IMG/VR virus record: IMGVR_UViG_3300022844_000007
Location: 1 to 53,891 of that record
Direction: 5' to 3' (one strand)
DNA length: 53,891 nucleotides
Source: a virus
Taxonomy: Duplodnaviria > Caudoviricetes
The translations under genes and the position numbers were made by a program. Under the pieces are notes generated by a model, which was not told the DNA's origin, made no database searches, and was given only the letters and a program-made list of their open reading frames with translations. This document shows, in pieces, positions 1 to 53,891 of the stretch. How positions within the stretch are numbered: position 1 is the stretch's first letter; each line of letters begins with the position of its first letter.

Positions 1-22
1 TATTTTAAAAAAAAAAAAAAAA

Positions 23-132
23 TCTGCCACACAACACGTAACACACAACACCTACCCTGTCTTTCACACCCCTGTGAAAATCGACAAACGCCACACAACT
101 CGACAAACGCCACCTGTCAGGTACACTTGACA
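23..132. repeat. Cluster of short direct and inverted repeats at the left end
   Basis: TCGACAAACGCCAC at 81-94 and 100-113; CACACAACAC twice within 27-51; inverted repeats TTTCACA/TGTGAAA (62-79) and TGTCA-N8-TGACA (115-132). Confidence 0.8.
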
Positions 133-154
133 TCGCCACTAATGGCATGACTGA
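123..154 (+). promoter_or_regulatory. Putative promoter, motif ACACTTGACAT-N12-CATGACTGA
   Basis: TTGACA at 127-132 upstream of ORF 172; the same bipartite motif recurs at 542-575. Confidence 0.5.
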
Positions 155-171
155 AAAATAGAGAGAAACCC

Positions 172-477
172 ATGGATGATGAAGCACAGATTGAGAAGGA
201 AATAAACGACAAGGGTCTGAACGCACCTCGTCTAACCCCAGAACTGGTCGATGCCGCAGTGGTATCCGAGCAGTATTACGTGTTCCCAAACACCACGTTC
301 ACCACCTGCCTACTTACCCTGCGCAACGGCTACTCTGTGCTGGGCGAATCGGCAGCTGCCTCGCCAGAGAACTTCAACGTCGATATTGGGCGTAAAATTG
401 CGCGGGGCAACGCCAGGAACAAGATTTGGGCACTCGAAGGTTACCTACTGCGTGAAAAGCTCCACTTAGCAACGTAG
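172..477 (+). CDS. Phage gp49/gp66 family protein (N4 gp49 / Sf6 gp66 type); candidate nucleotide-signal sponge
   Basis: Family-typical sequence APRLTPE...TTCLLTLRNGYSVLGESAAASPENFNVDIGRKIA...KIWALEGYLL. Confidence 0.8.
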   Translation: MDDEAQIEKEINDKGLNAPRLTPELVDAAVVSEQYYVFPNTTFTTCLLTLRNGYSVLGESAAASPENFNVDIGRKIARGNARNKIWALEGYLLREKLHLAT

Positions 478-485
478 GCGCAACA

Positions 486-518
486 CGTACAGGTCGGTTC
501 ATAACGCCGACCTGTACG
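486..518. terminator. Perfect 12-bp stem hairpin after the gp49-family gene (terminator or processing site)
   Basis: CGTACAGGTCGG (486-497) / CCGACCTGTACG (507-518), 9-nt loop; no U-tract. Confidence 0.5.
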
Positions 519-541
519 ACCCCAACAACACATATCACCTA

Positions 542-575
542 ACACTTGACATTTCCCCCTGCCATACATTACTGA
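542..575 (+). promoter_or_regulatory. Putative promoter, motif ACACTTGACAT-N14-CATTACTGA
   Basis: TTGACA at 546-551; second copy of the motif at 123-154. Confidence 0.5.
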
Positions 576-632
576 TACACTCCAACGGCTGACCTACCCT
601 GCGCCATATTTCGTTTTCTGGAGTGCATTTTT

Positions 633-1031
633 ATGCCTACCGTACAGACAAGCATGGTTGTAGCCAACCAAGCCACAAAATCTCTTTACATCGACGCACG
701 ATTCGTCACATTCAACATCACCAAGGCCCAAGCAGAAGCAGCGACCATCGTTCAGATGATCCCCGTGTATGCCGGCGAAACAGTCCTGTCCGTGGAGCTA
801 GTCGCATCCGACATTTCCACTGGCACTGACATCCTCCTGGATGTGGGTGACGCGGGTGATGACGATCGCTATATCGTCGCTTCCACGATCGGCCAAGCTG
901 GCGGATCTGCGAAGCACACTGTTGGTGTTCCTTACACTTACACCGCCAATGACACAATTGACGTAACGGTTTCCACGGTCGCATCAACCGGTGCAGCTGG
1001 CACGTTGACCTTGCTCATAACGGTCATCTAA
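633..1031 (+). CDS. Virion structural protein, probable capsid decoration protein
   Basis: 132-aa T/A/G/V-rich beta protein with LDVGD..DDDRY and YT..DTIDVT motifs, resembling small proteins usually encoded next to major capsid genes. Confidence 0.55.
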   Translation: MPTVQTSMVVANQATKSLYIDARFVTFNITKAQAEAATIVQMIPVYAGETVLSVELVASDISTGTDILLDVGDAGDDDRYIVASTIGQAGGSAKHTVGVPYTYTANDTIDVTVSTVASTGAAGTLTLLITVI

Positions 1032-1036
1032 AGGTT

Positions 1037-1107
1037 TTCGGTGCTTGTTGCGGGTATCGAGGGGGGAGCAATCCCCCCAACTTATTCGCAGTAGGCACCG
1101 AGTTTTT
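1037..1107 (+). terminator. Long RNA hairpin with GCAA tetraloop followed by U5 (terminator and/or RNase III-type site)
   Basis: 1038-1056 pairs with 1083-1101 (19 bp, 5 G-U), 4x4 internal loop, then GGGGGGA-GCAA-TCCCCCC; TTTTT follows. Confidence 0.75.
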
Positions 1108-1128
1108 AACATGATGCTAGGTGACGCA

Positions 1129-1269
1129 ATGGAATACCCACTCCTAATATTACTACCCCTTATGCTGCTCGTTAGCTGCGAGTCTGCCCCGCGACCCTTT
1201 GTCGAGGGCGCTGAAACACCTCCTCCCATGGGCTGTATTGAGGGCAGGGAGCGCGGCGTTGACTGCTGA
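1129..1269 (+). CDS. Small lipoprotein (46 aa)
   Basis: AGGTGA RBS before ATG 1129; hydrophobic signal ending in lipobox-like LLVSC; ends PPPMGCIEGRERGVDC. Confidence 0.65.
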   Translation: MEYPLLILLPLMLLVSCESAPRPFVEGAETPPPMGCIEGRERGVDC

Positions 1270-1669
1270 GATTCGAAAGGGCGACCTACAAGCCATACGC
1301 GACTTCGTGGCATGGCGCTTTAGCTACACCTCGGACCAGGAGGCGCGTGGCGTACCCGAACATTGGGTTGACGTGGACGAGCTGGCCGGACTGAGTGAAT
1401 TTTCGACCCTCACCTACGGCAAGTTCCGTGACGACTGCGATGGTTTCGCGCTCGCCTGCCGGTATCAGCTCCGCAAAGTTGACATCCCAAACCGCCTGAT
1501 ATTCTGCCACGTGCCAGTTGAGGGGTATCACCTAGTGCTATCCGTTGGCGGGTACATCCTCGACAACCGGAGCAAATGGGTGATACCGCGCGACGACGTC
1601 GATTACGCATGGGTGAGCATGAGCGGGTACACAAAAGGTGACCCGTGGCACCTAATAGAAGAGGACTGA
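1259..1669 (+). CDS. Transglutaminase-like cysteine peptidase (BTLCP/LapG, peptidase C93-like)
   Basis: Y.SD......EHW, DDCDGFAL (Cys), YHLVL (His), ILDNR (Asp) triad; TTG start at 1259 overlaps the upstream lipoprotein end. Confidence 0.8.
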   Translation: MTAEIRKGDLQAIRDFVAWRFSYTSDQEARGVPEHWVDVDELAGLSEFSTLTYGKFRDDCDGFALACRYQLRKVDIPNRLIFCHVPVEGYHLVLSVGGYILDNRSKWVIPRDDVDYAWVSMSGYTKGDPWHLIEED

Positions 1670-1672
1670 TCT

Positions 1673-1975
1673 ATGCCAGAACTTAAGATAACCCCCGCAC
1701 TCATCAAAATGACCGCTGGCGCTATCGCCACCGTGTTCATGGTGTTCCTGTTCATGGACTCGCGCCACTCTCACCCAGACGATCTCGAATGTTCCAGCGC
1801 CGACACCAACCAGCGGATACTCATGTCGGACTCGACCCGCTACGCGGAGATAAACAAATATTACACGGACAAACTGAAAGGGGGCGAGACGCTGTCGAAA
1901 GCTGAGACAAGCCGATTGGAACTTGTCCAACGGCAGCAACAACGCATTAACGAGATCCTAGTGGGGAAAGAGTAA
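1673..1975 (+). CDS. Membrane-anchored hypothetical protein
   Basis: N-terminal hydrophobic helix (AGAIATVFMVFLFM) followed by a helical soluble region; GAGGA RBS. Confidence 0.65.
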   Translation: MPELKITPALIKMTAGAIATVFMVFLFMDSRHSHPDDLECSSADTNQRILMSDSTRYAEINKYYTDKLKGGETLSKAETSRLELVQRQQQRINEILVGKE

Positions 1976-2000
1976 TGCCAGCAGCGGGGTGGGAGGACTA

Positions 2001-2402
2001 ATGGATATATTAGGTGTAGGTAGTTTGGTAGCAGGTGTCGTCAACGGGTTCGGAGAGCGCCGCGCCAGGAAAAACGAGCTGATCAAAACGATCGAGCTGA
2101 AACAGATCGAGGCGGCTAGCAAGATTGACACTGATATTGCAGCACAGGCCATGGGCCAGCTGGAAATTAACCGCCAAGAAGCCGCGCATCGGTCGATTTT
2201 TGTCGCTGGCTGGCGTCCGTTTGTCGGCTGGACATGCGGGTTCTCGCTGCTGTATAACGTCATTTTTTCCCCTATCGCCGTCGGTTTGGGCTACGACATG
2301 CCAGACGTAGACCCCTCACTGCTGTACCCCGTATTATTGGGCATGCTCGGCATATCAGGGTCACGTACCTACGAGAAAACGCTAGGGGTCACTAACAGAT
2401 GA
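2001..2402 (+). CDS. Holin, GTA-type 3TM family
   Basis: EAAHRSIFVAGWRPFVGW...LLGMLGISGSRTYEK signature; GGAGG RBS before ATG 2001. Confidence 0.8.
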   Translation: MDILGVGSLVAGVVNGFGERRARKNELIKTIELKQIEAASKIDTDIAAQAMGQLEINRQEAAHRSIFVAGWRPFVGWTCGFSLLYNVIFSPIAVGLGYDMPDVDPSLLYPVLLGMLGISGSRTYEKTLGVTNR

Positions 2403-2623
2403 CGTATGACGGCTCCGCAACGACCTCGCCTGACAAGCCGATAACGCTCGACGACCTTAAGCGCATGCGAGAGGTTATCGACGGTGAGGTTTCACGTGAA
2501 ACACTGTCGTCTTTCCTCGATCGCCCGTGGATCTACCACCGCCACCTTAAGGCGGGTACGATCATCGAAGGCATAGACCCAACGACCGGTATGAAGGTCT
2601 ATTACACAGGACTGCTTGTATGA
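2399..2623 (+). CDS. Hypothetical protein
   Basis: ATGA-coupled to both neighbours. Confidence 0.6.
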   Translation: MTYDGSATTSPDKPITLDDLKRMREVIDGEVSRETLSSFLDRPWIYHRHLKAGTIIEGIDPTTGMKVYYTGLLV

Positions 2624-3120
2624 GCGACACCCTTGCCGCGTTACAGACGCTAGTATCCAGCGCAGCCCCTTTTGTGCGGGCGCGGTTATCGCTTGACCAG
2701 CAACAGGTGCTGGTTTACATATTAGGTGGCCTCACCGCTGACGAGGCCATACACCTTGCCGACAGCGAGGAGACATCGGACTCGTTGCAGGCGAATGAAA
2801 CATTCTGCAAGTACCTGACCCATATCCGTGCCGAGCAGCAGCGGGTCACCAGTTTTACGCGCGAAGACGCGCACCTCATGCTGATGGAGACTCACCGGAA
2901 GTCGATAAACGCGACCGAGGAGCTGGGCACCATAAAAGAGCTAATAAGCCTACATGGCGTGGCCGTGCCAAAAACTCAGGTCAATATAAACCAGAATCTA
3001 AACGCAACTGTCAGCAAATCGGATATGCGCCGTCTACCGGATGGCAAACTGTTCGAGATGCTTGGCACTGACGTTGACGATCTGGAACCGCAACTGATCG
3101 ACTACGACGAAGAGGTTTAA
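2620..3120 (+). CDS. Probable terminase small subunit
   Basis: 166-aa helical protein upstream of TerL with ELISLHG...QVNIN C-terminal pattern and acidic tail. Confidence 0.55.
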   Translation: MSDTLAALQTLVSSAAPFVRARLSLDQQQVLVYILGGLTADEAIHLADSEETSDSLQANETFCKYLTHIRAEQQRVTSFTREDAHLMLMETHRKSINATEELGTIKELISLHGVAVPKTQVNINQNLNATVSKSDMRRLPDGKLFEMLGTDVDDLEPQLIDYDEEV

Positions 3121-3125
3121 CCGCA

Positions 3126-3323
3126 ATGGGATTACACAGACAGGAAGTGAAATCGTTTCAGGTGCAGTACGTTTGCGACGCCTGTGAAGAGGGGTACATG
3201 GAGCCGAAAGGGCCGATGCTAATGTCGCACCCACCGTTGCATCCACACCGCTGTCGCAACTGCGACGTGTCGCAGAACCTGAAACATGTGTACCCCATCA
3301 TAGAGATGGAGGTGGCAGGGTGA
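3126..3323 (+). CDS. Small zinc-ribbon protein
   Basis: CDAC...HRCRNC. Confidence 0.6.
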   Translation: MGLHRQEVKSFQVQYVCDACEEGYMEPKGPMLMSHPPLHPHRCRNCDVSQNLKHVYPIIEMEVAG

Positions 3324-3691
3324 TGATCGCAGAATTAGTTTATGAAATGTGTCGTATCGAAGCAGAAGTATCTCATAGGCCGATAGTGCCTGAGCTTTAC
3401 TACCAGCGGGATATTGCGTTTAGGGAGCAGTTTGAAAAAACAATAGAACGTATTTGTGCAGAAGACGCGCCACCCACAACGCCAGAAGCGGAGCACGACA
3501 GCTGGTGGCAAGCCTACATTGACATGGGATGGGTGTATGGCCCAGAGCGCGACCCTGTCAAAAAAGTTCACCCTGACATGGTGCCGTTTAGCAAACTGTC
3601 AAAAGCGGAAAGGGACAAGGACGAGATTTTTCTCGCGGCCTGCGACTTCGCCAAAGTTGTTAGGGCCTTAGCCGAGGAGGAGATCGTATGA
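3320..3691 (+). CDS. RyR-domain protein
   Basis: EHDSWW....GWVYGPERDPVKKVHPDMVPFSKLSKAERDKD matches the ryanodine-receptor repeat (RyR) domain pattern. Confidence 0.85.
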   Translation: MMIAELVYEMCRIEAEVSHRPIVPELYYQRDIAFREQFEKTIERICAEDAPPTTPEAEHDSWWQAYIDMGWVYGPERDPVKKVHPDMVPFSKLSKAERDKDEIFLAACDFAKVVRALAEEEIV

Positions 3692-3891
3692 TCACCCAAC
3701 TGAAGTTTATCACCCAAGAGTTTGACTTGATGATGCGTGACGAGGACCGCAAGATGGGCTTCGGTCTGATGATGCGTGACCAGCATGGTGCCGAGATCAA
3801 CAAGGCGTTCCGCGTTTCGATGCACAACCCCGATATGACCTTGGTCGCTGAGTCACTGCGAGCGTTGGCTGACTGGGCCGAGAGACAATAA
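3688..3891 (+). CDS. Hypothetical protein
   Basis: GGAGG RBS; coupled to neighbours. Confidence 0.6.
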   Translation: MITQLKFITQEFDLMMRDEDRKMGFGLMMRDQHGAEINKAFRVSMHNPDMTLVAESLRALADWAERQ

Positions 3892-5714
3892 TGAGTGACC
3901 TGAACTGCACCAGATGCGAAGACCTGTACCCAGCGCCGTTGTTAAACGACGGCATCTGCGTTACTTGTCAGGTGCAGTTGGACAATGCCACGTTCCTGGC
4001 GCAGTACAAAGCCAGCGACCGAGAAACAAAACTCGTGCGCAACGAGTCGGAAGAGGAGATCGCGGATCGCAAGCGACGCCATGCGGATCGCCGCGAGAAG
4101 CTGAACAATCAAGCGACGCGCGACAAAAAACGGGTGCCCCGTACTTCGCGCAAGGCCCGTTACCTCGACAAGCTAGAAGCCGAGCAGCACCCAGAAGACG
4201 AGAAAGCCGATGCGGTAAAAGCCGAGGTCGCTGGTCGCGAGATGTCGCGCCGGTTCCTACTCCCTTTTATACAACGGTTTAACCCAGAGTATCGCGCCGG
4301 CTGGTTCCACAAGGACCTGACCCGTCGCCTTGAGAAATTCTCACAGGACGTCGCCGATGGCCTGTCGCCACGGCTTATGATCGAGGTGCCACCGCGCCAT
4401 GGTAAATCCGTTACCACAACGGTTAATTTCCCACCATGGCACTTAGGGCACCACCCGAACCACGAATTTATCATCTGCTCGTATGCGTCGCAGTTGGCCA
4501 TGACGTTCTCACGCGGCGTGCGTGAGATTATCCGCGACGAGGCATACCAGTCACTGTTCCCGAGAACTGAACTAAAAGCGGATACGACCAGCGCCGAGCA
4601 CTGGCGCACAACGAAAGGTGGCGGGTTACTCGCGGCAGGTGTCGGTGGACCCATGACGGGTAACGGTGCCCACATACTGGTGATCGATGACCCCGTAAAA
4701 AACGCGCAGGAAGCAGAGTCAGAAACCATTCGCGAGGGCCACGAACAGTGGTATAACAGCACTGCATACACACGACTAGCACCAGGAGGCGGTGTCCTGT
4801 TTATCATGACTCGTTGGCACCATGATGATTTAGCGGGGCGCTTGTTAAAGAAGATGGCCGAAGGAGGTGACCAGTGGGAGGTGGTGAGCTACCCAGCCGT
4901 TGCGATGGAGGACGAACCCTACCGGCGCAAAGGTGAAGCACTTCACCCAGAGCGATATGACGAGATCGCTCTGAATAGAATTCAAAAAGCTGTTGGCGAG
5001 AGGACTTGGTGGTCCCTGTACCAGCAGCAACCGACCCCCGATGAGGGATCGTATTTCATGCGCGACATGTTGCGGATGTACAAACAGGGTGCCGCCGCAG
5101 GGCCAGAGCACCCGCCACTTAGCGAGTTGCGTATTTACACGGCGTGGGACTTTGCCATTGGCCAGAAAGAACGCAACGACTACACGGTTGGCATTGTCGC
5201 CGGACTGGATCACTTGGATCGGATGTTCATCATCGATATGGTACGTGACCGTCTCGATGCCAATGGCATTGTCGAGCAGATCATAGCGGTACAAAAGAAA
5301 TACAAGCCGCTGCTACAGGGCTTTGAGCATGGCCAGATTGAAATGTCGATCGGCCCGTTCTTGCGTAAGCGCCAATACGAAGAGAAAATCTACATTAACG
5401 AGGAGATCCTGAAGACAGGTCGGCGCGATAAAGAAGCGCGTGCGCGCCCCATACAGGGCCGAATGAAGCAAGGTATGGTATTCTTCCCCGAAGACATGTG
5501 GTTTTCGGAGCCGTTCGTGAACGAACTACTAACGTTCCCGATGGGTAAACACGACGATATGGTAGATTCTTTGGCATGGCTAGGTCAGATGTTCGACGAC
5601 ATGGTTCGGTACAAATATCCCGCAGCGAGTCGTAAAGAAACAGGTTGGCGAGATAAGCTCGCGCAATCAGGGCGCTTATCGCGCCGATCCAACAGATCAT
5701 CAATGAGCGCATAG
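3891..5714 (+). CDS. terL: Terminase large subunit
   Basis: Walker A VPPRHGKS, Walker B IDDPVKN, IMTRWH, nuclease motifs AWDFA and HDDMVDSL; N-terminal CxxC..CxxC extension. Confidence 0.95.
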   Translation: MSDLNCTRCEDLYPAPLLNDGICVTCQVQLDNATFLAQYKASDRETKLVRNESEEEIADRKRRHADRREKLNNQATRDKKRVPRTSRKARYLDKLEAEQHPEDEKADAVKAEVAGREMSRRFLLPFIQRFNPEYRAGWFHKDLTRRLEKFSQDVADGLSPRLMIEVPPRHGKSVTTTVNFPPWHLGHHPNHEFIICSYASQLAMTFSRGVREIIRDEAYQSLFPRTELKADTTSAEHWRTTKGGGLLAAGVGGPMTGNGAHILVIDDPVKNAQEAESETIREGHEQWYNSTAYTRLAPGGGVLFIMTRWHHDDLAGRLLKKMAEGGDQWEVVSYPAVAMEDEPYRRKGEALHPERYDEIALNRIQKAVGERTWWSLYQQQPTPDEGSYFMRDMLRMYKQGAAAGPEHPPLSELRIYTAWDFAIGQKERNDYTVGIVAGLDHLDRMFIIDMVRDRLDANGIVEQIIAVQKKYKPLLQGFEHGQIEMSIGPFLRKRQYEEKIYINEEILKTGRRDKEARARPIQGRMKQGMVFFPEDMWFSEPFVNELLTFPMGKHDDMVDSLAWLGQMFDDMVRYKYPAASRKETGWRDKLAQSGRLSRRSNRSSMSA

Positions 5715-5716
5715 CA

Positions 5717-7855
5717 ATGGCCAGAGTATCCAAGCGAACAGTCGACAAGGTAGTGGCAGACGCCAATTTTGATGCGTTCAGGCGCTACCGCGATGTCGGC
5801 AAACACAAAGAATACGTTGCGAACGCGAAAAAGTGCAACGACTACTACGTCGGCAAACAGTGGGACGAAGCAGACAAAAACAAGCTAGAGGCAGCTGGCC
5901 GACCGGCACTGACCATTAACCTCACCATGGACAAAGTGAACACGGTCGCTGGCGAGCAGATCGCGAAGCGCGTCGATGTCACTTTCCTGCCGACAGGTGG
6001 CGCGGCCACTGAACAGGTGGCGCAGGACTTGAATCTAGTCTTCGAGAAGATTCTGGAAGAGAACCAATACGAGTGGCGCGAGTCACAGATGTTTCAAGAC
6101 GGGCTGATCGAGGAGCGAGGCTACCTTGACCTGCGCCTGGATTTTAGCGAGCACGCCGCCGGTGAGGCGCGGTTCACCGCCAAAGACAATCGCGATATTC
6201 TGATAGACCCCGACGCAAAAGAGTACGACCCTGATTCATGGTCGGGTTTTATCGAGACCCGACTCTACAGTCTGCAAGATATTGAGGATGAGTTCGGTCG
6301 CGCTAAACGCCGCGAGATAGAAAAAATCGTTGGGGCCGGCCAGTATTATGCTGACGACTCTGTTGTGTGGCAGACCGATACAACGTATGGCGGTGACCAG
6401 CAGGCTCGGGGAACAGCGTGGAATACATCAGGCAGCGATGCGGAGTCGCGCCGTGTTAAGTACGTCCGTGTTCTTTCTCGGCAGTATTACAAGATGCAAA
6501 TGGCGTGGCACTTTGTCGACCCTAAACTAGGTGACGCGAAGATGGTGCCTGCTGACTGGAGTGACGCGAAGCGTTCTGAGTTTGCCGCGGCTAACGGTTT
6601 ACTTGCTACGCAGAAACTCGCCAAGCGCATCCGTTGGACGGTATCAGCTGACGGCATCCTGCTACATGACGATTGGAGTCCATACCGGCACTTTACCATC
6701 ATTCCGTATTTCTGTTATTTCCGTCGCGGCAAGCCGATTGGCATGGTAACGAACCTGCTGTCGCCGCAGGACAACTTGAACAAGCTGGAGTCACAAACGC
6801 TGTCCGTGGTAAACAGCACGGCCAATAGCGGGTGGATTATCGAAGAAGATTCACTCGTCGACCTGACACCCGAAGAGCTTGAAGAACGCGGGGCCTCGAC
6901 GGGTCTCGTTGTCACCTATCGCAAGAACTCGACACCGCCAGCTAAGATCGACGCCAACTCAATCCCGAGTGGTTTGGATCGGATGAAACAGGGCGCGGCC
7001 CAGGCACTGAACGCTATATCAGGTGTCGATGACGTGCTTAACGGCACAGCGTCAGGCGAGTTCTCCGGTGTGGCACTCGACCATCAAGAAGGGCGCGGCC
7101 TACGAAAGTTGGCGATCCCACTCGATAATTTACGGCAGTCACGTTACATCATGGCCCGTAACTTATTGCACGTGATTAAAGATCACTACCGCGAGGAGCG
7201 CGTATTCCATGCGACCAAACGCGAGAGTGCCGGCGGCAACACAGAAGAGGTTGTACTTAATCGGCGTGATGCGGCTGGCCGTATCATCAACGATATTGCG
7301 TTAGGTGACTACTCCATCGTGATCGGCACGCGGCCTGCACGAGATACCTTCGAGGAGCGCCAGTTCACTGAAGTGCTGGAGCTGCGCAGTGTTGGTGTAG
7401 CGATACCGGATCACTGGGTTGTCCGTTACTCATCGCTTGAGAATAAGCGCGAGCTTGAGAAACTGATTGCAGATGCTACGGGTTACGGTGAGATGTCACC
7501 GGAAGATCAGGAAGCAGCACGAGTCAACGCAGAAATAGAGATGATGCGTGTTGAGGCTGAGCTGAAAGAGATCGAAGCGAAGATCCGCGATCTGAATGCT
7601 AAGGCACTGCTGAACGAAGCGAAAGCTGATGACCTCAGAGCAGGCGAGGGCAGTCAGGATATGCTCAAGCAGCGTCAAGAGCTGGAAGCGCAGTACGCAA
7701 CCAAAACGAAAGAACTCGATTTACGGCGCGAGTTACAAGCAGCGCAGGGTCAGCAGCAAGACGCTGACCGAAACCAGAAGAGTGGCATTGCATTATTGAA
7801 TGCCGGACTAGAGCAAGAAAAAACCCGCACGGCTAACCAAGGAGCAACATCGTGA
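5717..7855 (+). CDS. Portal protein (P22-like, long C-terminal coiled-coil barrel)
   Basis: YYVGKQW..GRPALTIN, DPDAKEYD, LLSPQDNLNK, SGVAL motifs; follows TerL. Confidence 0.9.
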   Translation: MARVSKRTVDKVVADANFDAFRRYRDVGKHKEYVANAKKCNDYYVGKQWDEADKNKLEAAGRPALTINLTMDKVNTVAGEQIAKRVDVTFLPTGGAATEQVAQDLNLVFEKILEENQYEWRESQMFQDGLIEERGYLDLRLDFSEHAAGEARFTAKDNRDILIDPDAKEYDPDSWSGFIETRLYSLQDIEDEFGRAKRREIEKIVGAGQYYADDSVVWQTDTTYGGDQQARGTAWNTSGSDAESRRVKYVRVLSRQYYKMQMAWHFVDPKLGDAKMVPADWSDAKRSEFAAANGLLATQKLAKRIRWTVSADGILLHDDWSPYRHFTIIPYFCYFRRGKPIGMVTNLLSPQDNLNKLESQTLSVVNSTANSGWIIEEDSLVDLTPEELEERGASTGLVVTYRKNSTPPAKIDANSIPSGLDRMKQGAAQALNAISGVDDVLNGTASGEFSGVALDHQEGRGLRKLAIPLDNLRQSRYIMARNLLHVIKDHYREERVFHATKRESAGGNTEEVVLNRRDAAGRIINDIALGDYSIVIGTRPARDTFEERQFTEVLELRSVGVAIPDHWVVRYSSLENKRELEKLIADATGYGEMSPEDQEAARVNAEIEMMRVEAELKEIEAKIRDLNAKALLNEAKADDLRAGEGSQDMLKQRQELEAQYATKTKELDLRRELQAAQGQQQDADRNQKSGIALLNAGLEQEKTRTANQGATS

Positions 7856-8805
7856 GTGAAATGAGCTTTTCACAAGAAGCAGAGGAATTGAGTGGGGATC
7901 GAGGTGACTTCATCGATATCGAAGACGCCCCGCAACCAGAAGGGGTTAACATCGTTGTCCCTGACCGCGAGGAAATTGAGGGAGAATTCGAAGAGGTTGC
8001 AGAGGTCGAAGAGGTTGCAGAAATCGCCCCTGAAGCTATCGTAGAGGAACTCGCACCGGTTGAGGAACCTATTGCTGATTCGACAACGGGAATTATGATT
8101 CCGAAGTCGCGGCTTGATGATGTACTGGCTAAGAACCGGCAGCTACAGAACCAACTCGACCAACGTGCTCCAGCAGCAGATCCTGCTAATCCTACTGCGC
8201 CCCCACTGGCGATGGATATCGACGACTCGTATGCCGCAGTACAGCAAGCCATCCTCAATGATGACGGCGAGAGCGGTAAGCAGGCGATGGTGAACTTATT
8301 GAACGCATCGAACGCGAGTCTGCGCCAAGAGATGACCGGCACGATTGAGTCGTCCCAGAAGCAGGTGCTCGAGTCGATGCAGTACGAGGCGACTTACACC
8401 GGCTTCAAAACGCAGTACGATGTACTCGATGAGAATAGCCCTAACTTCAGCGCTGATGTTGAGGATCAGATCCGCGAGGTGCGGGATGGCTACATCCTAC
8501 AAGACTACACGCCACGTGATGCTTTAACGAAAGCGGTGGGCTTGGTCATGAAGCCATTGCTGATGGGCAGCGCGGTTACACCGGCAGTTACACCGGCAGC
8601 AGTCACACGTAAAACGGGCAACGACATCTCGCATGTTGACGTGGCCGCAAAGGTAGCGACGGCTGCATCTCAGCCAGGAGAGCTGAACGGTGTAACTAAT
8701 GGCGCTACTGAGTACCAAGAACTGGACATGGACACCATGTCACAGAAGGATTTTGACGCTTTACCGATGTCCATTCAGCGGCGACTGCGCGGCGACGAAT
8801 TATAA
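7852..8805 (+). CDS. Capsid scaffolding protein
   Basis: Acidic; IPKSRLD motif; C-terminal MSQKDFDALP...RRLRGD; lies between portal and capsid. Confidence 0.75.
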   Translation: MSEMSFSQEAEELSGDRGDFIDIEDAPQPEGVNIVVPDREEIEGEFEEVAEVEEVAEIAPEAIVEELAPVEEPIADSTTGIMIPKSRLDDVLAKNRQLQNQLDQRAPAADPANPTAPPLAMDIDDSYAAVQQAILNDDGESGKQAMVNLLNASNASLRQEMTGTIESSQKQVLESMQYEATYTGFKTQYDVLDENSPNFSADVEDQIREVRDGYILQDYTPRDALTKAVGLVMKPLLMGSAVTPAVTPAAVTRKTGNDISHVDVAAKVATAASQPGELNGVTNGATEYQELDMDTMSQKDFDALPMSIQRRLRGDEL

Positions 8806-8908
8806 TTTTTGGGGGGTTCCAACATGGCTAATGCGATAACGGATTGGTTAACTGATGTTATTATGGACCGCGACTGGTGAGGTATCCCTATGCCTGATCG
8901 CCGGTAGT

Positions 8909-8939
8909 AGTTGATCCTGTAATGTGCTGGTGCTATATT
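8909..8939 (+). promoter_or_regulatory. Sigma70-like promoter for the capsid operon
   Basis: TTGATC (8911-8916), 17-nt spacer, extended -10 TG-n-TATATT (8934-8939). Confidence 0.65.
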
Positions 8940-8945
8940 CGATAG

Positions 8946-9100
8946 TACGTCCTTCCACACGAGAGTGGAACGTAGCCACAGCACGTTACAGTTGTGAACT
9001 CGGTAGCCCCCACGATACGGTGGCAGAGGTCGGCTCTCTCTAAAAGGTGTGATTTTTCGTAGGCTACGACACAGCCAAATTAGGACGTTAGATCGTCCAC
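8946..9100 (+). ncRNA. Structured 5' leader of the major capsid mRNA with repeated hairpins
   Basis: Five to six consecutive stem-loops, most displaying ACG(A/T)NA; see findings. Confidence 0.65.
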
Positions 9101-9135
9101 GGATTCTTACACTCATTTTTATTAGGAGAGCCAAA

Positions 9136-10284
9136 ATGGCTTTAACAAACTTTGGTAATTTAACGACTGAGCAGAAGGCGGTATGGTCACGTCAGCTTTG
9201 GTCACAGGTTCGTAACTACTCATTCCTTGAGAAGTTCATGGGCACAGACACTAACTCAGTGATTCAGCGAATCACAGAACTCACCCCAACTGAACGTGGC
9301 GACCGAGCCATTATCACGCTGGTTGCTGATATCACCGGAGACGGTGTTGTGGGCGACAAGACTTTGGAAGGTAACGAAGCGCCAATCAACGCTTATGATG
9401 CCACGATCAAAGTCGACCAGATGCGTAATGCTTCTCGGCACGAAGGCCGAATGGCTCACCAGAAGAGCGTTGTTACCTTCCGCGACCAAGCGAAAGACAA
9501 GATCGCCTACTGGCTTGCCGATCGACGTGATCAGCTGGCTTTCCTGACACTGTCAGGTGTGGCTTACACCAAGACCAATAGAGGCGGAACACGCGCTGTA
9601 TTGGGCGGCGGCGTTGCTGGTCTGAACTTCTCGGAACTCGAATACGCTGCCGATGTAGTTGCTCCGTCTGCTGGACGGCACTTCTACTGGGACGGCACAG
9701 GTGGTGGATTGCTGGCAGGTAATACTGCAGCAGTAGCAGCCGGTGACACCATCAGCTACGCGACTATCGTTCACTTGAAACAGATAGCGAAAGACACGGG
9801 GCTTCGCGGCGTGAAGCAAAAAGAAGGGATGGAAGAGCAGTTCCACCTGTTCATGACGCCGACCGATATGCGTAACCTTGAGTTGGACGCTGACTTCCTG
9901 GCCAACCAGCGTAATGCTGGCGCACGTGGCGAGAGCAACCGACTGTTCAAAGGCGGTTCTTCCGTCCATGTCAACGGCGTGTGGTGCCATGAGTATCGTC
10001 ACGTTTACAACACTGTCGACGGTACGTCAGGAACTGACATGTGGGGCGCAGGCGCTAACTTGGCCGGTTCACGGATGCTGTTCTGCGGTGCTCAAGCAAT
10101 GGGTATTGCCGATATCACCATGCCAAACTGGGAAGAAGAAGGTTTCGACTACCAGAACCAGCAAGGTGTTGCAGTTGACATGATTACCGGTATGCTGAAA
10201 CCACAGTTCAAGACACCATACATCGGTGGCGGCGCTGTGATTCAGGATCACGGCGTGATCTGTTGCGACGTTACGCACGCGTAA
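9136..10284 (+). CDS. Major capsid protein (N4-gp56/DUF4043 type)
   Basis: AGGAGA RBS before ATG 9136; MALTNFG..KAVWSR, GVVGDKTLEGNE, IKVDQMRNA, LFCGAQAMG, WEEE.FDY.NQ, QDHGVI. Confidence 0.92.
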   Translation: MALTNFGNLTTEQKAVWSRQLWSQVRNYSFLEKFMGTDTNSVIQRITELTPTERGDRAIITLVADITGDGVVGDKTLEGNEAPINAYDATIKVDQMRNASRHEGRMAHQKSVVTFRDQAKDKIAYWLADRRDQLAFLTLSGVAYTKTNRGGTRAVLGGGVAGLNFSELEYAADVVAPSAGRHFYWDGTGGGLLAGNTAAVAAGDTISYATIVHLKQIAKDTGLRGVKQKEGMEEQFHLFMTPTDMRNLELDADFLANQRNAGARGESNRLFKGGSSVHVNGVWCHEYRHVYNTVDGTSGTDMWGAGANLAGSRMLFCGAQAMGIADITMPNWEEEGFDYQNQQGVAVDMITGMLKPQFKTPYIGGGAVIQDHGVICCDVTHA

Positions 10285-10290
10285 TAACAC

Positions 10291-10318
10291 TCCCCCCTGT
10301 TCGCAGGGGGGATTCTTT
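10291..10318 (+). terminator. Rho-independent terminator after the capsid gene
   Basis: TCCCCCCTG-TTCG-CAGGGGGGA followed by TTCTTT. Confidence 0.85.
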
Positions 10319-10336
10319 ACATCTCGGAGATAACCA

Positions 10337-10759
10337 ATGAGCGACCAACCCGCAGTCACAGTACACAAACCCATTTTTATCAAAGCCGCTAACGGACCAA
10401 TCCATGCGGCGAACACGCTCGGACATACCGTTCGCATTGCGCGAGACCAAGTTGCGCTAGTGCGCGGCGATCTGGCAACGGCTTGTTTTGAAGCGGGTGG
10501 TATACCTGTTTCGGACCCTGCCTCTGACACACCAGACGCAGTAGTAGAATCAACACACGGCCCGTCTACAGAGACGATCCACACCGCTGTAAAAGCAGCA
10601 TGCGTTGCTATTATGAGCGACGGCAATCCAGAACTCTTCACTGTTGCCGGCCAACCGAAGGTGAGCGTGGTCGAGGAGATGTGCGAAGACATTGACCCCT
10701 CGTTTATCCACCGAGCTTTGATCGGCGATGTTTGGGATGAACTCAATAACAATATGTGA
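10337..10759 (+). CDS. Hypothetical virion-associated protein
   Basis: GGAG RBS; FTVAGQPKV motif; position after the capsid gene. Confidence 0.7.
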   Translation: MSDQPAVTVHKPIFIKAANGPIHAANTLGHTVRIARDQVALVRGDLATACFEAGGIPVSDPASDTPDAVVESTHGPSTETIHTAVKAACVAIMSDGNPELFTVAGQPKVSVVEEMCEDIDPSFIHRALIGDVWDELNNNM

Positions 10760-10769
10760 GTAGTATGAT

Positions 10770-11519
10770 ATGGGAACACTTTACGGATCATCAGTTGTAG
10801 ATGAAGCACGGTATCTTCTTCAGGATCTGACAGTTGGCGGTACTCGCTGGCTCGACGCTGAGATGGTATTGTGGTTTAACGCAGCGCAGCGTGAGGTGGT
10901 TACCTATAAGCCTGACGCCGTAGTGACAACAGAATCAGTCACCTTGGCAGTTAGCTCCACCAAGCAGGATCTCTATAGCATTGGCACGCGAGCACTACAC
11001 CTCATTTCGATCAGTCGGAACATGGGCGCTGACGGGACGACGCCAGGAAAAGCGGTTCGGCTTGTCGACATGGAGGTGATGAATGCTCAGAACCCCAACT
11101 GGCACACGGACACTGCAGCTACCGCTGTCAAACACTACATGTTCGATAAAAAGAACCCGACGATCTTCTATGTCTACCCAGCACCCCATGCTTCGACCGT
11201 CGTACAGGTAGAGGCGACTTATGCTGCTACGCCAGTTAACCTTACTGCGGGTAATATCGCAACGGCTGAGACTGTTGCGATCAACGTGCCGGACATCTAC
11301 TACAATGCGCTGGTCAACTACGTGGTGTTTCGGGCACTGTCGAAGGATACGACATACACGAAAAACGGCGTTGATGCCCAGTTGTATTACCAACAGTTCC
11401 TGACTAGCGTCGGTGCAGTTGATGTTTCTCAAATACGGGTAGACCCGAATCTAATGGTCGGTAACCCGAACGCTAACATCGCAGCAGCAAGGGATGATCA
11501 GAATGGCAGAGTACGTTGA
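10770..11519 (+). CDS. Head-tail adaptor (DUF6682-like)
   Basis: LLQD....RW...EMVLWFN.AQ, NPNWH, FYVYP, LVNYVVFRALSKD pattern. Confidence 0.75.
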   Translation: MGTLYGSSVVDEARYLLQDLTVGGTRWLDAEMVLWFNAAQREVVTYKPDAVVTTESVTLAVSSTKQDLYSIGTRALHLISISRNMGADGTTPGKAVRLVDMEVMNAQNPNWHTDTAATAVKHYMFDKKNPTIFYVYPAPHASTVVQVEATYAATPVNLTAGNIATAETVAINVPDIYYNALVNYVVFRALSKDTTYTKNGVDAQLYYQQFLTSVGAVDVSQIRVDPNLMVGNPNANIAAARDDQNGRVR

Positions 11520-12138
11520 TCTGGTAGAGCGCGTCGCGGCTGATGTTCCTGGCGCGATGGATAACCTCATACTACGTGAAATTGCACGCGGTGTGGCCGA
11601 CTTCTTTCGGCGCACTGAAGCGTGGCGCGTGGATATAACAGGCGCTACCTACACGACCGACAATATGGTGTTCACATCCGGTGTCCCCGAGGACACCCGC
11701 GTGATGGGCATCATCGAGCTGCGGCACGACGATGTGCCGCTAAGACCAAAAACGATGGCTGCTATGCAAGCAGATTACATCAACACCTCAACAGGGACCC
11801 CGAAGGTTTATTCGCTACCTGAAGACGATGTCTGTACTGTCACTCCATACGGTGCCAGTACAGACACGGGGTTTCGCGGTCGCGCCATCGTTTATCCCAC
11901 CTTATCCAATACGGAATTCCCAGATCTCCTGTATGATCGATATGAAGAAACGATCTGCATGGGAGTCATCTCACGATTACTTCTCCAACCACAAAAGACA
12001 TGGACGAACCGCCAGCTTGGCGGCGACTACCTACAACTCTATGAGGGCCAGCTAGATGAGCACAGGCTTGGCATACAGCGACGAAACCGATCAGCCAAAG
12101 TCACTAGACGGCACAGCTCCTATGGTGGACTCCTCTAA
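11503..12138 (+). CDS. Tail tubular/adaptor protein
   Basis: DVPGA...FFRRTEAWR, GTPKVY, RLLLQP.KTW.N pattern; position. Confidence 0.65.
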   Translation: MAEYVDLVERVAADVPGAMDNLILREIARGVADFFRRTEAWRVDITGATYTTDNMVFTSGVPEDTRVMGIIELRHDDVPLRPKTMAAMQADYINTSTGTPKVYSLPEDDVCTVTPYGASTDTGFRGRAIVYPTLSNTEFPDLLYDRYEETICMGVISRLLLQPQKTWTNRQLGGDYLQLYEGQLDEHRLGIQRRNRSAKVTRRHSSYGGLL

Positions 12139-12547
12139 CGCACAACTTGTAATGGTGCTGGAGGACGAGGTCTCCATGGCTTTCCCGATGATCGTTGACG
12201 GTCTACGTGAAGTCATCCGGCGCGATGCGTCCCCTGATTGGAACGAGTACGATGTCTACCATGAGTTGAAACTCAAGTCTGCGCAACTATTCATTGGCTA
12301 TGCAGACGGCGAGTACCAAGGTTTCATGGTGATGACCGAGGGGCATGATCAGATGTTCATCTGGATCATCTACACAACGCCAAACAAACTCGACATGTTC
12401 GACGACCACATGGAGACCGTGTGTAATTACGCACGTGGTGAAGACAAGAAATACCTAAAGTTCGGTACGACACGCAAAGGGTGGCTAAAGGTCGCACCGA
12501 AATACGGATTTGAATTAGACGAATACAGATTCAGGAGAACACTCTAA
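12122..12547 (+). CDS. GNAT-like tail assembly protein
   Basis: C-terminal AR....YLKFGTTRKGWLKVAPKYGFE, typical of the small GNAT-fold gene that precedes podovirus ejection genes. Confidence 0.55.
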   Translation: MVDSSNAQLVMVLEDEVSMAFPMIVDGLREVIRRDASPDWNEYDVYHELKLKSAQLFIGYADGEYQGFMVMTEGHDQMFIWIIYTTPNKLDMFDDHMETVCNYARGEDKKYLKFGTTRKGWLKVAPKYGFELDEYRFRRTL

Positions 12548-13137
12548 TGAGCAAGCCAAAAAAAGTAAAAGAGTCGGCGTCAGAGCGAGCGTCGAAAGAG
12601 GTGTCGTTACGCCAGGCTAGGACAGGTGACCGTATCCAGAGTAAAACAACGGCTGCTTCTTTTAACTTAGCGAATATGGATGTCACACAACGACTGAAAT
12701 CGAAAGCGAACGCTGACGTGAACCAGTCATTGGCCTATGAGAGCATCAAGGTTGACCCGTCTGGGGGTGCAGCAGTGAACTTCATGGGTGACACTGAGTC
12801 GACGCGATCTAATGCGAATCTCGAACAACAAGCAGTGGCAGAGCAATCGGCTGACATGGCTTCGCACCAGTTGAAGTCGAATGCTATTGCTTCGGTAGCC
12901 GGTACGACTACGTCGAGCAACGCGAAATTGTCTAACTTAGCCAGCATTGAAACGAACGCCGCGATTGGCAAGCAGACACTGAAAACGCAGAAGAACAAGT
13001 TCCTGTTTGACCTTGCGGGTGACGCGATCATCATCGGGCGTAGCGAGCAGCTCGAACGCAAAGCCGAAAAAGACGCTATGAAAAAAGCGAAAAATATGTC
13101 AGATGCGGCGAAGCTACGGAGGTTTAATAACGGATGA
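12547..13137 (+). CDS. Internal virion (ejection) protein
   Basis: A/S/Q-rich helical protein in the ejection-gene position. Confidence 0.55.
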   Translation: MSKPKKVKESASERASKEVSLRQARTGDRIQSKTTAASFNLANMDVTQRLKSKANADVNQSLAYESIKVDPSGGAAVNFMGDTESTRSNANLEQQAVAEQSADMASHQLKSNAIASVAGTTTSSNAKLSNLASIETNAAIGKQTLKTQKNKFLFDLAGDAIIIGRSEQLERKAEKDAMKKAKNMSDAAKLRRFNNG

Positions 13138-13823
13138 GTGAGAACGTATTGACAGGGCAAAGTAATCCACGGGTAACGCGTAACCTAGTAACACCAGAGG
13201 AAACGCCGACTGAGGCTCCCACTAGGCCTGTAGCTATCCAGCGAGCAGCCGTGCAAGCCTACCTAGATGGTATCAATAACAACACGGCGACGACTGCCGC
13301 AGGTGCCCCCGACCAACGCACTATCAGCAGTAATCCAGACCAAGGGTTGGCTGACGTTGCCTACAATGCAGAGCAGCGTTTCAATGCCTACGGCATGCCG
13401 CTTATTGATGAGCAACTTGCGACAGTCGGCAGTGGCCAGTACACGACCGACGCGATAGAAAGTGTCAGCACTAATCCTCAGAATGAGGTGGCGAGTCAAA
13501 CACGCCAGATGGGTCGGTACGGGTTGCAGATGACCCCCGAGCAGCTCAAAGCGCAGCAGCGTCGGAACAGTATTAACCGAGCGACGTCTGGGGTGGGTAC
13601 GATCTCAGGGGCGCGAATGGCGGATAAAGAACGCGACATCTCAGTTGTCGGTACGCTCAGCAACCAAGCGCAGGGACTGTCGGACGCGGGTGGTGCGGGT
13701 ATGCTCCAGGCATCACAGCGAAATGCACAGCGAACACTGGCGAATAAACAGGCCAGCCAAGCACACACACAACAGATGATAGGCTTGGGGACGACCGCCC
13801 TCATGGCCGCATTCATGATGTAG
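13134..13823 (+). CDS. Internal virion (ejection) protein
   Basis: Q/A/G-rich, RQMGRYGL motif, hydrophobic C-terminus IGLGTTALMAAFMM. Confidence 0.6.
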   Translation: MSENVLTGQSNPRVTRNLVTPEETPTEAPTRPVAIQRAAVQAYLDGINNNTATTAAGAPDQRTISSNPDQGLADVAYNAEQRFNAYGMPLIDEQLATVGSGQYTTDAIESVSTNPQNEVASQTRQMGRYGLQMTPEQLKAQQRRNSINRATSGVGTISGARMADKERDISVVGTLSNQAQGLSDAGGAGMLQASQRNAQRTLANKQASQAHTQQMIGLGTTALMAAFMM

Positions 13824-13832
13824 GTACAGATT

Positions 13833-16301
13833 ATGGGTCAGGCACGTTCAGATTACGGGATCTTAAAAGGCGCTCAAGCACGCGGGTTCTCCCGTGGGCT
13901 TAGCATTTATGACCGAGGGGTTGCGGCTGAGAATGACCAGTTTGATAGAGACGAAGCAGACATAAAGGAGATCGCAGCGGTGCTGGCCGATATGGATGCC
14001 TCATACGCACACATCCCGTTCGACGAAAGAATGGAAGACCCTCAGTACGCTGAACAAGCTATCAAATTCATAAACGTATCTGCGTTCGGCAAAGCCATGA
14101 GCAACGAGATGGCTACCCAGTTTGCGGGGGCCATCGGCATGCAGCAGGCAACAGGTGATCCAGCGCACAATGGTTTGTACGCGTTCGAAATGGTCGACGA
14201 TGCGGGGCAGGCTAAGGTGCTTACAGACAACCGAAGCGCCGACCCTAACGATCCTGTTAGTGCGTTTACTGCAAAGCAAATGAACAGTTTTGGGAATGTC
14301 GTAGGTAGAGCAGCGCGGTTCCATGCGGGATTAGCACCTCAAAGCCAAGTGGATTTGGCGGTGAACATGGCTATGAACAGCGTTGCAAGGACTGGTAACG
14401 CACGCGAAGATGCGGTCCGAGAACTCGCGGCGTTTACATCTGCCAGCGGTAACGGCACCCCTGAAGCTAGCGCAGAGTCAGCCAACATAAAAGCGGTCAT
14501 GAATCCAAATGACCGACAGCAGTTTGACGTTACAGAACGCGATATGATAGCGGCGAATACCCCCAAACAAGAGAAACAGGGACGGACGCAGGATGAGTCG
14601 GGGGACTATGATCAAGAGACAAATAACGGCTTATGGGAGCAGTTAGATCAGGCTGCAGAAGCAGGAGCCAATAGAATACGGGAATTAGGGGAGCAGTTAG
14701 ATCAGGCTGCAGAAGCAGGAGCCAATAGAACATGGGAATCTACAACAGCTTCAAGTATTCGCGCTGCGCAAGATGACAAGAATGCGACGCCACTGGATGT
14801 GGGTTTTGCGGCTGTAAAAGGGCTGGCTGCAGATGTTGTAAGTAACTTTAAAGCAGGCGCACCACAAGTAGCGCAGTGGGCGCGAGATACCACTCGACGC
14901 AGAATCAGCAATAGTCTAGGTGCAATTCTGCTAGAGACAACTAATGAGGCGGATGCCAGACGAGCTGAGCAAGCTACAAACAATGTCGAGTTTGAGAACC
15001 TATACGAAGTCGTGCAGGGGTTGGATAAATATCTCATTGATCCCATACGCCAGAGAAAAATAGCGTCTAACCTCCGCCGCCCAGTTCCTAGGTCGCTAGC
15101 GAGTCCGACCGCACCGCCTGCATCTTCAGGGGCGCTTGACCTAAACGACCCTCGCACGAGCGACGCCCTGTTCGAAGCGCAGTTCGGGAAGGCAGGCGCA
15201 GGCGCAGGCGTACTCGACCTAAACGACCCTCGCACGAGCGACGCCCAGTTCGAAGCGAAGTTCGGGAAGTCGGAATACTGGGCACAGGTGGATGCAATGG
15301 CAGCTGCGCGAGACGCGACAGCATCGGGGCCAACACCAGCATCGAGGCCACCGGATGCACCAGCAATACTAACGTCACCACCACCAGCCGATAAACAGCG
15401 AGAGTCGGAATACTGGGCACAGGTGCTCGAAATAGTGGACGCGGGGGGCATGATGCAACCAGGCATAAAGGCGGTCGCGAAGACCGCAGCTAATAGCCAT
15501 CCTTCGGAGGCCACGTTAAGGCAGTATGCGGATCAGCCTAACACGCGTCAACGACGTGCGGGTTTAGCAATACAGGCAGTCAGAACTGGATTCTGGACAC
15601 CCACACAATTCACGCAGCTTGCTGACATGTACATCGATACGGGCTATATGAACAAGCCTGATATCCAAGACACTAAAGCGGGGACTTTTGTCAACGGCGT
15701 CCGAGTGGCCGGCAGCGATGCCCCGCAAGAGGGGCTAAAGCCTGCCCAAGTCATAGGTGAAGTCACCAGCTTAGTAAAAAATGTAGTTGGGCCGAAGCAG
15801 ATGGCGGAATACGGGACGACTCTAATCGCGCAGTTAGTGTCGCAGACGGGTCCTGGCGGATCACTAGCGGGTAAAAACCCAAACGAAATTGCGCAAGCGA
15901 CGCTACTCGCTGTCGACCTATTCAAGGGGGCTTCGGGACAAGATAATTGGCTCCAGAAGTGGATAGGCGAGATCCCATTTGTCGGTACTCCATTGGCATC
16001 GTTTGCCGGTGTCGAGCCGAAGCTAACACAAGGATGGATGGTGCAGCTTGGTGCAGAATACCACCTAGCTGGCGGGGATTTGAACGGGAGTCCTGTGAGT
16101 AAGTACAAGAACCTAGACGATGCCGTTGGTGCAGCGACACAGATTTTTAATATGACACGCGGCGGCGGGAAACCGACCGCAGATCAGATAACAGATATAT
16201 GGCTTGGAGTTCAGGAGGAGTTCAGTGGGCTGGATTGGCCACTTAATCAGAAGCTGGATAGGTATCGTCAAGTTCTACAAACGCGAGCGAAACAGGATTA
16301 A
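13833..16301 (+). CDS. Internal virion (ejection) protein with internal duplications
   Basis: 822 aa, A/G/Q-rich, directly before the giant virion protein. Confidence 0.65.
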   Translation: MGQARSDYGILKGAQARGFSRGLSIYDRGVAAENDQFDRDEADIKEIAAVLADMDASYAHIPFDERMEDPQYAEQAIKFINVSAFGKAMSNEMATQFAGAIGMQQATGDPAHNGLYAFEMVDDAGQAKVLTDNRSADPNDPVSAFTAKQMNSFGNVVGRAARFHAGLAPQSQVDLAVNMAMNSVARTGNAREDAVRELAAFTSASGNGTPEASAESANIKAVMNPNDRQQFDVTERDMIAANTPKQEKQGRTQDESGDYDQETNNGLWEQLDQAAEAGANRIRELGEQLDQAAEAGANRTWESTTASSIRAAQDDKNATPLDVGFAAVKGLAADVVSNFKAGAPQVAQWARDTTRRRISNSLGAILLETTNEADARRAEQATNNVEFENLYEVVQGLDKYLIDPIRQRKIASNLRRPVPRSLASPTAPPASSGALDLNDPRTSDALFEAQFGKAGAGAGVLDLNDPRTSDAQFEAKFGKSEYWAQVDAMAAARDATASGPTPASRPPDAPAILTSPPPADKQRESEYWAQVLEIVDAGGMMQPGIKAVAKTAANSHPSEATLRQYADQPNTRQRRAGLAIQAVRTGFWTPTQFTQLADMYIDTGYMNKPDIQDTKAGTFVNGVRVAGSDAPQEGLKPAQVIGEVTSLVKNVVGPKQMAEYGTTLIAQLVSQTGPGGSLAGKNPNEIAQATLLAVDLFKGASGQDNWLQKWIGEIPFVGTPLASFAGVEPKLTQGWMVQLGAEYHLAGGDLNGSPVSKYKNLDDAVGAATQIFNMTRGGGKPTADQITDIWLGVQEEFSGLDWPLNQKLDRYRQVLQTRAKQD
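14635..15425 (+). repeat. Three pairs of in-frame direct repeats
   Basis: 42 nt identical at 14635-14676/14689-14730; 54 nt with 2 mismatches at 15138-15191/15216-15269; 23 nt identical at 15268-15290/15403-15425. Confidence 0.9.
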
Positions 16302-16303
16302 CT

Positions 16304-19300
16304 ATGTCAGAGCAAGGATCAGGTCTTGATTTATCAGGTGTGCCACTACGATCTTCTAGGCCAAGTAGGACACCTGCACCGACCCCCACTAATCGCAGCC
16401 TGTCTTCGGGGCCGACACTCCCGCGTGTACAGGGGTGGAATCCAGGACAGACAATGAGGGGACCGAAGCCGGAACCAACTACTACGGCGGGGTCGCTAGC
16501 ACGTGGCGCGGATAACATGCAGGCGACATGGTATGCAACGGGGCAAGTTTTCTCGCAGGCGTTATCGGATACGTTTGATAGCCCTGATATGGAAGGCATG
16601 TCTGAATATTTCGGTGAGAATGCTGAACGCAATCTACTTGAGGCGGCACAAAACCCCGCCTCAATCCCCACGTGGGAGGACGCTACTGACTGGGAGAAGA
16701 AGTTCACGTGGTTCGCGGAAGCGGTGTTTGAAAACGTGCCTAATATGGCGACGACGTTTGCAACGGGCGGTGTGTTCGCGGCACTGAGTAAAACGGGTGC
16801 ACTGGCAGGGGCTGGTAAGCAGCTGTTTTCTAAGATGCCTTTGAAGGCCGCTCAAAAATTCCAATCCGCTATACCTGCGATAGAGCAGAAAGTGGGCAGT
16901 ACGACAGGTGCGTTTGCAAAGGGCATGATCGCGGGTACGTATCCGCAGGTTACGGGTGAGACACAACTCGAATTCAACGAGCGTGGCATCAGGGCACCAG
17001 CGACTGTCATTGCTTCAGGTATACCCCAGACGGTCGTAGAATTTGCGACGGGTATCGAAGCTAAAATGATGAAGGCGATTACTAGCGTCGGAGTCCCCAA
17101 GAAAGTATTTGATAACGTGTTCGCTCGGCTTACTGCAAGTGGGGCACTGACGGCAATAGGTGAAGGCACCGAGGAAGCAATCCAACAGACGATGCAGTAC
17201 GTTGCCGTAGCAATGCACGACCCGTCGTTTGACTGGGATGACCCCGAAGCTATTGAGAACATAAAAGAGTCTGCACGGAAGGGTGCGGCAGCAGGTGCCG
17301 GTACTACGGTCGCGATGGATGTGACTCACGAGGCGCTTACGCTAGGCCAAGGCACTTTTCAAAAACTTAACGCTAAGAAAAATCCGGTTAACCCCGATGA
17401 CCCTGACGACATCATCGGTTTGCATGCGCCTATCGATCCTAGCGAAGGCCCGATCGATGCCTCACCAGAGATATTCAAAAAAGATATCGATGCGATGTTC
17501 ACCAACCAACTCGAAGTCATGGCACTCGCCAATAACTGGACCAAGCGCCAAGAGAATGGCGCACCGCTGTTCGGGGGCAAGCCAGAAGACCAGATGACAG
17601 GTGCGCAAGTTCTCGAGCGATTTAACAAGGTGCTTAGTGGCAATCAGCGCGTGGACGCGGATGTGGCAGTTGGCATTATGGCAGGGATGGAGAACCTTCG
17701 ATCCCCAGTAGAAGGCGTCGAGATTCCTGGAAACTCTATCAGTGGATCTATAGCACGCGGCTATTCTGATGCGGCTGACATCATCATCGGTGCACTGGGC
17801 CGCGGTAAAGCGGGAGAGCAGACGCTCACAGAAGAGATGCTCGCAGCGCAGGGAGACACTGTCAGCGATACGAACGAGCAAGAATCGGACAAGGTCTCCG
17901 ATCAGGTACAGCGAAGTGTCGCACGCGGGATAGCAAAGACTATCAATCTCGCTGCCATACGCCGGCGCATCGCAGGGGAGAATGCGAGCGACAACCCCGC
18001 TGCAATTAGAGAGGCAGTTATCGAGGCTATAGGCTCCCCAAGAGCAGCTCGGGCAGTTAAGAAAAATACCGCGCTCGCTTTGGAAGCGAGAGCAGCGGAG
18101 ATGGTGTTTGACGTTGCCGCAGCAAAGATGGCTTTCGATCGTGCGAAGCGAGAGGGTACAGCTGATGCTGAAACACTCATGGCTGAATATGCAGATAAGC
18201 TCAAAAAGCAGCAGATGTATGCTGATCTGACAAAAGTGGCTCCAATTCCAGCAGGGCGAGAACTACCCGAGACAACACGCCGTGCCGATAGTCAGATAGA
18301 ATCCGTGGTGAAGGGCGAGAAGAAAGCAGCCGTGTTCACTCCAGGCACGACGCCCTCATCTGAAGTAGTATCGGGGCTTCCCGATAACGTAGAGTCAGGG
18401 TGGATAGCAGGTAACCAGTGGTTCAGCTCCGACGAAGAATACACGGCGATGCTTAAAGCAACTGATGGTAACAACCCTACTGAGGTGCAAGAGACAATAA
18501 AGACAGTGCTGGATAAACCAGCCGTTAAGTCAGCTACTGACAACCGTGCAGTAGTCATTCGGGATGCTGAAAACAACGTAATGTCTGAGACGACGTTCCA
18601 CTCATCCGAGGAGGAATTGTTTTGGCGAAGTGCGCAGTCGCATGTACCCAATGGTGGCACTGTCGAAGTCACATCGATTGAGCAGGCTGTTCAGGTCAAG
18701 CAAGAAGAACTCGCGCAGCAGGAAGTAGAGCAGTCGGCGGATGGCCCACCAGCAGCCAATGACTTTCTGGAAGACGGCGAGCTACCTCGCGCCAAACGAC
18801 CACAGTCCATAACCGATCAAATAGAAGCTCTAAAAAACAGGGTGGCGCAAGAACAGAACGCGCCAACAAATACATCACTCGAAGAGCAGGCTGGTGTCAC
18901 GCCCGAGCTGGCGCAAGCACTACGCGCAGCGAATGTGACTAACAAGCAAGACCTCGCGGACATGTCAGTGTTCGAGATGATGGATGTTGCCGAAGATAAC
19001 CCAAACATTCCGATGACAGTTGGTTTGGCGGGGAACATTATTATGGCCGCTCGCAGAACAGCGGCGGAGCAAACAGCACTTCGCAACGCCCTTGTCGAGG
19101 CAGGTGTTAATAGAATTGACAGTGGTCAAGTGCCTGACACTCTGCAACTCGATGCGATGTACGAAGCAGTGGCAAGCCGAGAGATCGGCATCGTCCAAGA
19201 ATTCGGCCCCGAGCAGACGAGAAATATGATCGCCGATATGGTTGAGCACGCGATAGAAACCAAGCAACCATTTAGATTGAAGACGTTCTTCTCGCAGCCT

Positions 19301-22300
19301 GTAGCAGATATGGGCATGGAGCAGGCAGTGTTCAGCTCACCCCTGAGTGATGAAGTTACCGAGGTGACAGAAGAAGATATCAACACAACGGAAGAAACAC
19401 AGTGGACCATGTTCGAGTCTTACGGCGTTGAAAAACCCGCTGATTACGGCGTTAATGTGTCTGACAACGCGGCACTCTCAACGCACAATCGCAGTGACGA
19501 GGCGACGCTTGAGATACTAGCGGGTCAAGATCGCAACAATAAGCGCAAGTTAAAAAACGCTTGGAACTATCCTGGCTTCCGTATCTTCGGCCACAAGACA
19601 GATGGCGCGGATAACGTCGTTGGTTGGAAGCAGCGTGATAAAAACACGGGTAAGGGCATCGAGAAAAAGATGCGCACACTCCAAGAGAACGACCATATCA
19701 ACCAGTACAGTATTGTTTTCAGTCCGACTAAAGGTGTGTACTACATAAAGCAGTGGCTACCACTTGCTGGCATACCTACAGATGTTTCTATCCGCCCCGA
19801 CTATGCGAGCGATGCGCTGTACGAGTCGCAGGTCATCGACCGCATTCTTGAGCCTGAGTTACAGTACAGTTATTTCCCACTCGATAAGAATGGGAAAACG
19901 ATCAAGGATGTAGAAAAGAGCAAAGCGGAAAAGAAGTTTGTGCCAGTCTCCGTCAAAGCAACAGACGTAACCGAGAGTTTAAATCCTGGCACGCTATTCA
20001 AGGCGGAACAAGAAGCCATTGCCCTGTCACCCATTGGCAAAATTAAAACCGAAGAGAACCCTGTTCAGGGTCAGTATTTCAGATCTGACCAAGGGGAGTT
20101 CGGCACTGACCACACAACAAAAATGCAGTTCCGCGCATTGGGCTTCAGGCGGATAGAGAGAGATGGGTCCTACAAACAAGCCAAACAGAAAGATGCCAAG
20201 GGTAAAGTCGTACTCGATGGGAACGGGCAATATGTCTGGGAAGACGAGCTTCAATACTACCGCATGGACAGAGTCCTGCGCGTGTACGAGAAGGTCGTCG
20301 ACGCCAATTACGCTAACGCACCCACTATGGGGCGTGTGGAAAAGTATGACTTAGCGATGGCCCACGCCTTGGCCGACTTCTATGGTCGGGGCTATGTCGC
20401 GCAGGTGCAGGAAGGTGGCACCCAGTTTAGTAAACTGCCTAGCTATAAAGTTGGCCAACGTAGTATGACCTACGCAGGTATTGGTACGAGTGAGGAAAAA
20501 GGAGTGAAAATCCCTCCGAAAGTTAAAGCGGCGATAACCAAAGCGGCAGAAGCACTTAGCAAACGCGGGTACACACTACTGTCTGGTAACGCTACTGGTG
20601 CGGATCAAGCATTCGAGAAGGGCGCAGGTAAGAACAAACGGATATTCAAAGCTGACCAAGCGACTAAACAGACGAGAACTATCGCGCAGGAGATTCATCC
20701 TAATCCAGGGGCGCTGAGTGGTTACGCGCTGAATCTCATGGCACGCAACACGAATCAGGTGTTCGGCGCTGACCTCAATCAGCCCGTTGATTTCGTATTG
20801 GTGTGGACAGAAGACGGTGCTGAGACAGCAGCAGATCGCCAATATAAAACTGGCGGCTCTGGCCAAGCGATTGAGATGGCGGCACGTAAAGGTATCCCCG
20901 TCATTAACATGGCAAATACAGGGTGGCAGGCACGGCTCGTGGAGGTGCTCGACGGAAACTACGTGCCTATGACCGATGGCACACCGCAGAGCGATGTGGC
21001 GCTTCGGGCAGAACAACGCTCGCAGGAAACCGGCTTTCCCGTTAACCCTTTTACGGATGACCGATCTGGCACCCGAGGTGACGAGGGCTTTGCACTACCG
21101 GATGATCTTACGGTCGCTAGTGTTGCAGGTAAGGTAAGGGTCATGGGTAAGGACCTAAACAGCATGCGAGCACGGCTGAGTAATAACCTTGTCGAACTCG
21201 GGAATGTTCAGCGCCGGCTATACCAACTTCGCGAAGAGGGGCAACAAGTAAACGCGGTGTTAATGCACCCTAACGATTCCAACATCGTTGATGATTGGCT
21301 CAGTCTGTATATGACCGATGAGCAACTTCAAGCATCAGCGCGACGTCATAAGGGGTATGACGAAGTCGCACTTACAGAAGAGGAAGCGGCTAATTTCTGG
21401 CAGTTTGAGGATAAGCGCAGGGATCTTCTTATTGAAGCAGCGGAAAGTAGACGCGCGGATATCTTCGGTGAGGACGGCCAAGAGAATGGTGAACTGCATG
21501 AGCTACTAGCGAAAAGACAGCAGCTGATGTCAAAGGTGAAGCAGCATGATTTTTCGATGCAGCCTGAGTTCGGCGAGAACTACCGCGGCGATGAGGATAC
21601 AGATGAGCAGTTCATCCGGCATGATGTTATCCAAGACCATTTCGACCAAGCTGAAAGTAGAAGCACTGATACGCTGTCGTATGATGAGCGTGAATACGCC
21701 GAATCGAAGAACGATCCTGGGCTACACGGCGCAGCGCGAACTTTACGGACAGCTCACGCGTCAACCGTGGTAAAACAGTTTTGGCAAACGTATGGGGACT
21801 TCGAAGGCACCGAAAAAAATTTGTTGGCTGGTGCTATTAAAGCGACCGGCATAAAAGCCAATGTTGTGATGGTGTCACTTGGCACAACACCTGACCTGTC
21901 GGTAGTGGCAGGCAGCAGTGACTATGCCAAGGCAGTTGCTGACATGGAAGCTGACCCAACAATCCCTGCGAAACTGGTCGGTGCAAACGACACTGCGATC
22001 ATCATTGTCCGGCCAGCAACTACGCCAGCAATGAAGCAGGCACGCCTCATACACATTGGCCATGAGCTGGGGCACTTGGTGCTACGTACTTATAGCCAAT
22101 CGATTGAGGCTAACCCTACACTTAAAGCGCAAATATTCGCTGGTAAACCTGCGAAAGCTGACGCGCATGAGTGGTTCGCTGACAAGTTCGCCGGCTGGCT
22201 GTTCGCTCAAGTAGGCACGAGGGGTAGAAATAACCAACGCGTGGCTGACGTAACGCCAGAAGCTGAGACTGCTTTCCGCGCTGTTAGAAACATACTTCAG

Positions 22301-24841
22301 TCAGTATGGAGTGCTGTTAAGCGAATACTCCCTAAACGATTCGCCCGTAACTATGCGTTCGAAACCGCCTTCATCAATCCGCTAGTTGCTAAAATGCGAG
22401 CGCCAATACTGCGCGATGACATCGCTAAGTTACAACGGACTGACACGATGCGCCAACTCGAAGAGCAACTCAGTGAAGTGCAGTTGCTCCGCAGCGAAGG
22501 CCCCGAGCGAGGCTCAGATAGTCAGGTAGCGTTTTTAAAAAGAATGCGCCCCGACCTAAAAACTTTACCTCCCTATGGCCAGCGGGATGCGCTACTCGAA
22601 GAGATCGAGATGGCGCTTGTAACGCAGGTCAATGCGGAACGTATCGAAAGCCACAAACGCTATTCCGAAGAAAAGCCGCTCAAGCACGCAGAACTCATGG
22701 CGCTTGAACAGGAGCTACGCCCCGAGATCCAGGCATTCAATGCACGCGCTGAGTTGGGTATCTTTACGGATAACCTAACGATACCAACTCTGGCGCAGAA
22801 CAACACTGTGCTCAGAGCGGGAATCAAAGCGGCCTCTACGGTAGAGCGCGTGATAGCGCCTGTGTGGAAGACCGGTAACCAAATGCTTCGTAGTAAAGCA
22901 TTAAACGCTGATGACATCGCTAACATGTTCTTCTCCCCTTCGCAGTCTCGTTCAGCACAACAGTTTGGTGATGGCGTACTGAACCGCCAGTTTCCAGAAA
23001 TGGAACGGTGGGCAAGTCTGTTTAACGCAGGGTTGCCTAAAGATGTAACGCGTCGTAACGAGGTTATCGACTGGGCGCAGAAAGAACTACCTATCGAGCA
23101 AGCACCAGAAGAGTATCGCGCTGAGCTAGTCGAATTTCGGAAGGTCAGTAATCAGTTCCGTGACTATCTAAACAAAAACATGGGTGGCACCATCGGGCTT
23201 ATCCCGAACCATTTTCCCCGCAGCCACTCACTGAAAGAGATATCAGAACGCGGCGAGCGGTGGAAGTCGATCATTATCGCAGCGGCTGCAGCATCCGGCA
23301 TGGAGATAACACCGACGGTTGCTGAACGATTACGCCAAGAGATTCTCACGGACGATGGTGTGACTGAATACAGTCAGGCCATTTCCCCCACTGGGTTTTA
23401 CTCGCGGCAATCACGAGGACTGGATATCCCTAACCTCAGTGTTGCGTTACAGCAAGCCGGTTTTCTTGCAGACCCAGAAGCGTCACTACAGGCTTACATT
23501 ACCAGTGGCACGAAGCGAGCACTGTGGGAGCAGAAATTTGGTGAGCATAGACCATGGCAGGAAGTATACGATGCGGCCATTAAGAACAGTGAAAGTAACG
23601 ACTACGTAGAGTCGCTACGGCAGATGAGAATATGGCACGATGAACAAGCGGCAGAGGGGGAGGACCTCCAACTGTGGGATGCGTCATCGAAACTGAATCG
23701 TGCGATTGCTGCGCATCCTGATGAGAATCAGCCGCGCATCAAGAAGATTGTCGAAGGGTATCAAGGTCGTCTCGGATTAGATATTAGTCCTGAGTGGCAG
23801 AAGGCCCAGAGCTATATGATGGCATTGCAGTTCACCAATCTGCTAGCGTTCTCAACACTCGCGTCACTGCCAGACTTCGGTAACATTATGATCCGATCCA
23901 AGTCGCTGTTTGACCCACTGGCAGCATGGTCACGCACGGGGTCATGGGCGGAAGCATCTGAGAAAGCGCACCTGTTAGGTATCATCGGGGATCGCATGGA
24001 AAGCCAGTCGCTGATCATGAGTGACGGTCACCGTTTCATAGAGCCGAACGTACAGAAGGGCATCGACGCTTTCTTCAAGTACACGGGGCTGATGGCGTTT
24101 ACCAAGATGACACGTATCGCGGCTATGACTGCCGGCGAACATTTCCTTGAGACGCATGCCCAAAAGGCACTCGCTGGTAATGAGGAGTCTGCCGGTTTCT
24201 TAGCGGAGCTGAATGTCACGGCGCAGCAGGTCCAGCATTGGGTAGCCAATGAGAAACCCTACGCACCAACGGCAACCGACACACAATTTACGCCGGTCCA
24301 CCACGCACTGCAAAAGTTCGTGGATGAGGCGATACTCAGGCCCAACGCTGGAGTGCGCCCCACATGGGCGAATGACCACCGGCTGGCGTTGGTGTGGCAA
24401 CTGAAATCTTTCTTCTACGCTTTCGGCTCCATCGTCGTGGGTGGGATATGGCGCGACATCCAGTCTCGCCAAGGCGCACGCAAAGCGATACCGCCCCTGA
24501 TCGCAGCCGTGGCATTGATGCCATTGGCCGCACTGGGCTTGATGCTGCGTAACAGTGTTAAAGCCGGTATCTACGCGCTGCAGGGCGATGACGATTGGGA
24601 GCCTGAGACAGAGCGTATGAACCAAGGCCAGTATATGATTGAACTAATCGATCGTACCGGTGCGCCAGGAATCTTTTCAATCGGTAAGAACATGCTGAGC
24701 GCCAGTGATTATGGCAGCTCACCACTGGTTGCTGCTATGGGACCCACTGCGCAGTGGTTCGAAATGTGGTTAGATCCAGACACGACGCTAACCGAGGCTG
24801 CAGTACGCGGCCTTCCCTTCCAGCAGTTAATCGCACAGTAA
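16304..24841 (+). CDS. Giant internal virion/ejection protein, polyvalent (NusA-AR-like HhH, SLOG, HExxH metallopeptidase motifs)
   Basis: 2845 aa; N-terminal G/A-rich membrane-type segments and EG.EEA.QQ motif; C-terminal RP.WA...LVWQLKSFFYAF region typical of large podovirus ejection proteins; embedded domains described in findings. Confidence 0.8.
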   Translation: MSEQGSGLDLSGVPLRSSRPSRTPAPTPTNRSLSSGPTLPRVQGWNPGQTMRGPKPEPTTTAGSLARGADNMQATWYATGQVFSQALSDTFDSPDMEGMSEYFGENAERNLLEAAQNPASIPTWEDATDWEKKFTWFAEAVFENVPNMATTFATGGVFAALSKTGALAGAGKQLFSKMPLKAAQKFQSAIPAIEQKVGSTTGAFAKGMIAGTYPQVTGETQLEFNERGIRAPATVIASGIPQTVVEFATGIEAKMMKAITSVGVPKKVFDNVFARLTASGALTAIGEGTEEAIQQTMQYVAVAMHDPSFDWDDPEAIENIKESARKGAAAGAGTTVAMDVTHEALTLGQGTFQKLNAKKNPVNPDDPDDIIGLHAPIDPSEGPIDASPEIFKKDIDAMFTNQLEVMALANNWTKRQENGAPLFGGKPEDQMTGAQVLERFNKVLSGNQRVDADVAVGIMAGMENLRSPVEGVEIPGNSISGSIARGYSDAADIIIGALGRGKAGEQTLTEEMLAAQGDTVSDTNEQESDKVSDQVQRSVARGIAKTINLAAIRRRIAGENASDNPAAIREAVIEAIGSPRAARAVKKNTALALEARAAEMVFDVAAAKMAFDRAKREGTADAETLMAEYADKLKKQQMYADLTKVAPIPAGRELPETTRRADSQIESVVKGEKKAAVFTPGTTPSSEVVSGLPDNVESGWIAGNQWFSSDEEYTAMLKATDGNNPTEVQETIKTVLDKPAVKSATDNRAVVIRDAENNVMSETTFHSSEEELFWRSAQSHVPNGGTVEVTSIEQAVQVKQEELAQQEVEQSADGPPAANDFLEDGELPRAKRPQSITDQIEALKNRVAQEQNAPTNTSLEEQAGVTPELAQALRAANVTNKQDLADMSVFEMMDVAEDNPNIPMTVGLAGNIIMAARRTAAEQTALRNALVEAGVNRIDSGQVPDTLQLDAMYEAVASREIGIVQEFGPEQTRNMIADMVEHAIETKQPFRLKTFFSQPVADMGMEQAVFSSPLSDEVTEVTEEDINTTEETQWTMFESYGVEKPADYGVNVSDNAALSTHNRSDEATLEILAGQDRNNKRKLKNAWNYPGFRIFGHKTDGADNVVGWKQRDKNTGKGIEKKMRTLQENDHINQYSIVFSPTKGVYYIKQWLPLAGIPTDVSIRPDYASDALYESQVIDRILEPELQYSYFPLDKNGKTIKDVEKSKAEKKFVPVSVKATDVTESLNPGTLFKAEQEAIALSPIGKIKTEENPVQGQYFRSDQGEFGTDHTTKMQFRALGFRRIERDGSYKQAKQKDAKGKVVLDGNGQYVWEDELQYYRMDRVLRVYEKVVDANYANAPTMGRVEKYDLAMAHALADFYGRGYVAQVQEGGTQFSKLPSYKVGQRSMTYAGIGTSEEKGVKIPPKVKAAITKAAEALSKRGYTLLSGNATGADQAFEKGAGKNKRIFKADQATKQTRTIAQEIHPNPGALSGYALNLMARNTNQVFGADLNQPVDFVLVWTEDGAETAADRQYKTGGSGQAIEMAARKGIPVINMANTGWQARLVEVLDGNYVPMTDGTPQSDVALRAEQRSQETGFPVNPFTDDRSGTRGDEGFALPDDLTVASVAGKVRVMGKDLNSMRARLSNNLVELGNVQRRLYQLREEGQQVNAVLMHPNDSNIVDDWLSLYMTDEQLQASARRHKGYDEVALTEEEAANFWQFEDKRRDLLIEAAESRRADIFGEDGQENGELHELLAKRQQLMSKVKQHDFSMQPEFGENYRGDEDTDEQFIRHDVIQDHFDQAESRSTDTLSYDEREYAESKNDPGLHGAARTLRTAHASTVVKQFWQTYGDFEGTEKNLLAGAIKATGIKANVVMVSLGTTPDLSVVAGSSDYAKAVADMEADPTIPAKLVGANDTAIIIVRPATTPAMKQARLIHIGHELGHLVLRTYSQSIEANPTLKAQIFAGKPAKADAHEWFADKFAGWLFAQVGTRGRNNQRVADVTPEAETAFRAVRNILQSVWSAVKRILPKRFARNYAFETAFINPLVAKMRAPILRDDIAKLQRTDTMRQLEEQLSEVQLLRSEGPERGSDSQVAFLKRMRPDLKTLPPYGQRDALLEEIEMALVTQVNAERIESHKRYSEEKPLKHAELMALEQELRPEIQAFNARAELGIFTDNLTIPTLAQNNTVLRAGIKAASTVERVIAPVWKTGNQMLRSKALNADDIANMFFSPSQSRSAQQFGDGVLNRQFPEMERWASLFNAGLPKDVTRRNEVIDWAQKELPIEQAPEEYRAELVEFRKVSNQFRDYLNKNMGGTIGLIPNHFPRSHSLKEISERGERWKSIIIAAAAASGMEITPTVAERLRQEILTDDGVTEYSQAISPTGFYSRQSRGLDIPNLSVALQQAGFLADPEASLQAYITSGTKRALWEQKFGEHRPWQEVYDAAIKNSESNDYVESLRQMRIWHDEQAAEGEDLQLWDASSKLNRAIAAHPDENQPRIKKIVEGYQGRLGLDISPEWQKAQSYMMALQFTNLLAFSTLASLPDFGNIMIRSKSLFDPLAAWSRTGSWAEASEKAHLLGIIGDRMESQSLIMSDGHRFIEPNVQKGIDAFFKYTGLMAFTKMTRIAAMTAGEHFLETHAQKALAGNEESAGFLAELNVTAQQVQHWVANEKPYAPTATDTQFTPVHHALQKFVDEAILRPNAGVRPTWANDHRLALVWQLKSFFYAFGSIVVGGIWRDIQSRQGARKAIPPLIAAVALMPLAALGLMLRNSVKAGIYALQGDDDWEPETERMNQGQYMIELIDRTGAPGIFSIGKNMLSASDYGSSPLVAAMGPTAQWFEMWLDPDTTLTEAAVRGLPFQQLIAQ

Positions 24842-24856
24842 AAAAGGTGCTAGAAT
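24825..24856 (+). promoter_or_regulatory. Putative promoter for the tail-fibre genes
   Basis: AGTTAATC...GGTGC-TAGAAT (extended -10 at 24848-24856), similar to the promoter at 8909-8939. Confidence 0.55.
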
Positions 24857-24875
24857 AGCGCCAGAGGCACATTAA

Positions 24876-26030
24876 ATGACGGTATATAATCTCACAATAG
24901 ACTACCTTGACGGGGCGGGTGTAGCGATCGAAGACGCGGTTGTTACCGCACGGCTGAATAAGGTCGATTACTTCCCCACTGGCACGGCTGATACCGCTGC
25001 CGTTTCCACGGCAACAGATGCTGCTGGCCAAGCGGTGTTGGCACTTCACGCTAACACTACCGGTACGCAGGACTCCCGATACCTGATCACGATCACTGAC
25101 CCTGCAACTGGCGTGCTGACCAAGCACACGATCCAGATGCCGGCTAGTGCATCTAATCTAAGGGATCTCGTCGATGCGGTGGTTGTCGAGACTCCAGGCG
25201 CTGCAGCTGCAAGTGCAGCTGCAAGTGCAGCAAGTGCTGGTGCCGCCGCTGCCGACTTGGTACTCACGAATGCGGATGTGGTACTCACGAATGCCGACGT
25301 ACTACTGACAGCTGCGGATGTGGTATCGACCAATGCGGATGTGGTATCGACCAATGCGGATGTGGTATCGACCAATGCTAACGCATTACTGACTGCTGCC
25401 GACGTCGTGCTGACCAACGCTGATGTGGTGCTCACGGGGGCAGATGTCGACTCAACCAACGCTGATGTGTTGCTGACCAACGCTGATGTTGCACTCACAC
25501 ATGCCGACGTCGTGCTGACCAATGCCGACGTCGTGCTGACAGGTATCGACGCCGCTGCCACTAATGCTGACGTGGTACTGACGAATGCTGACGTGGCATC
25601 GACAGGTGCAGATGTTATTGCGACAGCCGCCGACGCTGCGCAGGTAGCGATCGACGCTGCGCAGGTAGCCTCCGATAGGGGGGACGCCGCTGCACGTGCA
25701 GCAGCAGCACTTATCAGCGCCAATGCAGCGGCAGCAAGTGCAGCGGCAGGATCGGGAGATGCCGCAGCAACAGCTGCGGATGTGCTCCTAACAAATGCGG
25801 ATGTTGTCCTTACGCATGCGGATGTGAATTTTACCAACGCTGACGCTGTAGCCACGGCGGCAGACGCTGTAGCCACGGCGGCAGACGCTGTAGCCACGGC
25901 GGCAGACGTCGTGCTGACCAATGCTGACGTAGCGGCGATGGAAGCGTTAGTCACGATACCGTTCACGCAGATGGCAACGAATATTATTGACACACAGACG
26001 ATGGTCGTAACAAACCATCCAATGGTCTAA
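24876..26030 (+). CDS. Tail fibre/shaft protein with heptad-repeat coiled coil
   Basis: N-terminal beta attachment domain followed by many DVVLTNA-type heptads. Confidence 0.75.
   Translation: MTVYNLTIDYLDGAGVAIEDAVVTARLNKVDYFPTGTADTAAVSTATDAAGQAVLALHANTTGTQDSRYLITITDPATGVLTKHTIQMPASASNLRDLVDAVVVETPGAAAASAAASAASAGAAAADLVLTNADVVLTNADVLLTAADVVSTNADVVSTNADVVSTNANALLTAADVVLTNADVVLTGADVDSTNADVLLTNADVALTHADVVLTNADVVLTGIDAAATNADVVLTNADVASTGADVIATAADAAQVAIDAAQVASDRGDAAARAAAALISANAAAASAAAGSGDAAATAADVLLTNADVVLTHADVNFTNADAVATAADAVATAADAVATAADVVLTNADVAAMEALVTIPFTQMATNIIDTQTMVVTNHPMV
25250..25935 (+). repeat. 21-nt coding tandem repeats (DVVLTNA / DAVATAA)
   Basis: For example GCGGATGTGGTATCGACCAAT x3 near 25314-25377 and GACGCTGTAGCCACGGCGGCA x3 near 25842-25904. 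Confidence 0.9.
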
Positions 26031-26040
26031 GGGGAACTAA

Positions 26041-29000
26041 ATGACGATTGAAACAGAAGTTGCGCTGCTAACGACGGCGACCACGGCGCTGACAACTGAA
26101 GTGCAGGGCCAGAAGACTACGCTGGATGCTAATGTTGCTGCGGCTGCAGCCGATCGCGTACTAGCGCAAACAGCTGCAACTGATGCCCAGACTGCAGAGA
26201 CGAATGCAGAGACTGCAGAGACGAATGCAGAAACCGCCCAGACAGCTGCCGAATTAGCAGAAGCCAATGCCATTGCTGTGGTATCTGGTGGCACAGCTTC
26301 AATAACGCCAACGCCTGGATTGATCCCACTAGCAGCAGCCAGTGGCAAGATCGATATGAATTGGTTGACACATGTCTTGCCAGCTACCACAACCACACTA
26401 GCTATGACAGATGGTGTAGCCGCTGGAATTTATCCAGCCGTGCAACCTGGCGTACCGGATGCGTGGAGATTCAACAAGGCCGCGAGTTGGTACAACGAGA
26501 CTAGGACAACCGGACGCTACCTAGGTGAGTTTGCTAACGTAACTGCGGCGGCAGGTGCTACTGGTGCCGCTATTGCCGACTACTACTACAACACTACGTC
26601 CAAGGATTATCAGGAGCTGGATAACATTGGCACGCCTGCAGACACTGAGACACTGAGGGCAGGGTCTAAGGAGTTCCCCGCGTCCATAGTGGTTGTTACT
26701 CGGAGTGGGAACACTCGGGCTTTTATCCTCGACGCTAAAGACGGCTCTATGTGGATGGCGTTTAATGAGTCGTCTAACGCCTTCTTCCGCCCTAATAACG
26801 AGGCCATCGACTATAAAAACGGACTCCTAGTTTTTGGCAACAATACAGCCATGGGCGTAGTGCTAGTCGACTTTAAGTCTGACGATGCTGTTGTAAAGAA
26901 TGTGAACGCTAGTTATCCCTACGTCGGTAGGGGGGTCAAAGACCGAAACGAGACTTCTGGCTCAAACGTGGCAAACCCAGCTCATGATGCCCTCCTGTCA
27001 AGCAATGTAGTATCGGTAGCAATCGGTGATGCTTCAAAACATTACGGGTTTGATGAGTGGGGCGTGCCTAAGCAGTACATTGCAGCGGGTACAGACTCGA
27101 CTAACGGTATCAGTGTCATTCACCCTAACGGCAAGGTGTACGACATTACCGGTAGCGCGAACAACGTAAGAGATGTGACATTCAATAATTACGGTGAATT
27201 GTTGTCATGCGCGTTGAACCGAGAATGGCTCTATGTCTATGCCATTCCCTTCCGTGATATATCGGTCAGTTCGTACAAGCGCAGACAAATCAATCTTGGG
27301 AATGTTTCCACATCCGCCGAAACTTTCCCACGCGTCTGGCTTGAAAATGCCGGTGCTGATTTCATACAGACCCGATCGCTTGATCAGAAGAACATCACCA
27401 TAGAGGATGACGGCAAAGTAATCACGGTTGTTGATGAGGACATTTACGGGACAAGCGGCAATATTGGATCAGACAGCCCGACATCTTACATCGGCTACGA
27501 CTCCGCACTGACAGAGCAATTTGTATCACCAATGGTAGACCGGCTTGTGACAGCGGCTATTGGCATGGAAGTTGGCACAACTTCTTTGGTTGGTTCTGGT
27601 GACCTTGTAACTAACGGCGCAGATTTTACTGGTGCTAGTGGTACTACTCCACCAACAGGCTGGACAACATCCACGGGAGCACCAGAGTTTTCGGTGTCTT
27701 CTGGTGTTCTTAGTTTTGATAGAAACGGGGCTGCGGGAACAGAAGCGGATTTAACTCAAACGGGGCTGGGCCTTGACTCAGGCGACCACTACGAAGTAGC
27801 TGTAAAAATCGACGGCATAACTGACGGATCTAGCATAACTATTACGCTAGGGGCCGACACCGCGGCACTAACAGTGTCGGGGGCAGGAGTTTACAAGGCG
27901 CAATTTTTCTCAGACGGAACCAGCACTGTTAGTCTACGCGCGAATCAAGCGAATGCCGTTTTGGAGGTAGACTATTTACGCGTCTATTCGATAACTACCG
28001 ACAGATCACAGCTAAACATCAATCACGCCAAGATCAACGGTACGATTACTCGAGCAAAGTATGGCGCTGGTGATGTGGTTATGCACAGTGGGGCTAGCGC
28101 GTCCACCGGCGTGAACGATGGTGCGTACTGGGAGCTAGGTTACGATGTATTCGCCACTGATGGCGTTATGTTCGATGGGTGGGTAGATTTTGATAGCACG
28201 TTAAAATATCTGCTGAGCAATCGCCCCCTGGACGGATCGGGAAACCCGATTGTGACGAATACAACAGCCGCGAATAATGGATCAGCTCTCTGGGTGGCCA
28301 CATCGAACGCGTTAACTATACGTGACGATAATGGGTCAACGGTTGCTGCGACTGGGATTTCAACTGCGCCTGCAGATGGATTGCATCATGTGGTCGTTAT
28401 TCTTTCTTCAACAGATATATACGTCTACATTGATGGGGAGCTGGATAATGTCGCTGCATCAGTAACCCTAACTGCCCCCGCAGCCGCTATCACCTACGTC
28501 CACCCGTTCGACATGGCACTACCAAGAGTCGGCGGCATAGACCGCAAAGCCACGCCAGATTTCTACCGCTGGAAGTACGCCAAAGAGCGTAGGCTATTTA
28601 ATAGCGGTGCAGAGAGCACGTTGCAATACACAGGCAACGTTGTTGATGTGGCCGTTGATGAAGCCCGTAAGACCTACACGGTTTTGCAAACCGACGGATT
28701 CACAACGTTTGATGATGACAACATTGTTGCTGCTTCTGGTGCCGTATCTGATACAGCCATTTCTATCAGTGTGCACGATGGTGATGCGGTTATTTTAGAC
28801 GGAGCCAACCTGACAACAACAGTGGCCGCAAAGGATCTGGTTGAGCATCCTGTATTCAAATTGAAGAACACGCGGGTGTTTGAATACGACAGCTTAATGG
28901 CTGCAGATCAAAGGATATTTGGTACGGCAATAAGCCAAGCGCCAGATGGTTCAGGGACCACTGTTGGTGATACGTTCGTATATTCGGGGTCACCTGCTGG

Positions 29001-29454
29001 AACGGTTGCCAACATAGCATCAATGGCTGATATGTTTGATGACGCGGCGGGAAGCTATTTGTTGAGTTTCACAATTTCAGATTACGTGGCTGGAACCATG
29101 ACCTACGATGTGTTTGGCACTGCCGGAACTTCTAGGGGTGCAAACGGTACTTTCACAGAAACGTTGGTTTACGATCCAGCGGCAGGATCAGCCAGTACAA
29201 TACGAATGGATTTTACGGGGTCAGCAGACTTTGCAATCAGTGACCTAAGAATTAGAAAAGTTGGGACACCTTATTGGTTACCTAAAGGCTGGCAGATCGT
29301 TTCAGTATGCGAAGACGGATCAAAGGTACGGCCTGACACTAACGATCTAATCCGTGATGGTGCCATTGTGAGAAACGCCGAAGGCCAAGAGGGTTGGATG
29401 TCCACGGCTGATACATGGAACACCATCAGTATTGAAGCCATGGAGGTTGTGTAA
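26041..29454 (+). CDS. Tail fibre / receptor-binding protein
   Basis: 1137 aa; N-terminal coiled coil (AETNAET), then beta-rich domains including a LamG-like segment (LHHVVVI..SSTDIYVYIDG) and carbohydrate-binding-like modules (LVTNGADF...GWT). Confidence 0.8.
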   Translation: MTIETEVALLTTATTALTTEVQGQKTTLDANVAAAAADRVLAQTAATDAQTAETNAETAETNAETAQTAAELAEANAIAVVSGGTASITPTPGLIPLAAASGKIDMNWLTHVLPATTTTLAMTDGVAAGIYPAVQPGVPDAWRFNKAASWYNETRTTGRYLGEFANVTAAAGATGAAIADYYYNTTSKDYQELDNIGTPADTETLRAGSKEFPASIVVVTRSGNTRAFILDAKDGSMWMAFNESSNAFFRPNNEAIDYKNGLLVFGNNTAMGVVLVDFKSDDAVVKNVNASYPYVGRGVKDRNETSGSNVANPAHDALLSSNVVSVAIGDASKHYGFDEWGVPKQYIAAGTDSTNGISVIHPNGKVYDITGSANNVRDVTFNNYGELLSCALNREWLYVYAIPFRDISVSSYKRRQINLGNVSTSAETFPRVWLENAGADFIQTRSLDQKNITIEDDGKVITVVDEDIYGTSGNIGSDSPTSYIGYDSALTEQFVSPMVDRLVTAAIGMEVGTTSLVGSGDLVTNGADFTGASGTTPPTGWTTSTGAPEFSVSSGVLSFDRNGAAGTEADLTQTGLGLDSGDHYEVAVKIDGITDGSSITITLGADTAALTVSGAGVYKAQFFSDGTSTVSLRANQANAVLEVDYLRVYSITTDRSQLNINHAKINGTITRAKYGAGDVVMHSGASASTGVNDGAYWELGYDVFATDGVMFDGWVDFDSTLKYLLSNRPLDGSGNPIVTNTTAANNGSALWVATSNALTIRDDNGSTVAATGISTAPADGLHHVVVILSSTDIYVYIDGELDNVAASVTLTAPAAAITYVHPFDMALPRVGGIDRKATPDFYRWKYAKERRLFNSGAESTLQYTGNVVDVAVDEARKTYTVLQTDGFTTFDDDNIVAASGAVSDTAISISVHDGDAVILDGANLTTTVAAKDLVEHPVFKLKNTRVFEYDSLMAADQRIFGTAISQAPDGSGTTVGDTFVYSGSPAGTVANIASMADMFDDAAGSYLLSFTISDYVAGTMTYDVFGTAGTSRGANGTFTETLVYDPAAGSASTIRMDFTGSADFAISDLRIRKVGTPYWLPKGWQIVSVCEDGSKVRPDTNDLIRDGAIVRNAEGQEGWMSTADTWNTISIEAMEVV

Positions 29455-30074
29455 TGAGTATCGTAACAAGTGAAGATGGCATGACACTTAGCTACAACGG
29501 CAACAAGATACATAGCCACCACAGCAACAAGGCGTGGTCGAATGATCAGGTGCAACGTTCTGTCCAAGCAGTGATTAACTCACGTATGGATCAGCCTGCA
29601 CGAGAGAAGATCATCCGGCAGGGTGGAGACACTAAAACTGCAATGGATGCTTATTTTGACAGCTACGTTTCAGGCTTAAAGGCTACGCTAATGGCTGCTG
29701 CCGAACTGCACCGCGAGGCTCTGAGCTACGAGCGGATGTTAGGCCGTGAGGTCTATCTATCTGACAGACTCAACGGATACCCCGAGCAGGTCTCTGAAGA
29801 TTACATAGACGATGCCGGAGAGCCAGCAACACGGATGATTGATAACCCGTTGCGCGAAGGGTTTGAGGTTGGTCACGTGATGCTTGATGGCTTGCCATTA
29901 CAGATTGAAGTTAATGTCTACGATGACGCTGGCGAGGTTACAGGTACTGAGATGATTGATAACCCCGAGCGGATGAGGGTGACCGAGGAATACGCAACGG
30001 TAGTATCTGGGCTGTTCAAGACTGCGGCTAACGCTGAAGTGATGACAATTGTCGGTAACAGGAACGCGGGCTAA
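29454..30074 (+). CDS. Hypothetical protein, possible tail-fibre accessory
   Basis: Coupled to the fibre gene; two DDAGE..MIDNP repeats. Confidence 0.6.
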   Translation: MSIVTSEDGMTLSYNGNKIHSHHSNKAWSNDQVQRSVQAVINSRMDQPAREKIIRQGGDTKTAMDAYFDSYVSGLKATLMAAAELHREALSYERMLGREVYLSDRLNGYPEQVSEDYIDDAGEPATRMIDNPLREGFEVGHVMLDGLPLQIEVNVYDDAGEVTGTEMIDNPERMRVTEEYATVVSGLFKTAANAEVMTIVGNRNAG

Positions 30075-30496
30075 TGCCTGCCTTCACTTCCTACCGATCA
30101 GTGCGCGTTCGCAGTGAGTTACACCGCGAGTGCGTTGTAGTTGTCGATGAGGCTATCAAGCACATCGACTTCTCTCTGATCGATGGCGCGAGGACCACGG
30201 CCCAGCAGCAGACACACTTTGCTAACGGCACCTCGACACTTGACGGCGTCGTCAAGAAGTCTAAACATCAGGTGTATCCTGGCAAAGAGTTGTCGGATGC
30301 GTGGGATTTCATACCTGCGCCGTTCACAACGTGGGACGACCGCCCGATATTCACGGCCTACGCCCACTTCTTTATCGGCATAGGTTATGCGAAGGGTATC
30401 GAGCTACGGTGGGGCGGCGACTGGGATAGCGACTTCCGGTGGCGCGACCAATCATTCCACGATCTGCCTCACATGGAGCGAGTGCATAATGGTTAG
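30074..30496 (+). CDS. Endolysin, M15 family L-Ala-D-Glu peptidase
   Basis: GARTTAQQ, SKHQ....SDAWD, LRWGGDW, DLPHME motifs. Confidence 0.9.
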   Translation: MPAFTSYRSVRVRSELHRECVVVVDEAIKHIDFSLIDGARTTAQQQTHFANGTSTLDGVVKKSKHQVYPGKELSDAWDFIPAPFTTWDDRPIFTAYAHFFIGIGYAKGIELRWGGDWDSDFRWRDQSFHDLPHMERVHNG

Positions 30497-32171
30497 TGTA
30501 CAGCTACCAACATTCTCGGGTATTGCACCTAAGATCCAACGATCGAAGCTCGGTGAAACGATCGCCCAGACAGCACACAACTGCCTGCTGGACTCCGGTT
30601 CACTTGTGCCACTTGGCGCGTCGACCGACACAGCGATAAATATCACCAGCGGCACCGACACTCTCTACCGGCACGTGGCCCGTAACGGCACCGTGCGTTG
30701 GCTGCAGTTTGCTACGGACAACGTGCACGTGGTGGAGTCGCCTGTCGTCGCCAATGCGCTTGAGTCACTCTACTGGACACAACCAGATGAGGCGACCTCT
30801 TACCCACAAGTCTCGTGGGTGAGTCAGTTTACCGGCACGGCACCCGCAGTCACACTCAACGGTTTCAGACTACGCGTACCAGCGCCCACCGCTGCGCCAG
30901 CGATCAGTGTAGCCATTGCAGGTACAGTCGATCCCGATGCTATCTTAGAGGACGTCTCGTGGATCTACACGCTAGTGACAGGTGACGGACGAGAAGGGCC
31001 ACCGTCACCGGCCACGACGATACAGTCCGACATCCTCATGGGAAATGGCACTGACCTACACGCGTGTACCCTGACGCTGCCGACGACCTTTGGTGGGGCC
31101 AATACGACTTACACACTGAACAACTACGAAACCGGTGCGGTGATCCGCATCTATCGAACCAACACAGGCACCCAATCAACAGGATTCCAGTACGTGGGCG
31201 AAGCGGCAATTACCGCGGGCACCTACGTCGATGTGGTCCCGTCGAGCCAACTGGCCGAGGTGTTATCCACTACCGAATGGCAGGGGCCACCTGACGATCT
31301 TGAAGGTCTGACGGATATGGGTAACGGTATTCTGGCAGGGTTTGCTGACAACACGCTGTACTTCAGCGAACCTTATCTACCGCACGCATGGCCTACGGCG
31401 AACGCCGTGCCGATCGCGAGTGAGATCGTCGGTATCAAAGCCTCGCCACAAGGGCTGGTTGTGGGTACGGACGAGAACCCCTATATCGTGCAGGGCACCT
31501 CGCCCAATGCGATGCGACCCATCCGACTCACGTCGCGGCAATCCTGCGCCAGTCGGCGGTCGATGGTGGAGATGGAGGGGTATGTGATCTACGCGTCACC
31601 CGACGGTCTTATGGCAGTCGACGGTAACGACGTCATTAACCTGACCGAGGAGACACACGACCGTGCCGACTGGCAGCTGCTACAGCCAGCGCTGATGGTG
31701 GGGTTTTATTACGAGGGGCGGTACGTAGGATACAACGGGGATCTAGTGGATAGCATCATCGTCGATGTGCGCGGCGGTGCTAACGCATTCACCACGACCG
31801 ACCTGATCACCAGCGTGGGCTTCAGTGACATCACAACAGATATGCTGTACTTCAAGAACGCAACCAACGACCTAGTGACATTCAACACTGGCGCTTACGG
31901 GTCAATGACATGGATCAGTAAAGAGTTCGATATCGGTGTGGAAACGTCCATGTCATGCGGCCAGATATACGCCGATGGCACAGTGACGATGACACTGACG
32001 GGTGACGACATCGCCCAAGACACAAACCTTAGCATCACGTCAGCCGACCAGTTTCGGTTGTCAACGCCGCTTATCACGTACCGTATCATGGAAGTTAAGC
32101 TGGTTAGCAGTGACATCATCCACTGGTGCCGTCTCGCGACGTCGCCGAATGACATGATTGCAGGGAGTTAA
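30489..32171 (+). CDS. Tail nozzle / tail tubular B-like protein
   Basis: Start at ATG 30489 (FSGIAPK..AQTAHN); YTLVT..GREGPPSP, RIYRT, W.GPP, LYFSEPYLPHAWP, VIYASPDGL, W.SKEF motifs. Confidence 0.7.
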   Translation: MVSVQLPTFSGIAPKIQRSKLGETIAQTAHNCLLDSGSLVPLGASTDTAINITSGTDTLYRHVARNGTVRWLQFATDNVHVVESPVVANALESLYWTQPDEATSYPQVSWVSQFTGTAPAVTLNGFRLRVPAPTAAPAISVAIAGTVDPDAILEDVSWIYTLVTGDGREGPPSPATTIQSDILMGNGTDLHACTLTLPTTFGGANTTYTLNNYETGAVIRIYRTNTGTQSTGFQYVGEAAITAGTYVDVVPSSQLAEVLSTTEWQGPPDDLEGLTDMGNGILAGFADNTLYFSEPYLPHAWPTANAVPIASEIVGIKASPQGLVVGTDENPYIVQGTSPNAMRPIRLTSRQSCASRRSMVEMEGYVIYASPDGLMAVDGNDVINLTEETHDRADWQLLQPALMVGFYYEGRYVGYNGDLVDSIIVDVRGGANAFTTTDLITSVGFSDITTDMLYFKNATNDLVTFNTGAYGSMTWISKEFDIGVETSMSCGQIYADGTVTMTLTGDDIAQDTNLSITSADQFRLSTPLITYRIMEVKLVSSDIIHWCRLATSPNDMIAGS

Positions 32172-32173
32172 CT

Positions 32174-34324
32174 GTGGGATCAGAGACCCAACACCCAGCG
32201 TTATCCGTACAGGCTCAGAGCGAATACGACTCCAACACCCAGCAGCTTATCAGAGAGCTGCAGGAGTCGATGGATATCCTACTGGCACGTCGTGGTGACC
32301 CGCTCGATAAAGCAGTAACACTGCGCGACTTGGAAACAGCCGGCATCATCAGTGTGGCCGGCGGCAGTGGCACGTACATAGGTGCTATTACCATAGGCTC
32401 ATCGGTAGCAGGGTCAGGCACTGCGCTTACGCTGACGGTACAGTCACCCACAGCCCCCACTATTTCAGCGATCAATAACTCGATCGACAACAATTTCATT
32501 CGTTGGACGTACACCCCATTCAACGGCTACGCGTCCAGCAAAATCTATCGCTTCGCTACCGACTCTCCAGGAAGCGCGGTTGAGATCGGCTCGACCTACG
32601 GCACCACCTATTGGGACACGGTAGACACCAGCGTTCAGTATTGGTATTACGTGACCAGCGTCAACACCAATGGCGTTGAGTCAGCTAAGAGTAGCGGTGT
32701 GCAGTCGACGGTAGTGTTGTCACCTGCTGCCGTTGCTACTTATCTCACCGACCAGATCACCGAAAGCCAACTATTTTCTACGTTAGAAACACGTATCAAC
32801 CAAATCGACGGTACTGATATCTCAGGCGATGGTCTTGTCGGCGAGACGTTTATCAAGATCGTCGGTGGCGCTGGTGGCGATAAGATAGCAGGCATCGCAG
32901 CTTATGGCGGAGCGACATCTGACTTCATCATCGTTGCTGACAACTTTGCCGTTATCGACCCTGACTTTATTACCAGCGGTGCCACAGGTGAGATCCCCTT
33001 TCAGATGGGGACGGTTAACGGCGTTACTAAAATATCGATGAACGCCGCGACGTACATACAAGATGCCACGATAACTACGCTGCAGGTTAGCGGTGCCACG
33101 ATTACCAAAGCGCAGATCGGGGCAGGTGACATTTGGGATCTGACGATCGGCGACGTTATCCAATCTGACGCAGGTAATGGTTATGCTGGTAATCCAGGGT
33201 GGTCAATCAATAACAACGGTTCTATTCATGCGCGAGCTATTACTATCTATGATGCTGCTGGCAATGTTGTCCTAGATTCTAGTGGGCTAGGTGCTGTCGA
33301 GGCTGCGGCACAACAAACGGCAACACTAGCAGCAGCTGCGTGGAGTGATGTCTCAGGCACCACCAACGCCCCCGAAGATAATGCAGAAGTTAACGCCCTC
33401 GGCCTCAACGTCAAGATTAACTACTCGGGGTATACGACAGCCAATAACGGTGAGATGTACGTGCACGGGTACACTGACGGTGTCGCCTCGAATACAACGG
33501 GGCACATTTGGCTCGGCAGTGTAAAAACATCGGTAGCTGCGGGATCTATCTTCGGCAGCGGCAAGAGTGGGTGGATCATGCTGCGTACAACGGGGGTATT
33601 TGCCCACGGTGGCACCCGACAATCGCTGGCGGTAGTGAAAAATGACGGTGGCTCCTGGTTCTATGACAATAACAGCGCTTGGACGGCGTTCACGCCGGAC
33701 CAGACTTGTTGGGTCGTCGGCACTTGCTACGCGTCAGGGTCAGATGCCGGTGGTATTTACGCGGCCACATTGTGGCCAGCAGGCTATAGCTTCAATTCAG
33801 TGGGTGGTTTCGCCGACCTAGATAAGATCACAGCGTCGAATGCCCCGACATATATTGCTGACCTCGCTGTCGACACACTGCAGATTGCGAATGAAGCCGC
33901 TACAATTCCGTCGGGGTATACCAGTGGCGTTACTGCGTACCAGACGAATGGAGTTGAGCTTGCGGTTAGCACTGCAACACTTCAAGTTGACTACGGGGCG
34001 AGTGCGCCCTCAAAGGCGATATTAATCGCTTCTAGTTTAATGAGTTCTGTTGGCACAGGTGGTGATTGGGCAGCAGCAAATATGAAACTGCGGTATAACA
34101 CTACGAATAGCCTAACTATTTTGGGAAGCACTGTTGTCCAACAAGTCCAAGTTAACTCCAGAAAAGGAGCACCGCCTACGTTGGTGTGCCATGACACAAT
34201 TACCGGTTGGACAGGTAGTAGGTATTTTTTCCTGTCGACGACAGTAACGGGCGAATCTGTGAGCGCCACCGGATGGTGGAGATCGAGCGAGTCAACCATT
34301 AGTGTCATAGGGTCAAGAAAATGA
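32174..34324 (+). CDS. Tail tip/fibre protein with FN3-like and DUF1983-like regions
   Basis: RGDPLDKAVTLRDL N-terminus; YWYYVTSVN..GVES (FN3-like); FIIVADNFAVIDP...YIQDATIT. Confidence 0.75.
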   Translation: MGSETQHPALSVQAQSEYDSNTQQLIRELQESMDILLARRGDPLDKAVTLRDLETAGIISVAGGSGTYIGAITIGSSVAGSGTALTLTVQSPTAPTISAINNSIDNNFIRWTYTPFNGYASSKIYRFATDSPGSAVEIGSTYGTTYWDTVDTSVQYWYYVTSVNTNGVESAKSSGVQSTVVLSPAAVATYLTDQITESQLFSTLETRINQIDGTDISGDGLVGETFIKIVGGAGGDKIAGIAAYGGATSDFIIVADNFAVIDPDFITSGATGEIPFQMGTVNGVTKISMNAATYIQDATITTLQVSGATITKAQIGAGDIWDLTIGDVIQSDAGNGYAGNPGWSINNNGSIHARAITIYDAAGNVVLDSSGLGAVEAAAQQTATLAAAAWSDVSGTTNAPEDNAEVNALGLNVKINYSGYTTANNGEMYVHGYTDGVASNTTGHIWLGSVKTSVAAGSIFGSGKSGWIMLRTTGVFAHGGTRQSLAVVKNDGGSWFYDNNSAWTAFTPDQTCWVVGTCYASGSDAGGIYAATLWPAGYSFNSVGGFADLDKITASNAPTYIADLAVDTLQIANEAATIPSGYTSGVTAYQTNGVELAVSTATLQVDYGASAPSKAILIASSLMSSVGTGGDWAAANMKLRYNTTNSLTILGSTVVQQVQVNSRKGAPPTLVCHDTITGWTGSRYFFLSTTVTGESVSATGWWRSSESTISVIGSRK

Positions 34325-34716
34325 GTGCTATTACTTATGTGCTGTACGATGTAGATGGCACTGTTACGGGGGTCCTTAGTGGCTCCACTGAAACGATGGA
34401 CGAACCCACTGGGGCGTTCATCGAACACGTAGGTAGTGACATCATACGTCCTCGAACACACTACATCCTCGCAGGTGTAGTAACACCACGCGCCGCTCTC
34501 ACCGCCACGTGGGACACGCAAGTGGTAGTTGCCGACGGCATCGCTGTCGCCACACTGGCGACGTTACCGATATCCTGCACTGTCGTCGTCGATGGCACGC
34601 CAGTCGTTGTCAACGATGGCTCGTTTGAGTTTAGTGCTGACGCGCCAGGAGACTACACCATCAGCATAGATGAGGTCACGTACCTTGCCCAAGAATGGAT
34701 AGTGGAGGCCACATGA
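34321..34716 (+). CDS. Tail-associated hypothetical protein
   Basis: ATGA-coupled; beta-rich, LEFSADAPGDY-type motif. Confidence 0.6.
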   Translation: MSAITYVLYDVDGTVTGVLSGSTETMDEPTGAFIEHVGSDIIRPRTHYILAGVVTPRAALTATWDTQVVVADGIAVATLATLPISCTVVVDGTPVVVNDGSFEFSADAPGDYTISIDEVTYLAQEWIVEAT

Positions 34717-34895
34717 CAGCGTACACCGGTACTAAAACAGTAGAAGAGGCAGAGCGCAAACAACTTAGGCGTAACGCCATATTTAATGCTACCCCGCGGC
34801 AAATCGATAAGTACATCGACAACAACGTTACAGATCTCGCGAGTGCGAAGGAAGTACTTAAACTAATAGCGAAGATAGCCATATTGAAGCCGTAA
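34713..34895 (+). CDS. Hypothetical protein
   Basis: GGAGG RBS and ATGA overlap; YIDNNVTDLASAK motif. Confidence 0.6.
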   Translation: MTAYTGTKTVEEAERKQLRRNAIFNATPRQIDKYIDNNVTDLASAKEVLKLIAKIAILKP

Positions 34896-34920
34896 GTGCT
34901 TTAGGAGGAGTAGTAGGAAG

Positions 34921-35289
34921 ATGAGCGACATGGAAGTTCGGGTGGGGAAACTAGAAGGAGCAGTGAATGATTTGGGGGTGTCGATGCTAGTCGCAACGCG
35001 AGATATTAGACATACTTCTGAAGAAGCGCGAAGTAACGCAGCGAAACTAGATGCGTTACATACGCGTTTTGATGAGCAGCAGGCCGAGAACAACACGCGT
35101 AACGTCGAAGTTGCTGCCCAGCAGAACGCTATACAGGCGAACATGTTAAAAAAGGAAGACCTCACGGTCGAACTCGAAACAGCATTCAATTTTCATGTGG
35201 TAGGCGCACTCAAACGCATCATACAGATAGCGTTGGGTGTCGGCGTAACCGCGGTCATTGCGTGGGTTGTGAAACTATTCCAAGACTAG
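34921..35289 (+). CDS. Coiled-coil protein with C-terminal transmembrane helix (holin/XhlA-like)
   Basis: AGGAG RBS; RVGKLE N-terminus, coiled coil, IALGVGVTAVIAWVV tail. Confidence 0.6.
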   Translation: MSDMEVRVGKLEGAVNDLGVSMLVATRDIRHTSEEARSNAAKLDALHTRFDEQQAENNTRNVEVAAQQNAIQANMLKKEDLTVELETAFNFHVVGALKRIIQIALGVGVTAVIAWVVKLFQD

Positions 35290-35465
35290 GACACGGCATT
35301 CGGATCATCGATCAAATCCCCAATCCATGCGGATAGTTTTCGGGAGTTCACGTTGACGAATTCAATCTTTAGCGTTCTGAATATCTGGCTCGCATGCTTG
35401 CCGGATTTCGATAGCTGAATAACGCGCTCTTTCACTTCTCGTTCTACCGTAGTGGGATGTGACAT
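35286..35465 (-). CDS. Small HTH-like protein (59 aa; not in the ORF track)
   Basis: AGGAGG RBS; MSHPTTVEREVKERVIQLSKSGKHASQIFRTLKIEFVNVNSRKLSAWIGDLIDDPNAVS. Confidence 0.65.
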   Translation of the reverse strand: MSHPTTVEREVKERVIQLSKSGKHASQIFRTLKIEFVNVNSRKLSAWIGDLIDDPNAVS

Positions 35466-35498
35466 CAGTTTTTACCTCCTTCATAGCCTGCGCTGTTA

Positions 35499-35660
35499 TT
35501 ACTCATCTCCGCTGTCCTCGTCTGGGGGGGTGATCCTGTGCTTGACGATACTCATGCCTTCTCGATGTTTAATATCTTCCATCATCTTATCAAAGGCTTC
35601 GCCCATATTCTCTGCTTCATACTGTTCATATAGTGTCACGTAGGTGTCGTACTTTGGCAC
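35499..35660 (-). CDS. Small acidic protein (53 aa; not in the ORF track)
   Basis: AGGAG RBS, GTG start; MPKYDTYVTLYEQYEAENMGEAFDKMMEDIKHREG... Confidence 0.55.
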   Translation of the reverse strand: MPKYDTYVTLYEQYEAENMGEAFDKMMEDIKHREGMSIVKHRITPPDEDSGDE

Positions 35661-35791
35661 TGTGCGCTCCTCTCTCAGGGTGTATTTTTAGGGGATAGCC
35701 CCTCGGAAATTTTTCGGGGGGTGCTAGGAAACGCCCCTTAGTTAAGTTGTTGGAATCTCATCTAGGAGTGCCATGATTGTTACTTTCTTCA

Positions 35792-36184
35792 TTAGTACTG
35801 GGCCTCTGTTACATACTCGCCTAGCTCTGCTGCTAGGTCATAAATTTCAGTTAGGTTTATGAAGCGTTCCTCGCCTTCGTTATTAATAGCTACTGCGTGC
35901 CCATGCACATAACGTAGCTTCTCTGCGCCAGCTTCCATGAAGATAGCTACCCACCCATTTTTTAGAAATGGTGCTACTACTTGCGGAAAGTCGACCTCTT
36001 CGTCTGTTTCACAATTGTAAGATGGGAAGCATCCACTGTCGGGGTCATTGCCTAGTAGGCACACCATTTCAGTGCCGTGTTTTTCGCTTACTTCTACTCC
36101 ATAGTTAGACATCTCCTCTTTGAAGGCGTCCATGTTCTTTAGTTCGAAGTAGTTGGTTCTCGCCGATGCGTAATAATTAGCCAT
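35792..36184 (-). CDS. Phage hypothetical protein
   Basis: GAGGAG RBS; MANYYASARTNYF...EAGAEKLRYV. Confidence 0.75.
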   Translation of the reverse strand: MANYYASARTNYFELKNMDAFKEEMSNYGVEVSEKHGTEMVCLLGNDPDSGCFPSYNCETDEEVDFPQVVAPFLKNGWVAIFMEAGAEKLRYVHGHAVAINNEGEERFINLTEIYDLAAELGEYVTEAQY

Positions 36185-36822
36185 TAGTGCTCCTCAAAGC
36201 CGATGATGTAATCACGGTCTGCCTTATAGCAAAGCTGGCACGTGACACACTGAATGTTCTTGTTCCATTGGTTGGGGCACTGGACGATCTTCCGTCCAGC
36301 GGGTGTGCGCGTTACTTTTCCACTGCCAACATCTTGTACGCATACCACAGGGCCAATGCCGAGAGTGCTAAGTCGGTCAGCCATGCTACGAGTGTCGGCA
36401 CTAAGATTGATAGTAAAGCCCATTTTATTACTTGCATGAATAGCTCCTGCATTACTGGTTGCGTGCTCGTTATCGAGCACTGGTTTGTGTGAGTAGGTGA
36501 AACCGCGCTTGCCCTTGTTAGCTGACACTAATTGGTCGAGAGCGATGGGGTCGATGAACGCGCCTTTTCCTGGCAAGTCGCCGGCTTGGTTGTGTCGCCA
36601 TAGCTGACCGCGTGGTAGTTTGCGGATGGCGGCAACGAAGTCAGGCCACGTGAAGCCGCGTAACCCTGCGGTGACTTTCTTCCAGTGCCATAAGAGTGGC
36701 CCTTTCTTACCGTAGCAGAGGTCGAACATGCCACACAACGGTGGGCACGTGTCAGCGCTAGATGTCGACACCGGCATCGGGCCGGCCTTGGCGTTGCTAC
36801 TTATTCGTGTCAGATGGAACAT
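36184..36822 (-). CDS. Cys-rich gp88-like / radical-SAM-like phage protein
   Basis: SNAKAG, TCPPLC...CY, RHNQAGD, FTYSH, INLSAD, CP...CVTCQLC. Confidence 0.6.
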   Translation of the reverse strand: MFHLTRISSNAKAGPMPVSTSSADTCPPLCGMFDLCYGKKGPLLWHWKKVTAGLRGFTWPDFVAAIRKLPRGQLWRHNQAGDLPGKGAFIDPIALDQLVSANKGKRGFTYSHKPVLDNEHATSNAGAIHASNKMGFTINLSADTRSMADRLSTLGIGPVVCVQDVGSGKVTRTPAGRKIVQCPNQWNKNIQCVTCQLCYKADRDYIIGFEEH

Positions 36823-37204
36823 ATCGCTGTCCTGCTGTTTCTCTAATGATGGCTGCAACGACTGCCTTACTACTTAGTAGTGGGGGTATTTCAGAGCGCC
36901 CACCCCACTCGCAGTTCCGCATGATGATATGGCCGTCAGGTGAGCCGACGATGACCCAGACATTGCGCTCGTTGTTGTAGCGTGCTGTGAGCCAGTGGTT
37001 TTGTTGTTTGGTGATGTTGGGAATCACGAACCCGTTCTTGTTGAAGGACTGTGTGTACTTGTACTCGACCCATAGGTCAGCTTCGGGGGCGTCGTACCAG
37101 CAGTCGGCAATGCCACCTTCGCCTGGAATCTTCCAGATGTGTACCGGTGCATGTGTCCGTTTGATACGGCTGTGAATACTGCGGATGAAACCGTGTTCGT
37201 TCAT
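36797..37204 (-). CDS. VRR-NUC / Holliday-junction resolvase-like nuclease
   Basis: E..F, GIADCW, WVEYK, Q.HWL PD-(D/E)XK pattern. Confidence 0.7.
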   Translation of the reverse strand: MNEHGFIRSIHSRIKRTHAPVHIWKIPGEGGIADCWYDAPEADLWVEYKYTQSFNKNGFVIPNITKQQNHWLTARYNNERNVWVIVGSPDGHIIMRNCEWGGRSEIPPLLSSKAVVAAIIRETAGQRYVPSDTNK

Positions 37205-37410
37205 GGTGTGTGATCCCTCTGGTTTTTACGGTCCCACGTGATCACCATTAGTGATCCCTCGACAGGGAAGATCATCTTGCTGTGCCCTTCGGTAGGGAAG
37301 AAAACTGCGCGGCGGGTTTCGTGGCCGCTATGTTTGACGAGTTTCATGTACTCTGCCCTTTCGGTTTTGTTAGCAGGTCGTGGGCCTCTGATGTGGGCGC
37401 TGAATATCAT
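37201..37410 (-). CDS. Hypothetical protein
   Basis: GGAG RBS; ATGA coupling on both sides. Confidence 0.55.
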   Translation of the reverse strand: MIFSAHIRGPRPANKTERAEYMKLVKHSGHETRRAVFFPTEGHSKMIFPVEGSLMVITWDRKNQRDHTP

Positions 37411-37676
37411 GTTATCTCCGTTGCGAACACGTGCCATACGAAGTGTTTGTTTTGTACCGTCCCTACGTAGCTACCGAAGGGCGGTGACTCATAGCCGGTG
37501 CCAACGATTTGCAGGTGTACATCATGGCTGATGCGCTCTACTTGATCAGGCCCGAAGTCGGGGTTATCGACCCAGACACACATCTTATCGTTCTGGTACT
37601 GGACTGTGAGGATTTTGTATCCGTCTGCTAGTCGGAGGGTGGTGAGTTCACCGTACAGTATCTGTTTGATGATCAT
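37407..37676 (-). CDS. Phage hypothetical protein
   Basis: ILTVQYQ...CVW, IVGTG, YVGTVQ, FVWHVF motifs; GGGAG RBS. Confidence 0.65.
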   Translation of the reverse strand: MIIKQILYGELTTLRLADGYKILTVQYQNDKMCVWVDNPDFGPDQVERISHDVHLQIVGTGYESPPFGSYVGTVQNKHFVWHVFATEIT

Positions 37677-37690
37677 TACTATTGTCTCCC

Positions 37691-37727
37691 AATAAAAAAG
37701 CCCCCGATGCGTGAACACCGAGGGCTT
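37691..37727 (-). terminator. Rho-independent terminator downstream of the SSB gene
   Basis: Minus strand AAGCCCTCGGTG-TTCACG-CATCGGGGGCTT-TTTTATT, with G-U pairs consistent with this strand. Confidence 0.85.
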
Positions 37728-37744
37728 GGTTCTATCAGCCGCTC

Positions 37745-38413
37745 TTAGTGAGAGGCGTCGTACATCTTAGCGAGCTGCCCATGCAGATCTTCTGGTGCAT
37801 AACCCGCAAACTGTGTCTGGTACGTGACCCAGTCACCTTTACTGTTGGACATACTCGTACCCGACACCTTCCAGATGGAAGAGAACCTATCCCCACCCGC
37901 TGTCGCGATGTTGGTATTCCAGGCGCGTGACGGACCCAACGCTGACCGGTTCATCATGAACTGAATAGGCTGCACCTTTTTAGTCTCAGGATCGATCATC
38001 GCGCAGATGTGCGTGTGCGTCTCAAAGATACCATGCGTTTCTTTCGTCGCGCCGATTTCTTCGAACTTAGCGTTCGCTTCTGCTTCAGTGCTGTACATAC
38101 CTTCGTACTGGCCACCGAGCTTCCGGTCTTGCCACACTGAGAACGACTTGGTGAACGAGATGTTGACCACGTACACTTCATCGTACAGCTCACCTGATAC
38201 TGAGTTGAGCAGCATGCCTTCTATTGCGCCCTCGATATAGGCTGGGTTTTTCGCTTTCACTTCTGGGGATAGTCCCTGAAGTAATTTGATGGTTGGACGA
38301 GCCACGTCTTCTTGACTCACGTTTTCGTTACCGCGGTTACTACCTACCTGTGACTCGGGTAGTTCTTGTGGAAACAGATCTTGTTTCTTTGCTACTGCTG
38401 TGTTCTTAGCCAT
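37745..38413 (-). CDS. Single-stranded DNA-binding protein (phage type)
   Basis: G.ENV..EDV..PTIKLLQ.LSPEV...YIEGA..G...NS.SGE pattern; replication module; followed by a terminator. Confidence 0.65.
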   Translation of the reverse strand: MAKNTAVAKKQDLFPQELPESQVGSNRGNENVSQEDVARPTIKLLQGLSPEVKAKNPAYIEGAIEGMLLNSVSGELYDEVYVVNISFTKSFSVWQDRKLGGQYEGMYSTEAEANAKFEEIGATKETHGIFETHTHICAMIDPETKKVQPIQFMMNRSALGPSRAWNTNIATAGGDRFSSIWKVSGTSMSNSKGDWVTYQTQFAGYAPEDLHGQLAKMYDASH

Positions 38414-38435
38414 TCGGATATATCCTGTGTTAAAA

Positions 38436-38831
38436 TTATTTTAAGATTCGAAACGTGAGGCTTTCACGCGTAAAATCACTACAACCAGGAACTTCAACGC
38501 CACGTTCGCGCAGTTCTTGGTACGCTGACTGGGTAATCTGCTTCATGAATATTTCAGGATTTCCTTCCTGCCGTATCCAGTCGTAGGTCGCGCCCCAGTC
38601 TTCCACGTTCGGTACGAGCTTACGGGAAACCGTAACGCTCGCTACACCCTCAGTCTTGGTTGCGTCGACGCCAAGGTCACGCATCCAGTTGAGGATGGTT
38701 ATTTTTGTTTCGTTGAATACAGCTTCTTTCACTTTCAGCTGCGCTTTTAACTCATCAACGATCATCTTTTGCTCTCGCCCAACCACTAACAGGTCGTCGA
38801 GATTCATGTTGTTGCCTGCTATTTCTGTCAT
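38436..38831 (-). CDS. Replication-module hypothetical protein
   Basis: Coiled coil then V.DW..YDWI....GVEVPG motif. Confidence 0.7.
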   Translation of the reverse strand: MTEIAGNNMNLDDLLVVGREQKMIVDELKAQLKVKEAVFNETKITILNWMRDLGVDATKTEGVASVTVSRKLVPNVEDWGATYDWIRQEGNPEIFMKQITQSAYQELRERGVEVPGCSDFTRESLTFRILK

Positions 38832-38986
38832 GCTATTTCCTTTTTCGTAGTTGCGATTCTAAGTTGTTCGAGAAGTTGAGCGAACTCTTGCTGGTCGCTC
38901 CACGTGTATCGAGTATCGAGTCCGTGTTTTTCAGCATCGAGTCTTTGCTTTAGTGCTAGTAGTTGCGGGTATACGGTATCTGTCAT
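38828..38986 (-). CDS. Small protein (52 aa; not in the ORF track)
   Basis: AGGAGG RBS; MTDTVYPQLLALKQRLDAEKHGLDTRYTWSDQQEFAQLLEQLRIATTKKEIA; stop overlaps the next ATG. Confidence 0.65.
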   Translation of the reverse strand: MTDTVYPQLLALKQRLDAEKHGLDTRYTWSDQQEFAQLLEQLRIATTKKEIA

Positions 38987-39170
38987 TTTTGTCCCTCCTG
39001 TTGTATGCCTTTAATACGGCAGGTAATACGATAAATTCATGGCACATACTGCAACAACGGCCCTCTCTGACAGGCTGTGCATTGTGACCTTGGTCCCAAA
39101 ACATTGTGCCGTCAGTTGTGTATTGCTTGTCGATGTGATCGTCGCAGATCACGCACACTAAGTCTGTCAT
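38931..39170 (-). CDS. Small zinc-binding protein
   Basis: CVIC...GHNAQPV..GRCCSMC. Confidence 0.65.
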   Translation of the reverse strand: MTDLVCVICDDHIDKQYTTDGTMFWDQGHNAQPVREGRCCSMCHEFIVLPAVLKAYNRRDKNDRYRIPATTSTKAKTRC

Positions 39171-39355
39171 TCGGGTTCTTCTCCTGGTCGGTTTGATTCG
39201 TAGTAGAAGCTAATGCTGGTTTCAAATTCGAACGTCTTGTCACAGTCGCCACAGCGCTGTTCATGTTTCATGTCTTCATCGTATCCGTAGCCATCGTCAT
39301 GACATATTTCCTGCCAGCAGTTGCAGAATGGGCATCGGACGTCTTTGCCAATCAT
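39167..39355 (-). CDS. Small zinc-ribbon protein
   Basis: CPFC...CGDC. Confidence 0.65.
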   Translation of the reverse strand: MIGKDVRCPFCNCWQEICHDDGYGYDEDMKHEQRCGDCDKTFEFETSISFYYESNRPGEEPE

Positions 39356-40719
39356 GACGTTTCCTTGTAGTTGATCTGTAGGATTTCAAGCAGGTGTTCC
39401 ATACGTTCGAGCTTGCCACCCAGCTTCTCGTACACATCGGTTTCCCACGTGTTGTTTGCCGCGACCATAATAGTCTCGGTTTTCATCGTCTGGCCGGCGC
39501 GGTATATGCGGCGGTTAAACTGCTGGAAGTGCTCGGCGTTGTACGACGGCGATGACCAGATGGTTGTAACAGCTTTCGTCAGTGTCAGGCCGTGTGCCGC
39601 GGCCTGCGGATGGGCGAATAACACTTGATACTCGCCGGCCTGAAACTCATCGACTATCTGCTCGCGTTTGTGGATGGGCACCTGACCGTCGATGACGGCG
39701 TAGGTGATTCCTTGGCTTTCGGCGAGTTTGATAAGTTGATCTCGCTCGTGCTTCCAGTTGAACGCGACCAGACTATGCTGTCTTGCTGCAACCAAATCCA
39801 TGACGAGCGCGTACCGCTCGGTATGTACGAGATGTACGTCGCCGAACTCGTCGTAGACTGCGCCGGTAACAAGCTGTAATAATTTCCTGACTCTCGCCCC
39901 AGCATGTACGGCATTGACGACTCCTTTAGTGGTGAGCAGGATTGACTCATCTTGGAAGTCACTGTAAATCTTCAGCAACTTCGGTGGCAGGTCGACGTAG
40001 ATGTAGTGCTCGGAGTGCGGCGGGATGTCGATGCAGTCCTCAAACTGGTGCCTGATAGTGATGTCGCTGATGAGAGATGCCACGTTAGAGATTGCTTCGG
40101 GCTTCTCTTCCCACTTACACATCTCGGCGCGTGGTCCTACCTGAATTCGATTGGTGTTTCGTGCGCGGAACTGGAAGAAATTTTTACCGAGTCGGTGACC
40201 GTCATCGAGGATGTACATTGGGTGCCACACATCAAGGATGCTGTTGCCGTTGATGGTGCCTGACATGAGCACGCGCCGTCTGAACTCTTGGGCAATAGCG
40301 TAGGCGGCTTTAGACCGTTTGGTGGTGCGATTCTTAAACGCGGGGAACTCATCGATAATGAGGCCGGTGAAATCACTCAGAAAAGTGGGGTCTTCCTTAA
40401 GTTCATTGGCGATCCACTTCACTGCGTCGTGATTGGTGACGTAGATGTCGGCGTCAGCCTTGAATGCGATCGCTCGGTTCTTGGCGTAGGCGATGCTGCA
40501 GGTCAGATCAGGTGAGAATTTCTTGACGTCGTCAGCCCATGAGGACTTGAGGATTGATAGCGGTGCTAGCACGAGCCACTTGCCGCCCAGTTGTCGGATT
40601 GCATCGATACAGCCGCGCGTTTTGCCGGTGCCAGGATCAGACGCGACAAGTACGTTGTTGTTGTTAGCAATGAATTGTGTGGTTTCGAGCTGGTGCTGGT
40701 ACGGAGGGAATTTTGTCAT
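39352..40719 (-). CDS. SNF2-type superfamily 2 helicase
   Basis: DPGTGKT, IIDE, MSGT, HGLTL, QF.RRIYRAGQ motifs. Confidence 0.9.
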   Translation of the reverse strand: MTKFPPYQHQLETTQFIANNNNVLVASDPGTGKTRGCIDAIRQLGGKWLVLAPLSILKSSWADDVKKFSPDLTCSIAYAKNRAIAFKADADIYVTNHDAVKWIANELKEDPTFLSDFTGLIIDEFPAFKNRTTKRSKAAYAIAQEFRRRVLMSGTINGNSILDVWHPMYILDDGHRLGKNFFQFRARNTNRIQVGPRAEMCKWEEKPEAISNVASLISDITIRHQFEDCIDIPPHSEHYIYVDLPPKLLKIYSDFQDESILLTTKGVVNAVHAGARVRKLLQLVTGAVYDEFGDVHLVHTERYALVMDLVAARQHSLVAFNWKHERDQLIKLAESQGITYAVIDGQVPIHKREQIVDEFQAGEYQVLFAHPQAAAHGLTLTKAVTTIWSSPSYNAEHFQQFNRRIYRAGQTMKTETIMVAANNTWETDVYEKLGGKLERMEHLLEILQINYKETS

Positions 40720-40836
40720 GTGTTGTGCTCGTCTAGTTGTCTATGCGTCTATGGAATTCGTGATCGAGAGGCGGGAAAATTTATTTGAGGCTGACCCTCA
40801 CCTGCGTGAACCAGCCTCCCGATCGGTTGAATTATA

Positions 40837-41079
40837 TCATTTACCCCAGCGAAAAGCCTTGGGTTGAATGTACATTTTTAGGATGAGTAGGCTTATGGAG
40901 ATGAACAAGCCACCTGCCATCGCGGCTATCATGCCGCCTAGTGTCCCTGAGAACACGTACATGAGGAACGCGGTTGCAGCTATGTCGACGTAAACGTCAT
41001 ACGCCAGTACACGCGCCATGCCCATTTTAAATAGCACTATGATGATGCCCACTGCTGACATGATTCCGATTGTGATCAT
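40837..41079 (-). CDS. Small multi-pass membrane protein
   Basis: Three hydrophobic segments in 80 aa. Confidence 0.7.
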   Translation of the reverse strand: MITIGIMSAVGIIIVLFKMGMARVLAYDVYVDIAATAFLMYVFSGTLGGMIAAMAGGLFISISLLILKMYIQPKAFRWGK

Positions 41080-41309
41080 TTGGTGCTCCTGATGTTAAAG
41101 TCTTCACCGGCGCGTGCAATATCATTGAAGTAGTGCCCGTGATAGGTGGATTCGGGGTTGTTTGAGTTGCACGCCCATGTTGCCCACGGCGTGGTCTTGT
41201 TGTGGCCGAGTACCGCTAGGATGATCGTGGTGTCGCCTTTGGTGCTTGACGTGACGATGGTGCTACCGTTTGGTAGTAACGCGCCTGGGTGCAGGTTTTT
41301 TGGGTACAT
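41076..41309 (-). CDS. Hypothetical protein
   Basis: GGAG RBS before MYPKN; PWATW...TYHGHYF motif. Confidence 0.55.
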   Translation of the reverse strand: MYPKNLHPGALLPNGSTIVTSSTKGDTTIILAVLGHNKTTPWATWACNSNNPESTYHGHYFNDIARAGEDFNIRSTK

Positions 41310-41505
41310 CCGTCTTCTCCGTCTTAAGTATGTCATTGAGGATCTCGTCACGCATCTTCGCTGCGCTGGTTCGGTCGAGCTTGGTGAGGATCTTAATGTC
41401 GCTTTTCTTCAGTTGGTAGGTTTCCCAGTACAACGCTTCTGGTGGATCAGTGACAATGTTGTATTTGACTGGCACTTTTCCTTTCGGGTAGTAGAGCATT
41501 ATCAT
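41263..41505 (-). CDS. Hypothetical protein
   Basis: Coupled ORF in the early/middle cluster. Confidence 0.55.
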   Translation of the reverse strand: MIMLYYPKGKVPVKYNIVTDPPEALYWETYQLKKSDIKILTKLDRTSAAKMRDEILNDILKTEKTDVPKKPAPRRVTTKR

Positions 41506-41687
41506 TCTGGTGTCACCTTAAATACCCTGCGTGTGCAGTTGGTGTTTTCGAACATTAGAACGTATTCCAGTTGGGTATGGTTTTGGTTCCAGTATTGGTT
41601 GCTCGTTCCTATTTTCATCATGGGTAGCCCCTCAACAAGTGGCGCTAACTCGTGGTCGGATAGGAATATTTCTTTTATGGTGTTCAT
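41502..41687 (-). CDS. Hypothetical protein
   Basis: GAGG RBS; ATGA coupling. Confidence 0.5.
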   Translation of the reverse strand: MNTIKEIFLSDHELAPLVEGLPMMKIGTSNQYWNQNHTQLEYVLMFENTNCTRRVFKVTPE

Positions 41688-43071
41688 AGAGCGCCTCGAA
41701 TAGTCGTTTTACGAGCAGGTATGGCTGTAGGAAGTCTACTGATTGTCCGAGGATTTCATGCGCAGTCGTCGTTGGTATTCCCGCCACAAGGCGCTCAGGG
41801 ATTGATTTGACTCGCGCGTGTTCGTCGGGAGTGAGTAGTCGTTCTTTAGTGTCGACGTCGGGTCGGATGATAAACGGCTCGGTGGATCGTCGTTTGTTAT
41901 AGTGCCGTCCGATAACTCCGCAGTGTGTTTCGTCGCCAGTGAGGAGTTGTCGTTTGGCAAATCCTTTACCAGCAGCAGCATCACGGACTGATTTATCTTT
42001 AAGATACTGATTTTCACTCCACATACTCTCATCGATCTCAGCACTAAGTAGATCCCGTAGGTGTATTTGTCGTTCTCCTTCAACGTTCGCATTTTGTACA
42101 GGTAGTGCAAAGTGTTCGGAGTGTAACGATGCGGCCAGTGTCTCATCGACAGCGACCAGCCAGTAGCGAGGACGTCTTTCGAATGTCCCTGTATGCGAAG
42201 CGTCCAAGATCTGCTCATAAGTTTTGTACCCGAGGCGTGTTAGCTCTGCTTTTAGCAGCGTGTAGATTGGTGATCCCATCGCTTCCGTTACGTTTTCGGA
42301 GATGATGACGGCTGGGTTCGAAGACTGGATAGCACGAACAACACCAAACAGAGTAGTCCCAGAGTGCTGCTCGGGTGTCTGTTTGTGTTTGACTGCTCCT
42401 GCTTTACTGAATCCGGCACAGGGCATACTGAAACTGAGGATGTCACAGTCTGTGTAGTGTCTTGACTCAATCTCTTCGACTGTTCCGCTGAGAATAGTCG
42501 TTGCATCAGTGATGGCGAAACAGTTTGTTCGCGCTGACTCAATATATCGTCCTTCCATTTCGGCAATGTATACGACATGGCTTTCTACTCCTGTGTCATG
42601 AATGGCTTGGTGTATGGCTTCGGTACTGATACCGCCGCCTGTGAACAGTGAAGCCTCTTTAAGACACCCCTGTTCGGTGTGGGACAAGAACTTTTTTGCT
42701 CGCGATTCTTTTGCTACCTCTTCGTGGTGCTTTTCGAAAAGTATTTTCCCCTGCGCTAGTGTCACCTTGATGCGAGTGCCAGGAGGGAAAATCTCAGTGA
42801 TGTTTGCTGACTGCAGATCGATGATCGGCATACGTGCGTCTGATCCTTTCCGTTTGCGGCTCAATACCTTTCGGTCGCCGCCGTAAGGCACTGTGCACTG
42901 CGGGTCTGAGTAGCCGGCGTGATCTAGTTGTATGGTTTGTTTGGGTATCGACCAGCTGACGTCGAAGTATGTGTTGGGTAAGAACCCCACGGCCTCTAGT
43001 GCTTTACCCTCAAGCCACACGCGAGTGCCGCGTGGTGTTTGTTTAGCTTCGGTGTATTTTATTTCTTCCAT
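41632..43071 (-). CDS. C5 cytosine DNA methyltransferase with N-terminal extension
   Basis: Motif I LFTGGG, motif IV PC (SMPCAGFS), motif VI ENV, R.R motif VIII, motif X LGQSV. Confidence 0.9.
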   Translation of the reverse strand: MEEIKYTEAKQTPRGTRVWLEGKALEAVGFLPNTYFDVSWSIPKQTIQLDHAGYSDPQCTVPYGGDRKVLSRKRKGSDARMPIIDLQSANITEIFPPGTRIKVTLAQGKILFEKHHEEVAKESRAKKFLSHTEQGCLKEASLFTGGGISTEAIHQAIHDTGVESHVVYIAEMEGRYIESARTNCFAITDATTILSGTVEEIESRHYTDCDILSFSMPCAGFSKAGAVKHKQTPEQHSGTTLFGVVRAIQSSNPAVIISENVTEAMGSPIYTLLKAELTRLGYKTYEQILDASHTGTFERRPRYWLVAVDETLAASLHSEHFALPVQNANVEGERQIHLRDLLSAEIDESMWSENQYLKDKSVRDAAAGKGFAKRQLLTGDETHCGVIGRHYNKRRSTEPFIIRPDVDTKERLLTPDEHARVKSIPERLVAGIPTTTAHEILGQSVDFLQPYLLVKRLFEALYEHHKRNIPIRPRVSATC

Positions 43072-43083
43072 TGCGGGTATCTC

Positions 43084-43281
43084 TTAATTAGTGATCATCG
43101 GCCTCCACTTGTCTTGGCTGTGGAGAAATGTTTTCTGCACGACACAGTCGAAGCATTCTCCACAGCCACATTTTGTAGCGTCGAAGATGCTTCGGTGTAA
43201 TTGTGACTCTGTTAAGTACAGAGGGCCGTTGTAGAACAGTTTGAAACGGATCGGCTTGTCAGTGTCATCCGTCACTGGCAC
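43084..43281 (-). CDS. Small Cys-rich protein
   Basis: CGCGECFDC. Confidence 0.5.
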   Translation of the reverse strand: MPVTDDTDKPIRFKLFYNGPLYLTESQLHRSIFDATKCGCGECFDCVVQKTFLHSQDKWRPMITN

Positions 43282-43861
43282 TGTTCATCCTCGTGTGCCA
43301 CATGTGTTGCATTGCGGTCACCTCAAATGCGGAGTCGTGTAACGCGTTGTGGGGGATAAAACCTTTTGGTTTCTCGGGCCACTTGATACCGCCGAAGAAA
43401 TCCATCCATGTACGAGCGTCACGTGGCGACTGATAGTGCCATGGTGCTTTCATGCTGTATCTCTCGAAGAGGTTCTGCATGATGGCGATGTCGAAGTGTG
43501 TCCCGTGACAGTACCAGAGTGCCTTGTTCAGGTTAATGTCTGGGAAGTCTGTCTTACAGGCGTCTAGGAAATCCTGTGGGTCGTTGGTGCCACCGTTTAA
43601 TACTTCTTGGGCACGGCCACTCTGCTCCGACCACCATTTCAGGGTGTCGTCACTGACGGTCGCACCGCGTTCTATTTGTTTGTCGACGTCGAATAGCATC
43701 TCGAAGCCTCGGTCGACTAATTCTTCGAACGTGTTTTGCTCGGTGATCTTGAAGGGTGTGATACCAACCGATAATACGACTGCGTTGTTCGCCGTGTCGA
43801 GTGTCTCAAGGTCAAAAAATAATCGTTCAGGTTCGGTGACTTCAACTTTCCAGTTACTCAT
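43265..43861 (-). CDS. DEDD 3'-5' exonuclease (exoribonuclease-like)
   Basis: DLETL, TLKWW..Q, G..FD, RDART, HNALHD. Confidence 0.85.
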   Translation of the reverse strand: MSNWKVEVTEPERLFFDLETLDTANNAVVLSVGITPFKITEQNTFEELVDRGFEMLFDVDKQIERGATVSDDTLKWWSEQSGRAQEVLNGGTNDPQDFLDACKTDFPDINLNKALWYCHGTHFDIAIMQNLFERYSMKAPWHYQSPRDARTWMDFFGGIKWPEKPKGFIPHNALHDSAFEVTAMQHMWHTRMNSASDG

Positions 43862-44612
43862 AAGCACTATCTCTAAAATCGCAAAGCTGTTGGATCTGCG
43901 CTTCGCAGAATCGGCAGTTGCTTTTGCTGGGGGTTGGTGGGAATTCGTTACTGTTGGTGATATCGAAACCGTACTTGGCGACGATAGGTAGCAGCTCCAT
44001 GATCTGCTTTCGGTTGTAGCGTTGTACCAATGGCAGGTGATTCCCGTCAGTCGGATAGATCACTGTCTCTACGAAGCCCAGCTTTGGGTATCGCATAGCA
44101 GTCACAACTGCATAGATCATTGCTTGTGTAGCATACTTGAACTTGCTGTAGTCACTGAACTTGCCGGTCTTCCAGTCGATGACTCTTGCTGAGTCCTCGC
44201 CGATGACACCGACGTCGAGGATGACACGTAGCCAGCAGTCTTTGTCGAAGAAGCCGCATGACGACCAGTCGGATCTGAAGCCCCACTGTTGTTCGGTGAT
44301 GACCTCGTCTTCGCTTTCTTTTATCTCGTCGATGTAACGCTGCACGCGCTCGGCGTTGATGCCAGGATCAGTGATCTCATCGATCTCACCATTGAGGTAG
44401 TCTTCACACTGCTTATGCACGAGCGTACCTCGGTTAGTAGCCTCGTTGTCTGGCGAGCGTACCTTGTCGACAACTTCGAACTGCAATTTCATAGGGCAGG
44501 TTTTAAATGACTCGTGTCTGGAGGCTGACCACGCAGTGATCGGATGGTGCTGTGTCTTGGCGATGATGACGCTGTTTGGATTGTTGAAATCGAATACTTG
44601 TTTGTCTGTCAT
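43854..44612 (-). CDS. PD-(D/E)XK nuclease, Cas4/RecB-like with Fe-S cysteines
   Basis: WSAS...TCP, RGTLVH, LD...IDWKTG, Q..IY, CRFC....C. Confidence 0.85.
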   Translation of the reverse strand: MTDKQVFDFNNPNSVIIAKTQHHPITAWSASRHESFKTCPMKLQFEVVDKVRSPDNEATNRGTLVHKQCEDYLNGEIDEITDPGINAERVQRYIDEIKESEDEVITEQQWGFRSDWSSCGFFDKDCWLRVILDVGVIGEDSARVIDWKTGKFSDYSKFKYATQAMIYAVVTAMRYPKLGFVETVIYPTDGNHLPLVQRYNRKQIMELLPIVAKYGFDITNSNEFPPTPSKSNCRFCEAQIQQLCDFRDSAYE

Positions 44613-47134
44613 TTAGCGTCCTCTTTCGGTGGGAAGGTATTAAGCGTTGAGCTTAAGGTCTTTATGTCTTGCGGCGATATGTATTGTTCAGTAGCTTCTT
44701 TCTGGGTCCAATCTTCGAACTTCCAGTTAACTAGCCAGCCGCGTTTTTTAACGCCGCTGACTTGTATCCGTTTGCCCTTGCCAATGATAGCGCCGTGTTT
44801 CACAAGCAGGCTGTTGAGTTTTGCTGCGGTGAGTATCTTTGGGAATATCACTGCGTAGATCGTTACTAACTCACTCAGGAAGATGCCTTGGGGTCCGTCG
44901 TCAGCACGTAGGATAAGGCGTCGCACTGCTATCTTTGCAGGTATCAGATACTCATCCATAAATCCGCCTGTACCTTCGAGGGTCATGACGTTGTCGATAA
45001 AGTAATCGAGTATGCCACTGCGTAAGCATCGGCAGAACTCATCAATGCTGCTCTCAGCGGTGAGTTGTAGCAGCCGCTTGGCATCGTTGTTGAGGCATGT
45101 CTTGACGAGGTTGTCGTCGGTGGCCACGGTGTTCATGTATTTGTAAAACAGTGCTATCTCACCTTCGATCTTAGGGTAATAGTCTGTCCTAAACGTAGGG
45201 TATAGCTGATCGAGCGGTACTTCCTGTCGGGGCGACACGTTTAAACGTCGCTCTTCGGTGGTTGGTATGTGTATCGAGTCATAAGCATTACTGAATATCA
45301 GTACGCTGCAGTAGGTTCTAGCAGTGTAGTGATCGGTACGCATAGCCCTGATCGTGGCGTTCTTCTCAGTGATCCACTCTCGTATCTTTGAGGCCCACGC
45401 GTCTTGGTTAGTCATGTTGCCCATCTTGAACTCGTCGAGCACCAGTATGATGTTCTCCGCTAAGAACTTGTCGAACATGTCTTCTGATTTTTTCAGGACG
45501 GTGACATCTAGGATTGGTTTGATGATGTCATCAAAAAGTAACGCTTTACCTGTGCCTTGGTTACCGGTGATAACCCACGCTGTTTGTGCTTTGTCTCTGT
45601 GTTGTATGACCCATGCTAACCAATGTATGAAGTGGCAGTATTCCTTTTCACTGTTACCTAACACGTGGTAGATGACCTTGTGTATTGTTGGGCAGTAATC
45701 TGCGAGGTTCATCGCCTCAGAGTGTCTGATGAACGGCACGTCGCTGAGTTTTTCATTATCAATAATGTACTTTGATGGGCGGTACTTGTTAACCCATCCG
45801 ATGTCGTCTGTTTCGGTCGAATCGTTCCACCCTTCGGGTATCGTTGGGTTGTACTCGTAGTGCATAGGTGGGATGACGTCAGGTAATTCGTCGCCGAAAT
45901 TTTCCATCCAGTCAGCGAGGTCACCTTTCTTCGCCTCCTCACACTTGACGATGGTATTCGTCGTCGTGTTACGTAGTCCGTTATAGTGCCCACCAGTGTT
46001 GAAGTCACGGAATACGAACGGCTTGCGATTGCCGAGTGCTATCTGCACATCGTCGGTGTCGTTGCTGCCTTCAGTTGCGAGGCTTTGTAAAAACTGTGCG
46101 TGAAAGTCGGGGTCTGCTTTCTTCATGCTGAACGAAGGTTCGTCCTTGAAGTTGTGGACCATGTCTGGGTTGTCGAGGAATGCGTAATACGCACCGCTGT
46201 CGCCGTTGTTAATGTTGAAGTAGGCGAAGCCTTTTTCATAGTCGACTCGCAGCGGTGAGATCCGCATGGGGTCTGGGTTATCGATGATTTTATATTCGAT
46301 GCCATCGCGCATGGCACTGCGTAGCTTTGCGGTTGACGCAGGGTAACCTGCATCAGCGCGTAATTTTCTTACGACGTTGTTGATGTCGTTGATGAGTTTG
46401 CCGTGGGTTATGAAGCTCAACATCTTCTTGGAGGGGAGTGTTTGCTTGTCTTTTGACACGAGGATAATGCGTTGCTTAATAAACTCATCGCGCTTGTCGG
46501 CGAACATAGGCGCAGCGATGTAGATGAGCCGCGTGTTCTCAGCCATCTTAATGTCGACTGGATAGTGCAGTGTCTTACCGTTGTTGCTGAGTGTCAGTTG
46601 AGACTGAATGTCATCGACTAGGTTAAGGTCGATAAGAATATCTTTCTGTGCGCCAGGATCGATGGCCTTGTCTAGCATGAAGAAAATATGCAGTGCTAAT
46701 TCTTCAGGGTCTTTCATGCCAAGCGACGCTGACGCTTGCACGATATATGACACGTTGTGGTATAGCTCTGGCAGCATGGCGATGAGTGCTTCGGCGTAGT
46801 CAATGAGACGCGCCTTGCTGATAGGTGTTTTTACCTTGATACCTGCGGCCTGTATACCGTCGAAATCGAGCACGAGTATTTTGTTAGGTTCGATCGTTTT
46901 TGTTTTGCCGGCGCGTGATTCGTTGATCAGCGGTTCTGTTAACTCACCCTTGAGGAAACATCGGTTGAGCTTGGCGTTGTCGACGATGGCGTCGTACATC
47001 TCGGTAATATTTTTTACTGTGATAATGTTGGAGCTTAGATTTTTAACGAGGGGGTAGGGTTTGATTGAGCCGTCTGCCGCGAACTGTTTTGTTAGTGGGA
47101 CTGTTGCGTGCTCAAGAAATGTTAGTGTGGTCAC
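44609..47134 (-). CDS. Primase-helicase (AEP-like N-terminus, SF3/DUF5906-like C-terminus)
   Basis: LVLDFD and HIFF primase motifs; G.QGTGK Walker A, LVLDE Walker B, IFSN, RR. Confidence 0.8.
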   Translation of the reverse strand: MTTLTFLEHATVPLTKQFAADGSIKPYPLVKNLSSNIITVKNITEMYDAIVDNAKLNRCFLKGELTEPLINESRAGKTKTIEPNKILVLDFDGIQAAGIKVKTPISKARLIDYAEALIAMLPELYHNVSYIVQASASLGMKDPEELALHIFFMLDKAIDPGAQKDILIDLNLVDDIQSQLTLSNNGKTLHYPVDIKMAENTRLIYIAAPMFADKRDEFIKQRIILVSKDKQTLPSKKMLSFITHGKLINDINNVVRKLRADAGYPASTAKLRSAMRDGIEYKIIDNPDPMRISPLRVDYEKGFAYFNINNGDSGAYYAFLDNPDMVHNFKDEPSFSMKKADPDFHAQFLQSLATEGSNDTDDVQIALGNRKPFVFRDFNTGGHYNGLRNTTTNTIVKCEEAKKGDLADWMENFGDELPDVIPPMHYEYNPTIPEGWNDSTETDDIGWVNKYRPSKYIIDNEKLSDVPFIRHSEAMNLADYCPTIHKVIYHVLGNSEKEYCHFIHWLAWVIQHRDKAQTAWVITGNQGTGKALLFDDIIKPILDVTVLKKSEDMFDKFLAENIILVLDEFKMGNMTNQDAWASKIREWITEKNATIRAMRTDHYTARTYCSVLIFSNAYDSIHIPTTEERRLNVSPRQEVPLDQLYPTFRTDYYPKIEGEIALFYKYMNTVATDDNLVKTCLNNDAKRLLQLTAESSIDEFCRCLRSGILDYFIDNVMTLEGTGGFMDEYLIPAKIAVRRLILRADDGPQGIFLSELVTIYAVIFPKILTAAKLNSLLVKHGAIIGKGKRIQVSGVKKRGWLVNWKFEDWTQKEATEQYISPQDIKTLSSTLNTFPPKEDAK

Positions 47135-47181
47135 AGGCGTCCTTCAGTCAGCTTTTTTAGTGGTGGGTCTACAAGTATAGC

Positions 47182-49074
47182 CTACGGTTTCTCATACTGC
47201 TTGGCTATTGCTGATTCTGCGTCGAGTGGTAGCTCGGGGAGCCAGATCGGTGACTGCCTCATGAATTCCTCCTGAATGTTTGCGACGTGCTGCCCTTCAC
47301 TCTTTGGTACGCACGACACTGATTCATCGTGTACGCTGTGCGCGACACGGCCTAACTTGTTTTCTATCAGGTACTTATCGATCTCTACCATCTGGGTAAA
47401 CACAGCGACTCGGGACAGTGCCTGGATGACGTTCTCTACCAGCTTGCCGCCGTAGATCCCAACCCAGTGCTTGCCGCCCCAGTATTGCCACTGGTGTTTT
47501 TCACCGTATTGGGTTTCTACCGCGACTTGTCTCAGCTTCGGGAATCGGAGGGCCATGCCACTTGGCAGTGTTATTTTCTTGTGACCGATCTCTAAGCACA
47601 TGTGGGTAAGTGGCTCGTCTATCGACTTGGGATTTGCCATCCATTCTATCCAACTCTCAGCTGTCTCCCAAAGGTCGACGATCTTCTGGTTGGCCGGACG
47701 GAATACTTCGTATACGATTCGATTGGCTTCACTGTGGCTTATGTCTACGACCTGCCCTGCAGCCCCTGTGCGTAGGGTGTCTCCGAACTTCGGCCCTCCA
47801 GCGTTGTAACCTAGCGAGAGCCTTGCGACCTTGCCGACAAAGCGTTCGTCTGGATTGTCTTTCTTGTTGATTACGCGACCATATATTTCTTCGGCCATGA
47901 CACAGTAAGTGTCGATGCCTTGGCGGAACATCTCAGTTACATCGTCCTGCCTAGCGATAACGCATAGCATACGTGCTTCAATGTTGCTGGAGTCTGTGAC
48001 GACGATAATGAAGTGCGCTGGTGCTTCAATAGCGTACCGTAATGGTGAGGTGCGTCCGAGGTTCTGCAGATTGATACCGCCCGTGCCGCTAGCACGGTGC
48101 GTGTTGTCTGCCCCGCTATAGATGAGTGGTACGGGTAGCAGATTACTTTTGAGTGTTGACTCCAACAGTGTTTTCGATCGCGTGATTTCGATACTCGATT
48201 TAACAGCGAGTCGTGCTACCCACAGGTCTTTGTACTCTGGGTATGCAGCTTGTAGCTTCTGGAATGCGAGGTCAGACTTCGCAAATGCTGGCGTCGGTTT
48301 GCCAGTTCTCGCTGAAATTTTTGTGGGTACTCTTATACCTAACGATTCTACGAAGGTGGGAAATAACTTTGGCGAGCCAAGGAAGTGTGACGTTGTCTTC
48401 GGGATGTTCTCATCGCCGATAAGTATCCGTGCGCGTTCTATGATCGCTTCGCGTTCTAGTTCGAGTGCAGCTAAGTGGTTCCTTACTATTGTCTTGTTGA
48501 GTTTTAATACTGGGTCACAGTACATGCGACAGAACATGTGTTGGATGTACAGCTCTTCTTCTGAGTATTGCCCCTTCAGTAAATTGTAGACGGCGCGTGT
48601 TACATCGACATCGTTGATGCAGTAGCCTTTGAGTATTTCTTCTAACGCTTCTGTTAAGTCGCGATGGCCTTTTGATAGCGCCAGCTCGTCTCCTTTTCGG
48701 ATCGATCCGTCAGGGAAACAGTTGATCGCTGTTTGTTTCAGTGAGCTTGAGTAGCCAGGGAAGCAGCCGCGTGACATTGATTGTGTGTCAACGAACACTG
48801 CGGGTGTGAGTCCGAAGTGGTACTTGATGACCAAGCCTTCAAAGGGCGTGTTGTGTGCGATGAGTGTTGAGGCGTTGCCTTGAGAGAAGCAGTCGTGCAG
48901 TCGGCTTCCGATGTCGTCCATGTGCGTGAAGTATTGTGTTTCACCATCTTCGACCTTGATGCCCATGCCGTGGATCTTGAACTGCTTGTCACGGACGTAT
49001 GGGACCACCTGCATTTTCCCCAGTGAGTATTTATCACTGTAGAAAGTTTCGAAGTCTATCGTAATGTCGGTCAT
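47182..49074 (-). CDS. polA: DNA polymerase, family A, with 3'-5' exonuclease
   Basis: DFET, AHN..F, YCINDV; motif A DSSNIEARML, motif B RFVGKVARLSLGY, motif C HDE. Confidence 0.95.
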   Translation of the reverse strand: MTDITIDFETFYSDKYSLGKMQVVPYVRDKQFKIHGMGIKVEDGETQYFTHMDDIGSRLHDCFSQGNASTLIAHNTPFEGLVIKYHFGLTPAVFVDTQSMSRGCFPGYSSSLKQTAINCFPDGSIRKGDELALSKGHRDLTEALEEILKGYCINDVDVTRAVYNLLKGQYSEEELYIQHMFCRMYCDPVLKLNKTIVRNHLAALELEREAIIERARILIGDENIPKTTSHFLGSPKLFPTFVESLGIRVPTKISARTGKPTPAFAKSDLAFQKLQAAYPEYKDLWVARLAVKSSIEITRSKTLLESTLKSNLLPVPLIYSGADNTHRASGTGGINLQNLGRTSPLRYAIEAPAHFIIVVTDSSNIEARMLCVIARQDDVTEMFRQGIDTYCVMAEEIYGRVINKKDNPDERFVGKVARLSLGYNAGGPKFGDTLRTGAAGQVVDISHSEANRIVYEVFRPANQKIVDLWETAESWIEWMANPKSIDEPLTHMCLEIGHKKITLPSGMALRFPKLRQVAVETQYGEKHQWQYWGGKHWVGIYGGKLVENVIQALSRVAVFTQMVEIDKYLIENKLGRVAHSVHDESVSCVPKSEGQHVANIQEEFMRQSPIWLPELPLDAESAIAKQYEKP

Positions 49075-49077
49075 GTG

Positions 49078-49668
49078 TTAATCTCTTAGTGCTCGCAGTC
49101 GTTTACGTTGCTCGTCATTAGCTAGGCGCAGATAGTTTTTAAAACGTATCTGCATCGGTGGTTGGATATAAGATCCAATTAGCGATACCAGCCTTTCGTA
49201 TTCTAGGTCTGGAAATGACATAGGTTCTATGAATTCTATCTTTCGGTTATTGAACGCCACCTGCTCTATTATTTTCGTCGGCATCAGCATGAAGCCGCCG
49301 ATGGTAGCACTGTTCCATGGCGAGTACCGTAGCATCTGGGTGATTAGCATTTGAATCGGTTCGTTAATGAAGCTGACTTTTTTGTTATGGTCCGCGCCAT
49401 AGCCCCCGTCAAGTAGTGTGTAGAAGTAGTGCTTGAACGGTATGAGTTTGTGCATCTGCATTTGCAGCTGAGTGTATTTATTGAAACTGCCTCTGGCATA
49501 CGTCAGGTCCACTGGCAGTTGAAACGTGCCGTCGTACTCTGGTACTTGGTTGTTGACGATTTTGAGGTTGAAGAATGCTGAGATTGTTAGTAGCGGGATT
49601 TTGTTTTCTTTATGGAGATACGCTACTGCTTGTAGGTACTCTTTCGTTATCGATCGTCTCCGTCGCAC
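49078..49668 (-). CDS. Hypothetical protein, possibly DNA-binding
   Basis: 196-aa basic ORF with a GAGG RBS. Confidence 0.6.
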   Translation of the reverse strand: MRRRRSITKEYLQAVAYLHKENKIPLLTISAFFNLKIVNNQVPEYDGTFQLPVDLTYARGSFNKYTQLQMQMHKLIPFKHYFYTLLDGGYGADHNKKVSFINEPIQMLITQMLRYSPWNSATIGGFMLMPTKIIEQVAFNNRKIEFIEPMSFPDLEYERLVSLIGSYIQPPMQIRFKNYLRLANDEQRKRLRALRD

Positions 49669-49834
49669 AACACACCTCTATGAAATCGTTCATTTTGTTT
49701 CTAAGTTCTTCCAAGCTCTCGATGACGTCGTTGTCTTCAGGATTGTTGTCTTTGTATAGTCCGTTGAGCACGTAACCTATCGCGAGCCAGGTGAACGTGG
49801 CGTCGGCCTTGGTTAGTATTGGTGAGATGTTCAT
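49610..49834 (-). CDS. Hypothetical protein
   Basis: GGAGG RBS before MNISP. Confidence 0.55.
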   Translation of the reverse strand: MNISPILTKADATFTWLAIGYVLNGLYKDNNPEDNDVIESLEELRNKMNDFIEVCCATETIDNERVPTSSSVSP

Positions 49835-49897
49835 ACCTTTACCTCCTTGCATCTCTGATGCTTGTTGTCTATACCACATCAGGCATAGTGTCTTCAC

Positions 49898-50230
49898 TCA
49901 ATAGTCAGCTCCTGGGGGTTTCGAGAATAGCGCGGTAGCGGCTTTCAAGTTCCTCGTTCCATCCTTCGTTGGATTCTTCATGCGATTCACAACCGACAAT
50001 GCTACCTCGGCGGTGAGGAAAGGGGATAGGGTTGCAGTAGCAGGTGTTTTGTTTGAGCTGTTCTCGGCGTCGCTCTGCTTCGACGCTGCGTACATCATCC
50101 GAACCGCAGCAAGGACAGTTTCGGTATCGAGCGAGCTTATACAATTCGGGTCGCCGTCGCAGAGTGTAGCGACCACTACAGCAGTGATTTCTTTGACATG
50201 CTCTACATCGCATTCGATGTCTTTTTGCAT
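49898..50230 (-). CDS. Possible overprinted ORF (110 aa)
   Basis: GGAGG RBS 5 nt before ATG; open across the whole Cys-rich ORF in another frame. Confidence 0.35.
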   Translation of the reverse strand: MQKDIECDVEHVKEITAVVVATLCDGDPNCISSLDTETVLAAVRMMYAASKQSDAENSSNKTPATATLSPFLTAEVALSVVNRMKNPTKDGTRNLKAATALFSKPPGADY

Positions 50231-50255
50231 TGGTGCCTCCGTAGGGTTTAGTCAA
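49905..50255 (-). CDS. Cys-rich zinc-binding protein (start may be ATG 50213)
   Basis: CRAC, CPCCG, CYC..FPHRRGS..C pattern seen in phage proteins. Confidence 0.6.
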   Translation of the reverse strand: MTKPYGGTNAKRHRMRCRACQRNHCCSGRYTLRRRPELYKLARYRNCPCCGSDDVRSVEAERRREQLKQNTCYCNPIPFPHRRGSIVGCESHEESNEGWNEELESRYRAILETPRS

Positions 50256-50443
50256 AAGTCGAATGCCCCTAACATTAACATGAAGCTGAAAAATAGCACG
50301 GCGTCTATCCGACCGCTGTTGGCGCGGACAAAGTCTGCTACTGGTTTGCTGATGTCTTCTAGGTGCCGACCCTAATTATTAGTGACTCGTTTTTCGATCA
50401 CAGGTGAGTCACGCCTGCTTCAAAGGGTAAAGGCGACCCCGAT

Positions 50444-51217
50444 CTATGCCGCTAACGGCAGTTCGAATTCTGATGCTTCGTCCATCAGAGTGTGTAGCTT
50501 GATGGTCCTGTCGGACAGCATGCCTAAACTGCCAGAACCTTTGAGTGCTTCGGTTGTTGCATTGAACAGTGTCCAGTTGCTGTGCTTACTGTCAACTTTG
50601 TGTTCGTCGTGCGTTGGCTCCCAATACTCGTTGATGACTTGCCCGACTTTAGATGAGGGTATGATATTGCGCTTGACCATCTCGATGATCACGTGCGAGG
50701 CGTCGTTGTCTTTCATCTCGACCTCTTGGTATTTCTCATAGCGCTGGTTTTGCTTCGCGGCCATGTCGCGTATTCCTGCAGTGGCCTGGAACAGTTGGTA
50801 TGGCAGATCGCGCATGACGTTTGTCGTGTGCTTACGACCTACTTTAATGTCGCCGCTGAAGCATCCGTTATCGCAAACGAATACCTGACTGCCGATGACG
50901 AAGCCGGCAGATGTGGACTTGTCGTAGCTCGATCGGAAGCCAGCCACCAGACGATACGTGTCAGGTGTCAGTCCTTCGTTCAGTAGCTCGGCAACACCGA
51001 ACATGGTCTTGCCTTCTCTGCCGAGCGCGTATAGTTGCTCGCCGATCTCAAAACCAGCGTTTCGCAAACTGTCTTCTACCATGTTGGCGAAGATGTTGTG
51101 TGGCACTGGCGTGTAGCTGCGGGTTGTTGCGGGGATGATACCCTCGTCTTCAAGTTTAGCGCGTGGTACTTCGGTGCCGCCTGCGTGGATCATCCACGTG
51201 TCTCTGAAATTTGACAT
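50444..51217 (-). CDS. DUF932 family protein
   Basis: YTPVPH, SYDKSTS, VFVCDNG, RKHT, WTLFNA.TE; AGGAG RBS. Confidence 0.8.
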   Translation of the reverse strand: MSNFRDTWMIHAGGTEVPRAKLEDEGIIPATTRSYTPVPHNIFANMVEDSLRNAGFEIGEQLYALGREGKTMFGVAELLNEGLTPDTYRLVAGFRSSYDKSTSAGFVIGSQVFVCDNGCFSGDIKVGRKHTTNVMRDLPYQLFQATAGIRDMAAKQNQRYEKYQEVEMKDNDASHVIIEMVKRNIIPSSKVGQVINEYWEPTHDEHKVDSKHSNWTLFNATTEALKGSGSLGMLSDRTIKLHTLMDEASEFELPLAA

Positions 51218-51230
51218 TTATTTCTCCTGG

Positions 51231-51449
51231 TTATTCGGGTGGTTTAACTTCGTCGTAGGGGTTGCCGTCGAACATCTTGGCGAATGGCACCATTTCTATC
51301 TCGCCGTTCTCTGCAGGTTGTACTGCGCAGATAACGATGATCATCTTGTCAGTAGCGATGTCTTTGCATTCCATGATACAGACGTTGTTGTCTCTTACTG
51401 CGCTGAGTAGCGTATTAAAATTGTTGGTGTAGCCTTCTGGGATACTCAT
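51231..51449 (-). CDS. Hypothetical early protein
   Basis: NFNTL...MEC...P.AKMFDGNPY. Confidence 0.65.
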   Translation of the reverse strand: MSIPEGYTNNFNTLLSAVRDNNVCIMECKDIATDKMIIVICAVQPAENGEIEMVPFAKMFDGNPYDEVKPPE

Positions 51450-51467
51450 ATCGTGATCTCGTTTGTT

Positions 51468-51644
51468 TCATGAGTGGGTGTGTCCGTCGGTTTCGATGGC
51501 CAAGTACATGCCGCTCCATTTTACAACAATGGCGTCGTCGGCGACCATGGACTCTGATGAGTCGATGAACTCGCCGAGTGTCATGCCGTCTTGGTCGTTA
51601 ATTTCCCATTTGTTGAATAGGGCCGTGAGTTGTTGTGCTGTCAT
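51468..51644 (-). CDS. Hypothetical early protein
   Basis: Start at MTAQQ; W.GMYLAIE.DG.THS motif. Confidence 0.55.
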   Translation of the reverse strand: MTAQQLTALFNKWEINDQDGMTLGEFIDSSESMVADDAIVVKWSGMYLAIETDGHTHS

Positions 51645-51654
51645 TACAACGCCT

Positions 51655-51810
51655 TTTTTTGAGTTGTTTGTGTCGAGGAACGGGAGAGGCCAGCATGTCA
51701 CAAGCCCACCTCGATCGTGCTCACCCCTCCCGTCCTCTGGAAGTTGCACTTGTCTTTGATAAGATGTGTTCAGTCTACTTCCAAAGGTAATCGCCATCTA
51801 TTCGGGTGGC
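51655..51810 (-). ncRNA. Structured intergenic RNA candidate
   Basis: Two adjacent long stems with G-U pairs on the minus strand; see findings. Confidence 0.45.
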
Positions 51811-52121
51811 TAGCTCAGCGCTTTTACGGCTCGCCATAAGTCTGAGTAGCTGCATGTTAATGGGTACTGTTCTCTATTGTTCACTATTTCGAGTGGTGAG
51901 GACCAGTATTCACCTTCCTCGCCATGCCGCACAATAGCGGAATCGTCGGGGCATTCGTACACGTCGTACTTGTTCATGTGATCGATGAAGACGCTGCCCA
52001 GTAGATTACAGTTGCTGCAGTCGTGGATATGGTGTGCGTTTGGGTGATTAATTCGCGTCATCGTTCGTATTGCCTCTGTTCGCGTAGCTCTATCTGAACG
52101 ACGCGGTTGTTGTATGCGCAT
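51810..52121 (-). CDS. Hypothetical early protein
   Basis: HDCSNC..LG...DVY.C...IVRHG...EY.S motif; true start may be internal. Confidence 0.6.
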   Translation of the reverse strand: MRIQQPRRSDRATRTEAIRTMTRINHPNAHHIHDCSNCNLLGSVFIDHMNKYDVYECPDDSAIVRHGEEGEYWSSPLEIVNNREQYPLTCSYSDLWRAVKALS

Positions 52122-52345
52122 AATGCGCCTTGCAGTGACAGGTTATTGAACTCGTTGAAATCCATCTTTGGGCGGTAGTGCTCCTCCAAGATTTCCAGGT
52201 ATATTTTTTGAGCCTCGTGGTACTTGGTGAATATGATATCGATCCCAACTGCGTGGTCGATCTCGACGTACATCATTTTTTCGTGGTTCGAGATGGTGCC
52301 GTTGGTGTGGTCGAATATTTGAAACATGGCGTTTCTTTTTTTCAT
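52058..52345 (-). CDS. Hypothetical early protein
   Basis: GGAGG RBS; coupled to neighbours. Confidence 0.55.
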   Translation of the reverse strand: MKKRNAMFQIFDHTNGTISNHEKMMYVEIDHAVGIDIIFTKYHEAQKIYLEILEEHYRPKMDFNEFNNLSLQGALCAYNNRVVQIELREQRQYER

Positions 52346-52527
52346 CAGCCCTCCGTGGAGTCTCCCCTGTGCAGTGCAAATGGGAATGGGAACTCTTCGT
52401 TGTTGTCAGCGTCGAGAAAGTGTGCGCACATGAAGTCGGCACGTGACTCTGCCGATGGGAAGTCGTTGTCTTCCTCGTCATCGAACAGTGCAATGGTAAG
52501 AACTATTTTACTCATCGTCGGGTACAC
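52345..52527 (-). CDS. Small acidic early protein
   Basis: Coupled ORF. Confidence 0.5.
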   Translation of the reverse strand: MYPTMSKIVLTIALFDDEEDNDFPSAESRADFMCAHFLDADNNEEFPFPFALHRGDSTEG

Positions 52528-52690
52528 CTCCGTTTCTGAACAGTTCGAGATAGGCTACGTGCTCGGGGAATCCCTTACGCAGCTTCTCTAAATTGTTAGG
52601 GTCAGCTTTGAATATGAGTTGAAACAGCTTGGTGCCAAAGTTAGTGGCGCTGTTCTTCCTCGCGAGCTGGAAATCGATTTCCATGGTCAT
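52508..52690 (-). CDS. Hypothetical early protein
   Basis: F...LFQLIFKADPNNLEKLRKGFPE motif. Confidence 0.65.
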   Translation of the reverse strand: MTMEIDFQLARKNSATNFGTKLFQLIFKADPNNLEKLRKGFPEHVAYLELFRNGGVPDDE

Positions 52691-53436
52691 TAGGCGTCTC
52701 GCTTAGCAACGTCTTCCAGGATCTTGCACAGGCGCGTGACATTGGCATTGTGCTGTTTCAGTAACGCTTTGATTGCCGGTGCTGTCGCTGTGTACGACTG
52801 CAGTTTTTCAATGCTGTTATTCTCGTTGCTGATATAGTGCAGGATATTGCGGGTAGTGAGGGTGTCGACGTTTTGGCCAGCGACAAGTACATGATCTTCG
52901 ATAAGTGTTTTTGACATGGGTAGTTCCTCAAGTTTGATTTGTTTGATTTCGATATTGCCCAGTAGGGCGTCTGTCTTGATGGTTGATGTTCCGTATTTCA
53001 CTGCGTCCATAAGGTGGTCGTTGAATATGCTTTTGTCCAAACCCATTTGGAAGGCGCGGTCGACGGCTGCTTTTGTGTCTTTCCGCATCCATCGGCTTGT
53101 TCCGCCAATTGGCTCGCGATAGCAGTGATCGTCACCTTCTATTTTGCCGCTGGCCCTGACGGTGTAGTTTCTGCCGAGCGTGTACCATGCGGCATGGCTA
53201 TCCATACGTGTGAGCACGTCTCCTGGTGCGTACTGCTTATTGCCCTTTAATATTTCCCAGTATCTGGTACTCATAGCTGGGCGTCGTTGTATTGGATGTG
53301 GTTCGTCGGCTGTTACCATCCCGTGGCTGTCGACAGTGTAGGTTTTGTGTTTTGTGAAGTATCCGCGTGCGTCATCTGCCACGCGTAGGAGGGTTTCGCC
53401 TTCCCTGAAAATAGTGTTGTTGGGCTTACGGGCCAT
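52690..53436 (-). CDS. Hypothetical early protein with two N-terminal repeats
   Basis: AAGGAG RBS; repeats GETLLRV..YFT..KTYTV and GDVLTRM..WYT.GRNYTV. Confidence 0.7.
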   Translation of the reverse strand: MARKPNNTIFREGETLLRVADDARGYFTKHKTYTVDSHGMVTADEPHPIQRRPAMSTRYWEILKGNKQYAPGDVLTRMDSHAAWYTLGRNYTVRASGKIEGDDHCYREPIGGTSRWMRKDTKAAVDRAFQMGLDKSIFNDHLMDAVKYGTSTIKTDALLGNIEIKQIKLEELPMSKTLIEDHVLVAGQNVDTLTTRNILHYISNENNSIEKLQSYTATAPAIKALLKQHNANVTRLCKILEDVAKRDA

Positions 53437-53496
53437 TTGGCTTCACTCCTTCACTCATATAGATTCACTCTCTGTCGTTCAGAATACGGTTAACCA

Positions 53497-53688
53497 TTAC
53501 TTACTCCTGCTTACTGGATGGGATTGGGCAGAATCAAAATGATCGTGCAGGGTTCGTAACAATTCATACACGTTTTTAGAAACCGTATCGGGATGTTCTG
53601 GGTCTGCTGGAGTCCCTTCGCAAATCGACTGCACAGCCATCGCTACAGGTCCAAATCGTTCGTCTGGCATATCCGGTGTATCAGTCAT
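53497..53688 (-). CDS. Hypothetical early protein
   Basis: GGGAG RBS. Confidence 0.5.
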   Translation of the reverse strand: MTDTPDMPDERFGPVAMAVQSICEGTPADPEHPDTVSKNVYELLRTLHDHFDSAQSHPVSRSK

Positions 53689-53788
53689 GGCTTTCTCCCT
53701 GCGCTGGTGATCATAATCCTCTCCTCAATACCTGTTAAACGTTTCTACCCCAAACCCGCAATTAAGCGGGAGATGGGTCTAGATATGT

Positions 53789-53891
53789 TTAGCCGTCGCC
53801 GTCGCCGTAGCCGGAGCCGGAGCCGAAACCGTAGCCGTAGCCGTAGCCGGAGCCGGAGCCGGAGCCGTCGCCGGAGCCGTAGCCGTTGCCG
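53789..53891 (-). CDS. 3' end of a Gly-rich (GYG/GSG/GDG) repeat protein, truncated by the window
   Basis: Minus strand reads GNGYGSGDGSGSGSGYGYGYGFGSGSGYGDGDG-stop from 6-nt repeats. Confidence 0.7.
   Translation of the reverse strand, partial: GNGYGSGDGSGSGSGYGYGYGFGSGSGYGDGDG

What the first reader, a model, noticed from the sequence alone, without database searches (positions are those of the whole stretch)
8946..9100. Capsid mRNA leader made of repeated hairpins displaying ACG(A/U)NA loops
Seen, between the promoter (8911-8939) and the capsid RBS: TTCCAC-ACGAGA-GTGGAA (8953-8970); CACAGC-ACGTTACA-GTTGTG (8977-8996, one G-U); GCCCC-CACGATAC-GGTGGC (9006-9024, bulged); AGAG-GTCGG-CTCT (9025-9037); GGCT-ACGACAC-AGCC (9062-9076); GGACG-TTAGAT-CGTCC (9083-9098, containing ACGTTA). 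Stem sequences differ while the loop motif is kept, and three stems are preceded by (C/G)GTAG. Inference: this is a multivalent binding platform for a protein (scaffold, capsid or host regulator) that tunes capsid translation, or a stand-alone structural RNA.
Basis: partly seen in the sequence, partly recalled or inferred. Interest (0 to 1): 0.8.

Follow-up and report, generated by a model that had tools for sequence, protein, structure and literature searches.

The report
Pseudoknotted leader RNA of capsid gene
The untranslated start of this phage's capsid messenger RNA is a conserved, folded RNA built from repeated small pseudoknots that recur in front of capsid genes in many related uncultured phages, so it probably controls how much capsid protein is made, by a partner not yet identified.

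Summary
The hairpins are real, at the stated coordinates, and not chance. The window is a 53.9-kb phage record. The 330-nt gap between the scaffold-like gene and an N4-gp56-family capsid gene holds a sigma70-like promoter and a ~190-nt leader. Three relatives (capsid 64-67% identical) keep the same hairpins with different stems and the same RCGAYA loops. On 4 sequences 95.3% of cells pair, 8 pairs change on both sides, and 0 of 500 shuffles match.

New here: each hairpin is half of an H-type pseudoknot. A UCGN 1-5 nt upstream pairs with the loop's N'CGA, and this fourth pair covaries through all four Watson-Crick types.

Such units occur at 1.33/kb in the 300 nt before capsid genes. Elsewhere in the same loci they occur at 0.015/kb, and in unrelated DNA at 0.0055/kb. 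Of 130 distinct leaders, 78 carry 1-3 units. G.U outnumbers A.C in stems, so the fold is sense-strand RNA.

No Rfam family matches, and my literature searches found no description.

Function is inferred: a cis-regulatory leader whose units are recognised by an unidentified factor and set ribosome-site access and/or mRNA stability. The binding partner is unproven.

The parts
8911..8939 (+). Sigma70-like promoter. -35 at 8911-8916, extended -10 (TG at 8931-8932, hexamer 8934-8939). Transcription start inferred near 8945-8947.
   Evidence: Consensus scan, 9 of 12 hexamer matches with TG. A promoter-like site aligns at the same place in L002, L003 and L082. The start site is not mapped.
8947..8970 (+). 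Unit 1. Flank CGU 8948-8950 can pair with ACG 8959-8961 (3 bp). Stem 8953-8958 with 8965-8970. Loop ACGAGA 8959-8964.
   Evidence: The stem has changes on both sides at 6 of 6 pairs, both in 4 sequences and in 12 sequences.
8971..8996 (+). Unit 2, a variant seen in the window only. Flank CGU 8971-8973 is complementary to ACG 8983-8985. Stem 8977-8982 with 8991-8996 (one G.U). 8-nt loop.
   Evidence: Relatives have a hairpin here but with other loop sequences, so the pseudoknot reading of this unit rests on the window alone.
9000..9024 (+). Unit 3. Flank UCGG 9000-9003: UCG pairs with CGA 9013-9015, and the fourth position is G/A. Stem 9006-9011 with 9019-9024, with a C9009.U9021 mismatch. Loop ACGAUAC 9012-9018.
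   Evidence: Homologous hairpins in L002, L003 and L082 have perfect or near-perfect stems of different sequence and RCGAUA loops.
9025..9039 (+). Hairpin H4. 9025-9028 pairs with 9036-9039, with a 7-nt loop containing UCGG. Its 3' strand (9032-9039) is complementary to the ribosome-binding region.
   Evidence: 4 of 4 pairs kept in 4 sequences, one of them by A-U to C-G. Related hairpins followed by UAAA occur family-wide. The alternative pairing with 9125-9132 appears in the minimum-energy fold.
9041..9052 (+). A-rich linker (9041-9045) and the 5' strand of long-range helix P5 (9046/9047-9052).
   Evidence: P5 pairs 9047-9052 with 9107-9112, with a C-G to U-A change among 4 sequences.
9057..9076 (+). 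Unit 5, the canonical unit. Flank UCGU 9057-9060 pairs with ACGA 9066-9069. Stem 9062-9065 with 9073-9076. Loop ACGACAC.
   Evidence: This is the only leader unit that meets the strict descriptor; the same scan finds one further hit at 24325-24338 with a 4-bp stem, which I took as chance (0.4 expected per shuffled window), and none on the minus strand. It aligns with units of other subfamilies, where 3 stem pairs covary in 16 sequences.
9083..9098 (+). Hairpin H6, a variable insert inside P5.
   Evidence: -6.5 kcal/mol. Not conserved in relatives.
9107..9113 (+). 3' strand of P5.
9124..9138 (+). Shine-Dalgarno AGGAG (9124-9128) and capsid start codon (9136-9138).
   Evidence: phrog_334 major head protein, E = 1.3e-79. 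Predicted opening cost is 14.1 kcal/mol, the highest of 28 genes tested.
9136..10284 (+). Major capsid gene (N4-gp56 family, PF13252).
10291..10312 (+). Terminator-like hairpin (9 pairs, 7 G-C) with a T-rich tail, directly after the capsid gene.

Best explanation
The stretch from about 8946 to 9135 is the 5' untranslated leader of a capsid mRNA started at a host-type promoter.

It folds into a modular RNA. A 5'-terminal mini-pseudoknot (unit 1) comes first. Two further units (2 and 3) follow, then a small hairpin H4 whose 3' strand can also pair with the ribosome-binding site. After an A-rich linker, a long-range helix P5 encloses another mini-pseudoknot (unit 5) and ends about 10 nt before the Shine-Dalgarno sequence.

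Each unit is an H-type pseudoknot: UCGN, 1-5 nt of linker, a free-sequence stem, then N'CGA-YA in the loop. The UCGN:N'CGA helix is kept in sequence while the stems drift.

I infer that this kept helix, plus the YA bases crossing it, is the feature read by a trans-acting factor. The factor could be a phage late or assembly protein or a host RNA-binding protein. Occupancy or folding of the units would shift the balance between two states: H4 formed with the ribosome site free, or the H4 3' strand paired to the ribosome site. That would set capsid translation. The 5'-terminal unit would also shield the mRNA end from decay.

Shown: the structure, its conservation, its strand and its specificity to capsid leaders. 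Inferred: the transcription start, the switch, the factor and the direction of control. The confidence figure is for the functional reading; I hold the structural part at about 0.9.
For: Structure in close relatives:
- L002, L003 and L082 (capsid 64-67% identical) carry the same order of elements.
- On the sequence-based MAFFT alignment, H1, H4 and P5 give 95.3% paired cells and 8 of 16 pairs with changes on both sides. 0 of 500 shuffles reach this, and slid registers give 22-55% paired.

Unit 1 in 12 sequences:
- 89.9% of cells pair, all 6 stem pairs have double changes, and 0 of 500 shuffles reach the score or the percent paired.
- That alignment was fitted to the model, so it leans towards the structure.

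Pseudoknot:
- The 96 unique NCGAYA-loop hairpins upstream of capsid genes were picked without regard to the flank.
- The loop's first base and the fourth base of the nearest flank UCGN combine as A-U 14, G-C 28, C-G 5, U-A 2 and G.U 2.
- Non-pairs are A/G 10, G/A 4, C/C 1 and U/U 1. In 29 units no UCG lies in the flank.
- For A or G against U or C, Fisher p = 1.6e-8.

Specificity (strict units):
- 58 in 43,573 nt upstream of capsid starts.
- 12 in 788,904 nt elsewhere on the same strand.
- 9 in 832,477 nt on the other strand, over 151 distinct loci.
- 9 in 1,647,488 nt of unrelated DNA.

Strand: 25 of 72 stems use an internal G.U. Only 5 of 56 use an A.C.

Breadth: 78 of 130 distinct leaders have at least one unit (58 with one, 16 with two, 4 with three). 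A covariance model built from 4 sequences finds L190 at 45.4 bits (E = 1.4e-9). It gives weak hits directly upstream of the capsid start in ten other loci: L109, L143, L159, L161, L144, L123, L155, L150, L240 and L007.

Not coding: every frame of the relatives' leaders has stops. The window's 119-aa antisense ORF is not kept.

Ribosome site:
- In minimum-energy folds the site pairs with the H4 3' strand in the window, L002 and L003 (probability unpaired 0.16-0.33). In L082 it is 0.62.
- The capsid start has the highest predicted opening cost of 28 genes.

Context: distant relatives (LASTA, PEp14, CSP3) carry a CsrA-like RNA-binding protein gene directly before the capsid gene; in GP4 one small gene lies between (PMC9144972 passages). 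Dedicated post-transcriptional control of this gene therefore has a precedent in the lineage.
Against: - No trans factor is identified. The window has no CsrA-family gene. The scaffold-like and post-capsid proteins match no Pfam family.
- Four of the six loop bases are explained by pairing within the RNA, so a protein is not required to explain the motif.
- Units lie 39-182 nt (one at 269) before the start codon and do not overlap the ribosome site. Any effect on initiation must therefore be indirect.
- 52 of 130 leaders have no unit. These include most leaders of the 55-60% identity class (3 of 21 have one). The cultured relative KPP25 has no canonical unit.
- In the window only unit 5 has a full 4-bp pseudoknot helix. 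Units 1 and 3 have 3 bp, and unit 2 is not shared by relatives.
- The invariance of the CGA core across the wider family is partly built into my search. The unbiased evidence for it is the 4-sequence alignment: 12 of 12 units have CGA.
- The transcription start is only predicted.
- The energy model ignores pseudoknots. The structure that enforces the conserved helices is 9 kcal/mol above the minimum (-56.3 against -65.3).
- My crude H4-plus-P5 descriptor is only modestly specific: 42 of 132 leaders, against 11-23 of 132 controls.
Confidence: 0.45

Rival explanations
1. A factor-independent leader. The pseudoknots and helices act only as a compact fold. They shield the 5' end and the long untranslated stretch from RNase E and RppH attack and from Rho, and hold the ribosome site in a favourable geometry, giving a long-lived, heavily translated capsid mRNA.
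For: Unit 1 starts within a few nt of the predicted 5' end in the window and relatives. The capsid gene has its own promoter and its own terminator, as expected for a bulk-expressed message. Loop conservation is largely explained by pairing within the RNA.
Against: A purely architectural helix would be free to drift. Yet the same UCGN:N'CGA-YA core recurs at three or four positions per leader and across subfamilies while the stems change completely. The ribosome site is predicted to be sequestered rather than open.
Confidence: 0.25
2. A processive antitermination or anti-Rho element, working like the HK022 put RNAs. The nascent leader would act on the transcribing host RNA polymerase so that it reads through the terminator after the capsid gene into the 20+ kb of structural genes.
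For: The element lies directly after a promoter at the head of the structural gene block. A strong terminator-like hairpin follows the capsid gene.
Against: The last helix keeps a fixed short distance to the Shine-Dalgarno sequence, which points to translation. Unit number varies from 0 to 3. No test of polymerase interaction was possible. The put features are recalled, not checked.
Confidence: 0.08
3. A riboswitch-like sensor. Each mini-pseudoknot would bind a small ligand or ion, as tandem small pseudoknot aptamers or the ACGR-loop guanidine-II hairpins do, and so switch ribosome-site access.
For: The units are small H-type pseudoknots with a kept core and occur in tandem. An alternative anti-Shine-Dalgarno pairing exists. 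The loops bear some resemblance to ACGR loops (PMC5558903 abstract).
Against: No Rfam riboswitch model matches even at E up to 10. The loops are 6-10 nt, not tetraloops. Copy number varies from 0 to 3 between relatives. A capsid gene gives no metabolic rationale.
Confidence: 0.07
4. A DNA-level element: hairpin promoters for a phage polymerase, operator repeats, or a replication or packaging site.
For: The phage has an N4-family capsid, and N4-type phages use DNA hairpin promoters (recalled). A 2845-aa ORF of unknown family is present.
Against: The overlapping inverted repeats have a pseudoknot topology. G.U is tolerated and A.C is not (25 of 72 against 5 of 56). The units are strand-specific (58 on the sense strand upstream, 9 on the other strand in 832 kb). 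They sit downstream of a sigma70-like promoter. Loops are 6-10 nt.
Confidence: 0.03

Closest known systems
Guanidine-II riboswitch (mini-ykkC)
   Same: Tandem hairpins upstream of a ribosome site, with free stem sequences and a kept ACG-containing loop. The CG of the loop forms Watson-Crick pairs outside its own hairpin.
   Different: That family has ACGR tetraloops and loop-loop kissing, and it controls guanidine carboxylase and SugE-like genes (PMC5558903 abstract). Here the loops are 6-10 nt (RCGAYA), the partner is the hairpin's own 5' flank, and the gene is a capsid. The Rfam model does not match.
Phage T4 gene 32 mRNA leader pseudoknot (autogenous translational operator)
   Same: A phage 5' leader with an H-type pseudoknot tens of nt upstream of the ribosome site. 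In T4 this nucleates binding of a protein that represses translation (PMC10690425 passage).
   Different: T4 has a single pseudoknot, a different gene class, and binding by the gene's own single-strand-binding product. No sequence or structure homology was tested, and that paper states there is no Rfam model. Here there are 1-4 repeated units and an unknown partner.
CsrA/Rsm-type multi-hairpin binding platforms, and the CsrA-like genes next to capsid genes in Bcep22-like phages
   Same: Several hairpins show one short loop motif in a leader that also contains the ribosome site. In distant capsid relatives a CsrA-like gene sits just upstream of the capsid gene, directly in three of four and one gene away in the fourth.
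   Different: The canonical CsrA motif is GGA in the loop (recalled). Here it is CGA engaged in a pseudoknot. No CsrA-family gene is in the window.
E. coli thrS and ribosomal-protein mRNA operators (recalled)
   Same: Structured leaders in which repeated or mimic hairpins and pseudoknots are bound by a protein that competes with the 30S subunit.
   Different: No mimicry of tRNA or rRNA was found (ARAGORN 0, Rfam 0). The units are farther from the start codon.
Candidate structured RNAs upstream of phage genes in the 2023 virus-wide screen (PMC10690425)
   Same: Same class of object: a conserved structure found consistently upstream of one phage gene family.
   Different: The main text mentions five candidates upstream of PHA00201, a different capsid family. 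It contains no mention of DUF4043, PF13252 or N4-like. Its supplementary tables, which I could not see, may list this motif.

Membership tests
Guanidine-II riboswitch (mini-ykkC) | Two hairpins capped by conserved ACGR tetraloops | tested here: not met
   Loops are 6-10 nt with RCGAYA. No tetraloop form was seen.
Guanidine-II riboswitch (mini-ykkC) | Match to the Rfam covariance model | tested here: not met
   0 matches to any of 4227 families at E up to 10 in 8500-9500. 0 at gathering score in 12 related loci.
Guanidine-II riboswitch (mini-ykkC) | Association with guanidine carboxylase or SugE-like genes | tested here: not met
   The downstream gene is a major capsid protein.
H-type pseudoknot leader or operator (structural class, not a homologous family) | Two helices in pseudoknot topology, supported by covariation | tested here: met
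   The stem has double changes at 6 of 6 pairs. The flank-loop fourth pair shows all four Watson-Crick types.
H-type pseudoknot leader or operator (structural class, not a homologous family) | Bound by a protein that controls translation of the downstream gene | not testable with these tools
   Needs binding and reporter assays.
CsrA/Rsm target leader | GGA motifs in hairpin loops and at the ribosome site (recalled definition) | tested here: not met
   The conserved loops carry CGA, not GGA.
CsrA/Rsm target leader | Cognate CsrA-family protein encoded by the phage | tested here: not met
   PF02599 search of the whole record gave 0 matches at E up to 10. The record is estimated 86% complete.
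N4-type DNA hairpin promoter (recalled definition: short stem, 3-nt loop, read by a virion RNA polymerase) | Small DNA hairpin with a 3-nt loop, active as single-stranded DNA | tested here: not met
   Loops are 6-10 nt. G.U is tolerated far more than A.C and the motif is strand-specific.
HK022 put-type antiterminator RNA | Nascent RNA that modifies RNA polymerase so it reads through terminators | not testable with these tools
   Only the position after a promoter and a downstream terminator-like site are seen.
tRNA, tmRNA or tRNA-like element | Cloverleaf recognised by ARAGORN | tested here: not met
   0 genes in the window.

The most novel reading that the evidence does not exclude
The mini-pseudoknots are operator sites for a phage assembly protein: unassembled capsid or the scaffold protein, whose conserved basic C-terminus ends just upstream. 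Capsid translation would then be tied to assembly status through the switch between H4 and the ribosome site. This would be a family-wide autogenous feedback on a major capsid gene of a double-stranded DNA phage, using a previously undescribed RNA module.
Probability: 0.15. Interest if true: 0.85.

Novelty: new variant of a known kind. Interest (0 to 1): 0.66.

Why it matters
Capsid protein is the most abundant product a tailed phage must make, yet specific post-transcriptional control of capsid genes in double-stranded DNA phages is, as far as I recall, little documented; my searches found no paper on such control.

This is a compact RNA module of about 25-30 nt. It is defined by covariation, is roughly 90-240 times enriched in front of one gene family, and is present in at least 78 distinct uncultured phage leaders.

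It gives a concrete, testable handle on how this large group of podophages (relatives of Pseudomonas phage KPP25) sets capsid output.

If a partner exists, the unit is a small orthogonal RNA tag. If none exists, it is a new example of a sequence-constrained pseudoknot used as an mRNA end-cap.

It is also a candidate new family for RNA databases.

Tried and rejected
- DNA searches of the phage collection, near and distant, gave no match.
- A single-protein scan of viral contigs gave none.
- A scan of viral contigs for the conserved H4-linker-P5 core found only the contig already held.
- The same scan of genome contigs gave 17 hits, about the number I estimate by chance for 18 fixed bases in that collection. 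The model hit none of them.
- A scan for the palindromic promoter motif of the relatives gave mostly chance hits but led to L190 and L240.
- The capsid relatives at 80-81% identity (P0002, P0003) could not be fetched.
- Sequencing runs: no RNA holder is listed. The four runs laid gave only short identical contig pieces from 9103 onward and nothing over the hairpins, so there is no information on variants, starts or expression.
- Rfam gave nothing. ARAGORN gave nothing.
- N-terminal extension or upstream ORF from GTG 9049, in frame with the capsid: rejected. The in-frame upstream stretch has stops in L002, L003 and L082.
- Antisense ORF 8775-9134: rejected. It is not open in relatives.
- CsrA-type control in this phage: no such gene.
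- KPP25, the closest cultured relative, has a diverged leader without canonical units. AP1 and phiA008 keep only family-level features.
- MAFFT plus RNAalifold on 16 diverse 3' domains recovered only the 3 core pairs of unit 5. Registers of the other helices shift between subfamilies.
- My H4-plus-P5 descriptor is weakly specific (42 of 132 leaders against 11-23 of 132 controls). The family-wide core is therefore described, not proven.
- Literature searches are. They found no description of this motif. Subscription journals and supplementary tables were not visible.

Full report
**Setting**

The window is one IMG/VR virus record of 53,891 nt, estimated 86% complete. Its gene order is as follows:
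- large terminase, 3891-5714
- portal, 5717-7855
- a 317-aa scaffold-position protein, 7852-8805
- a 330-nt gap
- the major capsid gene, start codon at 9136, ending 10284
- further structural genes, including a 2845-aa ORF with no Pfam match
- a replication module on the other strand

The capsid belongs to the N4-gp56 family (PF13252). The closest cultured relatives are the Pseudomonas KPP25 group at 50.7% identity.

The gap holds the only promoter-like site on this strand between the two genes: 8911-8939, with TG-extended -10. No terminator-like site lies before the capsid gene. A strong one lies directly after it, at 10291-10312.

Yes. Every hairpin is present as described.
- The leader folds better than 198 of 200 shuffles.
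- ACG[AT]NA is about 12-fold denser there than in the window as a whole.
- Four ACG-loop hairpins are found (one is an overlapping alternative, so three are named hairpins). In 5000 dinucleotide shuffles, 2 reach 4 or more and 26 reach 3 or more.
- Hairpins with RCGANA loops occur singly elsewhere in the window (14 on the plus strand including 2 in the leader, 12 on the minus strand); only the leader holds a cluster.
- The details I correct are listed under the observation check.

**Comparative test**

No near-identical genome is public apart from metagenome runs that hold the same sequence. Profile-based scans with the capsid returned 160 loci.

The three closest, L002, L003 and L082, have capsids 64-67% identical. 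Their leader DNA has almost no plain sequence similarity to the window: nhmmer E = 0.0026 and 0.094 for two of them. All the same, all three keep the same order of elements:
- the promoter
- hairpin 1 with an RCGAYA loop
- a second hairpin
- hairpin 3 with an RCGAUA loop
- the small hairpin H4 followed by UAAA(A)GG
- a helix P5 whose 3' strand lies about 10 nt before the Shine-Dalgarno sequence
- hairpin 5 with an ACGAYA loop inside P5

Stems at homologous positions differ completely. For hairpin 1, for example, the window has TTCCAC and the others have GCAGGT, ACCGGT and GCTAG.

On the sequence-only alignment:
- H1, H4 and P5 are 95.3% paired.
- 8 of 16 pairs change on both sides.
- No shuffle of 500 reaches any of the five measures.
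- Registers slid by 1-3 columns give 22-55% pairing.

The relatives' leaders are closed in all six frames.

**The pseudoknot**

Each RCGAYA hairpin is preceded, 1-5 nt upstream, by UCGN.

UCGN is complementary to the loop's N'CGA. RNAalifold picked this pairing by itself for unit 3.

I collected all hairpins with an NCGAYA loop in the 300 nt before capsid starts, without looking at the flank. That gave 96 unique units. I then tabulated the loop's first base against the fourth base of the nearest flank UCGN:
- Pairs: A-U 14, G-C 28, C-G 5, U-A 2, G.U 2.
- Non-pairs: 16, of which 10 are A opposite G.
- No UCG in the flank: 29, though many of these keep CGC opposite GCG.
- A opposite C never occurs.
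- For A or G against U or C, Fisher p = 1.6e-8.

In the 12-sequence alignment of unit 1 the same pair reads UA 7, CG 2, UG 1 and other 2.

The geometry suits a classical H-type pseudoknot: a 4-bp helix, 1-5 nt linker, 4-9 bp stem, and 2-4 nt (YA plus a few) crossing back.

In the window:
- Unit 5 has the full 4 bp (9057-9060 with 9066-9069).
- Units 1 and 3 have 3 bp.
- Unit 2 is a window-specific variant.

**Specificity, strand and breadth**

| Where scanned | Strict units | Length scanned |
|---|---|---|
| 300 nt upstream of capsid starts | 58 | 43,573 nt |
| Elsewhere, same strand | 12 | 788,904 nt |
| Opposite strand | 9 | 832,477 nt |
| Unrelated viral and bacterial DNA fetched for other reasons | 9 | 1,647,488 nt |

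- The looser hairpin count is 96 in 49,080 nt against 104 in 840,915 nt. One locus with a truncated match contributed a 2,930-nt "upstream" stretch to the first figure.
- Stems use an internal G.U in 25 of 72 cases and an A.C in 5 of 56. The folded molecule is therefore the sense RNA.
- Of 130 distinct leaders, 52 have no unit, 58 have one, 16 have two and 4 have three. The window's subfamily is the richest.
- A model built from the four close sequences finds a further clear member, L190 (45.4 bits). It gives weak hits that all lie just before the capsid start on the sense strand.
- Unit 5 of the window aligns with the single unit of other subfamilies, at the same place just inside P5. Its three core stem pairs covary in 16 sequences.
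- A hairpin followed by UAAA and a long-range helix ending 18-30 nt before the start codon recur in other subfamilies. My descriptor for this is weakly specific, however.

**How it may work**

Nearest-neighbour folding pairs the Shine-Dalgarno region (9125-9132) with the 3' strand of H4 and its neighbours (9032-9039). It also extends P5 through the A-rich linker, pairing 9041-9045 with 9117-9121.
- The same sequestration is predicted in L002 and L003, and less so in L082.
- Opening the capsid initiation region costs 14.1 kcal/mol, the most among 28 genes of this phage.
- H4 is supported by conservation and one compensatory change. It excludes this pairing, so two states exist on paper.
- The conserved-helix state is 9 kcal/mol less stable in a model that cannot score the three or four pseudoknot helices.

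My inference is that folding or occupancy of the units decides between the states. I also infer that the unit at the very 5' end protects the message.

The argument for a reader molecule is that the same 4-bp helix and YA are kept at several positions and across subfamilies while everything else drifts. This is an argument, not proof.

In the distant Bcep22-like relatives a CsrA-like RNA-binding protein gene sits directly upstream of the capsid gene in three of the four I examined, and one small gene away in the fourth, GP4. Authors have treated that gene as a moron of unknown role (PMC9144972 passages). This window has no such gene.

**Known or new?**
- No Rfam family matches.
- The nearest recalled look-alike is the guanidine-II riboswitch, with tandem hairpins and ACGR tetraloops (PMC5558903, abstract seen). 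It fails on loop size, pairing partner, gene context and model match.
- The 2023 screen for structured RNAs in viruses names candidates upstream of another capsid family. Its main text contains no mention of this one. Its supplements were not visible.
- Five full-text searches found no description.

I therefore rate it as an undescribed variant within the known kind "structured, pseudoknotted mRNA leader". The function remains to be found.

Noticed in passing
L167, L168, L169, L170 (Klebsiella LASTA, Erwinia PEp14, Ralstonia GP4, Burkholderia CSP3): A CsrA-like regulator gene lies just upstream of the N4-gp56-family capsid gene in these Bcep22-like phages, directly in three and one small gene away in GP4. 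Their short capsid leaders carry GGA at or near the ribosome site in three of the four (PEp14, GP4, CSP3). This may be a dedicated capsid translation regulator rather than a moron.
   Followed up: partly
L002 ~2788-2806, L003 ~1143-1161, L082 ~2785-2803, L190 8811-8827(-) and ~1706-1724(-): The relatives' capsid promoters carry a near-perfect palindrome overlapping the -10 (ATTAGC-NN-TGCTAATAT type). L190 has a second copy before another gene about 7 kb upstream. The window lacks it: the best matches have 3 mismatches, which is chance level. It may be an operator or a shared late-promoter motif.
   Followed up: partly
window 16304-24841: A 2845-aa ORF in the structural block has no Pfam match at E up to 0.01. 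I did not test whether it is a virion RNA polymerase-like or an injected giant protein.
   Followed up: no
window 9136 region compared with 27 other gene starts: The capsid initiation region has the highest predicted unfolding cost of the 28 starts tested (14.1 kcal/mol, range 0.8-14.1). This is unexpected for the gene that should be translated most.
   Followed up: partly
L004-L012, L016, L021 and similar loci (capsid 55-58% identical): A sister subfamily has an equally long leader without RCGAYA units but with its own conserved modules: a 5' hairpin built on UUCGUCC...GGACG followed by UAAAAC, a GGAG/CUCC hairpin with a UCGAC loop followed by UAAAAAG, and a long helix of the type GCGAAAC with GUUUCGU just before the ribosome site. 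It is probably a homologous leader family with different inserts.
   Followed up: partly
window 8825-8881: An 18-codon ORF lies between the scaffold-like gene and the capsid promoter. The relatives' scaffold stops lie too close to their promoters to hold a counterpart.
   Followed up: no
window 7852-8805 and relatives' upstream genes: The scaffold-position proteins end in a conserved basic motif (LP-S/T-x-x-R-x-RGD plus 2-3 residues), although the rest of the window's protein matches no PHROG or Pfam family.
   Followed up: no
window 8700-9500: Runs X8-X12, coded as salt lake metagenomes and not flagged as the possible source, hold 61-94% of the sampled words of this stretch. They are five studies of one year and may be one campaign.
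   Followed up: no
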